From an uncultured Clostridia bacterium (GTDB lineage Bacteria; Bacillota; Clostridia; TANB77; CAG-508): 64,000 nucleotides of DNA. Shown piece by piece: positions 1 through 64,000 of the stretch. The notes under the pieces were generated by a model. It did no database searches and had not been told where the DNA came from. It saw only the letters and a program-made list of their open reading frames with translations. Numbering within the stretch: position 1 is the stretch's first letter; each line of letters opens with the position of its first letter. The DNA is taken from contig CALXYJ010000001.1 of NCBI GenBank assembly GCA_944392945.1, positions 116,257 through 180,256 of the forward strand, written 5' to 3'. A program made the position numbers and the translations under genes.

Positions 1-1252
1 TGTAGTAGGAACTAATTCAGAATATAGAAATAGAGATGTATGGTTTGATGCAAAGGAAAAAACACAAATTGCAGTAGATAAATATAAGGCTAAGGATAAT
101 CAATTTTATAGAATAGAAAAAACAATTCAAGTTGCAGATAATGATCCTTTATTACAAGATTATATTGGTTTTAATCATTATAGTTCAAATGTAAAATTAT
201 CAATTGGAGGAGTAAGAGACAAAAATAAAAGCTATAGGGGAATTTATGAAAAAATGGGATATCCTGACACGGAAATAAAATATAATAATGGAAATACTAA
301 ATTTATAGATAGTTTCTTTAACATAAAATATATTTTATCAGGATATGTAATGCCATATAGTAGATATGATTATATAGAAAATTTAAATGGAAACTTTGTA
401 TATGAAAATAATACTGCTTTTCCATTTGCATATTTAGTTAATAAAAATATACAAAATGTTAAGTTTAGTAGTACAAATGCTTTTGAAAATCAAAATACGT
501 TATATAAAGCATTAAATAATACAGATGAAGATGTATTAACAGAGGTGGAAGGAATTACAAAGGAATTAGAAAATTTAACAGAAAGTAAAAGTGAAGAAAA
601 TGAAGAGATTACAGTATTAAAAAAGATAGATTCAAATCAAACTGCAAAAATAATTTACAAATTTAAAATGCAAGAAGATGGTGCAATATATTTATATAAA
701 GAAGATGAAGGAGCTACTTCTTATTCAAATGTTAATATCAAAGTAAATGGAGAAGATTTTGGAGATTGGCTACAGGTATATAGAAGCGGAATACAATCAT
801 TGGGAAGATTTACAAAAGATACAGATGTTACTATTGAATTAGAATTAAAAGAGGATCAAATTGATTATAAGAATTTATTAATATATATAGAAAATGATGA
901 AAAAATACAAAATTTGTATAAAAATATAACTGAAAATGAAATGCAAATACAAGATTTTAAAGATAATTATATAACTGGCAGAATAAATGTAAAAACTGAT
1001 GAAAATTTATTATATTTCAGTGTGCCATATGATGAAGGATGGGATATAAAAATAGATGGTGTAGATGTAGAACCAGTAGAAGTAGCAGAATCAATGATGG
1101 CAGTTCCAATAGAAAGTGGAGAACATAATATCGAAATGCATTACAGAAGCAAAGGCTTAAATCAAGGACTTGCAATAAGTGGAATATCTATATTATTTTT
1201 TATATTTATGAATGTTATACTATTAGTGAGAAAAAACAAGAATTATCGATAA
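1..1252 (+). CDS. YfhO-family membrane protein, 5'-truncated by the window edge
   Basis: The frame of the 254..1252 ORF is open back to position 2. The C-terminal SVPYDEGW motif, 'GEHNIEMHY' and a final TM helix are typical of YfhO. Confidence 0.8.
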   Translation, partial: VVGTNSEYRNRDVWFDAKEKTQIAVDKYKAKDNQFYRIEKTIQVADNDPLLQDYIGFNHYSSNVKLSIGGVRDKNKSYRGIYEKMGYPDTEIKYNNGNTKFIDSFFNIKYILSGYVMPYSRYDYIENLNGNFVYENNTAFPFAYLVNKNIQNVKFSSTNAFENQNTLYKALNNTDEDVLTEVEGITKELENLTESKSEENEEITVLKKIDSNQTAKIIYKFKMQEDGAIYLYKEDEGATSYSNVNIKVNGEDFGDWLQVYRSGIQSLGRFTKDTDVTIELELKEDQIDYKNLLIYIENDEKIQNLYKNITENEMQIQDFKDNYITGRINVKTDENLLYFSVPYDEGWDIKIDGVDVEPVEVAESMMAVPIESGEHNIEMHYRSKGLNQGLAISGISILFFIFMNVILLVRKNKNYR

Positions 1253-1282
1253 AAAATAAGAATAAATAAAAAATAAGTCATT

Positions 1283-1311
1283 TTGACAAAAAAAGAATAA
1301 TGAAATAAAAT
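1283..1311 (+). promoter_or_regulatory. sigma-A-type promoter
   Basis: TTGACA-17 bp-TAAAAT upstream of RBS AAGGAGG and the GTG start at 1345. Confidence 0.65.
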
Positions 1312-1344
1312 TAAATCGGAATTCATAAAGGAGGAAGTATAAAA

Positions 1345-2289
1345 GTGAAGAAAATTACAATAATTATTCCAGCATACAATGAAGAAGAATCATTACCATA
1401 TTTATATAAAAGATTGCAAAAGTTGATGGATGACAATAAAGGTTATGAATTTGAAATCTTATTTGTAAATGATGGAAGCAAGGATAAAACTATAGAATTA
1501 ATAAAGGAATACAGAAAAGAAGATCAAAGAATATCATATGTAGATTTTTCTAGAAACTTTGGTAAGGAGATTGCGATGATGGCTGGTTTAGATTATGCTA
1601 CAGGTGATGCTGTAATCTTTATGGATGCTGATTTACAAGATCCACCAGAATTAATCCCAGAATTAATTAAATGGTGGGAAGAAGGATATGATGATGTATA
1701 TGCAAGAAGAAAGTCTAGAAAAGGAGAAACATGGCTTAAGAAATTTACATCTAAAATGTATTATAAGGTATTGCAAAGTTTAACAAAAGTAGAGATACAA
1801 AGGGATACAGGAGATTTCAGATTATTAGATAAAAGATGTGTTAATGCACTAAGAAAAATGAGAGAAACTCAAAGATGTTCAAAGAGTATGTTTAGTTGGA
1901 TTGGTTACAAAAAGAAAGAGGTACTTTATGATCGTGATCCAAGAATCGCTGGCAAAACTAAATGGAATTATAAAAGGTTGGTAGATTTAGCAATTGATGG
2001 AATTACATCATTTACAACCTCACCTTTAAGAATATCAACATATTTGTGCATACCAACTTTTTTAGTATTATTTATTTACTTTATATATGTAATTTGTAAA
2101 ATGATTTTAGTTACAAATAAGATTGATGCATATCAGGCAATCATACTTTTAATATTATTCTTTAGCGGAATACAAATATTGTTATTTGGTATTATAGGAG
2201 AATATTTGGGAAGGATATTTAATGAAACAAAAAATAGACCATTATACTTAGTTAATGAATATAACGGAATACGAGAAGAAAATGAATAA
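1345..2289 (+). CDS. GT2 polyprenyl-phosphate glycosyltransferase (GtrB/CsbB-like)
   Basis: IPAYNEE, VNDGSKD, SRNFGKE, DADLQDPPE and DTGDFRL motifs, plus two C-terminal TM helices. Confidence 0.9.
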   Translation: MKKITIIIPAYNEEESLPYLYKRLQKLMDDNKGYEFEILFVNDGSKDKTIELIKEYRKEDQRISYVDFSRNFGKEIAMMAGLDYATGDAVIFMDADLQDPPELIPELIKWWEEGYDDVYARRKSRKGETWLKKFTSKMYYKVLQSLTKVEIQRDTGDFRLLDKRCVNALRKMRETQRCSKSMFSWIGYKKKEVLYDRDPRIAGKTKWNYKRLVDLAIDGITSFTTSPLRISTYLCIPTFLVLFIYFIYVICKMILVTNKIDAYQAIILLILFFSGIQILLFGIIGEYLGRIFNETKNRPLYLVNEYNGIREENE

Positions 2290-2309
2290 TATACGAGGGA
2301 GGAATTAAA

Positions 2310-5300
2310 ATGAAAAGAAAATCCATTTTTTGGGTAATAATTCTAGCAATTATTTTACTGGGAAACATAGTATTTGCTAATGTAGCTAATACAACAGAAA
2401 ATGAAATTAGCGAAGAAGATTTAAAGACACTTACTGATAATTCTCAACAATTAAAAAGCGCAAATATTACAGGCAGTAAGACTGTAGAAGAAGGAGTGTA
2501 CAAAATTGCTATAAGTTCAAATGAAAATATTGTAGTAGATATATCAGGAGCATCAAAAGATAATCAAGCTAATGCGAACTTATGGGAATATAAAGGAGAG
2601 ATCCAACAAAAATTCAAATTAGAATATGATAATAATGGATCTTATGTCATAAGAAATGCAAATTCAGGAAAAGTATTAGATGTAGAATGGGGAGGAATGA
2701 CCTCAGGAACTAATGTATGGCAATATGAATATAATGGATCAGATTCACAAAAATGGATTATACAAAAAACATCTGATGGATATTATAATATAATTTCAAA
2801 ATTAAATGGTTTATATTTGGATTTTGAAAATGGATCTAAAGAAAATGGAACCAATGTGCGTGTATTAACAAAAAATAATGGACAATCTCAAAAATTCAAC
2901 TTATTAGAAGTAAATCAAATTGTTGGAACAAAATCTGTAACTCCAGGAACATATAGAATTGCTATCTATTCAAGCAAATATATAGGTTTAGATGTATCTG
3001 GAGCATCAAAAGATAATCAAGCTAATGTTCAATTGTGGCAATATAAGGGAGAAAAGCAACAATTATTTGAACTTGCTTATAATAATGATGGTTATTATAC
3101 GATTAAAAATGTTAATTCAGGAAAAATGCTAGATGTGTCATGGGGAGGAATGACTTCAGGAACTAATGTATGGCAATATGAAAATAATAACTCAGATTCA
3201 CAAAAATGGATTATACAAAAAACATCTGATGGATATTATAATATAATTTCAAAACTAAATGGATTATATTTAGATATATCAAATGGTGGAACATCTAATG
3301 GAACTAATGTACAAGTATTTGAAAATAATGGTACAACTTCTCAAAAATTCCAAATATTAACAAATGAACCTATAAAAGGTGAAAAAACAGTAGATAATGG
3401 AACATATAGAATTGCAACAGTATTAAATGCTAATAAAGTTGTGGATATTTCTGGAGCATCAAAAGATAATCAAGCTAATGTAAACTTATGGGAATATAAA
3501 GGAGAAGTTCAACAAAAATTTAAACTAGAGTATGATGGTAACGGATATTATAAAATTAAGAATGTTAACTCAGGAAAAGTATTAGACGTAGAATGGGGAG
3601 GAATGACTTCAGGAACTAATGTATGGCAATACGAAGACAATAATACAGATTCACAAAAATGGGTTATAAAAGAAACATCTGATGGATATTATAATATAAT
3701 TTCAAAATTAAACGGATTATATTTAGATGTTTCTAATGCTGGAACAGCAAATGGAACTAATATACAAGTATTTGAAGAGAACGGAACTAAGTCACAAAAA
3801 TTCAAACTTGTAAAAAAAGATACAATAAAGGGAAGTAAAACTTTAGAGGATGGAACATATAGAATTGCTTTAGCTAAGGATACTACAGCAGGATTAGATG
3901 TTGCAAATAGCAACAGAGAAAATGGAGCAAATGTACAAGTTTGGAATTATGATAATGTAGCTAAGCAACAATTTAATATAGTTTATGATGGAAATGGATA
4001 CTATACAATAATTGCAGTACATTCAGGAAAAGTATTAGATATTCAAAATGGAAAGAATGTTAGTGGAACCAATGTATGGCAATATATAAACAATGGTAGT
4101 GATGCTCAAAAATGGGTTATTAGAAAAAACAGTGATGGAACATATAATATTATTTCAAAAGTAGATGCTTTATATTTAGATATATCAAATGGATCTACAG
4201 CAGATGGAGCCAATATACAAGTGTTTGAGGCAAATGGCTCAGATGCACAAGAATTTCAATTTATAAAAATTGAAGATAAAAGTGAAAGAAGTATATTAGA
4301 TGGTGGCTATAGAGTTGCATTGGCAAGTAATAGCAAAATGGGGTTAGATATTTCTAATGGAAATACGGATAATCAAGCAAATGTACAATTATGGGAATAT
4401 ACAGGAGTAAGACAGCAAAAATTTGTAATTGAATATACAGAAGATAACTATTATAGAATAAAAAGTGTTAACTCAGGAAAAGTATTAGACGTAGAATGGG
4501 GAGGATCAGCTCCAGGAACTAATGTATGGCAATATGAGGATAATAATTCAGACTCACAAAAATGGATTGTAAGACAAGTAGAGGATGGAAATTATATTAT
4601 TATTTCAAAATTAAATGGTCTATGCTTAGATGTAGCAAATGGAAGTATAAAAAATGGAGCTAATATACAAGTTTATACAATAAATAAATCAAATGCACAA
4701 AAATTTAATTTTGAAAAGGTTAATATTGGTATAAATATAGATTCAAATAAATATCCAGGAGTACAAGAAAAAATAAATGAAATTGTTAAGAAACATCCAA
4801 ATTGGAGATTTGAACCAGTATATTTAAATCTAGATTTTAATGAAGCAGTAGAAGGAGAATATAAAAGTAATAGAACTAATCTAGTAGATACAACTGTATA
4901 CCAAGGAGAATGGATTAGAGAAAATCCATATAGTAGTGGCGAGTGGTATTCAGCATCAAGAAAAGCAATTGCATATTTTATGGATCCAAGAAACTTCTTA
5001 GATGATGTAAATGTATTCCAATTCCAATATTTAAATGATTATTTAAATGGTGTTGCAACATTAGAAGGTATACAAAATCAAGTAAATGGAACATTTTTAA
5101 ATAATTATGCAAATGATATAAATACAGCATGTTTAAATCAAAATGTTAATCCATACTATGTAATCGCAAGACTATTCCAAGAGCAAGGAAGAAATGGAAC
5201 AACAATTGGAACAGGAATGAATGGTGGAGATGGAAAAACATATTACAATCCATTTAATATAGGTGCAAACTTAGGAAATGATTATGAAACAGCTTTAGCT

Positions 5301-6083
5301 ACTGCTAAAAAATACGGATGGGACAGTATGCAAAAAGCAATACAAGGAGGTATAGATTTCCTAAAAGCTAATTGGTTAGAAAATAAACAAAATACACTAT
5401 ATTTAAATAAATTTGATGTTGATGCAAGCAATGGAACAAATTTATATGAGCATCAATATATGCAAAACCTTTCTGCAGCATATAGTGAGGCACGTACTCT
5501 TAGAGGATGCTATGTAAATACAGGTAAATTAGAATCAGAATTTGTATTTTATATTCCTTTATATGAAAACATGCCAACAGAAGTAAGCCCAATGCCAGTT
5601 AATAATGTTGATGAGACAGCAATGAGTGCTAAAATAGTAAATATTGATAAACTAGAAATAAAGGAAACTACACAGGAAAATGCTAAAGTATTGGGAACTT
5701 TATCTAAAGGAGAAACAGTACTATCTGTTGAAAGAGCTGTAAATGGTAATTGGAGTAAAATTGTAACAGATAAGCAAGTAAATGGATATAACATTATTGG
5801 TTATGTATCAGGAGATTATTTAGAATTTATAAATGATAAAACAAATTCTAATTATATTGCTACAGTAAAAACACAGGATGGAATTGGAGTAAACGTAAGA
5901 AGCGGACCAAGTACAGAGTTTAGCAAAGTTGGAGCATTTCAAGATGGAACTACAGTAACAGTAATATCTACAGGTGTTTACCACACTAAAAAATCTGATG
6001 GTAGCAGTGATTTCTGGTGGGATTGGTGTATAGCAGAAGGTGGAAGAAAAGTATTTATTCCAACTAAATATTTACAAAAATAA
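2310..6083 (+). CDS. Secreted cell-wall hydrolase: five RICIN beta-trefoil domains + glucosaminidase-like domain + SH3-like domains
   Basis: Signal peptide. Five repeats begin G(T/V/G)Y(R/K)(I/V) and contain QxW/QxF motifs. Then YYNPFNIGA / HQYMQNL (glucosaminidase-like) and VNVRSGPST (SH3-like). Confidence 0.8.
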   Translation: MKRKSIFWVIILAIILLGNIVFANVANTTENEISEEDLKTLTDNSQQLKSANITGSKTVEEGVYKIAISSNENIVVDISGASKDNQANANLWEYKGEIQQKFKLEYDNNGSYVIRNANSGKVLDVEWGGMTSGTNVWQYEYNGSDSQKWIIQKTSDGYYNIISKLNGLYLDFENGSKENGTNVRVLTKNNGQSQKFNLLEVNQIVGTKSVTPGTYRIAIYSSKYIGLDVSGASKDNQANVQLWQYKGEKQQLFELAYNNDGYYTIKNVNSGKMLDVSWGGMTSGTNVWQYENNNSDSQKWIIQKTSDGYYNIISKLNGLYLDISNGGTSNGTNVQVFENNGTTSQKFQILTNEPIKGEKTVDNGTYRIATVLNANKVVDISGASKDNQANVNLWEYKGEVQQKFKLEYDGNGYYKIKNVNSGKVLDVEWGGMTSGTNVWQYEDNNTDSQKWVIKETSDGYYNIISKLNGLYLDVSNAGTANGTNIQVFEENGTKSQKFKLVKKDTIKGSKTLEDGTYRIALAKDTTAGLDVANSNRENGANVQVWNYDNVAKQQFNIVYDGNGYYTIIAVHSGKVLDIQNGKNVSGTNVWQYINNGSDAQKWVIRKNSDGTYNIISKVDALYLDISNGSTADGANIQVFEANGSDAQEFQFIKIEDKSERSILDGGYRVALASNSKMGLDISNGNTDNQANVQLWEYTGVRQQKFVIEYTEDNYYRIKSVNSGKVLDVEWGGSAPGTNVWQYEDNNSDSQKWIVRQVEDGNYIIISKLNGLCLDVANGSIKNGANIQVYTINKSNAQKFNFEKVNIGINIDSNKYPGVQEKINEIVKKHPNWRFEPVYLNLDFNEAVEGEYKSNRTNLVDTTVYQGEWIRENPYSSGEWYSASRKAIAYFMDPRNFLDDVNVFQFQYLNDYLNGVATLEGIQNQVNGTFLNNYANDINTACLNQNVNPYYVIARLFQEQGRNGTTIGTGMNGGDGKTYYNPFNIGANLGNDYETALATAKKYGWDSMQKAIQGGIDFLKANWLENKQNTLYLNKFDVDASNGTNLYEHQYMQNLSAAYSEARTLRGCYVNTGKLESEFVFYIPLYENMPTEVSPMPVNNVDETAMSAKIVNIDKLEIKETTQENAKVLGTLSKGETVLSVERAVNGNWSKIVTDKQVNGYNIIGYVSGDYLEFINDKTNSNYIATVKTQDGIGVNVRSGPSTEFSKVGAFQDGTTVTVISTGVYHTKKSDGSSDFWWDWCIAEGGRKVFIPTKYLQK
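2490..4720 (+). repeat. Intragenic tandem repeats of ~450 bp (five ricin-type units)
   Basis: Near-identical DNA blocks recur in several units, e.g. TCAGGAAAAGTATTAGAYGTAGAATGGGGAGGA and GGAACTAATGTATGGCAATA. Boundaries are approximate. Confidence 0.85.
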
Positions 6084-6098
6084 TATTTATAAATGAAA

Positions 6099-6133
6099 TT
6101 ACTGGAGCAGAATGTATATTTTTGCTCCAGTAA
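6099..6133 (+). terminator. Stem-loop, probable intrinsic terminator
   Basis: TTACTGGAGCA...TGCTCCAGTAA inverted repeat just after the stop at 6083. Confidence 0.65.
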
Positions 6134-6174
6134 CTATATATATTAATTAAATCCAACAAAAGGGGAGATTAAGT

Positions 6175-7032
6175 ATGAAAAAATTTTTAAGTTTTGTATT
6201 AATTCCAATTCTTTTAATAATACTTATAACAAATACTTCTTATGCAAGATTTGTAGATATGGAATATCCACCAAATAGTTCGGGGAATGCAGATCTTACT
6301 GATGAAGAAGCAGAAGATGAATATAGCAACGAATTAGAACAGCAAAATACAAGTGCAGAAGATTTTATAGATAAATCTAGCAATAACTATTTAAAGTCTT
6401 TAACTGTAGAAAATGCTACATTAAGTCCAGAATTTGCGAGACAGAATGAAAGATATACTGTAACATTAAATGATCCAAATGCTAAAACACTTAAAATCTC
6501 TGCAGAAGCTGAAGATGAAAAAGCAACAATAGAAGGAACGGGAGAAATTGAATTAACAGATGGAATAAATAATCTTAGAGTTACAGTTACTGCAGAAAAT
6601 GGAAATGTAAGATTTTATAATTTAACAGTAGAATTACCATATGATCAATCTCAACTAAGATTGAATTCTTTAGAAATCGAAGGAATAGTTGAAAATAGTA
6701 ATAATGAAAAGATAAGTTTGAAACCTAGTTTTGATAAAGAAACTTTTGAATATACAATGGAAGTTTCAAATAGAGTAACAGGATTACAAATAGATGCAAA
6801 AGCAGATGATAATATTTCTGTAAGGATTTCTGGAGGAAATTCATTAGATGTAGGAGAAAACACAGTAATAATTGAATTATCAAATATGAACGACGAAACT
6901 CAAAAAACAACTTATACAATTAAAGTAACAAGGAATGAAGATAATTCTAACAATACAATTTTAATTGTTTCAATAATTGCAGTAGTAGTTATTTTAATAA
7001 TAATAATATTTATGATTAAACGAAAAAAATAA
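6175..7032 (+). CDS. Membrane-anchored protein with two cadherin-like beta-sandwich domains
   Basis: Signal peptide, LKSL..LSPEF / VTAENG..Y repeat signatures, C-terminal TM helix followed by KRKK. Confidence 0.75.
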   Translation: MKKFLSFVLIPILLIILITNTSYARFVDMEYPPNSSGNADLTDEEAEDEYSNELEQQNTSAEDFIDKSSNNYLKSLTVENATLSPEFARQNERYTVTLNDPNAKTLKISAEAEDEKATIEGTGEIELTDGINNLRVTVTAENGNVRFYNLTVELPYDQSQLRLNSLEIEGIVENSNNEKISLKPSFDKETFEYTMEVSNRVTGLQIDAKADDNISVRISGGNSLDVGENTVIIELSNMNDETQKTTYTIKVTRNEDNSNNTILIVSIIAVVVILIIIIFMIKRKK

Positions 7033-7036
7033 ATAG

Positions 7037-7072
7037 TTTTAGCCAGTATTTTTTATTAAATGCTGGCTAAAA
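7037..7072 (+). terminator. Probable intrinsic terminator
   Basis: TTTTAGCCAGTATT...AATGCTGGCTAAAA inverted repeat followed by a T-rich tract. Confidence 0.65.
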
Positions 7073-7148
7073 TTTTATATTTTTTCTTGTAAAAATATTA
7101 TTATAATGGTAAGATAAATGCGTAAAATTATAAATGGAGGAAATATTT

Positions 7149-8105
7149 ATGGAAAATATTAAAATATTTGCTTGTAGTAGTTATGCAGAACCTTTTACAA
7201 AGGAAATTTGTGATTATCTAAATTTACCAATGGGAAAGATAAACTCAATGAAATTTAAAAATGATAATAATTTTGTTCAAATACTAGAAACAGTAAGGGA
7301 ACAGGATGTGTATTTAGTACAAAGTAATGTTCCACCTGTAAATGAAAGAATAATGGAGTTATTAATAACAATAGATGCAGTAAAAAGAGCATCAGCAGGT
7401 AAAATAAATGTTGTTTTACCATATTATATCTACTCAAGATCAGATAAAAAGGATCAACCAAGAGTTCCAATAACAGCAAAATTAATAGCTGAATTATTAG
7501 AAACAGCAGGAGCGACAAGGGTTATAACATGTGATCTTCATAATCCAGCAATACAAGCATATTTTAATAATATAAATTGCGATAGACTTTCAGCAGAAGA
7601 TCTTTTAGAAGATTATTTTGAACAAAAGAAATTAGAAAATATGGTAATAGTAGCCACAGATGCAGGTAGCTCTAAGAAAGCTTATAAATATTCTGAATTC
7701 TTTAATTGTCCAATAGCAATGTTGGATAAAAGAAGAGATGGAAATAATGATAAAGCAATAGGAACTACGATTATAGGTGATGTTAAAGATAAAAATGCAA
7801 TTATTTTTGATGATGAAATAGATACTGCAGGTTCAATGATGGAAACAGTAAGAGTTCTAAAAGAATTTGGAGCAAAAGCAATTTATGCAGGTTGTACACA
7901 TGGTGTACTTTCTGGTCCAGCTATAGAAAGAATAAAAAATTCACCAATAAAAGAATTAGTTATAACAAATACTATACCATTAACCGAAGAAAAGAAAATA
8001 GATAAAATAAAGGTAGTTTCTATAGCTCCATTATTTGCAGAAACGATAAAACGTCTAAATGAAAAAAGACCTTTAGGAGAAATACTAAAAAGAATAGAAA
8101 AATAA
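7149..8105 (+). CDS. prs: Ribose-phosphate pyrophosphokinase
   Basis: YSRSDKK, CDLH, DDEIDTAGS and THGVLSG motifs. Start placed at ATG 7149 after GGAGG. Confidence 0.92.
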   Translation: MENIKIFACSSYAEPFTKEICDYLNLPMGKINSMKFKNDNNFVQILETVREQDVYLVQSNVPPVNERIMELLITIDAVKRASAGKINVVLPYYIYSRSDKKDQPRVPITAKLIAELLETAGATRVITCDLHNPAIQAYFNNINCDRLSAEDLLEDYFEQKKLENMVIVATDAGSSKKAYKYSEFFNCPIAMLDKRRDGNNDKAIGTTIIGDVKDKNAIIFDDEIDTAGSMMETVRVLKEFGAKAIYAGCTHGVLSGPAIERIKNSPIKELVITNTIPLTEEKKIDKIKVVSIAPLFAETIKRLNEKRPLGEILKRIEK

Positions 8106-8120
8106 TAAAAAGGAAAAAAT

Positions 8121-9860
8121 ATGAAAGAATATATAAAAAAATATTATAAATATTATTTAATAATAATATTTATCGCTATTATGCTAACATCAGCATTACT
8201 AGTTAATGGACTGCCAGATGCTCATGATGTAGATGCACATATGGCAAGAGCTGTAGGGACAGGTAAGGCATTAAAAGAAGGACAAGTTCCGCCATTGGTT
8301 GTATCTGATTATGTAAATGGATTTGGATTTGCATGGAACCTATTTTATCCGCCATTAGCACCATATATTATGACCATATTAAAGCTTTTTGTAGCTACTT
8401 ATCAAAATGCTTTAAAATTATTAATTATGATATTTATGTGCATATCTGGAATAGCTATGTTTAAGTTAATGGAAGAGATAACAGGAAAGAAAAAAGTTTC
8501 TTTGCTAGCTTCAATAATATATATGTGTGCACCATATTTATTAATAGATATATATATTAGAATGGCAGTGGGAGAAATATTATCATATGCTTTATTTCCA
8601 GTACTATTTTTAGGAATACATAATTTATTTTATGGAAGTGGAAAAAAGCATACTTTAATTACAGTAGGAGCAGTGGGAATATTGTTATCCCATAATATTA
8701 GTGCAATATTTGCGATTGGCTTATCAGTTATTTATGTCTTGTTTAATATAAAAAGATTAAATAATAAAGAAATATGGAAGAAAATAGGAATTAATGTAGT
8801 TTTTATAATATTAATAGTTGGATTTTTTTATCTTCCATTATTACAGGCTAAAAATTCAATAAATTATGCGGTATTTGAATATGGAACAATGGCAACATTA
8901 AATTCGCTAAAAGATAATGTAGTATATTTATCACAAATATTATTTGGAAAAATGCAAACAGGTTATAGTAATCCAATAATTATTTCTAAAAATGTAGATT
9001 GGGATATGTGTATGCAAATAGGATTGTATATTGTTATACCACTTTTATTTACACCATTTGTTTATAAAAAAATCGATAAAAAATTTAGAAAAAATTATTT
9101 ACTCACTTTAGTAATTGGTCTTTTTGCAATATTTGCATCAACTCCATTATTTCCATATAATATATTGCCTAAACAAATAGCTGTAATTCAGTTTCCATGG
9201 AGATTTTTGCATATTGCAACATTTGCATTATCTATTATAGCAACAATTAATATATATAAAGTATTCGAGCAAATAAGATTGCAAGAAATAATGATATTTA
9301 CAATTATAATATTAGTGTATATTTCACCACTAATATTTGTAAATAATTTTAATACAAGAATAACAGATGAAGTATATACAGGGGAAGAGGAATTAAATCC
9401 AGATGATAAGTCTACAAAAAGCTCAGCAATGTTAGAATATTTACCACTTAAAGCATACGAAAATATAGAGTACATAAAAAATAGAAGCCAAGATGTTGTA
9501 GTTATAGAAGGAAACATACAAATAACAGAGCAAAATAAAAATGGTTCAAATATGAATATAAAATTCACAAATGCAAGTAATAAATCTAGCATAGAATTAC
9601 CATATATTTATTATCCGGGATATGAGATAAAAATAAATGGAGAAAAAATTGATTATTATGAATCAGAAAATGGATTTGTTAAATTAGATATACCAGAAAA
9701 TACTAGTGGAGAGATAGTAGTAAAATATACAGGAACAATACTTGCTAGAATAACATGGCTAATTTCATTAATATCATTAATAGTATTTATAATATATAAT
9801 ATAAATTTATGTATTAAGTATAAAAAAGATAGAAAAATTTTAGTTCATGAAAAAGATTAA
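8121..9860 (+). CDS. Polytopic membrane protein, GT-C/YfhO-like (PTPS-related membrane family)
   Basis: FYPPL, QFPWRFL, EYLP and ELPYIYYPGY motifs, with many TM helices. Confidence 0.7.
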   Translation: MKEYIKKYYKYYLIIIFIAIMLTSALLVNGLPDAHDVDAHMARAVGTGKALKEGQVPPLVVSDYVNGFGFAWNLFYPPLAPYIMTILKLFVATYQNALKLLIMIFMCISGIAMFKLMEEITGKKKVSLLASIIYMCAPYLLIDIYIRMAVGEILSYALFPVLFLGIHNLFYGSGKKHTLITVGAVGILLSHNISAIFAIGLSVIYVLFNIKRLNNKEIWKKIGINVVFIILIVGFFYLPLLQAKNSINYAVFEYGTMATLNSLKDNVVYLSQILFGKMQTGYSNPIIISKNVDWDMCMQIGLYIVIPLLFTPFVYKKIDKKFRKNYLLTLVIGLFAIFASTPLFPYNILPKQIAVIQFPWRFLHIATFALSIIATINIYKVFEQIRLQEIMIFTIIILVYISPLIFVNNFNTRITDEVYTGEEELNPDDKSTKSSAMLEYLPLKAYENIEYIKNRSQDVVVIEGNIQITEQNKNGSNMNIKFTNASNKSSIELPYIYYPGYEIKINGEKIDYYESENGFVKLDIPENTSGEIVVKYTGTILARITWLISLISLIVFIIYNINLCIKYKKDRKILVHEKD

Positions 9861-9897
9861 TATTGTGATATAATGCTATAAACAAAAGGAGAGTATC

Positions 9898-10842
9898 ATG
9901 AAAAAAATTTCAGTTATAGTACCAATGTATTATGAAGAAGAAGTAGCAGAAGAATGTTATAAAAGGTTAAATAATGTATTAACAAATATAGATAATTATA
10001 CACATGAGATAATATTTATAAATGATGGAAGTAAAGACAAAACTTTGGATATTTTAATAGGTATAGCAAATAAAGATAAAACCGTAAAAGTAATATCATT
10101 TTCTAGAAATTTTGGGCATCAATGTGCAGTAACTGCAGGTTTACAATATGTAACAGGTGATGCAATAGTAATTATAGATGCTGATTTACAAGATCCACCA
10201 GAATTAATACCAGAAATGTTAAAACTTTGGGAAGATGGATATGAGGTAATATATGGAAAAAGAAAATCTAGAAAAGGAGAATCAAGATTTAAGTTATTAA
10301 CTGCGTCAATGTTTTATAGAACATTAAATGCTTTATCAGATGTAGATATTCCAAAGGATACAGGGGATTTTAGACTTGTAGATAGAAAAGTAGTGGATGT
10401 TATAAATTCTTTGCCAGAACATAATAAATTTTTAAGAGGTCTATTTAGTTGGGTTGGATTTAAGCAAACACCATATGAATATGAAAGAAAAGAAAGATTT
10501 GCGGGAAAGACAAAATATCCTTTAAAGAAAATGTTAAAATTAGCCCAAGATGGTATATTTAGTTTTTCTACAAAGCCATTAAGAATAGTAGGAACAATGG
10601 GAATTATATCTATAGCTATTTCAATTATAGTTCTAATTTATGCAATATTGTCATATATATTTAATTGGAATAATTTAACTGCGGGATGGACTTCTTTAAT
10701 GGTAACAATTACATTTTTAAGTGGTATGATACTTATATCTTTATGGATGATTGGGGAATACATTGGAAGAATATATGACGAAACAAAGAAGAGACCACAG
10801 TATGTAATAGAAAAAACTTTTAATATAGATCAAAATGATTAA
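9898..10842 (+). CDS. GT2 polyprenyl-phosphate glycosyltransferase (paralog of 1345..2289)
   Basis: INDGSKD, SRNFGHQ, DADLQDPPE and DTGDFRL motifs, plus two TM helices. Confidence 0.9.
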   Translation: MKKISVIVPMYYEEEVAEECYKRLNNVLTNIDNYTHEIIFINDGSKDKTLDILIGIANKDKTVKVISFSRNFGHQCAVTAGLQYVTGDAIVIIDADLQDPPELIPEMLKLWEDGYEVIYGKRKSRKGESRFKLLTASMFYRTLNALSDVDIPKDTGDFRLVDRKVVDVINSLPEHNKFLRGLFSWVGFKQTPYEYERKERFAGKTKYPLKKMLKLAQDGIFSFSTKPLRIVGTMGIISIAISIIVLIYAILSYIFNWNNLTAGWTSLMVTITFLSGMILISLWMIGEYIGRIYDETKKRPQYVIEKTFNIDQND

Positions 10843-10881
10843 ATTTAATAAATTCATAAGAGAAAATTGGGGGAATTATAA

Positions 10882-11892
10882 ATGCATAATGTATCAGTTA
10901 TTACAGTATTTAAAAGAAAACATAAGAAAATAAAAGAATGTTTAAATAGTTTAATAAATCAAACATTAGAGAATATAGAAATTATTTGTGTTTATAAAGA
11001 AGAAAATACTGAGATAGATAATTTTGTTAAAGAAACAATGGAAAAATACAAAAATATAAAAATTATATATAAAACAAAAGCACAGGATGTAACAGCTAAA
11101 AATAATGCGTTAGAGCAAGCAGATGGCAAGTATATTATTGTTATGAATGGCAATATGTGTTTGGAAAAGACAGCATTGGAAAAATTATATAATGCTCAAG
11201 AAAAGAATAATACAGACATTGCAATTTGTGGGTATGATATTATAGATGTAAATTCTAATCAATTATTAAGTATGGGATTAGATAAAAATTTTAGTGAGAA
11301 AGAATCGTTAGATGGGAAAAATCTTAATTTTGCTTATTTGAATTTGGATGGAGGAAATAAATTAATCAAGAGAGAAATAATACAAGATATCCAATTTCAA
11401 AATTATGATGAATGTCAAGACGAGATATTTATATTAAGCTGTTATGCAAATGTAAATAGCATTTCTTTTATAGATGAAGAATTATTTTTTAAATATGATG
11501 ATAATTCTGTAACAAATTTTAAAAATCAAATACAGTTAAATGATTTAAAATTAGGCTTAGTAGAAATTAAGAAAATATTTAAAGATGCTGGAAAATATGA
11601 AAATATACAAAATACATTATCATTTATAGCATTTTCAAAAATAGGAGTAAGATCATTAATAGAATTAGCCTATGATAAGAATAATAATTTAAAGGAAAAA
11701 GCTAAAGAATCAATGAATTACTTAGATGTAAACTTTTTTGAATGGAGAAAAAATCCATGTTTTAAATTTAAGAATGTTCCAAATAAAAGTTATTGGGTTG
11801 CACATATAATGTATAAATATGGATTCCAAACAATGTTTGCAAAGGTGTATAAAAAGTTTGTAGAAATTGGATATAAATCTTTAACTTTTTAA
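10882..11892 (+). CDS. Divergent GT2-family glycosyltransferase
   Basis: CLNSLINQTLENIEIICV and KNNALEQADGKYI fit the GT2 N-terminus. The DxD position reads MNGN. Confidence 0.7.
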   Translation: MHNVSVITVFKRKHKKIKECLNSLINQTLENIEIICVYKEENTEIDNFVKETMEKYKNIKIIYKTKAQDVTAKNNALEQADGKYIIVMNGNMCLEKTALEKLYNAQEKNNTDIAICGYDIIDVNSNQLLSMGLDKNFSEKESLDGKNLNFAYLNLDGGNKLIKREIIQDIQFQNYDECQDEIFILSCYANVNSISFIDEELFFKYDDNSVTNFKNQIQLNDLKLGLVEIKKIFKDAGKYENIQNTLSFIAFSKIGVRSLIELAYDKNNNLKEKAKESMNYLDVNFFEWRKNPCFKFKNVPNKSYWVAHIMYKYGFQTMFAKVYKKFVEIGYKSLTF

Positions 11893-12073
11893 TGTTGTAT
11901 AAAATTACATAATTTAAGTAAAAACTAAATTGTAGTTGCAAATTTACAATATTGTTTCTGCAATTATAAGTGTTAGAGTACAAGTTTTAAAAATATCAAA
12001 GAACTTGTACTTTTTGCTTATAAATGATATTATTTTATTAAATCTTTATAATTCAAGAAAGGAATATTTCATT

Positions 12074-13078
12074 ATGGATGAAGAAAATATAATAAACCCA
12101 GAGTTAATAAGTGAAGAAGAAAATAGATTAGAGAATTCATTAAGACCTAAAACACTTTCAGAATATATAGGTCAAACAAAAGTAAAAGAGAATATGAAGA
12201 TATATATAGAAGCAGCCAAAAAAAGAGGTGAGCCATTAGACCATGTACTTTTATATGGACCTCCAGGTTTAGGAAAAACAACATTATCAAATATTATTTC
12301 AAATGAGATGAATTCAAATATAAAAATTACATCAGGTCCAGCAATTGAAAAGCCTGGTGATTTGGCTGCATTACTTACAAATTTATCAGAATTCGATGTT
12401 TTATTTATAGATGAAATTCATAGATTAAATAAGAGTGTAGAAGAAATATTGTATCCAGCATTAGAAGATTATACTTTAGATATTATTATTGGAAAAGGAC
12501 CAAGTGCAAGATCTATAAGATTAGATTTACCTAAGTTTACACTAATAGGTGCAACGACAAAGGCAGGTTCTTTAACAACACCTTTAAGAGATAGATTTGG
12601 AATTGTAGAAAGATTAGAATTATATGAGCCAGACGATTTGCAGAAAATTGTAAAAAGATCTGCAGGAATTTTAAATGTTGATATAGATGATTTAGCTAGT
12701 ATGGAAATTGCAAAAAGATCAAGAGGTACGCCTAGAATTGCTAACAGAATTTTAAAAAGGGTAAGGGATTATGCAGCAGTTTTAGGAGATGGAAAAGTTG
12801 ATTTGAATATGGCAAAAATTGCTTTAAATAAATTAGAAATAGATGATTTAGGCTTAGATCAAACAGATAGAAATATATTGCTAACAATTATACAAAAATA
12901 TGCAGGAGGACCAGTAGGAATAGAAACCTTAGCTGCTACAACTGGTGAAGAAATGGAAACAATAGAAGATGTATATGAACCTTTTTTAATGCAAATAGGC
13001 TTTATTGCCCGTACTCCTAGAGGAAGAATTGCTCTTCCAGCTGCATATGAACATTTAAAAATAGAATATAAAAAATAG
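12074..13078 (+). CDS. ruvB: Holliday junction branch-migration helicase RuvB
   Basis: [40 protein letters not shown] and YEPFL motifs. The real start is ATG 12074, not the upstream start in the ORF track. Confidence 0.95.
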
Positions 13079-13096
13079 ATTTGGATTGGAGAAAAA

Positions 13097-14576
13097 GTGA
13101 AAGAAAGAACAAAAGTAAAATTAATAGATATAGTTTTTTTTATTAGTATGTTAATATTATTTTCAGCAGAGGTATTGCCAAGGAATTTATCAAATTTGGA
13201 TGAAATTTGGAATTTTAATTTTGCAAGAAATATAGCAAATGGTTTATTACCATATAATGATTTTAATATGTTACAAACTCCGTTACTCTCATTTATCATG
13301 CGGAGGAATACTAAAAATTTTTGGACAAGAATTATTTGTTATGAGAATCGTGTCTGTATTTTTTGGTGCTGGAATAATATTTATAACATATAAAATACTA
13401 AAAGAATTAAATTTGAATATAAAATGGTCAATATTATCTGCTACACTAGTATTTTTATTTATTAAAGATAATTTTTATATAGATTATAATTATGCAATCT
13501 TATTTATAACATTGCTACTTATTTATATAGAACTAAAATATAAAAGTTATAATATAAAATATAATATTTTAATTGGATTTCTTGCAGGAATAACAATATT
13601 ATTTAAACAAAGTACAGGGGGATGTATAACATTTATAACAGTATTTTATATAATATTGCAAAGACGAAATAGAACTACTTTAAAAGCGATAATGGCAAGA
13701 TTTTTAGGAGCTATTATTCCATGTATTTTATTTATAATATATTTAATTGCAACAAATTCTGTTTTTAGTTTTATTGATTATTGCATTTTAGGAATTGGAA
13801 CTTTTGAAAATAGTGTTTCATATTCAAAATTATTACAAGGAAAAGACTTTTATGCTTTTATTGCTTTAATAGTACCAATCAGTTTATTGATGTTATTAAT
13901 TATAAATTTAAGAAATATAAAAAGAAAAGAAATAAATGAAAAATCGGATTACTTAATATTATTTGTATATTCAATAGCACAATTTATTATAGTATATCCA
14001 ATAGCAGATAAAATACATTTTGTAATAGCATCTGTTCCAACAATCATTGTTATATTGTATTATATTTGTAAAAGTATTCAAAATATAAGAAAAATAAAAG
14101 TTTCTATATTTATAGAGCATTTTATGAATGTAATTACAATTTCTTTTGTATGTATATTATGTTTGCAAGCAATTAATGAAATATATTTATATTCAACAAC
14201 AGAAAAATCAGTTCTAAATCATTTTGCCAATATTCCTATTAATCAAAGCTTACAAAATAGGATATTACAGATTGATGAATTTATAAATATAGAAGAAAGC
14301 ACTGTATATATATTAGATTCTGAAGCAGCAGTGTATATGATTCCTCTTGATATATATAATAAGGATTTTGATATGTTTTTGAAGGGAAATCTAGGCAAGG
14401 CAAGTGAAGAAGGTCAGGTTGAAAAAATAAAGAATATGAAAGATACAATAATTTTAATAAAAAATGATAACACAGCATTAAATTGGCAAATGCCAAAAGA
14501 AGTAATAAATTATGTAAAAAATAATTTACAAAAGATAGGAGAGATTAGTTTTTTTGATATTTACAAAACGGATTAA
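13097..14576 (+). CDS. GT-C-type (ArnT/PMT-like) membrane glycosyltransferase, ~492 aa, needing a +1 shift at CGG 13301-13303
   Basis: Frame 0 encodes ...NLDEIWNFNFARNIANGLLPYNDFNMLQTPLLSFIM. Then ATG-C-GGA-GGA continues in +1 as GGILKIFGQELFVMRI... through many TM helices. Total span 1480 nt = 3n+1. Confidence 0.7.
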
Positions 14577-14627
14577 TGAGTTTTAGCATAAATGGCTAAT
14601 ATTAATAAAAAAGAGGAGTAGATAAAA

Positions 14628-15689
14628 ATGAAGTTATTAATGCATACTTGTTGTGCACCATGTAGTGTATATTGTATAGATTCGCTAAGAAAAGAGAAAA
14701 TTGAACCAACTGTATATTGGTATAATCCAAATATTCATCCGTATACGGAATATAAAGCTAGAAGGGATTGTTTAAAAGAATATACTAAAAGTATAAACGT
14801 TGAGGCGATTTTTGAAGAAAATTATGGATTAGATGAATTTTGCAAAAATGTAATATGCGATTTGCAAAACAGATGTCAAAATTATTGCTATAAAGTAAGA
14901 TTAGAACAAACTGCTAAATATGCAAAAGAACATGGCTTTGATACTATTTCTACTACTCTTTTAGTAAGCCCATATCAAAAGCATGATATTTTAAAAATGC
15001 AAGGAGAAGAAATAGCGAAGAAATATGGTTTAGAATTTTTATATAGAGATTTTAGAGTAGGATTTAGAGAAGGTCAGGCAAAAGCAAGAGAACTTGGTTT
15101 ATATATACAAAAATATTGTGGTTGTATTTTTTCTGAGGAAAGTAGATATTTAAGTCACAATCAAGAAATGCCAAAATTGCCAGAAGGTTTCGAATTTTTA
15201 CAAGTAAAGCATTCAATTAATATAAGGAAGGAAAGAGATGAGAAAGAAAAATATTTAGAGTTACTTCTAGAAGCAGATCCAAGTAAAGAGATGGTTGAAA
15301 AATATTTATCTGATGGTGAATTATTTGTATTAACATATAATGATGAACCAGTTTGTATTGCTGTAACTGTACAGAAAGATAATGATACAATAGAATTAAA
15401 AAATATAGTAACAAAAGAAAAATACAGAGGAAAAGGCTATGCTAAAAAAATGATTAAGTACTTAGTAGATAATTATAAAACAAGATATAGTAAGATGATT
15501 GTAGGGACAACAGAAAATAACATACCATTCTATGTAAAACAAGGATTTGATAAATACGAAAAAACTATTAAAAATTTCTTTACTGATAATTATGATGAAG
15601 AATTAATGGATGGAAGTATGCCATGTATTGATATGTATTATTATTCAAAAGATTTAATAAAAAATAATAGAATAAGTAATATAAAATAA
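14628..15689 (+). CDS. queH: Epoxyqueuosine reductase QueH fused to a C-terminal GNAT acetyltransferase
   Basis: HTCCAPCS, YNPNIHP, CxxC, TTLLVSPYQ and QKYCGCIFS (DUF208/QueH). The C-terminal LLLEADP, ELKNI..YRGKGY and FYVKQGF motifs are GNAT. Confidence 0.85.
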   Translation: MKLLMHTCCAPCSVYCIDSLRKEKIEPTVYWYNPNIHPYTEYKARRDCLKEYTKSINVEAIFEENYGLDEFCKNVICDLQNRCQNYCYKVRLEQTAKYAKEHGFDTISTTLLVSPYQKHDILKMQGEEIAKKYGLEFLYRDFRVGFREGQAKARELGLYIQKYCGCIFSEESRYLSHNQEMPKLPEGFEFLQVKHSINIRKERDEKEKYLELLLEADPSKEMVEKYLSDGELFVLTYNDEPVCIAVTVQKDNDTIELKNIVTKEKYRGKGYAKKMIKYLVDNYKTRYSKMIVGTTENNIPFYVKQGFDKYEKTIKNFFTDNYDEELMDGSMPCIDMYYYSKDLIKNNRISNIK

Positions 15690-15698
15690 TCTTGAAAT

Positions 15699-15773
15699 TT
15701 TTCAGAAGATGACAGATATAGGAAGAAGAGTGAGAAAGATAAAAAAACAGTAATTAGGCAAGAAGGAAAATAA
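15699..15773 (+). repeat. Displaced copy of a queH 3' end (FSEDDRYRKKSEKDKKTVIRQEGK*)
   Basis: TTT TCA GAA GAT GAC AGA TAT aligns to queH TTT TCT GAG GAA AGT AGA TAT at 15129-15149. It is close to the copy at 19737. Confidence 0.7.
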
Positions 15774-15839
15774 ATAGTATAAAAAAGAAAAGATTAAGTT
15801 AACGAGGATTTTAGAAAATAAAAAAGGAGGAAATGTTAT

Positions 15840-16964
15840 ATGGTAATATATTATATAACAATTTTAGGAGTAATACTTATACTAATTTTTCTAGGATTAC
15901 TTATTTTGACTGGAGCTATTATATTTTTAGTAAGCATTATTAAAGCTAAAAAACAAAAAAAGAAAATTAATAAAATTAGTACTTTAATTGGATGCGTTTT
16001 GATAATATTGCCACTAGTTTTTATAACATCGATATATGATTGGAAAAATGAAATATCTCAAGATGATAATACTAGTGATTATAACAATTTAGGTGAAAAA
16101 TGGAGTAACAGCTATACTTCCAAGAATACTGCTAATGACGATGTAATACAATATCTATTAAAAGGTATAGAAAGTCGTGATGTTGAAATAATTTCTAATA
16201 TGTTTTCGGAAGAAACTAGAAACAAATCGAATTTTCAAAGCGAAGTAAATGAATTTTTAGAAAATGTACCAGAAGATTTTAATGAGTATACTTATAAAGA
16301 AATAACCTCATCACGATCAGGCTCTTATTCAAAAGGAACATCAACAAAAGAATTGGATAGTAATTATATATTTCAAAAAGATAATAAAGTAATCTACTTA
16401 TCTTATTCAGGATATATTGAAAATGATAGTGAAAAATCAAAAATAGGATTAGAAAAATTATATTTACAATCAGCAGAAGCAAAAATACTAGAAAGAGAAG
16501 AAGAAAATGATATACAAAGTAAATATCTTTTTATGATGCCAGATGGCAGTGAATATAGAGAGAGAACAACTACAAATAATCAAGAGAAATATGTTATTAA
16601 GGATAATCAAATTCTTGTTTGCTATATAGATGTTGATGAAGAATTTGAGTTTAAAATTATAAAAAATTATTATCCATATAGATTTAATTCTTACGATAGA
16701 AGTATAACTAAAGATGAATTAATTAATGCATATGAGCAATCAAGAAAAGTAGAAGATATAGTTTCTTTATTAGGTGATCCGAATGCAATTTCTTATTCTA
16801 GTACATTAAAGAATATTCTTTATGAAGTAAAAGATATGGATACTACAATATATGCATTTATAAACTTTGATGTTTATTATAGATTAGGAAGTTGTAGCTT
16901 TTATACTCAAGATGGCAAGTATATAGAAACTATTAAACGTTCACAAATGGAAGATGAAGGATGA
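15840..16964 (+). CDS. Hypothetical membrane-anchored protein (two N-terminal TM helices, extracellular domain)
   Basis: 374-aa ORF with RBS AAGGAGG. No recognised family. Confidence 0.75.
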   Translation: MVIYYITILGVILILIFLGLLILTGAIIFLVSIIKAKKQKKKINKISTLIGCVLIILPLVFITSIYDWKNEISQDDNTSDYNNLGEKWSNSYTSKNTANDDVIQYLLKGIESRDVEIISNMFSEETRNKSNFQSEVNEFLENVPEDFNEYTYKEITSSRSGSYSKGTSTKELDSNYIFQKDNKVIYLSYSGYIENDSEKSKIGLEKLYLQSAEAKILEREEENDIQSKYLFMMPDGSEYRERTTTNNQEKYVIKDNQILVCYIDVDEEFEFKIIKNYYPYRFNSYDRSITKDELINAYEQSRKVEDIVSLLGDPNAISYSSTLKNILYEVKDMDTTIYAFINFDVYYRLGSCSFYTQDGKYIETIKRSQMEDEG

Positions 16965-17165
16965 TAAGAAGCGTGTGGTAATGATGAATAGATGATATAA
17001 TGAAGGAATTTTAGAGAAATGTCTTCCAAAATATTTATAAAAAGATTAAAAAAAATTAAAAGAAGGTATAAAAAACAAAGTAAGGTATTTATCCTTTAAT
17101 TTGGAAAGTATATTAGTGAAAAACTAGAGTTTGAAATTGTATGAAAAGATAAAAAAGGAGTAGAA

Positions 17166-17986
17166 ATGCTAGTAGAAATAATAGGAGATTTAGCAGGAAC
17201 CAAATATGAATATCAAGAATTTATGGATTCAAGAAAGGACATCATTAATGTAGGAAGAAGAAAAGAAATACTTAATCCTGATATTGAACTATTGACAGAT
17301 GAAAGTTTTATTAATGATGATTAACTTTTTACAATAGCAATTGCGGAGGCGATATTTTATAATAGAGATTATAAGGAAGTTTTAAAAAAGTATGTACAAA
17401 AATATGGAAATAAACCAGTAGAAAGAAAGGATTTTTTAAAAATGTTTTTTCTCCAAGCTTTATAAAATGGGCAAATTCTAATACTAATGAAAATGCAGAT
17501 AGTCAAGGAAATGGCGTGGCTATGCGAATTTCATCAGTAGCATTTTTATTTGAAGATATAGAAATAGTGGAAAAAGAAGCAAAAAAAGCAACTATACCAT
17601 CACATAATAGTAGTGAGGCTATAAGAGGAGCAACATGCCTTGCAGGTACAATATTTTTAGCTAGAAAAAAACAAGGTAAAGATAAAATTAAAAAATATGT
17701 TACTAAAAAATATGGATATAATTTAAATTATAATTTAGAAGAGTTACAAGAAAATAATACTTGGACTTGTGAAGTAACTGTACCACAAGCAATATTTTTA
17801 TTTTTGAAATCTAATAATTTTGAAGATTCAATAAGAAAAGCAATTTCGATTGGAGGAGATACAGATACAATTGATTGCATGGTAGGTGGATTTTCAGAAG
17901 CATATTATGGAATACCAAAAGAATTAAGGAATAAAGCTATAAAGTTATTACCAACAGATTTAAGAAATATTATAATAAAAGCATAA
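17166..17986 (+). pseudogene. ADP-ribosylglycohydrolase pseudogene
   Basis: RBS plus MLVEIIGDLAG start. In-frame TAA at 17322 and a frameshift near 17445. Then SQGNGVAMRIS, PSHNS, TVPQAI and GGDTDT motifs. Confidence 0.85.
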
Positions 17987-18008
17987 AAATTAACGAAGAA
18001 CAAACAAA

Positions 18009-18239
18009 ATGAGATATGTGAAATTTGAGTGGCTAATAAGTAAGAATTCAGAAAGAGGTAGATATCTAGGCGAGAATTTTCAACCATCGAAATTGCCAGA
18101 TGGTTTTGAGTTCTTACTAGTACAGCATTCAATTAATATAAAAAAGAAAGAGATAATAAAGAAAGATAATGATACAATAGAACTAAAAAATATAGTAACA
18201 AAAATATACAAAAAATGTTATGAATTAGTGAGAAGTTAA
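18009..18239 (+). pseudogene. Decayed, internally deleted copy of the queH tail + GNAT module
   Basis: SERGRYL..KLPDGFEFLLVQHSINIK and KDNDTIELKNIVTK match queH-GNAT SEESRYL..KLPEGFEFLQVKHSINIR and KDNDTIELKNIVTK. Confidence 0.85.
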
Positions 18240-18252
18240 AGGAGTTATAATT

Positions 18253-18570
18253 ATGGACAAATATATTATAGTAAAGGTCTTATGTGATAAGAATGAAATA
18301 ACAAATAATATAGTTGATAGTGTTTTAAATAAAAGATTAGTGGCAGGTTGTCAAATATATGAATGTAGATCTAAATATCACTGGAATAATGAAATAGAGC
18401 AAACGAATGAATATTTAATTGAAATGAGAACTAAATTATCAAAATTTAGTGCGATTGAAAAACTTGTAAAAGAAATTCACGATTATGATGTTTGCGAAAT
18501 TTCTTATGTTGAAATATCAGGTGCAAATAAAGAATTTTTAGATTGGATTGATAAAATAATAGAAAGTTAA
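18253..18570 (+). CDS. cutA: Divalent-cation tolerance protein CutA
   Basis: LVAGCQ, SKYHWN and HDYDVCEI motifs; 105 aa. Confidence 0.85.
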   Translation: MDKYIIVKVLCDKNEITNNIVDSVLNKRLVAGCQIYECRSKYHWNNEIEQTNEYLIEMRTKLSKFSAIEKLVKEIHDYDVCEISYVEISGANKEFLDWIDKIIES

Positions 18571-18647
18571 TAAATTTAATCTATATATTGAACTGTGTGA
18601 AGATAAGTCGCTAGATAAATAGAACATATAAAAAAAGGAGTAATTGA

Positions 18648-18690
18648 GAGGAAGATAGATAAAAATTAAAAAAGATAAGAAAAATAAATA
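18648..18690 (+). repeat. Degenerate copy of a queH 3' end
   Basis: GAGGAAGATAGATA...AAAATTAAAAAAGATAAG resembles GAGGAGGATAGATATAGGAAAAAGATTGAGAAAGATAG at 19740. Confidence 0.5.
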
Positions 18691-18753
18691 AAAAAATATA
18701 ATTGTGTGATCTGTGGAGACACAATTTAGAAAATAAGAAAGGAGTGTGAAAAA

Positions 18754-19556
18754 ATGAGCAAACTAGAAGAGTTAAGAGATTTAATTATATATCAAAGCAG
18801 AAATAATGAGAATATATCAGTAGAAGTATTATATGACAATGAGGATTTTTGGTTAACTCAAAAATCGATGTCAAAATTATTTAATGTTGAAGTAAATACT
18901 ATAAATTATCATTTAAAAGAGATTTTTGAAACTCATGAATTAGAGAAAAATCGAACTATTCAAAAATTCGAACAGTTCAAAAAAAAGGAAATGGAAGTGT
19001 TTCAAGAGAATTAACTTTTTACAGTTTAGATGCGATTATTGCAGTTGGATATAGAGTGAACTCAAAAGAAGCTACTGATTTTAGAATTTGGGCAACTAAT
19101 ACATTAAAAGAATACATAAAAAAAGGTTTTGTTTTAAATGATGAATTATTAAAAAATGGACCTAAATTTGGAAAAGATTATTTTAAAGAACTCTTAGAAC
19201 GTATTCGTTCAATTAGGACAAGCGAACGAAGAATTTGGCAACAGATAACAGATATATTTGCAGAATGAAGAAAAACAAATAAAAGACTAGAAAGAGCGGT
19301 ATCGGGTTATTTTGACTATATAGAAGACTTAGTAGAAAGAGAAAACACATTCACAATGGAGGAATTTGCAAAAAGTGTTAATGAATTCTTAGAATTTAGA
19401 AAATATGATATATTAAAGGATAATGGAAAAATTTCTAGAAAAATAGCTGAGGAAAAGGCTGAAAAGGAATATAACGAATTTAATAAGCATCAAAAAATAA
19501 TATCAGATTTTGATAAATTAATTTTAGAAACAAAAAAGTTGGATGAAAAGAAATGA
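18754..19556 (+). pseudogene. RhuM-family (virulence protein/Fic-associated DNA-binding) pseudogene
   Basis: FWLTQKSMSKLF, YSLDAIIAVGYRVNS, FRIWAT and IRSIRTSER motifs. Frameshift near 18965 and an apparent internal deletion/stop near 19268. Confidence 0.85.
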
Positions 19557-19695
19557 GATTATATATTATAACCACAAAAACGGACAAACATTTATATATG
19601 TAGGAAAACAGAAATTTTTGAAAAGGGCTTAAATCTGTGGCTTAAAGAACTGAAATAGATTTCAAATGTAGTTATATCAAGTGCTTTAAGGAGTA
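19553..19695 (+). pseudogene. Possible histidine-phosphatase (phosphoglycerate mutase family) remnant
   Basis: ATGA overlap with the RhuM stop. MRLYII followed by ..AC GGA CAA ACA (xGQT, compare RHGQT) and VVISSALR (compare ISSPLxR), in broken frames. Confidence 0.4.
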
Positions 19696-19736
19696 ATGTC
19701 AGGGTACGCAAATTTTGACAGTTAAATAAGAAGAGT

Positions 19737-19793
19737 TCTGAGGAGGATAGATATAGGAAAAAGATTGAGAAAGATAGAGTGAAAAATATTTAG
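19737..19793 (+). repeat. Displaced copy of a queH 3' end (SEEDRYRKKIEKDRVKNI*)
   Basis: TCT GAG GAG GAT AGA TAT versus queH TCT GAG GAA AGT AGA TAT. Its TAG overlaps the RBS (TAGGAGG) of the next gene. Confidence 0.75.
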
Positions 19794-19804
19794 GAGGACA
19801 AGTA

Positions 19805-20512
19805 ATGAAATTAAAAATACTAGGTTCAGGAAATATATTTTCTAAAGATAATAGTGCAAGTTGTTTAATAGATAATAAAATATTAGTTGATGTACCTAAT
19901 GGAACATGTAAGACTTAAAAAAGAATTGAGATTGAGCCAAGCAATATTTCAAATGTATTAATTACACATTTCCATGGAGATCATTATTTTGATATACCAT
20001 TTGTGTTATTGAATAAAATATCTAATAGCAATGAACCAATAAATATATATTGTGATGCTTCTGGAGAAGATAAAATATATAATTTAACTAAATTAGCATT
20101 TCCTAATAAAGTAGATAAAATTAATCAATATTTTAAATATAATACAAATATTAATTTTAGTATAGGAAACTATATAGTAGAAAAAGTAAAATTGGAACAT
20201 GAAGAAGGGATAGAAGCTAATGGATATATTTTTAAAGAAGAAGATATAAAAATAGGTTTTACTGGTGATACAGGTATATGCCAAGGAGTAAAGCTGATGG
20301 CAGAAGAATGCAGTTATTTAATATGTGATTGCAACGCATTGAAAGGAAAAAAATCACATATTGGAGTTGACGAAATTATAGAGTTAGCAAAAAAATATGA
20401 AAATTGTACCTTGTATACAACACATATGGGAAATGATGTAAGAGAAGCAATAATATCACTTAATATAAAAAATCTTATTCCATTATATGATTATGATGAA
20501 TTTTTAATATAA
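19805..20512 (+). pseudogene. Metallo-beta-lactamase-fold hydrolase (RNase Z-like) with one nonsense codon
   Basis: MKLKILGSG start, THFHGDH, FTGDT and TTHM motifs. Single in-frame TAA at 19916-19918. Confidence 0.85.
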
Positions 20513-20604
20513 ACAGTAGAAAAATATGTTAAAAATAGACTAATATTTCGTAGAAATAAAGTATGTATGAATTTGGATGGAAGTAAATAAGGAGGATTTT
20601 TTAC

Positions 20605-20811
20605 TTGAATAATAACTTAGATTTGAATTTTAATGAAATTATCAATATGATTGAAACAAGAAGAAATAATGCTTACAAAAAAGTAAATGAAGAACTTATT
20701 TCTCTATATTGAGATTTTGGAAAGTATATTAGTGAAAAAGTTAATGATAGTAATTGGGGAGATAAAATTGTAGATAAACTTGAAGAGATATATTGCAAAT
20801 TATTATGGTAG
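20605..20811 (+). pseudogene. DUF1016 (YhcG-like) N-terminal fragment
   Basis: VNEELISLY*DFGKYISEK...WGDKIVDKL, with TGA at 20710 in place of the conserved Trp. The gene is truncated. Confidence 0.75.
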
Positions 20812-20906
20812 ATAAATATACAGCTGAAGAAATAGAGAAATACATAAGCATTGTGTTACTAAACATAATGTGATATAATTGCAAAAAAATTAGGAGGTTG
20901 AATCAT

Positions 20907-21219
20907 ATGAATTCATTAATTAATGAGCTTGTTAAAAAATTGCGGAATGTAAAAAATGAGGAAGAAGCAAAGAGGTTGTCTTATGAACTTTCGGATACAT
21001 TCGATGAGGTTGGAATAACAGAAATATTGGTTTAAAAAATCAGATCAATTTTGGTTATCAAATGATGGGTTATGGGACAAATGGGAAGGTTTCATAAGAT
21101 ATGAACTTTCAGGTAAATTGGCTGTACATCCTTTAAGCGCTGTTCCGGTAGAGAGGTTTTATCATGATCTTCTGTTTGAAGAGGTAAATGCTATATGGCG
21201 TAAAGCTAAATCTGAATAG
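20907..21219 (+). pseudogene. Frameshifted orphan ORF
   Basis: RBS AGGAGG plus a 42-codon ORF ending at 21035. The +1 frame continues plausibly to TAG 21219. The shift lies near 21020, not at a CGG. Confidence 0.5.
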
Positions 21220-21228
21220 TATTGATTT

Positions 21229-21276
21229 TTATTAACACACAATGAAAAGACGAGATGTTTCATTGTGTGTTAATAT
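21229..21276. terminator. Perfect 19-bp inverted repeat closing the queH-downstream array
   Basis: TTATTAACACACAATGAAA-10 nt-TTTCATTGTGTGTTAATAA. Confidence 0.7.
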
Positions 21277-21327
21277 TATCGATAATTATTTTTAGCAAAG
21301 AAAAATCTTTATAATATAGAAGAAATA

Positions 21328-21471
21328 ATGAAAAATAATAATTATATAAAAGAGTTGTCAAATATAATGTATATGGATTATAATTTTACTCAGAAAGAAA
21401 TAGCCGAAACACTAGGAGTGAATAAGTTAAAATTCATAGATTATTACATGAACTTTAAGGAACGTCCCTAA
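21328..21471 (+). pseudogene. Short HTH-like remnant (FTQKEIAETLGVNK)
   Basis: 47-codon ORF without a clear RBS. It carries a helix-turn-helix-like motif and ends inside a REP-like palindrome. Confidence 0.45.
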
Positions 21472-21477
21472 AGTTCA
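21448..21477. repeat. REP-like palindrome, copy 1
   Basis: ATGAACTTTAAGGAACGTCCCTAAAGTTCA. Its reverse complement matches 38806..38835 with one mismatch. Confidence 0.8.
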
Positions 21478-21492
21478 AAAGGAGGATATAAT

Positions 21493-22578
21493 ATGGATAA
21501 GCATATGAAGATAGAGGATTTTCAGGAAGATATTGATAAAAAGAACTATGATAAGGTGTATAAACAGATTGTTGAGCAAACTATGAAGTTGCTTAAACAA
21601 ATTGCTAAAAAATTTAAGATTGAGATTGATTTTAATGAGACACATGGCGACGAATATCCTTTTTTTGAAATTGAATATAATTTTGAAAGACAGAGCTATT
21701 CTTTTGAAAGTGTAAAATATATGATGTATTCTCTAGAAAATTGGGAAGAAGATCCAGATGATTTATTAAAAGAAACTCCAGATATTAAAATAAATAGATA
21801 TATCAATTATTATAATCAAATTATTAATACTTTGGAAGAACTGGAGAAAGTTGAAGAAGAAATAAAAGTAAAAGGTTATGAGAATTTAAAAAATGCAGAG
21901 ATAAAAAAATTAATAAAACTTTTTAAAGAGATGATGGAGTACAAGCATAAAAAATACGATGAAAATTGGGATTTTGAAACATGGTTAGATAAATTAGATG
22001 AAGCTTACCATTATTATCATAATGATTTTATGGATGCATATGAAATAGTAGAAAGAGGTTGTATTTCAAGAGAAGTAGATGCAGACTATGAGGTCATAAT
22101 AAAAACCACAAAAGCAGAAAGAATAATAGAGTTACGAACTTTATATGACTTTTTAACTTGGGATAAAGATGATTATAAAAATTATGCAAATTATTATAGA
22201 GATTATGAATTAAAAGAGGGACAAACTTATAAAGATTTATTTGATTTGGAAAAAGAAAAATTTGTAAAATTATTTAAAGAAATGCTTGAATTTGTAAAAT
22301 ATAAATATGAAAGCAATGATTTTTATGCATTAATGGTAGATATAAAAAATGCATATCCTTTTTATAGAAATTTAATTACACATTTAGATGTTGAATTGTC
22401 ACAACCATATACAACCTACATTGAAAATTTAGACTATATGGAAGATGTATATGAAAATCTTTCTAAGAATTATAAAAATTTTGACGAAAACATGAAGAAA
22501 TTTCAAGAGCAACAAAAAGATTTAGAACAAGAAATAGATGAAGGGTTTGGGGATGAAGAAGATGATGAATATATTTAA
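21493..22578 (+). CDS. Acidic helical hypothetical protein
   Basis: 361-aa ORF with RBS GGAGG. It has an internal repeat (KLIKLFKEMMEYKHKKYD / KFVKLFKEMLEFVKYKYE). Confidence 0.75.
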   Translation: MDKHMKIEDFQEDIDKKNYDKVYKQIVEQTMKLLKQIAKKFKIEIDFNETHGDEYPFFEIEYNFERQSYSFESVKYMMYSLENWEEDPDDLLKETPDIKINRYINYYNQIINTLEELEKVEEEIKVKGYENLKNAEIKKLIKLFKEMMEYKHKKYDENWDFETWLDKLDEAYHYYHNDFMDAYEIVERGCISREVDADYEVIIKTTKAERIIELRTLYDFLTWDKDDYKNYANYYRDYELKEGQTYKDLFDLEKEKFVKLFKEMLEFVKYKYESNDFYALMVDIKNAYPFYRNLITHLDVELSQPYTTYIENLDYMEDVYENLSKNYKNFDENMKKFQEQQKDLEQEIDEGFGDEEDDEYI

Positions 22579-23014
22579 AAATATATTTGAATATTTTAAT
22601 ATGGATAATAGAAAAAATCGTAATGAATTACGATCAAGACAACAAGATGATTTTGAAACTAAATATGGTCAATATAAATTTCTAATATCAAGTGATACTG
22701 CCTATGAAATAGCTTGTCAAAATGAAAATTTAAAAACAGATTATTGTAGAGCTAATAGAAAAAGCTATTCATATATTGGGTTTAGAGATAAAAGAATTGA
22801 CCTTGTAGAAATTGATCAGCGATTATATTGGAAAATTCAAATATTAGATTGTGATATTTCGGGAATAGATTTTGAAAAAGGTGAAACAGTGTTCTGGGAT
22901 GGATTTGTCCCAGATAAAGATTTATATAAATTAAAATGTTTAATAGATGTAGAAACAGGAGAATATATATATTATCCTAGAAAAGATAAAAAAATTAGAG
23001 GCACTAGATTTTAA
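22538..23014 (+). CDS. Hypothetical protein (true start probably near 22562-22565)
   Basis: The ORF overlaps the end of the previous gene and ends in 'CLIDVETGEY'. Confidence 0.65.
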   Translation: MKGLGMKKMMNIFKNIFEYFNMDNRKNRNELRSRQQDDFETKYGQYKFLISSDTAYEIACQNENLKTDYCRANRKSYSYIGFRDKRIDLVEIDQRLYWKIQILDCDISGIDFEKGETVFWDGFVPDKDLYKLKCLIDVETGEYIYYPRKDKKIRGTRF

Positions 23015-23060
23015 ATATAAGTATAAATTAATAAAAAGTAACATAAAAAATAAATGAAAC

Positions 23061-23110
23061 ATAATATATAAAAACCTATGTACAAAAATACATAGGTTTT
23101 TATATATTAT
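23061..23110. terminator. Perfect 22-bp inverted repeat
   Basis: ATAATATATAAAAACCTATGTA-CAAAAA-TACATAGGTTTTTATATATTAT. Confidence 0.7.
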
Positions 23111-23236
23111 AAAGCTAATTTTTTTATAGCGAATCTTATATCTATTTTTTATTATATGTTTATTACATGTATTGATAATAAATATATAAGATATACCAAA
23201 TTTTTGATTTCTATATAGGAATAGGAGGTTAAATGT

Positions 23237-24202
23237 ATGAATAAAATAGGTTTAATAGGAAATACACCAATGATAAAAATTAATTATAAGTATAAGGGAA
23301 AAAGTAAATATATTTATACAAAATTAGAATATTTTAATTTAACTGGCAGTATAAAAGATAGAGTTGCTTTTTATATAATAAATAATGCAAAAAGAAGAGG
23401 AGATTTAAAAGACAGTATGCCAATTGTTGAGGCTACAAGTGGAAATACTGGAATTTCATTATCTGCATTAGGAGCTTTTTATAATCATAAAGTATATATT
23501 TTTATGCCAGATTGGGTAAGTAAAGAAAGAATAGAATTAATGGAAGGCTATGGAGCAAATGTCAAATTATTTTCAAAACAAGATGGTGGATTTTTAAGAT
23601 GTGTTAATGAATCTAAAAATTTTGCAGTATCTAAAAATGCATTTTTAGCGAATCAATTTTCTAATAAAGATAATTTTTTAGCACATTATGAAACAACAGG
23701 AGAAGAAATTATAAAAAATATCCCTGAAACACTATATGGATTTGTATCTGGAGTTGGAACAGGTGGAACTTTAATGGGAATTGGAACAAGATTAAAAGAA
23801 AAATTTAAAGATCTAAAAATAGTTGCAATAGAACCAGATAAAATGCCAATAATATCTAAGGGAATAATCTTAGGAGATCATAAGATAGAAGGAATAGGTG
23901 ATGAATTTGTTCCAGATTTATTAAATAAAAAAATTATAAATGATATTTTTTTAGTAAATGATGATGATGCTATTAATATGTCTAAGAAATTAGCAAAAGA
24001 CTTAGGATTAGGTGTTGGCATTTCTTCCGGAGCTAATTTAATAGGAGCTATATTATTAAACGAAAAAATTAATAAACCAGTAGTTACTGTATTTGCAGAT
24101 GACAATAAAAAATATTTATCTACAGAATTATTTAAGAAATCAGAAGTTAAAGAAGAATTTATATCTAATAATGTTAAATTTATAGATTATGAGTATATTT
24201 AA
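23237..24202 (+). CDS. PLP-dependent cysteine synthase family protein
   Basis: IGNTP, GSIKDR, EATSGNTG, GVGTGGT and GISSGAN motifs. Confidence 0.9.
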   Translation: MNKIGLIGNTPMIKINYKYKGKSKYIYTKLEYFNLTGSIKDRVAFYIINNAKRRGDLKDSMPIVEATSGNTGISLSALGAFYNHKVYIFMPDWVSKERIELMEGYGANVKLFSKQDGGFLRCVNESKNFAVSKNAFLANQFSNKDNFLAHYETTGEEIIKNIPETLYGFVSGVGTGGTLMGIGTRLKEKFKDLKIVAIEPDKMPIISKGIILGDHKIEGIGDEFVPDLLNKKIINDIFLVNDDDAINMSKKLAKDLGLGVGISSGANLIGAILLNEKINKPVVTVFADDNKKYLSTELFKKSEVKEEFISNNVKFIDYEYI

Positions 24203-24270
24203 GATATTAAGATTGATAAAAAGCAAAAAAGTCTGTATAATTTAATAGAACTAAAATTTAGGAGGACAAA

Positions 24271-25827
24271 ATGGCATTATTAGAGGTAGAAAATCTATCA
24301 CATTCATTTGGAGATAAAATATTATACAAAGATTCTTCTTTTGACCTATATAAAGGTGAACATATGGGAATAGTAGGACAAAACGGAGCGGGAAAAAGTA
24401 CTTTAATTAAGATTTTATTAAAAGAAATATTACCAGATAAAGGAGCTATAAAATGGCAAAATGGTATTACAATTGGACATTTAGACCAATATGCAATAGT
24501 AAATGAAGAGCAGACAATATTTGACTATTTAAGAACAGCTTTTAAAGATTTATATAAAATAAATGAAGATTTAAATAAATTATATGAAGAAATGACGGAA
24601 AGATATGATGAAAATATATTAAATAAAGTTTCTAAATATCAAGAATTATTAGAAGAAAAAAATTTTTATGCAATAGATAGTACAATACAAAAAGTTTCTA
24701 GTGGTTTAGGAATAACTGCTTTAGGATTAGATACAGTATTAAAAAATTTAAGTGGAGGTCAAAGAGCAAAAGTAATTTTAGCTAAATTACTTTTGCAAAA
24801 TCCGGAAGTACTAGTATTGGACGAGCCAACAAACTTTTTAGATAAAGAACATGTGGAATGGCTTTCTGAATATTTACAAGGTTTTAAAGGTGCATTTATA
24901 ATTGTGTCACATGATTTTGATTTTTTAGAGAAAGTTACTACATGTATATGTGATATAGAATTTAATAAAATAAAAAAATACAAAGGTACATATTCAAGCT
25001 TTTTAAAGCAAAAAGAATTATTAAGAGAAGATTATATAAGGCAATATAATTCACAACAAAAAGAAATAAAAAGATTAGAAGATTATATTGCCAAGAATAA
25101 AGTTAGAGCATCGACTGCACAAATGGCTAAAAGTAGAGAAAAAAAGCTAGAAAAAATGGAAAAAATAGAAAAGCCTACATTTACAAGCAAGCCACATTTT
25201 AGGTTTAATGGAATAGAAAGTACAGCACAAGTTATATTAGAGGTAAATGGATTAGAAGTAGGATATTATTATCCATTACTTCCAAAAATGAAATTTGATG
25301 TAAGAAACGAAGAAAAGTTGGTAATAACAGGTTTTAATGGAATAGGTAAATCAACACTATTAAAAACAATTTTAGGGGAAATAAAACCAATTTCTGGAGG
25401 TTTTAGATTTTCCGAAACAATTAAAAGTATAGGATATTATGAACAAGATTTAAAATGGGAAGATCCAGAAGATATACCACTTAATATTATTTCTAAAGAA
25501 TTTCCGAGACTAACACAAAAACAAGTTAGAAAACATTTAGCAGATTGTGGCATAAAAAAAGAACATGTAATGCAACCAATTTCTACTTTAAGTGGAGGAG
25601 AACAAGCAAAAGTAAAACTTTGTAAATTAGTTTTAAAACCTTGTAATTTATTAATTTTAGATGAGCCTACAAACCATCTTGATGCTGATACAAAAGAAGA
25701 ATTACAAAAAGCTCTAACAGAATTTAAGGGAACTATTATTTTAGTTTCGCATGAAGCTAGTTTTTATAAGGATTTGGCAACAAGAATTGTAAATATAGAA
25801 GATTTATGTATTAAAAAAATTAGATAA
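24271..25827 (+). CDS. ABC-F family ATP-binding protein
   Basis: Two ABC domains (GQNGAGKS, GFNGIGKS, LSGG, LDEPTN) and no TM segments. Confidence 0.92.
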   Translation: MALLEVENLSHSFGDKILYKDSSFDLYKGEHMGIVGQNGAGKSTLIKILLKEILPDKGAIKWQNGITIGHLDQYAIVNEEQTIFDYLRTAFKDLYKINEDLNKLYEEMTERYDENILNKVSKYQELLEEKNFYAIDSTIQKVSSGLGITALGLDTVLKNLSGGQRAKVILAKLLLQNPEVLVLDEPTNFLDKEHVEWLSEYLQGFKGAFIIVSHDFDFLEKVTTCICDIEFNKIKKYKGTYSSFLKQKELLREDYIRQYNSQQKEIKRLEDYIAKNKVRASTAQMAKSREKKLEKMEKIEKPTFTSKPHFRFNGIESTAQVILEVNGLEVGYYYPLLPKMKFDVRNEEKLVITGFNGIGKSTLLKTILGEIKPISGGFRFSETIKSIGYYEQDLKWEDPEDIPLNIISKEFPRLTQKQVRKHLADCGIKKEHVMQPISTLSGGEQAKVKLCKLVLKPCNLLILDEPTNHLDADTKEELQKALTEFKGTIILVSHEASFYKDLATRIVNIEDLCIKKIR

Positions 25828-25839
25828 ATAGGAGTTTTT

Positions 25840-26574
25840 ATGAAGAAAAAAATATTAATAGGAATTGCTATACTAATAATATTTGCAATTATATTATGTA
25901 TTTTATGGAAAAATGGGATAATTTTAGTAAATAATCCAGAAGAATATGGCTATACAATAAAAGGTGTTGATGTTTCTTCATATCAAGGAGAAATAGATTG
26001 GAATGTTTTGGCAAAGCAGAATATAGAATTTGCTTTTATAAAAGCAACAGAAGGAAGCTCATATGTAGATGAAAATTTTAAGAAAAATTTAGAAGGAGCA
26101 ATGAAAACAGATTTATTAGTTGGCGCATATCATTTCTTCAGCTATGACAGTACAGGAGAAGCTCAAGCTAATAACTTTATAAAAAATGTGCCAAAACAAA
26201 ATAATATGTTACCACCTGTTATAGATATAGAATTTTATGGTGATAAATATAAAAATATCCCAGATATTAGTACAACGCAAAAAGAGCTAACAGTAATGTT
26301 AGAAAGATTAGAAGAATATTATGAAAAAAAGCCAATTATATATGCAACAAATAAATCATATAATTTATACATAGTAGACAATTTTAATGATTATTATATT
26401 TGGATAAGAGATATATTTAAATTACCAAAATTAAAAGATAATAGAGAATGGACTTTCTGGCAATATACAGATAAAGCCGTTTTAAATGGTTATAAAGGAA
26501 AAGAAGATAAAATTGATATAAATGTATTTAATGGATCAATTGATGAGTTAAAAAAGATGACTAGTATATCTTGA
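25840..26574 (+). CDS. GH25 lysozyme/muramidase with N-terminal anchor
   Basis: GVDVSSYQG, IKATEG, GAYHFF, DIE and FWQY motifs. Confidence 0.9.
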   Translation: MKKKILIGIAILIIFAIILCILWKNGIILVNNPEEYGYTIKGVDVSSYQGEIDWNVLAKQNIEFAFIKATEGSSYVDENFKKNLEGAMKTDLLVGAYHFFSYDSTGEAQANNFIKNVPKQNNMLPPVIDIEFYGDKYKNIPDISTTQKELTVMLERLEEYYEKKPIIYATNKSYNLYIVDNFNDYYIWIRDIFKLPKLKDNREWTFWQYTDKAVLNGYKGKEDKIDINVFNGSIDELKKMTSIS

Positions 26575-26645
26575 ATATTTTAAAAAATAATTATATTATT
26601 GTAAGGAAAATCTTATAGAGATTACAAAAGAATAAAGGAGAGGGC

Positions 26646-28154
26646 ATGAAAAAAGGAACAAAGAATTTAATATTATTTTTTATTTTATTTGTAATAACAG
26701 GGGTTGTTTTTTGGAATTATATATCTATGCATTATGCAACAGATACATATAATATTATGAATATAGGATATGAAAAATATGCAATAGATAATTCTTTAAG
26801 TGATGGAAGAATATTTATGTTTTTAATAGGAATGTTTGCAAATTTAGTTAATATTCCTATTAATATTTATGTTATAACTCTAACAGTTTTAGCATTAATA
26901 ATATCATGTATTGCAGTTGTAGTTTTAAAAAATATGATAATGAAATTTTGTAGCAAAGAGACAATCTTGCAAGAAATTGTAGCAATTTTAATATCATATT
27001 GTACTATTTTTAATTTTATGTATGTAGAAAATTTATATTTTGTAGAATCTGCAGTTATGGCTTTTAGCATACTTGGTTATATATTAGCTGTAAAACAAAT
27101 TATAAATAAAAATAAATTTTACATATTAAAAGCAACAATTCTAGCAATATTAGCAACATTTTGTTACCAAGGAACAATTGGGCTATTTGCATTATATGGA
27201 GTAGTATTTTCTATAGCTAAAAATAAAAAGAATATAAAACAAATATTAAAAGATTTTGGAATAATAATTTTAATAACAATAGTATCATTTGCAGCAAATT
27301 TAATACAAATAAATATTGCAACAACCATAGCAGGAACAGTTCAAAAAAGATTAAATGGAATACAAAATTTGTTAGAAAATTTTGTATATGTTCTAAGAAA
27401 TTTTAATAATATGGTATTTAATACTATGTTTATAAAAAATTGTAATCTATTTCCTGAGTTTTTAATGTTAATGTTTATACTTATTATTATACTTATGACA
27501 GGATTTTATGAAATTAAGGAAAAAGAAGAAGGCTTAATTTTTTCATCATTTTTTATTTTTGCGGTAACTGTAATAATAACTTTTGCAATGTGCATTGTAA
27601 GTATTGCAAGTTATGATACAGGAAGAATACATAATCCAGTAGGTGCTTTAATAGGTGTTTTGTTTATGTATGTTTTTTGTGCAAGCGAGATATTTTCAAA
27701 AGATGGGATTATTAAATATTTAATTATATCAACATTAGTTGCATATAATGTTATTTTGATTGTAAATACAGTATCTTTATTATCACAGCACAAAAAAGTA
27801 AATGAATTAGAAAAAATACAGTGTGAAGGTTTAGAAGAATACATAGAAGAATATGAAGAAGAAAATAATGTAAAAATCACAGAAGCAAGATATTTTAAAT
27901 TATCCAATATGAAAAAATATGGGTTCTTTGAAGAAATAGAAAATGAATCTGTACTTACATATGATGGAGTAGCATGTACATGGTCAGCCATAGGAACAAT
28001 AAATTTTTATACAGGAAGAGATTTTGCAGACAACTATTTAGAGGCATATCCTAATAGAGATTTATTTTATGCATATGCCGCAAAAAGAAATTTAGGATAT
28101 GAGAAAAATTTTGTAATAATGGATAATATTTTGTATTTCTTAGCATATATTTAA
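26646..28154 (+). CDS. GtrII-like (GT-C) membrane glycosyltransferase
   Basis: MHYATDTY, DGR and YQG motifs with many TM helices. Paralog of the next gene. Confidence 0.65.
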   Translation: MKKGTKNLILFFILFVITGVVFWNYISMHYATDTYNIMNIGYEKYAIDNSLSDGRIFMFLIGMFANLVNIPINIYVITLTVLALIISCIAVVVLKNMIMKFCSKETILQEIVAILISYCTIFNFMYVENLYFVESAVMAFSILGYILAVKQIINKNKFYILKATILAILATFCYQGTIGLFALYGVVFSIAKNKKNIKQILKDFGIIILITIVSFAANLIQINIATTIAGTVQKRLNGIQNLLENFVYVLRNFNNMVFNTMFIKNCNLFPEFLMLMFILIIILMTGFYEIKEKEEGLIFSSFFIFAVTVIITFAMCIVSIASYDTGRIHNPVGALIGVLFMYVFCASEIFSKDGIIKYLIISTLVAYNVILIVNTVSLLSQHKKVNELEKIQCEGLEEYIEEYEEENNVKITEARYFKLSNMKKYGFFEEIENESVLTYDGVACTWSAIGTINFYTGRDFADNYLEAYPNRDLFYAYAAKRNLGYEKNFVIMDNILYFLAYI

Positions 28155-28169
28155 AAATTAGGTGATTTT

Positions 28170-29669
28170 ATGAAAAAATTAAAAAAAGATTATCTTATCT
28201 TTTTTGTAATATTTGTATTTTCTATAATTATGTATATAAACTGGCTTAGTATGCATTATGCTTCTGATACATATAATATTATGAATGTAGGGTATGAAAC
28301 ATATGCAACTAATTGGTCTTTAAAAGATGGAAGACTAATAATGTACTTAATTACAATAATCTTTGCAAAACTTAATCTGCCAATAGAAATATTTGTAATA
28401 GGAACTTTATTAGTGGCGATTTTAATATCTTGTATTTGTGTAATAAAATTAAAAAATATAATTACTGAGAATATTGAACTTAATATAAAAAAAGAAATTA
28501 TATTGGTTTTAGCAGTGTTTTTTACAATCTTTAATTTTATGTATATAGAAGATATGTATTTTGTAGAATCTGTAGTTATGGCTTTAAGTATATTACTCTT
28601 AACATATTCGGCAGATTTTATAGTAAATGCCAGATCTATTGGAAGTAGAATAAAGGCTTTAACATTAGCTATAATAGCAGTAATTGCATATCAAGGAACA
28701 ATTGGTTTTATTATAATTTTAACTTTTACAATTAGTTTACTAAAAAATAAAATTGAATTAGAAGGTAAAAAAGACATTATAAAGGCAAATCTGAGAAGAA
28801 TCATAATAGATTCTTTAATATCAGCGCTTTTTGCATTTATTGCAATTTGTTTAAACCTTTTAATTGTTAAAATCATCGGGGAGCTAACTGGACAAGTTCA
28901 AACAAGGATAGGAACTGTATCAGAAATTTTTAATAATTTAGAATATATATTAAAAAATTTTAATTCAATTTTAAAAGATAATGTTGGACTATTTCCAGTT
29001 AATCTATTATATACTTTTTTATTGATTAGTTTAATAGTTTCGTTAATATGTGACATAAAAACAAAAAGCAGAAGATTTTTAACTTTAAAATTGGTATGTA
29101 TAATTATTATAAGTATAATTAGTGCATTTATAGTTTCGATAGGAACTTTATCAAGTTTTTATACAGGAAGATTACATTATTGCATAGGAAGTATGATGGG
29201 ATTTGTCTTAATTTGTCTAATAATAGAAAATAAGGATGAATTTTTTGGAAAAATATTTAATTTAATTTTAATAATTTATGGAATTATTAGTATATGTAAT
29301 TGTATAATAGTTACATATCAACACAAAAAAGTTAATGAATATGAAAAATTAGAAGTAAAAAGTTTAAATAGATATATTGAAGAGTACGAAGAAGATAGCA
29401 ATATTAAGGTTCAAAATATAGCAATATATACTATAAGGGGACAAAGTAATAAAACATATTTTGCAGACATATCAAGAAAATCTGTGGTAACATATAATGC
29501 TTTAAGATGCAATTGGTCAGCAGATGGACTTATTAATTTCTATACTAAAAGAAACTTAGAAACAATAAATCTAAATACAAATTTATTAGAAGAATATATT
29601 ATGCAAAAAAATGAAAAAGGTTATGGAATTGTTAATAATACATTAATTGTAGAATGTTATATGTATTAG
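28170..29669 (+). CDS. GtrII-like (GT-C) membrane glycosyltransferase, tandem paralog
   Basis: MHYASDTYNIMN, DGR, FNFMY, YFVES, YQGTIG and QHKKVNE are shared with 26646..28154. Confidence 0.65.
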   Translation: MKKLKKDYLIFFVIFVFSIIMYINWLSMHYASDTYNIMNVGYETYATNWSLKDGRLIMYLITIIFAKLNLPIEIFVIGTLLVAILISCICVIKLKNIITENIELNIKKEIILVLAVFFTIFNFMYIEDMYFVESVVMALSILLLTYSADFIVNARSIGSRIKALTLAIIAVIAYQGTIGFIIILTFTISLLKNKIELEGKKDIIKANLRRIIIDSLISALFAFIAICLNLLIVKIIGELTGQVQTRIGTVSEIFNNLEYILKNFNSILKDNVGLFPVNLLYTFLLISLIVSLICDIKTKSRRFLTLKLVCIIIISIISAFIVSIGTLSSFYTGRLHYCIGSMMGFVLICLIIENKDEFFGKIFNLILIIYGIISICNCIIVTYQHKKVNEYEKLEVKSLNRYIEEYEEDSNIKVQNIAIYTIRGQSNKTYFADISRKSVVTYNALRCNWSADGLINFYTKRNLETINLNTNLLEEYIMQKNEKGYGIVNNTLIVECYMY

Positions 29670-29684
29670 GAAAGAAGGTTAATT

Positions 29685-32390
29685 TTGGAAAAATTAGTGT
29701 TAATAGATGGTAATAGCATTTTGAATAGAGCTTTTTATGGAATTATGGGAAATAAAATGTTAACAACAAAGGAGGGAACACCTACAAATGCAGTATATGG
29801 TTTCTTAGCAATAATGTTTAAAATATTAGAAGAAATAAAGCCAGAATATCTAGTTGTAGCTTTTGACATGAAAGGACCAACTAAAAGACATGAAATGTAT
29901 GATGGGTATAAAGCTAATAGAAAAGGTATGCCTGATGAGTTAGCTTGCCAAATGCCAATTATAAAAAATATTTTAAAGGCTATGAATATAGATATCGTGG
30001 AAAAAGAAGGATATGAGGGTGATGACATCCTAGGAACTTTATCTGTATTTGGTGAAAAACAAGGATTGGAAGTAACTATTTTATCTGGAGATAGGGATAC
30101 TTTTCAGCTTGCAACAGATAATGTAACAATTAGAATTCCAAGGACCAAGATGGGAAAAACTGAAGTAGAAGATTTTAACAGAAAAAAAGTAGAAGAAATA
30201 TATAATCTAGAGCCAAAGCAATTAATAGAAGTAAAAGGACTTCAAGGAGATACTTCAGATAATATACCAGGAGTTCCAGGAATAGGAGAAAAAACAGCAT
30301 TAAAATTAATACAGGAATATAAAAGTATAGAAAATTTATATAAATTATTAGAAGCAGGACAAGCAGAAGATATAAAAGGAAAAGCTAGAGAAAGGTTACT
30401 AGAAAATAAAGATTTAGCAATACTTTCCAAAGAGTTAGGAACAATTAATACTAATTCACCAATAGACGAAAATTTAGAAGCTTTTAGAGTAGAAGAATGG
30501 AATAAAGAAGAAGTTTTAAGATTATTTAAAGATTTAAATTTTAATAGATATATAGAAAGATTTAATTTATCATCAGAAGTAGAACTAGAAAAAGAAGAAA
30601 TAACAGAAAAATATGAAATAGAAGAAATTAATATTAGTAAGGCTAAGAAAATAATACAAAAAAATAAAGAATTATTTTATCATTTCTCAACAAAAGAACT
30701 TAATAAAGAAGAGTATATTATAAAAAAAGAATTAATTACTTTTTCATTTTATAATAAAGATGAGAACAAAGCTTATTTTTCTAAGATTGCAGAAGAAGAT
30801 TTTAAATATTTAAAAGAAATTTTTGAAGACGAAAATATATTAAAATATGGATATAAAACGTCAGAGGATTATATTTTATTAAAGCAAAAAGGAATTTTAG
30901 CAAAAAATATAATATATGACGCAGAAATTGCAGTATATGATTTAGATCCATCAAATATGAAATATAAAATGCAGGATGTAGCTTTTCAATATTTAGATTT
31001 TAATATGGAAGAATATTTAGAAGCTTTAGGAATAAAAAAGCAAGCTCAAATAAACTTATTTGAAGAGAATGCTGATAATGATGAATATGAAAAAAATATA
31101 AATACACTTTATTGTTATTTAATACAAAAATTATATGAAAAAACAAAAGTTGAATTATCAAATTTAGAAGAGACGGATTTGTTTAAAAATATAGAAATGC
31201 CATTAGTAGAAGTACTTTCAGAAATGCAGTATGAAGGAATACAAATAGATAAAGATGAATTAGAAGAATTTGGAGTAAAATTAAAACAAAGTATAGAAGA
31301 GTTAACTCAGGAGATTTATGAATTAAGTGGAACAGAATTTAATATAAATTCTCCAAAGCAATTGGGCGAAATTTTATTTGAAAAATTAAATTTACCAGTA
31401 ATTAAGAAAACAAAAACAGGATATTCAACAGATGTGGATGTTTTAGAAAAATTAAGAAAAGAACATCCGGTAATCGAAAAAGTTTTGGAATATAGAAGTT
31501 TGACTAAATTAAATTCTACATATGTTGATGGATTAAAGCCATATATAAATCCGGTAACAGGAAGAATTCATTCATATTTTCATCAAACAATTACTGCAAC
31601 TGGAAGAATAAGTTCAACAGAACCTAATCTTCAAAATATACCTACAAGAATAGAACTAGGAAAACAATTAAGAAAAGCATTTAAGCCAAGAGAAGGATAT
31701 TTATTTATAGATGCAGATTATTCACAAATAGAATTAAGAGTACTTGCACATATTTCCAATGATGAACATATGATAGAGGCTTTTAATAATAATGAAGATA
31801 TACATAAACAAGCTGCTGCAAGTGTATTTAAAGTGCCTATTGATGAAGTTACAAAAGAACAAAGAACACATGCAAAAGCAGTCAATTTTGGAATAGTTTA
31901 TGGAATAAGTGATTTTGGTTTAGGAGAACAAATAGGAGTATCTAGAAAAAAAGCAAAAGAATATATAAATCAATATTTAGAAAAGTATAGTGGTATAAAA
32001 AAATTTATGACAGACATCGTGGAAGAAGCAAAGGAAAAGGGGTATGTAGAAACATTATTTAAAAGGAGAAGATATATACCAGAATTAAAATCTAAGAATT
32101 TTAACATTAGACAATTTGGAGCAAGAGCAGCTATGAATACACCTATACAGGGAACTGCTGCTGATATAATGAAAATTGCAATGATTGATGTATACCAAAA
32201 ATTAAAAGAAGGAAATCTAAAATCTAAATTAATATTACAAATACATGATGAACTTTTAATAGAAGCAAAAGAAGAAGAAAAAGAAGAAGTTAAAAATATA
32301 TTAAAAACATCAATGGAAAATGCAATAGAATTAAAAGTACCATTAAAAGCAGATGTTTCAGAAGCATATAATTGGTATGATTTAAAATAA
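29685..32390 (+). CDS. polA: DNA polymerase I
   Basis: 5'-3' exonuclease (LIDGNS, GDTSDNIPGV) and Pol A motifs (DYSQIELR, KAVNFGIVYG, QIHDEL). Confidence 0.97.
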   Translation: MEKLVLIDGNSILNRAFYGIMGNKMLTTKEGTPTNAVYGFLAIMFKILEEIKPEYLVVAFDMKGPTKRHEMYDGYKANRKGMPDELACQMPIIKNILKAMNIDIVEKEGYEGDDILGTLSVFGEKQGLEVTILSGDRDTFQLATDNVTIRIPRTKMGKTEVEDFNRKKVEEIYNLEPKQLIEVKGLQGDTSDNIPGVPGIGEKTALKLIQEYKSIENLYKLLEAGQAEDIKGKARERLLENKDLAILSKELGTINTNSPIDENLEAFRVEEWNKEEVLRLFKDLNFNRYIERFNLSSEVELEKEEITEKYEIEEINISKAKKIIQKNKELFYHFSTKELNKEEYIIKKELITFSFYNKDENKAYFSKIAEEDFKYLKEIFEDENILKYGYKTSEDYILLKQKGILAKNIIYDAEIAVYDLDPSNMKYKMQDVAFQYLDFNMEEYLEALGIKKQAQINLFEENADNDEYEKNINTLYCYLIQKLYEKTKVELSNLEETDLFKNIEMPLVEVLSEMQYEGIQIDKDELEEFGVKLKQSIEELTQEIYELSGTEFNINSPKQLGEILFEKLNLPVIKKTKTGYSTDVDVLEKLRKEHPVIEKVLEYRSLTKLNSTYVDGLKPYINPVTGRIHSYFHQTITATGRISSTEPNLQNIPTRIELGKQLRKAFKPREGYLFIDADYSQIELRVLAHISNDEHMIEAFNNNEDIHKQAAASVFKVPIDEVTKEQRTHAKAVNFGIVYGISDFGLGEQIGVSRKKAKEYINQYLEKYSGIKKFMTDIVEEAKEKGYVETLFKRRRYIPELKSKNFNIRQFGARAAMNTPIQGTAADIMKIAMIDVYQKLKEGNLKSKLILQIHDELLIEAKEEEKEEVKNILKTSMENAIELKVPLKADVSEAYNWYDLK

Positions 32391-32472
32391 TGTTGTTTTG
32401 AATTATTTTTATAAAGGTGATTTTGGTATGTATATACTATTAAAGAAAGGAGTTGTATAACATATAAATATT

Positions 32473-33061
32473 ATGTTATACAAAACGAATATGAAAAATA
32501 AACTACTGAAGATAATAGTTATATTTTTGTTTATATGTGCTATATTATACATTATGTTTGGAGTATTTGAAGTACATAAAATAATTATAAAGCAAATATA
32601 TCCTCAAAAATATTCTGAATATGTAGAAAAATATGCAGAAGAATATGATATAGATTCATTATTAGTATATGCAATTATTAAAGCGGAAAGCAATTTTCAG
32701 CCAGAAGCTGTATCTAAAAGTGATGCTATTGGGTTAATGCAACTTATGGATACAACTGCTGAAGATACTGCTAATAAATTAGGAATAGAATATAATAAAG
32801 AAGATTTAAAAAATCCAGAGATTAATATAATGCTTGGTACAAAATATTTTTCTACTTTATATGAAACATATAAAAACATACCAATAGCCTTAACTGCCTA
32901 TAATGCGGGAAGTCGGGAATGTATCTAATTGGATCGAAGAGGGAACCATTTTACCAGATGGCTCAAATATAGAAAACATTCCTTTTAGAGAAACAAATAA
33001 TTATGTAAGAAAGATATTAAGAGATTACGAAATATATAAAGAAATATATAAAGAAAAATAA
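32473..33061 (+). CDS. Soluble lytic transglycosylase (SLT), ~195 aa, needing a +1 shift at CGG 32914-32916
   Basis: IKAES, GLMQL and AYNAGS are in frame 0. AGT-C-GGG then continues in +1 as GNVSNW...IENIPFRETNNYVRKI..., ending at TAA 33061 immediately before the galE RBS. Confidence 0.85.
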
Positions 33062-33077
33062 AAAGGAGTGAGTTGCT

Positions 33078-34085
33078 ATGGCAATTTTAGTTACTGGAGG
33101 AGCTGGATATATAGGAAGTCATACAGTTGTAGAATTATTAAACTCTGGAAGAGAAGTTATTGTATTAGATGATTTTTCTAATAGTAAACCAGAAGTACTA
33201 GATTCAATAAAAAAGATTACAAATAAGGATTTTAAATTTTACAAAGTAAATTATCTAAATAAAGAAGAATTAGATAAAATCTTTAAAGAAAATAAGATAG
33301 AAGCTGTTATGAATTTTGCGGGTTTTAAAGCAGTAGGAGAATCTGTTCAAAAACCAATTGAATATTATACAAATAATGTTTCTGGAACATTAACTTTATT
33401 AGATGTTATGAGGAATAATAATGTAAAGAAATTTGTTTTCAGTTCTTCTGCAACAGTATATGGAAAACCAGAAGTTGTACCAATTACTGAAGATTGTAAA
33501 ACAGGTGGAACCACAAATCCATATGGTACAAGTAAATTATTTATAGAACAAATATTAAAAGATGTCTATAAATCAGATAATACATGGGACATAGTAATAT
33601 TAAGATATTTTAATCCAATTGGAGCACACGAAAGTGGTCTTATAGGAGAAGAACCACAAGGAATACCAAATAACTTAATGCCATATATTGTAAGAGTAGC
33701 AAATGGTACTTTAAAAGAATTATCTGTTTTCGGAAATGATTATGATACTCCAGATGGTACAGGTGTAAGAGACTATATTCATGTGGTAGATTTAGCTAAA
33801 GGACACATTAATGCATTAAAAAAATTAGAAAAGGAAGGACAAGGTTTATTTATATATAATCTAGGAACTGGAAAAGGTTATAGTGTTTTAGATATAGTAA
33901 AAACATTCGAGGAGGCAACAGGAAAGAAAGTTCCATATAAAATAGCACCTAGAAGAGCAGGAGATATAGATATATGTTATTCCGATCCTACAAAGGCAAA
34001 AGAAGAATTGGGATGGACAGCCCAAAAAGATTTAAAACAAATGTGTAAAGATTCATGGAATTATATAGAAAGACAAAATAATTAG
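33078..34085 (+). CDS. galE: UDP-glucose 4-epimerase
   Basis: GGAGYIGSH, FSSSATVYG, YGTSK, LRYFNP and RDYIHVVDLA motifs. Confidence 0.95.
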   Translation: MAILVTGGAGYIGSHTVVELLNSGREVIVLDDFSNSKPEVLDSIKKITNKDFKFYKVNYLNKEELDKIFKENKIEAVMNFAGFKAVGESVQKPIEYYTNNVSGTLTLLDVMRNNNVKKFVFSSSATVYGKPEVVPITEDCKTGGTTNPYGTSKLFIEQILKDVYKSDNTWDIVILRYFNPIGAHESGLIGEEPQGIPNNLMPYIVRVANGTLKELSVFGNDYDTPDGTGVRDYIHVVDLAKGHINALKKLEKEGQGLFIYNLGTGKGYSVLDIVKTFEEATGKKVPYKIAPRRAGDIDICYSDPTKAKEELGWTAQKDLKQMCKDSWNYIERQNN

Positions 34086-34976
34086 GTGAGAATGGTGAAA
34101 AAAAAGGAAGTAGAACAAAATAGAAATATAGATTCAAAAGATAATGGGGGACAAGATAAAAGTAATCGAATAATTTTTATTTATAGAATAGTAGTATCAA
34201 TAATTATGATAATTAGTATAATATTAGTATATATTTTAAATCATTATGGAGAAAGTAAGGAAGTTGATGCTATGTTTAATTCTAATTCTATTTCTGTTGG
34301 AAATTCGTATAATTCTAATGGTATTGTTGACGAAACACTTATATCAAATACAACAGCAGATACAAATACTAATGATGATGGAATTCACATAACTTCGGAA
34401 GAAAATTTGAAAAAACTTAATGATTGGAAATTAATGTTGGTAAATTATGAAAATACAATGCCAGAAGATTATATTCCACCATTAAGTAATATTGAAGATG
34501 ATAGGCAATTTGATTCTAGAGCAGCGGATAGTTTAATACAAATGATGTTGGATATGAATTCAGATGGTATAAATCATATATGGGCTCAATCAACATATAG
34601 AGATCCAAATAAACAAGGACATTTAATAGAAGAAAGTATACAAGAATATTTAGAAGAGGGAAAAACACAGGAAGAAGCAGAGGCACTAACTTTAAGATCA
34701 ATAGGTGAACCATACAAAAGTGAGCATAATATTGGTTTGGCGGTAGATTTTAATGATGTAAATTATGCTTTTGAAAGTGAACCTGCCTTTTCATGGCTAA
34801 TGGAAAATGCAGAAAAGTATGGTTTTATATTAAGATATCCTGCCGATAAAGAAGATATAACAAAAATAAAATATGAACCTTGGCATTGGAGGTATGTAGG
34901 ACCAGAATATGCAAAAGAAATTAATAATTTAGGAATGTGTTTAGAAGAATACATAGAATATTTAAAAAATAATTAG
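34086..34976 (+). CDS. M15B (VanY-like) D-Ala-D-Ala carboxypeptidase
   Basis: N-terminal TM helix, SEHNIGLAVD and YEPWHWRYVG motifs. Confidence 0.88.
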   Translation: MRMVKKKEVEQNRNIDSKDNGGQDKSNRIIFIYRIVVSIIMIISIILVYILNHYGESKEVDAMFNSNSISVGNSYNSNGIVDETLISNTTADTNTNDDGIHITSEENLKKLNDWKLMLVNYENTMPEDYIPPLSNIEDDRQFDSRAADSLIQMMLDMNSDGINHIWAQSTYRDPNKQGHLIEESIQEYLEEGKTQEEAEALTLRSIGEPYKSEHNIGLAVDFNDVNYAFESEPAFSWLMENAEKYGFILRYPADKEDITKIKYEPWHWRYVGPEYAKEINNLGMCLEEYIEYLKNN

Positions 34977-34990
34977 AGATTATAAATAAG

Positions 34991-35020
34991 TCATAAAAAA
35001 TCATAAAAAATCATAAAAAA
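34991..35020. repeat. Tandem 10-bp repeat (TCATAAAAAA x3)
   Basis: Read directly; intergenic, just before the terminator at 35029. Confidence 0.8.
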
Positions 35021-35028
35021 AATATTAT

Positions 35029-35066
35029 ATAAGGAGTTTAGTTTTTTTAAATTAAACTTCTTTTTT
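35029..35066 (+). terminator. Probable intrinsic terminator
   Basis: AAGGAGTTTAGTT...AATTAAACTTCTT followed by a T tract. Confidence 0.55.
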
Positions 35067-35204
35067 ATATAGTAAGAAATAAAGTTAAACACTAGGTTTT
35101 TTAACTTTATTAAGAATGTAAAACAAAATTAAATTAGTACTAGATATAATTTTATTTTTATGGTACAATAACAAATGTGCTAAAAAAGGAAAGGAGAAAT
35201 AGAG

Positions 35205-36956
35205 ATGATTAAAGAACTAGCAAAATACATCAAACAGTACAAAAAATACGCAATTTTAACACCATTTATGGTAGTGTTAGAAATTGTAATGGAAGTAGTA
35301 ATACCATATCTAATGGCAAGAATTATCGATGTAGGAATTCAAAATAATGATTTGAACTATATTATTAGAATAGGAATTATGTTAATAATTTCTGCTATTA
35401 TGTCTTTAATATTTGGTGTACTTTCAGGAAGATTTGCAGCTGTAGCGTCTTCTGGATTTGCTAAAAATTTAAGACAAGGAATGTTTTATAATATTCAAAA
35501 TTATTCTTTTACAAATATAGATAAATTTTCTACATCAAGCTTAGTAACAAGATTAACAACAGACGTAACAAATGTTCAAAATGCTTTTCAAATGATCATA
35601 AGAGCATTAGTAAGAGGACCTGTAATGATAGTATTTGCTTTAATTATGGCTTTTTCTATTAACAAAGAACTATCATTGGTATATGTTGCAACAATGATAC
35701 CTCTTGCAATATTATTAGCTTTTATTTCTATAAAAGCACATCCATATTTTGAAAAAGTATTTAAGAAATATGATGAATTAAATCGTGTTGTTGGAGAAAA
35801 CTTAAATGCAATTAGAGTTGTAAAATCATTTGCAACAGAAGAGTTTGAAGAGAAAAAAATTGGGGACGTTAATTCATTAGTATATGAGTTATTTAAGAAA
35901 GCTGAAAAAATAGTAATATTTAATAGCCCACTTATGCAAATTGCAATATATGGTTGTATATTGTTATTATCATGGCTTGGAGCAAAGGCAATTGTAACAG
36001 GAGGAATGCAAACAGGACAATTATCAAGTTTAATTACATATGCTTGGCAGATATTATCAAGCTTAATGATGCTTTCTATGGTATTAGTTATGATAATAAT
36101 TGCACAGTCTTCAGCAGAAAGAATTGTTGAAGTTCTAACAGAAGAACCAACAATTAAAAACAAAGAAAAAACAATAAAAGAAATAAAAGATGGAAGTATA
36201 GAATTTATAGATGTAGACTTTCAATATGATGATGCAAAAGCAAACGAGATGCTTCCTCTAGAAGATATTAATTTAAAAATCAATTCAGGTGAAATAATTG
36301 GTATTATTGGAGGAACCGGAAGTTCAAAAACATCTTTAGTAAATTTAATTCCAAGATTATATGATGTAAAATCTGGCTTCGTAAAAGTTGGAGGAGTAGA
36401 TGTTAGAGATTATGATTTAGAGTCTTTAAGAAACGGAGTAGCCATGGTTTTACAAAAAAATGTATTGTTCTCTGGAACAATAGCAGAAAACTTAAGATGG
36501 GGTAATGAAGATGCTACAGACGAAGAATTAGTAAGAGCTTGTAAATTAGCTCAAGCAGATAGTTTTATACAAGAATTACCAGATAAATATCAAACAGTTC
36601 TAGATCAAGGGGGAACAAATGTATCTGGTGGTCAAAAACAAAGAATTTGTATTGCAAGAGCATTACTTAAAAAACCAAAAATATTAATTCTAGATGATTC
36701 TACAAGTGCTGTAGATACAAAAACAGATGCACTTATAAGAAAAGCATTTAGAGAAGAGATACCAGACACAACAAAAATAATAATTGCACAAAGAATAAGT
36801 TCAATAATTGATGCAGATAAAATAATAGTTATGGATAATGGTAGAATAGATGGAATAGGAACATCTGACGAATTATTAAAAACTAATAAGATATATCAAG
36901 AAGTATATGAATCACAAATGGGAGGAGATGATGCTAATAATGAAAAACAAGACTAA
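35205..36956 (+). CDS. ABC exporter, permease + ATPase subunit 1
   Basis: TM domain plus GGTGSSKT, VSGGQKQR and LDDSTSA motifs. Confidence 0.92.
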   Translation: MIKELAKYIKQYKKYAILTPFMVVLEIVMEVVIPYLMARIIDVGIQNNDLNYIIRIGIMLIISAIMSLIFGVLSGRFAAVASSGFAKNLRQGMFYNIQNYSFTNIDKFSTSSLVTRLTTDVTNVQNAFQMIIRALVRGPVMIVFALIMAFSINKELSLVYVATMIPLAILLAFISIKAHPYFEKVFKKYDELNRVVGENLNAIRVVKSFATEEFEEKKIGDVNSLVYELFKKAEKIVIFNSPLMQIAIYGCILLLSWLGAKAIVTGGMQTGQLSSLITYAWQILSSLMMLSMVLVMIIIAQSSAERIVEVLTEEPTIKNKEKTIKEIKDGSIEFIDVDFQYDDAKANEMLPLEDINLKINSGEIIGIIGGTGSSKTSLVNLIPRLYDVKSGFVKVGGVDVRDYDLESLRNGVAMVLQKNVLFSGTIAENLRWGNEDATDEELVRACKLAQADSFIQELPDKYQTVLDQGGTNVSGGQKQRICIARALLKKPKILILDDSTSAVDTKTDALIRKAFREEIPDTTKIIIAQRISSIIDADKIIVMDNGRIDGIGTSDELLKTNKIYQEVYESQMGGDDANNEKQD

Positions 36957-38799
36957 AAAAACAAATACATTAAAAAGATTACTAAAATATGCATTAAGCG
37001 ACTATAAAGCCCAATTTGTAATAGTAATAATTAGTATAATAATAAGTGCAGCAGCAAGTGTTGTTGGAATACAATTTATTCAGACATTAATAGATGAATA
37101 TATTACACCACTTATTGGCAATCAAAACCCAAACTATACATCATTGTTACAAGCGATATTAATGATGGGAATGGTTTACCTTATAGGTATTATTGGTACA
37201 TATATATATAATAGATTAATGATTAATATAACACAAGGAACATTACAAAAAATAAGGAAAGAAATGTTTGAACATATGCAAAGATTACCAATTGGATATT
37301 TTGATAGTCATAGCCATGGTGAAACAATGAGTACATATACAAATGATGTTGACACATTAAGGCAAGCATTAAGTCAAAGTATACCACAAGTATTTTCTGC
37401 AATAGTTTCTATGGTATCTGTGTTAGTAGGAATGATTGTAACTAATATTTATTTAACTATAATTGTATTAATAATGGTAGCAATTATGGCAATTGTTTCT
37501 AGATTTTTTGCTAAAAATAGTTCAAAGTACTTTATAGGTCAACAAGAAAGCATTGGTAAAGTTGATGGATACATAGAAGAAATGATGAATGGTCAAAAAG
37601 TCGTAAAAGTATTCTGCTATGAGGAAAGATCTAAAGAAAGATTTGATAAATTAAATGAAGAATTATTCCAAAGTAGTAAAAAAGCTAATTCTTATGCAAA
37701 TACGCTAATGCCATGTATTATGAATATTGGAAATATTGGATATGTTTTAGTAGCAGTTGTAGGTGGAGTATTTGCTGTTAATGGATTATTAACAGTAGGT
37801 AGCATAGCAGCATTTTTACAATATATAAAAGCATTTACAAACCCACTTGCACAAGTTTCACAACAATTAAACTTTGTTGCTATGGCACTTGCTGGTGCTG
37901 AAAGAATATTTAAATTAATAGATGAAAAAGCAGAAGAAGATAATGGATATGTAACATTGGTAAATGCAAAAGAAGTAGATGGAAAGATAGTAGAATCAGA
38001 AGAAAGAACAGGATTATGGGCATGGAAACATCCGCATGGTAATGGAACAGTTACATATACTAAATTATGTGGAAATGTAGAATTTGAAAATGTTACTTTT
38101 GGATATGTACCAAATAAAGTAATATTACATGATATAAGTTTAGTAGCAAAAGAAGGCCAAAAAGTTTCATTTGTTGGACCTACAGGTGCAGGGAAAACAA
38201 CTATTACAAACTTAATAAATCGTTTTTATGATATTCAAGAAGGTAAAATCAGATATGATGGAATTAATATAAACAAAATGAAAAAAGATGATTTAAGAAG
38301 ATCACTTGGAATGGTTTTACAAGATACACATCTATTTACTGGAACTATAAAAGATAATATTAAATATGGTAAAATGGATGCAACAGATGAGGAAGTAATT
38401 GCAGCAGCAAAGCTTGCAAATGCAGATAGATTTATAAGACATTTACCACATGCATATGATACAATGATCTCTGGTGATGGAGAAGGTTTATCACAAGGTC
38501 AAAGGCAACTTCTTGCAATAGCAAGAGCTGCTTTGTATAATCCACCAGTATTAATATTAGATGAAGCAACAAGCTCTATAGACACGCGTACAGAAAAAAT
38601 AGTTCAAGATGGTATGGATAAACTTATGAAAGGTAGAACAGTTTTTGTTATAGCACATAGACTTTCTACAATCAAAAATTCAGACTTAATAATGGTATTA
38701 GATCATGGAAACATTATAGAAAGAGGAAACCATGACGAATTATTAGCAAAAAAAGGAATGTACTATGGATTATATACAGGTGCAATCGAAATAGAATAA
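36940..38799 (+). CDS. ABC exporter, permease + ATPase subunit 2
   Basis: GPTGAGKT, LSQGQRQ, LDEATS and IAHRLST motifs. Start placed at ATG 36940 after GGAGG. Confidence 0.92.
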   Translation: MKNKTKKTNTLKRLLKYALSDYKAQFVIVIISIIISAAASVVGIQFIQTLIDEYITPLIGNQNPNYTSLLQAILMMGMVYLIGIIGTYIYNRLMINITQGTLQKIRKEMFEHMQRLPIGYFDSHSHGETMSTYTNDVDTLRQALSQSIPQVFSAIVSMVSVLVGMIVTNIYLTIIVLIMVAIMAIVSRFFAKNSSKYFIGQQESIGKVDGYIEEMMNGQKVVKVFCYEERSKERFDKLNEELFQSSKKANSYANTLMPCIMNIGNIGYVLVAVVGGVFAVNGLLTVGSIAAFLQYIKAFTNPLAQVSQQLNFVAMALAGAERIFKLIDEKAEEDNGYVTLVNAKEVDGKIVESEERTGLWAWKHPHGNGTVTYTKLCGNVEFENVTFGYVPNKVILHDISLVAKEGQKVSFVGPTGAGKTTITNLINRFYDIQEGKIRYDGININKMKKDDLRRSLGMVLQDTHLFTGTIKDNIKYGKMDATDEEVIAAAKLANADRFIRHLPHAYDTMISGDGEGLSQGQRQLLAIARAALYNPPVLILDEATSSIDTRTEKIVQDGMDKLMKGRTVFVIAHRLSTIKNSDLIMVLDHGNIIERGNHDELLAKKGMYYGLYTGAIEIE

Positions 38800-38804
38800 A
38801 AATG

Positions 38805-38840
38805 ATGAACTTTAGGGATGTTCCTTAAAGTTCATTTTTT
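38805..38840 (+). terminator. REP-like palindrome copy 2, positioned as a terminator
   Basis: ATGAACTTTAGGGATGTTCCTTAAAGTTCAT followed by a T tract, just after the ABC operon. Confidence 0.75.
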
Positions 38841-38881
38841 CTGAAACACTTAAAAACAAGCATTTACATAGAATTATCTGA

Positions 38882-38910
38882 TTGACAAATAAACTTTATT
38901 AGGCTATTAT
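38882..38910 (+). promoter_or_regulatory. sigma-A-type promoter
   Basis: TTGACA-17 bp-TATTAT. Confidence 0.6.
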
Positions 38911-38965
38911 ATAAATAGAGATAATGGAAATAATCTATATAAAGTAAAAATATAAGGAGGTAATT

Positions 38966-39352
38966 ATGATGGATGAAGAAAAAAATTTAGAACAAGAAAT
39001 TAATGTAGCAAATGAGGTTGTTGCAACAATTGCTGGAATGGCAGTTGCTAAGGTTGATGGTGTTGCAAAAATGGCAGGAGGATTTACAGAAGGACTTAAA
39101 GCAATAGGTGGAAAGAAACAAATGTCAAGAGGAATTAAAGTAGAAGCAGATGGAGACAATGTAAAAATAGAAATAAATATTATAGTAAGATATGGTGTTA
39201 ATATTAGAGAAGTTGGTAAGAACATCCAAAATATAGTTAAAGAAGAAGTAGAAAATATGACTGGAAATAAAGTAGAAAGAGTAGTTGTAAATGTACAAGG
39301 TGTAAAAGTTGATGAAGATGGAGAAGATAAAATAGATAATATGGAGGAATAA
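38966..39352 (+). CDS. Asp23/Gls24 family protein
   Basis: EVVATIAG, VDGV, RGIKVE, YGVNI and MTG..V..V.VNVQGV motifs. Confidence 0.88.
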   Translation: MMDEEKNLEQEINVANEVVATIAGMAVAKVDGVAKMAGGFTEGLKAIGGKKQMSRGIKVEADGDNVKIEINIIVRYGVNIREVGKNIQNIVKEEVENMTGNKVERVVVNVQGVKVDEDGEDKIDNMEE

Positions 39353-39356
39353 TATT

Positions 39357-39899
39357 ATGGATCCAATAAAAGATTTGCTAAAAAAATCTGGTATGTCTAA
39401 TATATTGGTATCAATAATTTTTGGACTATTTGGAGTAATATTATGTGTTTTTCATGAAGGTGCTGTAGAAGTAATTTCATGTTTAATAGGATTATTATTT
39501 TTAATAATAGGAGTTTCGAGATTAGTTAATTATATAAAAGGAAGAGGTAGAGGCGAATATTTAAATTTTGACTTGTTCTGTGGCTTACTTGCAACTTTAA
39601 TTGGTATAATTGCAATAGTATATACAGATGCAATAGGTGCAATTTTAAGAATAATAGTTGGAACATGGATTATATATAGTGGAATAACAAGAGTATATTT
39701 ATCATTAAAGATAAAAGAATTTAATTCTTCAATATGGATATTTAGTTTAATATTATCGATTTTGATGATTATATTTGGTATTTATATTTTACTAAATAGT
39801 GGAGCAATTATTACATTAATTGGTTCATTAATGATTGCATATGCAATAATAGATATAATAGAAAGTATAATTTTTATAAGGAAAATAAAAAAATTTTAA
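39357..39899 (+). CDS. DUF308/HdeD-like membrane protein
   Basis: Six short TM helices in a repeated pattern. Confidence 0.7.
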   Translation: MDPIKDLLKKSGMSNILVSIIFGLFGVILCVFHEGAVEVISCLIGLLFLIIGVSRLVNYIKGRGRGEYLNFDLFCGLLATLIGIIAIVYTDAIGAILRIIVGTWIIYSGITRVYLSLKIKEFNSSIWIFSLILSILMIIFGIYILLNSGAIITLIGSLMIAYAIIDIIESIIFIRKIKKF

Positions 39900-39918
39900 T
39901 AAAAATGATCTCTAAAGC

Positions 39919-39951
39919 AAAAAAATCGCTAAACAAATTAGCGATTTTTTT
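39919..39951 (+). terminator. Intrinsic terminator
   Basis: AAAAAATCGCTAA...TTAGCGATTTTTT. Confidence 0.7.
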
Positions 39952-40178
39952 ATGAATATTATTTTTTTATAGAAACAAAAAGAACATAAAGAGAAAAAAG
40001 TAGGAAAACTTAGAAATAAGTGCCATATAGGCTTTTTGAAAATAAAAATTAATTTACAAACAAAACACAATTAGGGAATAATTTGGAAATAATTTATCAG
40101 TAAAATATAACCATACTAAATAAAGAAAGGAGTGACGATAAATTAGAAAATAGTATTATTAATTCACAAAATAAAGTT

Positions 40179-40784
40179 TTGCAAAACGAAAAATTAGTAG
40201 TAAAAAGTGACATTTATGAAAAATTAATGTCAATATACTCGCTTAGCATAGAAGAAATTAAAAAAATTATTGAAGATATGGAGGTGAAGTACAAGGAAAT
40301 AAATCTTATAGATCATGTTAAATATAGAATAAAAAGCCCCAAAAGTATAATAAATAAAATGAAAAAGAAAAATTATGATTTAAATTATAATGAGCTTATA
40401 GAAAAGGTAAATGATATTGCTGGTATACGAATTATTTGCCCCTTTCAAGAAAACGTATACATAGTAAGAGAACTTTTATTAGAAAATCATAAAATACGAG
40501 TATTGGATGAGAAAGATTATATACAAAATCCTAAAAAAAGCGGATATTCAAGTTTGCACTTAATAGTTGAAGTGCCTGTTGAAACCGACATGGGAAAAGT
40601 ATATGTAAAAGCCGAAATACAAATTAGAACAATGGCAATGGACTTTTGGGCAAGTCTAGAACATGAATTAAAATATAAAAATAATAATATTACTAAGTCA
40701 GCTTCCAAAAAACTAATGAAAGCTGCAAAAATAATAAGAAAGCTAGATTATGAAATGTCAGTACTAGCAAATGAAATACGTTAA
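40179..40784 (+). CDS. Small alarmone ((p)ppGpp) synthetase, RelP/RelQ-like
   Basis: RIKSPKSI, DIAGIRI, GYSSLH, EIQIRT and WASLEH motifs. Start codon uncertain. Confidence 0.9.
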   Translation: MQNEKLVVKSDIYEKLMSIYSLSIEEIKKIIEDMEVKYKEINLIDHVKYRIKSPKSIINKMKKKNYDLNYNELIEKVNDIAGIRIICPFQENVYIVRELLLENHKIRVLDEKDYIQNPKKSGYSSLHLIVEVPVETDMGKVYVKAEIQIRTMAMDFWASLEHELKYKNNNITKSASKKLMKAAKIIRKLDYEMSVLANEIR

Positions 40785-40806
40785 ATTCCCCTTTTATTAA
40801 TAGATT

Positions 40807-40832
40807 AAAGCTACCCTATGGGTAGCTTTTTT
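40807..40832 (+). terminator. Intrinsic terminator
   Basis: AAAGCTACCC-TAT-GGGTAGCTTT followed by TT. Confidence 0.75.
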
Positions 40833-40990
40833 GATAGGAATTTTTTCTCAAGGAGAAAAATCTGTACAAGTTAATTATAATTTTTATCAGTATTTTTATA
40901 TAAACCATTTGTTTTTTATTAAATAATATAGTAATATTGTATAGTGTGTGATAAAATACAAAAAAATTCAAAAGAGAAGGAGTGTAAAAT

Positions 40991-43330
40991 TTGGACAAGG
41001 AAGAATTGAATGGATTAACAGATAAACAAGTAGAAAAAAGAATAGAAAATGGAAAAGTAAATAAAGTAGAAGATGACAAAACTAGGACCAATTGGGAGAT
41101 TATAAGAGATAATGTTTGCACATTATTCAACTTATTTAATTTACTAATAGCAATAGCATTAATAGCAGTAAAGGCATATACTAATTTAGCATATATGCTA
41201 ATAATCTTAGTAAATATTGTAATTGGAATCGTTCAAGAAATACATGCCAGAAATTTAGTACAAAAATTATCAGTATTAAAAGTATCTAAAGCAACAGTTG
41301 TAAGAAATGGAAAAGAAAAAGAAATAAATATCGATGAAATAGTATTAGATGATGTAATAATTTTAGATGCTGGTAAACAAATATGTGCGGATTCTGTGGT
41401 ATTAGATGGAGAAATAGAGGTAAACGAATCTTTACTTACAGGAGAATCAGACACAATATTAAAACAAAAAGGAGATAAATTATTATCTGGAAGCTATGTA
41501 GTTAGTGGTAAATGTTATACAAAAGTAGAAAAAGTTGGAAAAGAGAATTTTGCTGCACAAATTACTAGCGAAACTAAAAAATATAAAAGAGCAGAATCAG
41601 AACTTGTAAACTCAATGAAAAAAGTTACAAACTTTACAAGTTTTGTAATAATACCAGTAGGAATTATTTTATTTGTACAAGCATATTTCTTTAGAAATGT
41701 AGATATAACAAATTCTGTTGTTTCTACAGCAGCAGCATTATTAGGAATGTTGCCAAAAGGACTTATGCTTCTTATAACAATATCTTTGGCAACAGGAGTA
41801 ATAAAACTTGCAAAAAAGAGGGTACTAGTTCAAGATTTATATAGTGTAGAAACTTTAGCACATATAGATACTCTATGTTTGGATAAAACAGGAACAATTA
41901 CAGAAGGAAAGATGAAAGTAGATAATGTAAAAATTTATAATGAAAAAGATTTACCATATCCAATGAAAACATTAATGACCGCTTTTGTAAACGAAATGAC
42001 AGATAATAATGCTACTTTTATGGCACTTAAAGACTATTATAAAGGTGATGATAAATTTGAAGTAGTAGACAGAATGGCATTTTCATCAGAAAGAAAATGG
42101 AGTTCTATTAGCTTTAAAGATGTTGGATCAATTGTGTTAGGAGCACCAGAAAGATTAATAGAAAAAAGTGATATGAAGATGCCAGAAGAGATTGTTTCTG
42201 CACAAAAGTCTGGAAAAAGAATGTTATTTGTAGGATATTCAAAAGAAATTGTAAATGATGAAAAATTGCCTAAATTAGAAATAATAGCAGCAGTTACATT
42301 AGATGATCCATTAAGAAAAAATGCAAAAGAGATGTTAGGCTTCTTTAAAACACAAGCAGTAGATATAAAAATAATTTCAGGGGATAATCCTTTAACTGTA
42401 TCAAGTATTGCTAAAAAAGCTGGATTAGAATCATATGATTCATATATAGATTTATCAACAATAAGTTCAGATGATGAAATTCCAGGTTTAGTAGATAAAT
42501 ACAGTGTGTTTGCAAGAGTTATGCCACATCAAAAAAGTTTAATAGTAAAAGCACTTCAAGAAAAAGGTCATTCAGTTGCTATGACTGGTGATGGAGTTAA
42601 TGATGTGGTAGCATTAAAACAAGCAGATTGTAGTATAACATTACCAGAAGCTTCAGACGTGGCAAGACAAGTTTCACAAATTGTATTATTAAATTCAGAT
42701 TTTAGTGTACTTAAAGATGTATTAATGGAAGGAAGAAGAGTTGTAAATAATATAACAAATGTTGCCAGAATATTCTTTATAAAAACAATATATTCAATGT
42801 TATTATCATTATTCAATATAGTAACAAATACAGCGTTTCCATTTATACCAATACAGATAACATTAATAGATTTAGTAATAGAGGGATATACATCATTCTT
42901 CTTATCATTCTTAGAAAATTCAAAACCATTACAAGGAACTTTCTTAAGAACAGTTATAAGAAATGCCATGCCATATGCTTTAACAATAATTATTAGTATA
43001 ATTTTATTAACATTTTCTAGAGAAGGTTTAGGATTACGAGTAGAAGAAGCAGAAACTTTAATGTATTTAATTATTGGAGGAGTAAGTATTTTTGCAGTTA
43101 TTGATGCATGTAGACCATTTAATAGAATAAGTACGTTTTTATGTACAACAACAGCAATTGGTTTCTTCTTTGCAGTAATTTTATTTAAGAACATATTACA
43201 TTTAAGTGGAATAAACGAACATGGTATAATTATATTAGTATCAGGTTTGATTTTGGCATATATAGTAGTTACAGGTTTAAAATATTTAATTAATAATTTA
43301 AGCCAAGATTTAGAAAAAGCAACCAAATAA
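40991..43330 (+). CDS. Cation-transporting P-type ATPase
   Basis: LTGES, DKTGTIT, ISGDN and TGDGVND motifs. Confidence 0.93.
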   Translation: MDKEELNGLTDKQVEKRIENGKVNKVEDDKTRTNWEIIRDNVCTLFNLFNLLIAIALIAVKAYTNLAYMLIILVNIVIGIVQEIHARNLVQKLSVLKVSKATVVRNGKEKEINIDEIVLDDVIILDAGKQICADSVVLDGEIEVNESLLTGESDTILKQKGDKLLSGSYVVSGKCYTKVEKVGKENFAAQITSETKKYKRAESELVNSMKKVTNFTSFVIIPVGIILFVQAYFFRNVDITNSVVSTAAALLGMLPKGLMLLITISLATGVIKLAKKRVLVQDLYSVETLAHIDTLCLDKTGTITEGKMKVDNVKIYNEKDLPYPMKTLMTAFVNEMTDNNATFMALKDYYKGDDKFEVVDRMAFSSERKWSSISFKDVGSIVLGAPERLIEKSDMKMPEEIVSAQKSGKRMLFVGYSKEIVNDEKLPKLEIIAAVTLDDPLRKNAKEMLGFFKTQAVDIKIISGDNPLTVSSIAKKAGLESYDSYIDLSTISSDDEIPGLVDKYSVFARVMPHQKSLIVKALQEKGHSVAMTGDGVNDVVALKQADCSITLPEASDVARQVSQIVLLNSDFSVLKDVLMEGRRVVNNITNVARIFFIKTIYSMLLSLFNIVTNTAFPFIPIQITLIDLVIEGYTSFFLSFLENSKPLQGTFLRTVIRNAMPYALTIIISIILLTFSREGLGLRVEEAETLMYLIIGGVSIFAVIDACRPFNRISTFLCTTTAIGFFFAVILFKNILHLSGINEHGIIILVSGLILAYIVVTGLKYLINNLSQDLEKATK

Positions 43331-43342
43331 TAGGAGATAATA

Positions 43343-44140
43343 ATGATAAATATATTTTTAAATATTTTTCTAATTATAGGAATTTTATTAATATATAGTG
43401 GAATATCAGGAATCTTAACAGATATTTTAAAAAAAAGAAGTATTTTTAAAAGAAAATATTTAATATTAGCCCTAGGAGTTATAGTTATTATTTTAGCTAT
43501 AGCTCCAAGAATATTAAATAATGAGATAATGGACTTTATTAAATATATGTCAATATATTTTTCTATAACATTTATATTATTTTGCATTGCTAGCATAATA
43601 ATAAATATAAAAATAAAAAGAAAAGAATATAATGCAATTATTGTTTTGGGAGGATATTTAGTAGATGGGAATAAATTAACTAAAGCCTTAACCAAAAGAT
43701 TAAATTTAGCAATAGATTTATATGAAAAACAAAAGCATAAACCTAAAATTATTGTATCAGGTGGAATGATAAGGCAAGAAACCATAACAGAAGCAGAAGC
43801 AATGAAAAATTATCTAATTAAAAAAGGTATTTCGGAAAAAAATATTATAAAAGAGGAACAATCTAGAAATACATTAGAAAATTTTAAATATTCTAAAGAA
43901 AAATTAAAGAAATTAAAAATAAATAATAATATAGCTTTTGTAAGTAATAATTTTCATATTTTAAGATCAAAGATTTATGCTTTAAAATTCAAAATAAAAG
44001 CTAAAGGAGAAGGTTCTAAAACATTATGGTATTATTTCCCAGAAGCATTTATAAATGAGTATCTGGCATTAATGGTGCTATATAAAAATATTTTAATTAT
44101 ATATATAATTTTAGCAATAATTTTAACAATATTTATATAG
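43343..44140 (+). CDS. YdcF/DUF218 family membrane protein
   Basis: IIVLGG, IVSGG, EAEAM, EEQSRNTLEN and FHILR motifs. Confidence 0.85.
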   Translation: MINIFLNIFLIIGILLIYSGISGILTDILKKRSIFKRKYLILALGVIVIILAIAPRILNNEIMDFIKYMSIYFSITFILFCIASIIINIKIKRKEYNAIIVLGGYLVDGNKLTKALTKRLNLAIDLYEKQKHKPKIIVSGGMIRQETITEAEAMKNYLIKKGISEKNIIKEEQSRNTLENFKYSKEKLKKLKINNNIAFVSNNFHILRSKIYALKFKIKAKGEGSKTLWYYFPEAFINEYLALMVLYKNILIIYIILAIILTIFI

Positions 44141-44154
44141 GAAGGACGTAATAA

Positions 44155-44745
44155 ATGAATAGATATGGCTTTTTTGGTGGAAGCTTTAATCCTCCAACTA
44201 TAGCACATGAAAGATTAGCAGAGGAAGTAGCAAAAAAATTTAATTTAGATAAAGTATATTTTGTACCAGTCGGAAATTCTTATAGAAAAAATGGTTTAAT
44301 AGATGAAAATAAAAGATTTGAAATGCTTAGTACTATAAAAAGTCGAAAAATAGATGTATTAGATATAGAGCTAAATTTAAATAAAGAACTTTCTACGATT
44401 GATGCATTTAACCTTATAAATAATAAATTTTTAAACTCAGAAAACTATTTTATCTTAGGAGGAGATAATCTAGAAAAATTACCAAATTGGAAGAAAGCCG
44501 AATCTTGTCTAGAAAATAATATTATAGCAATAGAAAGAGGCAAAGATTTAGAGAATATAATAGATGAAAACGAATTATTAAAAAAACATAAAAATAAGAT
44601 ATTTGCATTTAATACGAATAAGTTGTATGATTATAGTTCGACGGAAGTAAGAGAAGCACTAAAAAGTAAAGATATGAATACATTACAAAAAATGTTAAAT
44701 AAAAAAGTGTATTTATATATAGAGCAAAATAATTTATATAAATAA
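44155..44745 (+). CDS. nadD: Nicotinate-nucleotide adenylyltransferase
   Basis: GGSFNPPTIAH, FILGGD, W and SSTEVR motifs. Confidence 0.85.
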   Translation: MNRYGFFGGSFNPPTIAHERLAEEVAKKFNLDKVYFVPVGNSYRKNGLIDENKRFEMLSTIKSRKIDVLDIELNLNKELSTIDAFNLINNKFLNSENYFILGGDNLEKLPNWKKAESCLENNIIAIERGKDLENIIDENELLKKHKNKIFAFNTNKLYDYSSTEVREALKSKDMNTLQKMLNKKVYLYIEQNNLYK

Positions 44746-44755
44746 GGGGTAAAGA

Positions 44756-45874
44756 GTGAGAATATTATTAGTAATGGATCAATTTGAAGATGCCAATAAT
44801 GGAACAACTATTTCTGCTAGGAGGTTTGCAGAAGGGCTAAGAAAAAGAGGACATGATGTAAAAATTTTAACTACGGGAAAAGTAGGCAAAGACAAATATA
44901 TTGTAAAAACATTAAAGCTTCCATTGGGAGTTTCAAAAATAGTAAAATCACAAGGAATGTGTTTTGGTATTCCAAATAAAGAGATAATAAAAAAGGCAAT
45001 GGAAGGAATAGATATTGTTCACTTCTATATGCCTTTTTGGCTTTCAAGAGCTGGATTAAAAATAGCAGAAGAAATGGAAATTCCTCATACAGCAGCATTT
45101 CATGTTCAACCAGAAAATATAACCTATAGCATAAAATTAGGGAAAAGTAAAATAATAAATAAAACTATATATAATGAATTTAGAGATGATTTTTATAATA
45201 AATTTAGACATATACATTGTCCTAGTGAATTTATAGCAAATCAGCTTAAGGAGAATAATTATAAAGCTAAATTACATGTTATTTCAAATGGTATAGAAGA
45301 AAAATTTAGATTTATGCCAAAACAAAAACATGATAAAATTATAATAACCATGGTTGGACGATTATCTGGAGAAAAGAGACAGGATTTATTATTTGAGGCT
45401 ATTAAAAAATCAAAATACGAAAAAGAAATTCAATTGGTCTTAGCAGGAAAAGGTCCAAAATATAAACAATATTTAAAGATGGGAGAAAAATTAACAAATA
45501 AACCAATAATTGAATTCTTAGGAGAAGAAGATTTAATAAATTTATTGGCGAAAACTGATTTATATGTGCATACATCTGATGCAGAAATAGAAGCAATATC
45601 ATGTTTAGAAGCAATTGCATGTGGAAATGTACCTGTTATTGCTAATAGTGAAAAGTCAGCAACTACTCAATTTGCTTTAGACGAAAGAAGTCTTTTTGAA
45701 TCAGGTAATAGTGATGAATTAGCTAAAAAAATAGACATGTGGTTAGATAATCCAAAAGAATTAGAACATATGAGGGAAGTATATAGTGAAAGTACAGAGA
45801 AATATAGAATAGAAAAGAGCATGGAAAAAATAGAGAGGATGTTTGAAGATGAAATTAAAGAATACAGTAATTAA
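44756..45874 (+). CDS. GT4 glycosyltransferase
   Basis: NGT, ISNGI, VGRLSGEK and EIEAISCLEA motifs. Confidence 0.88.
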   Translation: MRILLVMDQFEDANNGTTISARRFAEGLRKRGHDVKILTTGKVGKDKYIVKTLKLPLGVSKIVKSQGMCFGIPNKEIIKKAMEGIDIVHFYMPFWLSRAGLKIAEEMEIPHTAAFHVQPENITYSIKLGKSKIINKTIYNEFRDDFYNKFRHIHCPSEFIANQLKENNYKAKLHVISNGIEEKFRFMPKQKHDKIIITMVGRLSGEKRQDLLFEAIKKSKYEKEIQLVLAGKGPKYKQYLKMGEKLTNKPIIEFLGEEDLINLLAKTDLYVHTSDAEIEAISCLEAIACGNVPVIANSEKSATTQFALDERSLFESGNSDELAKKIDMWLDNPKELEHMREVYSESTEKYRIEKSMEKIERMFEDEIKEYSN

Positions 45875-46535
45875 TTTTGTAGAAAATATATTTTACTATA
45901 TTATTGCGGTACCAATATTATATGTAGTTGATAAAATATTTTTTAATTATAAAATTATAGGAAAAGAAAATATAAAAAAAGTTCCAGGGGGTAAAATTAC
46001 TATATCAAACCATATACATTATTTAGATTGTACGATGAATGGTTTAATTAATTTTCCTGATTACTCATATTTTGTAACTTTGGAGTCAAACTGTAAAATT
46101 CCGGTTGTTGGTTTGCTAGTAAGACTTTTAAGGGGAATTCCAATACCAACAAAACTAGATGATAAAAAGGGATTTTATGAAAAAATATCTAAATTACTAA
46201 AAGAAGGAGAAACAGTACATATATATCCAGAAGGAGAATTGCGTTTATATGATCAAAAATTATTAGATTTTAAAAAAGGTGCATTTGCAATGGCAGTAGA
46301 AAATAATGTCCCAATAATTCCAACTGTAATAATAACAAGAGAAAGACACGGAATATATAAATATATAAAAAATAAACCATTAATAACACAAGTTATATTA
46401 GAACCAATTTTTCCAGATTTAAAAATAGAAAATAAAATGGAAAGAATAGAAAATTTAAAACAAGAAGCATATTTTAGAATGAATTCAGTTCTAGAAAATT
46501 CAGAAATATGTTATGAGAAAGCCGAAATTGTATAA
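45849..46535 (+). CDS. PlsC-like lysophospholipid acyltransferase
   Basis: SNHIHYLD, YPEG and FKKGAF motifs. Confidence 0.85.
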   Translation: MKLKNTVINFVENIFYYIIAVPILYVVDKIFFNYKIIGKENIKKVPGGKITISNHIHYLDCTMNGLINFPDYSYFVTLESNCKIPVVGLLVRLLRGIPIPTKLDDKKGFYEKISKLLKEGETVHIYPEGELRLYDQKLLDFKKGAFAMAVENNVPIIPTVIITRERHGIYKYIKNKPLITQVILEPIFPDLKIENKMERIENLKQEAYFRMNSVLENSEICYEKAEIV

Positions 46536-46626
46536 TAAGCTATATATACAGAAGTTTTACCAGTAATTTAATTGCAATATATGGATATTTATTATATAAT
46601 AAGCACGGAAAATAGGATGGAATAGG

Positions 46627-48342
46627 GTGAATTTAATGATAGATTTTAAAGAAAAAATAGCAGAAGAGATAAGTAAAAAAATGGATATAACAGTAAAAGA
46701 AATAGAGGAATATCTAGAAATTCCAAAAGATAATAAAATGGGAGATTATGCTCTTCCATGTTTTAAACTTGCAAAAGAAATGAAAAAATCTCCAATAATT
46801 ATTGCAAACGAAATAAAAGAACAAATAGAAATGCCAAATAAATATATAGCTAAAATAGAGGTGGTTAATGGATTTTTAAACATTTTTATAAATAATAAAA
46901 TGTTAATAGAAAACCTTTTAGAAGAAATGCAAGAGAAAAAAGAAAAATATGGCTCATCAACAATCGGAAATGGAAAAAATATAATAGTTGAATATTCATC
47001 TCCAAATATTGCAAAACCATTCCATGTTGGTCATTTAAGAACAACAGTAATAGGAAGAGCATTATATAATATGTATAAATTCCTTGGGTATAATACTATT
47101 GGTATAAATCATTTAGGAGATTGGGGAACGCAATTTGGAAAACTAATAGAAGGTTATAAAAGATTTGGAAATGAATATAATTTAGAAGAAAATCCAATCG
47201 ATAAACTTACAGAAATATATGTAAGAATAAATGAGTTATGTAAAGAAGATGAATCAGTATTAGAAAATTGCAGAGAAAACTTTAAAAAATTAGAAGATGG
47301 TGATAAATATTGTGTAGAAATTTGGGAGAAATTTAAGGATTTAAGTTTAAAAGAATTCCAAAGAATATATGATATTTTAAATGTTCATTTTGATTCTAAT
47401 AATGGAGAATCTTTTTATACAGATAAAATGCCTGAAGTAGTCGAAATATTAAGAAAAAACAATAAATTAATAGAATCACAAGGAGCAGAAATAGTAGACT
47501 TAGAATATAAAAATATGCCACCATTAATGGTAGTTAAATCTAATGGATCAACAACATATGCTACACGTGATTTAGCAGCAATTTTGTATAGAGCAAGAAC
47601 ATATGATTTTGATAAATGTATATATGTTGTTGGTTCAGAACAAAATTTACATTTTAACCAAGTATTTGAGGTTGCAAAATATTTAGATTTAGACGAAAAA
47701 TATACAAATGGTTTAATACATGTGCCATATGGAATGGTAAGACTAAAAACGGGAAAAATGTCTACAAGAGAAGGAACTTTAATAAAACTAGAAGACATAT
47801 TAAAAGAAGCAATTTCTAGGGCTGGAGCAATAATAGAAGAAAAAAATCCAAACTTAGAAGGAAAAGAAGATATCGCTAAAAAAGTTGGTATTGGAGCTGT
47901 AATTTTTAATGATTTAGCTAATAATATAATTAAAGATGAAGTGTTCGATTGGGATATAATGCTTAACTTCCAAGGAGAAACTGGACCATATATACAATAT
48001 ATGTATGTAAGAACAAAAAGTATGTTGGATAAAGAAAATTATATAATGAATAAAGATTTAGTAGATACTGCAGAATTAGAAAAAAATGGAATGGAATTAA
48101 TAAAACAAATCTATGTATTTGGCGATATTATAAAACAAGCGGTAGATAAAAACGAACCATCAATTATATCACGTTATTTAATAGATATTGCTAAATTATA
48201 TAGTAGTTTTTATAATGACAATAAAATAATTGTAGAAGACGAAAAAATAAGAAATACTAGACTTTGCTTAACATATATGGTAGGAAATGTATTAAAAATA
48301 GGAACATCTTTGTTAGGAATGGAAATGCCAGATAGAATGTAG
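46627..48342 (+). CDS. argS: Arginyl-tRNA synthetase
   Basis: SSPNIAKPFHVGHLR, GDWGTQFG, KMSTR and GPYIQY motifs. Confidence 0.95.
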   Translation: MNLMIDFKEKIAEEISKKMDITVKEIEEYLEIPKDNKMGDYALPCFKLAKEMKKSPIIIANEIKEQIEMPNKYIAKIEVVNGFLNIFINNKMLIENLLEEMQEKKEKYGSSTIGNGKNIIVEYSSPNIAKPFHVGHLRTTVIGRALYNMYKFLGYNTIGINHLGDWGTQFGKLIEGYKRFGNEYNLEENPIDKLTEIYVRINELCKEDESVLENCRENFKKLEDGDKYCVEIWEKFKDLSLKEFQRIYDILNVHFDSNNGESFYTDKMPEVVEILRKNNKLIESQGAEIVDLEYKNMPPLMVVKSNGSTTYATRDLAAILYRARTYDFDKCIYVVGSEQNLHFNQVFEVAKYLDLDEKYTNGLIHVPYGMVRLKTGKMSTREGTLIKLEDILKEAISRAGAIIEEKNPNLEGKEDIAKKVGIGAVIFNDLANNIIKDEVFDWDIMLNFQGETGPYIQYMYVRTKSMLDKENYIMNKDLVDTAELEKNGMELIKQIYVFGDIIKQAVDKNEPSIISRYLIDIAKLYSSFYNDNKIIVEDEKIRNTRLCLTYMVGNVLKIGTSLLGMEMPDRM

Positions 48343-48388
48343 GAAGTATTATAAAACATTATCATACCATAAGAAAGGAAATGAGAAT

Positions 48389-49753
48389 ATGAGAAAATAT
48401 TTCGGGACAGATGGAATAAGAAGAATTGCAAATACAGAGTTAACACCGGAGTTGGTATATAGAGTTGCAAAAGCAGGAGCATATGTACTTGCAAAACATT
48501 CTGATCATAGTCCAACTATTTTAATTGGTAGAGATACTAGAATTTCTGGAACTCTTATAGAAAGTGCAATGACAGCAGGATTTTTAAGCTATGGTGCAAA
48601 TGTAAAATTACTAGGAGTTTTGCCAACTCCAGCTGTTGCATATTTAACTAAAAAACTAAAAGCAGATGCAAGTGTTGTTATTTCTGCTTCACACAATACT
48701 TATGAATTTAATGGAGTAAAATATTTTAGTAATAAAGGAACTAAAATACCTGATGATATAGAAGAAGAAATAGAAGAAACTATGGATTCTGGAAAATTAG
48801 AAGAGCTTACAGCTTGTAATGAAAATATAGGAATTTCAGAAAATGCAGAAGATTTAGTCGATGAATATGTATATTTCTTTAGAAAAAATTTTGAAGAAAT
48901 AATTGAAGAATATAATAAAAAAGATTTTAAAGTAGTAATAGATACAGCAAATGGGGCAACATATAAAGTTGCAGAAAAAATATTTTCAAAGTTAAAAATA
49001 AATCATAAGATTATAAATAATGCTCCAAACGGAATTAATATAAATAAAGACTGTGGTTCTACACATCTAGAGGGGTTGCAAAAATATGTTGTAGAAAATG
49101 GATATGATTTAGGAATTGCATATGATGGTGATGGAGATAGATGTTTATTAGTAGATGAAAAAGGCGAAGTAATAGATGGAGACAAAATTTTAGCAATAGT
49201 GTCTAATTACATGAAAGAAAAAGGAACATTAAAAAAAGATACATTGGTTGCTACAGTTATGAGTAATTTAGGATTAGATATTTATGCTAAAGAAAATAAG
49301 ATATCATTAAAAAGAACAAAAGTTGGAGATAGATATGTCTTGGAAGAAATGAAAAAGAATGGATATAATTTAGGTGGTGAACAATCAGGTCATATTATAT
49401 TCTTAGATTATAATCCAACAGGAGATGGAATATTAACATCATTAATGTTTATTTCTATAATGTTAGAAAAAAATGAAAAAGCCAGCAATTTAGAACAAAT
49501 AATAAAAATATATCCACAAGTATTAGTGGGAGCAAAAGTTTCAAATGATAAAAAATATAATTTTGATAAAGATGCAGTAATAAGAAATACTATAGAAGAG
49601 GTAGAAAAAGAATTTGAGGGAAATGGAAGAGTATTAATTAGAGCATCTGGAACAGAACCATTAGTTAGAGTAATGATAGAGGGATCAGATCAAGAATACA
49701 TAACAGAAAAGGCTAATTCTATTGCTGAATTAATAGAAGAAAGATTAAAATAA
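48389..49753 (+). CDS. glmM: Phosphoglucosamine mutase
   Basis: FGTDGIR, ISASHN, DGDGDR, GGEQSGH and RASGTEP motifs. Confidence 0.95.
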   Translation: MRKYFGTDGIRRIANTELTPELVYRVAKAGAYVLAKHSDHSPTILIGRDTRISGTLIESAMTAGFLSYGANVKLLGVLPTPAVAYLTKKLKADASVVISASHNTYEFNGVKYFSNKGTKIPDDIEEEIEETMDSGKLEELTACNENIGISENAEDLVDEYVYFFRKNFEEIIEEYNKKDFKVVIDTANGATYKVAEKIFSKLKINHKIINNAPNGININKDCGSTHLEGLQKYVVENGYDLGIAYDGDGDRCLLVDEKGEVIDGDKILAIVSNYMKEKGTLKKDTLVATVMSNLGLDIYAKENKISLKRTKVGDRYVLEEMKKNGYNLGGEQSGHIIFLDYNPTGDGILTSLMFISIMLEKNEKASNLEQIIKIYPQVLVGAKVSNDKKYNFDKDAVIRNTIEEVEKEFEGNGRVLIRASGTEPLVRVMIEGSDQEYITEKANSIAELIEERLK

Positions 49754-49769
49754 AAGGAAGATGATGTAA

Positions 49770-51353
49770 ATGGATAAAAAAACATATTATGTAACAACAC
49801 CAATTTATTACCCAAGTGGCAAATTTCATATTGGTAATGCATATACAACAATATTTGCAAATACAATGAAAAAATATAAAGAAAAACGAGGCTATGATAC
49901 TTATTTTTTAACAGGATTAGATGAGCATGGTCAAAAAATAGGAACACTTGCTCAAAACCTAAATCAAACTCCACAACAATATGTTGATGGAATGGCAGAA
50001 TATGCTAAAAATTTATGGAAAAAAATGAATATAGAATATAATGACTTCATAAGAACAACAGAAGAGCGTCATACAAAGGTTGTAGAAGCTATATTTGAAA
50101 AACTTTTAAATCAGGGAGATATTTACAAGGGAGAATATGAAGGCTGGTATTGTGTACCATGTGAAACATATTTTACAGAAACTCAGTTAGTAGATGGAAA
50201 ATGTCCTGATTGTGGAAGAGAAGTAAAAAAAATGAAGGAAGAGGCATATTTCTTTAATATGAAGAAATATGCTGACAGACTAATAAAATTTTACGAAGAA
50301 AATCCTCATTTTATAGAACCAGAATACAGAAAAAATGAATTATTTAATAATTTCTTAAAACCAGGATTAGAAGACCTATGTGTAACTCGTTCTACATTTG
50401 ATTGGGGTGTACAAGTTAAAAGTGATCCAAAGCATGTTGTTTATGTATGGCTTGATGCATTAACAAATTATATTACAGCATTAGGATATGGTTCAGCAGA
50501 TGATACTTTATTTAAAAAATATTGGCCAGCAGATTTACAAGTTGTTGGAAAAGATATAATAAGGTTTCATGGAATTTATTGGCCAATATTCTTAATGGCA
50601 TTAGATTTACCACTTCCAAAGAAAATATATGCACATGGTTTTATAACAATGAAAGATGGAAAAATGTCAAAATCTAAAGGAAATGTAGTCTATCCAGAAA
50701 TGTTAATAGATAGATATGGCTTAGATGCTACAAAATATTTCCTATTAAGAGAATTTCCATTTGGACAAGATGCAGTATTTTCACCAGAAGGTTTTGTAGA
50801 AAGATTTAATTATGATTTATGTAATGACCTAGGAAATTTATTAAATAGAACAATTGGAATGGTAAATAAATATTTTAATGGAGAAATCCCAGAATATGTT
50901 GGACAAGTAAATACACCGGACAAAGAATTGGAAGAATTTGCTATTTCTCAAATTAAAGTTGTAGAAGAAAAAATGGATAATTTACATTTATGTGATGCAT
51001 TAGCAGAAATTTGGAACTTAATATCTAAAACAAATAAATATATAGACGAAACAGCACCATGGATATTAGTAAAAGAAGAAAAGCAAGAAGAATTAAAATC
51101 AGTAATGTATCATTTATGCGAAAATCTAAGAAAAATTGCAATATTAATAAGTCCATTTATGGAAAATACTTCAAATAGCATGTTTAAACAATTAGGATTA
51201 GAAAATGAAAATTTACAAACATGGGATAGTTTGTATGAGTATAATAATTTACCAACAAATGTAAAAGTTGTAGAAAAAGGTGAACCTTTATTTATAAGAT
51301 TAGATATTGAAGAAGAAGTTAATTACATTAAAGAACAAATGAAGGCTAAATAA
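49770..51353 (+). CDS. metG: Methionyl-tRNA synthetase (short form, no C-terminal tRNA-binding domain)
   Basis: HIGN, CxxC knuckles, [15 protein letters not shown] and KMSKS motifs. Confidence 0.95.
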
Positions 51354-51380
51354 TAAAAATTAATAAGGAGGAAAATTTAT

Positions 51381-51695
51381 TTGGAACTAGACCTATTAAA
51401 CTTTCTTAATAGGGGGCAGAATAATGTTGATATTCAAGAATTTCAGAGGGAGCTTACAAATAAATTAGAAGAAATGGAAAATAGATATACAATTGATAGA
51501 TTTGAAGGGGAAATTGCTGTATTAGAAAACAGAGATACAGGTGAAATGTTTAATGTAGATAAAAAAGATTTACCTCAGGATATAAAAGAAGGAACTATTT
51601 TAAAAATAAACAATAACAAATATGAAATAGATATAGAAGAGCAAAAAAAAGTTGAAGAAAGAATAAAGAATAAAATGAATAAATTATGGAAATAA
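51381..51695 (+). CDS. DUF3006 family protein
   Basis: IDRFEG..AVLE and LP..IKEG motifs. Adjacent to a ComEC-like gene, as is typical. Confidence 0.8.
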   Translation: MELDLLNFLNRGQNNVDIQEFQRELTNKLEEMENRYTIDRFEGEIAVLENRDTGEMFNVDKKDLPQDIKEGTILKINNNKYEIDIEEQKKVEERIKNKMNKLWK

Positions 51696-51722
51696 AACAA
51701 AAGAAAGAATGGGGTATTAATA

Positions 51723-52718
51723 ATGAAGAATAATAATGAATTAAGCTTTTGGGATAAAGTAAAAGAAGGCAAAAAAACGAAATACTATAAAAGAAGAAAA
51801 TGGCTTAACAGATTATTTACACTTATATTACTTATAATTTTAATAGTGGCAGGAAATTTTTATTGGAAAGAACATGATTTTAATGAATTTTTAGGAAATG
51901 CGTTAGGAAATACTGTTACAAATGAAACAGAACCTACTAATACTATCGAGACAGAGGCAGTTGTAGATGGAAATTTAAGAGTATATTATTTAGATGTAGG
52001 ACAGGCAGATAGTATATTAGTTATTGATAAAGATAAAACAATGCTAATTGATGCTGGAACAAACGAAGCTGGAGAAACCGTAGTTAATTTCTTAAAAGAT
52101 AAAGGTATTACAAAAATAGATTATCTAGTAGGAACACATCCTCACGAGGATCATATAGGTGGATTAGATGATGTAATAAATAATTTTGAGATAGGAACTA
52201 TATATATGCCTAAGATGCAAACTACAACAAAAACATTTGAAGATGTATTAGATAGTATAGCAAATAAAAATTTACAAGTTACAACACCAGTTGTTGGTGA
52301 TTCATTTGATTTAACGAACGCACATTGTACAATAATGGCAGTTGATACAGAAGATACAGAAGACAATTTAAATTTATCTTCTATTGTAATTAGAATGACA
52401 TATGGAGGAAATAGCTTTTTATTTATGGGTGATGCAGAAGAAGCAAATGAAAGTGCCAGAAATTGGCAACCGGCAGATGTTTTAAAAGTAGGACATCATG
52501 GATCAAGAACATCTTCATCACAAAACTTTATAAATCAGGTAATGCCATCATTTGCAATTATACAAGTAGGTAAGGATAATTCTTATAATTTACCAAATCA
52601 AGAGACTATAGATAAATTAACTGCTATAGGAACAAAAATTTATAGAACAGATGAAGATGGAACTATACTTGTAGTAAGTGATGGAACTAATATACAAGTA
52701 GAAACAAATGTAGAATAG
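51723..52718 (+). CDS. ComEC/Rec2-like MBL-fold hydrolase
   Basis: DVGQAD, THPHEDHIGG, FMGDAE, KVGHHGS and YRTD motifs. Confidence 0.88.
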   Translation: MKNNNELSFWDKVKEGKKTKYYKRRKWLNRLFTLILLIILIVAGNFYWKEHDFNEFLGNALGNTVTNETEPTNTIETEAVVDGNLRVYYLDVGQADSILVIDKDKTMLIDAGTNEAGETVVNFLKDKGITKIDYLVGTHPHEDHIGGLDDVINNFEIGTIYMPKMQTTTKTFEDVLDSIANKNLQVTTPVVGDSFDLTNAHCTIMAVDTEDTEDNLNLSSIVIRMTYGGNSFLFMGDAEEANESARNWQPADVLKVGHHGSRTSSSQNFINQVMPSFAIIQVGKDNSYNLPNQETIDKLTAIGTKIYRTDEDGTILVVSDGTNIQVETNVE

Positions 52719-52731
52719 ATGGGAGATAATA

Positions 52732-64000: not shown

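Follow-up and report, generated by a model that had tools for sequence, protein, structure and literature searches.

The 3' end of queH as a probable attachment site for integrative elements that use large serine recombinases, with a decayed stack of insertions in a gut Clostridia genome

We analysed the region downstream of queH in a 64,000-nucleotide stretch of DNA from an uncultured Clostridia bacterium (contig CALXYJ010000001.1), referred to here as the window. Its features are given below in window coordinates; T0 is the current end of queH, and T1 to T4 are orphan copies of a queH end.

14628-15689, + strand: queH, an ORF of 353 aa
14628..15131, + strand: queH core, the QueH domain to Phe168; host side of the proposed attachment site
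15132..15689, + strand: T0, current replacement tail plus GNAT domain, fused in frame to QueH
15135..15139, + strand: crossover region GAGGA (GARGA), directly 3' of the Ser169 codon TCT (15132-15134)
15698..15773, + strand: T1, orphan short queH tail (SEDDRYRKKSEKDKK.., ending in a stop); nhmmer E 3.2e-7
15840..16964, + strand: intact membrane protein, 374 aa (ORF)
17166..17986, + strand: ADP-ribosylglycohydrolase pseudogene in two ORF pieces (17166-17324, 17516-17986)
18048..18239, + strand: T2, orphan tail of GNAT type (SERGRYLGENF...); its GNAT remnant carries an internal deletion
18253..18570, + strand: CutA1, intact (Pfam CutA1 full length, E 5.2e-24)
18644..18700, + strand: T3, degenerate orphan short tail, similar to genomes G010 and G004
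18754..19556, + strand: pseudogene of the RhuM family, split into three ORFs (two of them with a Pfam Virulence_RhuM match)
19552..19738, + strand: right-end module (the element's attR arm) from a serine-recombinase element; its recombinase genes are absent
19736..19793, + strand: T4, most distal orphan short tail (SEEDRYRKKIEKDRVKNI, then a stop); nhmmer E 4.7e-9
19805..20884, + strand: metallo-beta-lactamase-fold (MBL) hydrolase pseudogene and DUF1016/YhcG pseudogene (Pfam)
21230..21275, + strand: hairpin with a perfect 18-bp stem (-26.8 kcal/mol, z -6.75)

The queH product combines a QueH domain (Pfam, residues 3-171, E 1.9e-58) with a GNAT domain at residues 220-313 (Pfam). Its SEESRY segment starts at 15132, and homology to 24 other genomes of the genus ends at 15139-15150 (short-tail relatives). 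Further downstream, in the same orientation, the queH 3' end recurs as four orphan copies (15702, 18048, about 18647 and 19737), and all four begin at one common codon, an agreement far beyond chance; their alignment begins at GARGA. Together with T0, they delimit four units.

A tail profile trained only on queH ends from nine other genomes, the window excluded, recovered T1 and T4 (nhmmer; E-values in the feature list) and gave no match at E<=10 on the opposite strand across 21 loci. In the whole 1.75-Mb genome only these two tails match at E<=0.01, with a model whose training set included both; they are 85% identical to one another over 41 nt. T2 is a decayed copy of the queH-GNAT tail, which it matches in two stretches, 103 nt at 73% and 47 nt at 96% identity (E 1.1e-6 at the protein level); its nearest alleles are those of G003 and G014 (83-85% identity). 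Window positions 18644-19270 match the true queH tail and RhuM gene of G010 at 89% over 632 nt, beginning at the first codon of the G010 tail, and match an orphan tail plus RhuM in G004 at 85% identity; on these homologies, T3 is a degenerate but real queH tail. T4 is probably the oldest, or the native, queH end. The region is admittedly AT-rich and the tails encode Lys/Glu/Asp-rich peptides, so that one might take the matches for chance or for a decayed local tandem duplication. We regard this reading as refuted, and give it next to no credence. The independent profile yields E-values of 3e-7 to 5e-9 on one strand only, long homologies to alleles of other genomes support T2 and T3, and both the genome-wide tail search described below and the recurrence of the same structure with different cargo in other genomes speak against it.

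Between the tails lie genes in various states of decay. The 374-aa membrane protein has a weak match to DUF5104 that is sub-threshold in Pfam. The ADP_ribosyl_GH match covers only positions 126-281 of the 287 of the profile, in the second ORF piece. The same CutA1 gene is present in the variable region of G016, and the RhuM pseudogene lacks ca. 212 nt that are present in G020, where the gene is whole (96.8% identity). The MBL and DUF1016/YhcG genes are whole in G003, G010 and G015, behind a queH-GNAT fusion or an orphan tail, and the two window pseudogenes are downstream neighbours common to several relatives. The unit ORFs include no recombinase, relaxase or secretion genes (Pfam). The hairpin at 21230-21275 lies 1.4 kb past the last tail and is absent from the terminator-scan listing.

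A first-pass annotation of this DNA had described the recurring tails as starting at about the same codon each time, which is borne out by the profile for T1 and T4, by the allele homologies for T2 and T3 and by alignments that begin at GARGA; the Pfam matches bear out its cargo identities as well. Its picture of intact proximal and decayed distal units fits only roughly, the ADP-ribosylglycohydrolase of unit two being broken and the CutA of unit three whole. The hairpin that it took to close the array is indeed strong, but nothing shows it to be a boundary.

The region to the left of T4 (19552-19738) matches the stretch behind the recombinase genes in contigs L092 and L095 at 78% over 226-231 nt (E-values 1e-45 to 2e-48). 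With a profile of element right ends from which the window was excluded, 19693-19737 is the sole significant window match (E 8.6e-12), whereas the T2 flank scores E=32 and the flanks of T1 and T3 give nothing. Of the left flank that T2 and T4 had been said to share, the T4 half is therefore significant and the T2 half is not. Since these 186 nt match element right ends, the window can be read as a stack of decayed elements, and the degeneracy of T3, with an element arm recognisable at T4 only, would likewise speak for fossils. An odd junction marks the 15132-15702 unit. The left flank of T1 consists of the GNAT stop codon plus ATTTTTC and resembles the queH side, unlike an element end, which implies that the first unit may come from deletion or homologous exchange and not from a clean integration. 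No unit boundary in the window has significant dyad symmetry relative to shuffles.

As had been noted at the outset, the window encodes no recombinase: a domain search found neither a tyrosine- nor a serine-recombinase domain in it, and all own-genome matches lie elsewhere, including the nine to Phage_integrase, which are on other contigs. The genome also lacks a close homologue of the recombinases found at queH in relatives. Its best one is a split gene (64% over residues 3-174, 40% over 170-545) in a different element, which sits inside a penicillin-binding-protein gene.

In related gut Clostridia, intact integrative (conjugative) elements of 25-46 kb lie exactly between queH and an orphan tail. 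Ca. 260 nt from the right junction they encode a tandem pair of large serine recombinases (LSR1 and LSR2), and their left end supplies a replacement tail, a GNAT acetyltransferase in frame with QueH. In G018, ca. 25 kb separate the queH junction from the orphan tail and encode ParA/ParB, a SpaA surface protein, a giant SNF2/LPD16 protein and two resistance-type genes; the LSR pair ends ca. 260 nt before the tail, LSR1 having Resolvase and Recombinase domains and LSR2 additionally Zn_ribbon_recom. G046 carries the same pair. Between G018 and G022, identity is about 0.8 in the queH core and steps to 0.94-0.98 at the junction, and dS is 1.22 in the core versus 0.09 in the GNAT part, from which it follows that the GNAT belongs to the element. 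A conjugation module (relaxase, coupling protein and VirB4-type ATPase) is present in G046 and G022; the 25-kb copy in G018 lacks it and is a shorter derivative. The queH-proximal unit is an intact element in G018, G042 and G046. Five nucleotides, GARGA, are the sole sequence common to attL, attR and the native site (G018, G046); that native site occurs without an insert in G009 and other genomes.

Homologues of LSR2 fall into two groups, one of 98-100% identity in 18 contigs (G018 among them) and one of 74-77% in 5 more, and flanking sequence long enough for a verdict is available at 20 of the 24 loci. All 20 have a conserved element end 260-300 nt after the LSR2 gene, in two sequence families that track the two identity groups. 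What follows this end is a queH-type short tail in 13 of the 20 by profile, with differing tails and flanks, and a tail with EEDRY codons by eye in 2 further loci; a GNAT-type tail and a G004-type fusion tail follow in one locus each, and one sequence is of ambiguous type. In the remaining two (contigs L075 and L079) the element end is followed by the element's own left end, an attP junction that could represent a circle or a tandem copy. Among five genomes checked for queH on the same contig, all have a long queH open frame, and in two the gene shares contig and orientation with the orphan tail, which it precedes by 42.3 and 45.8 kb. The 42.3-kb element has a full conjugative set: relaxase, coupling protein, VirB4-like ATPase, PrgI, LSR1 and LSR2. 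Extra orphan tails beyond the first occur at 3 of the 24 loci (L082, L093 and L096), and in L085 orphaned GNAT-type tails lie behind an intact element.

Comparison across the genus is in keeping with this; all data used here come from metagenome-assembled genomes. The queH-cysK interval in the 24 other genomes is 1.5-8 kb or longer and variable in content, with RhuM, MBL, CutA, YhcG and GNAT genes in differing orders. At E<=1e-7, the genome-wide tail search of all 26 genomes of the genus returned ten orphan tails, spread over 9 genomes; those sharing a contig with queH are all downstream of it on the same strand (7/7). These ten tails and those of the 18 non-attP LSR loci start within a few bases of GARGA, and this holds for every tail type, even for tails with only ca. 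17 nt in common. Several proposals of the first-pass annotation are thereby upheld: content and order vary with breakpoints at the TCW/GAR core, one fixed point inside queH takes repeated insertions, and each insert brings its own replacement end, with older inserts further downstream.

The same comparison bears on the suggestion that the process is homology driven, that is, that foreign-strain DNA anchored in the queH body duplicated the tails by homologous or homology-facilitated illegitimate recombination, with no site-specific enzyme. The queH body does offer a long conserved anchor, and the T1 junction lacks a clean site-specific form. Moreover, queH 3' alleles are patchy across the genus (a short tail, three GNAT types and other fusions), and the tail/GNAT part of T0 has a dS roughly half as high as the queH core (omega about 0.2), which indicates that exchange between species does happen. 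However, illegitimate right-hand joins should be scattered at random, yet crossovers fall in the same 5 nt for all tail types; furthermore, a conserved element arm sits before tails, and intact copies have recombinases at the junction. We therefore consider a purely homologous origin very improbable.

A stronger competitor holds that the movers are small recombinase-less cassettes (tail, cargo and element arm), cut out and inserted singly by a recombinase encoded elsewhere, as in integrons or in the cis/trans mobilisation of CIME-type elements. A 3-kb unit in G004 comprises a fused ORF, an OLD-family nuclease, a 95-aa ORF and RhuM, without a recombinase, and its joined ends are strongly palindromic around ATTTCT-GA-AGAAAT (22 of 34 symmetric positions; 0/1000 shuffles as good), the centre of symmetry being the first GA of the crossover region. 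By comparison, the dyad symmetry expected of LSR sites is missing from the reconstructed G018 attP, which is equalled by 578/1000 shuffles ungapped and 270/1000 gapped. The G004-type orphan flank also occurs in G001, a 1.2-kb RhuM unit in G010 has the queH tail immediately on one side and an orphan tail on the other, and window and G020 agree at 96.8% across the RhuM unit, against ca. 79% in its flanks. Against this, homologous exchange explains the high identity of the RhuM unit equally well, and intact large elements explain the same junctions. The small units have been seen neither as circles nor as an empty-site form, and many contain plain deletion remnants of element ends, such as GNAT stumps or the right-end module without its recombinase. 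An integron-like mechanism, as first proposed, is contradicted by the lack of attC-like folded sites and of an integron-type integrase beside the array. We judge cassette mobility unlikely as the main explanation; it could hold for some units beside it. What survives of the original proposal is the recurrent insertion, with large LSR elements as its agents and most of the small units looking like deletion remnants.

In all likelihood, then, the 3' end of queH is a chromosomal attachment site for mostly conjugative integrative elements that use large serine recombinases, and the window holds a decayed stack of them. The crossover maps to the 5-nt GARGA after the Ser169 codon; the element's left end would give QueH a new in-frame C terminus, often a whole GNAT acetyltransferase domain, while the old tail, now an orphan, would remain beyond the right end. 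The junction so formed still looks native (TCW GAR GA... AGATAT), so that the next element could land again and displace older inserts downstream. Inserts would later lose their recombinase and transfer genes through deletion. The window would represent the end state, in which four orphan tails trail a live queH-GNAT fusion and the newest unit lies beside queH; we take T0, which is homologous to the left-end GNAT of intact elements, for what is left of an integrated element's left end. Between the tails, one remnant would comprise the membrane protein and the broken ADP-ribosylglycohydrolase, a second the GNAT stump and CutA, and a third the broken RhuM and the element right end. We infer that each unit is the product of a separate integration, that the fused queH junction itself would serve as a recombination substrate and that the LSRs, and not another enzyme, presumably carry out the integration. 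Several findings weigh against this account: the lack of a recombinase in the window and of a close LSR homologue in its genome, the restriction of significant right-end similarity to the T4 flank, the T1 junction, and the missing dyad symmetry in the G018 attP and in all window units.

One further possibility, on which we would not insist and which is perhaps more doubtful than not, concerns the GNAT itself. Its ATG sits three codons after the crossover (SEE-M...). In the free element, the GNAT may start at this ATG with the GGAG-rich right-end stretch in front of it, and integration would weld it to QueH. The chimera would then outlive the element, giving a tRNA-modification enzyme a new domain, and the junction, by mimicking the native site, would become a reusable landing pad that records invasions in order. 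The tail-plus-GNAT part matches 1752 protein clusters, and as part of this reading the QueH-GNAT chimera may be under purifying selection in many species (omega about 0.2).

Judged from sequence, the process would be site-specific tandem accretion, a known kind, at a target not previously reported; we found no paper linking queH to an attachment site in the literature on queH or epoxyqueuosine reductase with serine recombinases, attB or integrative conjugative elements. SCC elements (SCCmec and composite or pseudo-SCC islands) sit at the 3' end of rlmH/orfX in staphylococci. There, too, tandem large serine recombinases (ccrA/ccrB; LSR1/LSR2 at queH) target the 3' end of a housekeeping RNA-modification gene whose frame stays open, the units are bounded by short direct repeats of the gene end, and stacks include recombinase-less units. 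The queH system differs in its target and in its gut Clostridia hosts, in that its elements are conjugative (42-46 kb, with relaxase and type IV secretion genes) and in that a whole GNAT domain is added in frame to the target protein. Like an integron, the array is a one-directional stack of same-strand, mostly promoterless genes, newest at the insertion point and decaying outward; unlike one, it has no IntI-type integrase, attI or attC hairpins, its units appear to be remnants of large elements, and its insertion point lies within coding sequence.

McMurdie et al. (2011, PMC3146451) describe multiple tandem islands downstream of ssrA in Dehalococcoides, bounded by 3'-end repeats with a conserved motif just upstream of each, with a large serine recombinase (DsiB) beside a second serine recombinase gene and some islands that lack an integration module and were proposed to be cis-mobilizable. 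As presented there, the target encodes a tmRNA and the repeat is an exact one of 20 bp, versus translated, diverged tails of 40-60 nt at queH; the integration module lies beside attL, whereas the queH-site recombinases are at the far end; and the islands are non-conjugative. Tandem accretion with CIMEs is described for ICESt1-related elements at fda of Streptococcus thermophilus in the review by Guedon et al. (2017, PMC5704250): integration, decay that keeps the att sites without integration and transfer genes, then a new element at the same site. The fda cases use tyrosine integrases with longer identical cores. The same review states that serine-recombinase IMEs mostly disrupt their target genes (PMC5704250), whereas the queH elements preserve and extend theirs.

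In gut Clostridia, a widespread family of conjugative elements would use queH as its landing site: a 98-100% identical recombinase occurs in 18 contigs, from metagenome-assembled genomes of ruminant, deer and human-associated samples (by record titles), and some copies carry macrolide- and aminoglycoside-resistance-type genes. With the attachment site and the two element arms delimited to within a few bases, the recombinases and their sites are directly testable. A queH-GNAT fusion or an orphan queH tail may serve genome annotation as a marker of past invasion, and the locus would be a clear case in nature of a serine-recombinase element under which the target gene is both kept and lengthened.

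In the window, queH encodes a protein of 353 residues in which a QueH domain, extending to about residue 171, is followed in the same frame by a GNAT acetyltransferase domain. The end of queH is present in four extra copies downstream of the gene, all on the + strand. We refer to the current fused tail as T0 and to the orphan 3′-end copies as T1 to T4; their arrangement is as follows.

14628-15689, + strand: queH, with the QueH and GNAT domains in one frame
15132, + strand: the SEESRY codons TCT GAG GAA AGT AGA TAT, at the end of the QueH domain
15702, + strand: T1, a short tail of the type SE(D/E)DRYRKK.EKD
T1-T2 interval: a whole membrane protein gene and a broken ADP-ribosylglycohydrolase gene
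18048, + strand: T2, a copy of the fused form (SERGRYLGENFQPSKLPDGFEFL...) with an internal deletion, truncated (E 1.1e-6)
T2-T3 interval: a GNAT stump and a whole CutA gene
About 18647, + strand: T3, 15 exact bases kept (AGAGGAAGATAGATA), degenerate beyond
T3-T4 interval: a RhuM gene, broken
19737, + strand: T4, a short tail of the type SE(D/E)DRYRKK.EKD, 85% like T1 across 41 nt
Beyond T4: an MBL-fold hydrolase gene and a DUF1016/YhcG nuclease gene, both broken

The first-pass annotation had recognized these tails by eye, and they proved to be real. A profile made with queH ends taken from nine other genomes, and nothing from the window, was run on 21 loci, each about 12 kb long; it recovered T1 (E 3.2e-7) and T4 (E 4.7e-9), together with orphan tails in six further genomes, while the opposite strand of the same 21 loci yielded no match at E ≤ 10. 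T3 had no match to this profile and is instead identified by homology: window 18644-19270 aligns with the true queH tail and RhuM gene of genome G010 (89% over 632 nt, from the first codon of the tail) and with the orphan tail and RhuM gene of G004 (85% identity). A genome search with a tail model was carried out on both strands of all 26 genus genomes. At E ≤ 1e-7, this sequence-only model, whose training set included T1 and T4, hit nothing except queH ends and orphan tails (10 of the latter, distributed over 9 genomes). Seven of these are on a contig that also has queH, and every one of the seven lies on the queH strand, downstream of the gene.

Comparison across the genus revealed a region that varies in both content and order. 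queH lies downstream of ruvB and a membrane protein gene in 24 of 24 genus genomes (first search). Most genus genomes encode a short QueH of about 185 to 200 residues ending FSEEDRY(S/M/K)K(Q/K)I.KDK, and the remainder belong to one of three types of GNAT fusion or carry a different fused ORF (FSEEMSSLARQ...). Against the short-tail genomes, homology of the window extends as far as 15139-15150, and from there to cysK (window 23237) gene content changes genome by genome; RhuM, MBL hydrolase, CutA, YhcG, DUF4230, ASCH, several GNATs, an OLD-family nuclease, a zeta-toxin domain protein and Fic are represented, in an order that differs between genomes and nearly all on the queH strand. Several assemblies break no more than a few hundred bases away from the end of queH, as expected of a strain-variable spot. 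Among the approximately 160 variable-region ORFs scanned, the sole recombinase was a split tyrosine integrase beside an IS91-type transposase in G011, and its position is not at the GARGA core (the 5-nt crossover stretch after the Ser169 codon, window 15135-15139). In that genome (locus L045, 477-2485), the integrase, in two ORFs, and then the IS91-family Y2 transposase come straight after the queH-GNAT stop.

To the right, two ORFs of 361 and 158 aa, without Pfam family (window 21493-23014), mark the border of the variable region; they are conserved at 65-72% just upstream of cysK in G006, G013 and G004. Window 21451-21475 carries a 25-nt palindromic repeat (AACTTTAAGGAACGTCCCTAAAGTT) that recurs at 51 other places in the same genome (52 copies at ≤3 mismatches, 24 forward and 28 reverse, against 0 for a reversed-pattern control) and looks like a REP-type intergenic repeat. 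In G015, two inverted copies of it flank a stretch upstream of queH. Depth at 21448-21831 is 5 to 40 times that of neighboring bins in four metagenome runs. The hairpin at 21230-21275 (loop, 10 nt) was absent from the list returned by a terminator scan.

Other genomes carry the likely source of such tails. In G018, an orphan tail lies approximately 25 kb downstream of queH, and the insert encodes, in order, a QueH-fused GNAT; ParA and ParB; a 1510-residue SpaA-repeat surface protein; a 2129-residue SNF2/LPD16 protein; an erm-type rRNA adenine dimethylase; a streptomycin adenylyltransferase-family protein; regulators; and two tandem large serine recombinases (LSR1 and LSR2; 558 and 560 residues), the second of which stops about 260 nt short of the orphan tail. 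The tail is followed by DUF4230, diaminopimelate dehydrogenase and cysK, the same genes as in insert-free genomes. By Pfam label only, erm-type rRNA adenine dimethylase genes occur on queH-targeting elements of both G018 (L059, 6498-8662) and G022 (L073, 139-900), with the streptomycin adenylyltransferase-family gene additionally on the former (within the same L059 interval). In G046, a 42.3-kb copy carries QueH-GNAT, ParA/B, the SpaA protein, LPD16/SNF2, NikA/MobC, a relaxase, a coupling protein, PrgI, a VirB4-like ATPase, a sortase, a CHAP hydrolase, an ABC transporter, LSR1 and LSR2, and is a complete conjugative element. Within the genus, the LSR pair was found adjoining a queH orphan tail in G018 only. 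Recombinase homologues in G012 and G022 were considered as queH-element enzymes and rejected, as they are part of another element inside a penicillin-binding-protein gene.

The fused GNAT domain appears to travel with these elements. Identity between G018 and G022 jumps from about 80% in the queH core to 94-98% from the junction on, and dS is 1.22 for the core versus 0.09 for the GNAT part; this GNAT is therefore the left end of an element that was shared recently. In every compared pair, dS of the GNAT part is about half that of the queH core (0.47-0.82 versus 0.97-2.15), with omega of about 0.2; GNAT parts were therefore exchanged between species once the hosts had diverged, and selection still acts on them. 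The tail-plus-GNAT part matched 1752 protein clusters at E ≤ 1e-10; among the best 120, 119 had both QueH and GNAT domains, and none was named by the source.

The junctions of G018 and G046 place the crossover closely. On the queH side, host bases are retained up to the Ser codon (TCA in one host, AGT in the other); at the far junction, it is the element bases that are retained, as far as ...GGAGTTGA. Only the GAGGA that follows is common to both junctions and the native site. In seven short-tail cases and T2, alignment of the orphan tail starts within about 4 nt of this point. Dyad symmetry of reconstructed joined ends was tested both ungapped and gapped, and only the G004 unit passed: its dyad, ATTTCT-GA-AGAAAT, has 22 of 34 symmetric positions, equalled by 0 of 1000 shuffles, and is centered on the first GA of the GAGGA stretch. 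The reconstructed attP (joined element ends) of G018 was not significant. These tests also led us to reject two by-eye impressions: inverted motifs in GNAT-type tails, and an AAATTTG-like motif displaced outward by 5-6 nt between element arm and host arm. Serine recombinases exchange strands at a 2-bp crossover. The short shared core fits such enzymes, and "very short direct repeats" are ascribed to serine-recombinase IMEs in the review by Guedon et al. (PMC5704250).

Copies of LSR2 extend beyond the genus. Those with 98-100% identity lie on 18 contigs (one being that of G018 itself) from MAGs labelled Clostridia, Clostridium sp., Lachnospiraceae or Bacilli, and five more are 74-77% identical. 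Flanking sequence was sufficient for judging 20 of 24 loci, and in all 20 the conserved element end gives way, at one fixed point, to one of several sequences. Fifteen have a queH-type short tail (13 by profile and 2 by eye, with the same EEDRY codons). Of the others, L085 has a GNAT-type tail (77% identical to the window GNAT over 497 nt), L080 has a G004-type fusion tail, and L089 continues into sequence of unclear type. In L075 and L079, both public MAG contigs, the right end of the element runs directly into its own left end (GNAT tail), a configuration that represents the attP junction of either an excised circle or a tandem copy. Because the tails and the DNA that follows differ between loci, the LSR2 loci are separate insertions in different hosts. 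A long queH frame is present in five of five such genomes; in two, the contig that bears the orphan tail also bears queH, on the same strand and 42.3 and 45.8 kb further upstream. In L093 (about 2000-2050), the last ~23 nt of the element right arm are tandemly duplicated just before the orphan tail.

Remnants of comparable elements can be traced in the window. The interval from the RhuM stop to T4 (19552-19738) matches, at 78% identity over 226-231 nt, what lies behind the recombinase genes of L092 and L095 (E 1e-45 to 2e-48), with partial likeness to other LSR loci; BLAST across the genus matched it in 7 of 26 genomes, including its own, mostly to the first 25-45 nt. A profile built solely from recombinase-linked right ends and run on the 64-kb window matched 19693-19737 (E 8.6e-12) and nothing else significantly (T2 flank, E = 32; T3 flank, not significant). 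Because of this homology and the profile match, T4 with its left flank is the attR (right junction) of an element whose recombinases have been lost. T0 and T2 are homologous to the left-end GNAT of elements, and by analogy with the intact element at L085, we infer that T2 is a GNAT-type tail orphaned by element insertion. A post hoc observation is an AAATTTG motif in T2, G004, G012 and G024, positioned 27-29 nt to the left of the junction. The left flank of T1 is the GNAT stop codon and then ATTTTTC, which resembles the queH side and not an arm of an element, and the GNAT type preceding T1 is followed by different DNA in other genomes; this first unit may owe its present form to deletion or homologous exchange. 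The window has two copies of a 28-nt piece from the start of the DUF1016/YhcG gene (17098-17125 and 20714-20741, 93% alike), upstream of the broken ADP-ribosylglycohydrolase gene and inside the distal YhcG pseudogene, which may point to an additional lost unit or to a rearrangement.

As first suspected, the window encodes no recombinase: it has no serine- or tyrosine-recombinase domain match, and the matches in its own genome (six serine, nine tyrosine) all lie elsewhere. None of these closely resembles the queH-site enzymes, so the array is probably inert unless another element enters. In the same genome, a large serine recombinase (L069, 5849-7820, on contig G000:C12) is split into 199 and 481 aa with a C-terminal PASTA domain and lies between a penicillin-binding-protein transpeptidase gene, with glycosyltransferase genes, and murE-mraY-ftsW. 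It has counterparts in G012:C5 (L067) and G022:C2 (L068), with PASTA reported for G022 and none for G012. This arrangement suggests that the intervening element inserted within the PBP gene, such that the host PASTA end is read on from the recombinase. In public metagenome contigs, the pieces were short, all joints listed had sides of 20-43 letters and none connected two tails, and a second sample of the same study contained zero-difference pieces over parts of the array, including across T2 and from CutA to T3.

We propose that insertion occurs at the queH-proximal junction and that earlier units would thereby be displaced outward. This order fits the intact elements adjoining queH in G018, G042 and G046, the further orphan tail 1.6-2.3 kb past the first in 3 of 24 loci, and the state of the window, where the proximal fusion is whole and the genes farthest out are broken. 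It requires that a fused junction still be usable as a target, as the GARGA...AGATAT kept by element-borne tails and the L085 and L080 cases suggest. Of the earlier interpretation, repeated insertion at one queH site with older units lying outward is supported, while the likeness to an integron does not: there is no IntI, attI or attC site here, and the units are remnants of large elements.

SCC elements at rlmH are among the closest matches in detail. So are the Dehalococcoides ssrA islands, described as tandem islands bounded by gene 3′-end repeats, with a conserved motif before each repeat and a large serine recombinase with a second beside it, some islands lacking the module (PMC3146451). 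More generally, the process matches site-specific accretion with decay to cis-mobilizable elements, a theme of the review by Guedon et al. 2017 (PMC5704250). Our search for literature on queH as an attachment site found nothing relevant, although supplements of serine-recombinase surveys could already list it. What is new here is the target gene, the element family and the in-frame gain of a whole domain by the target protein.
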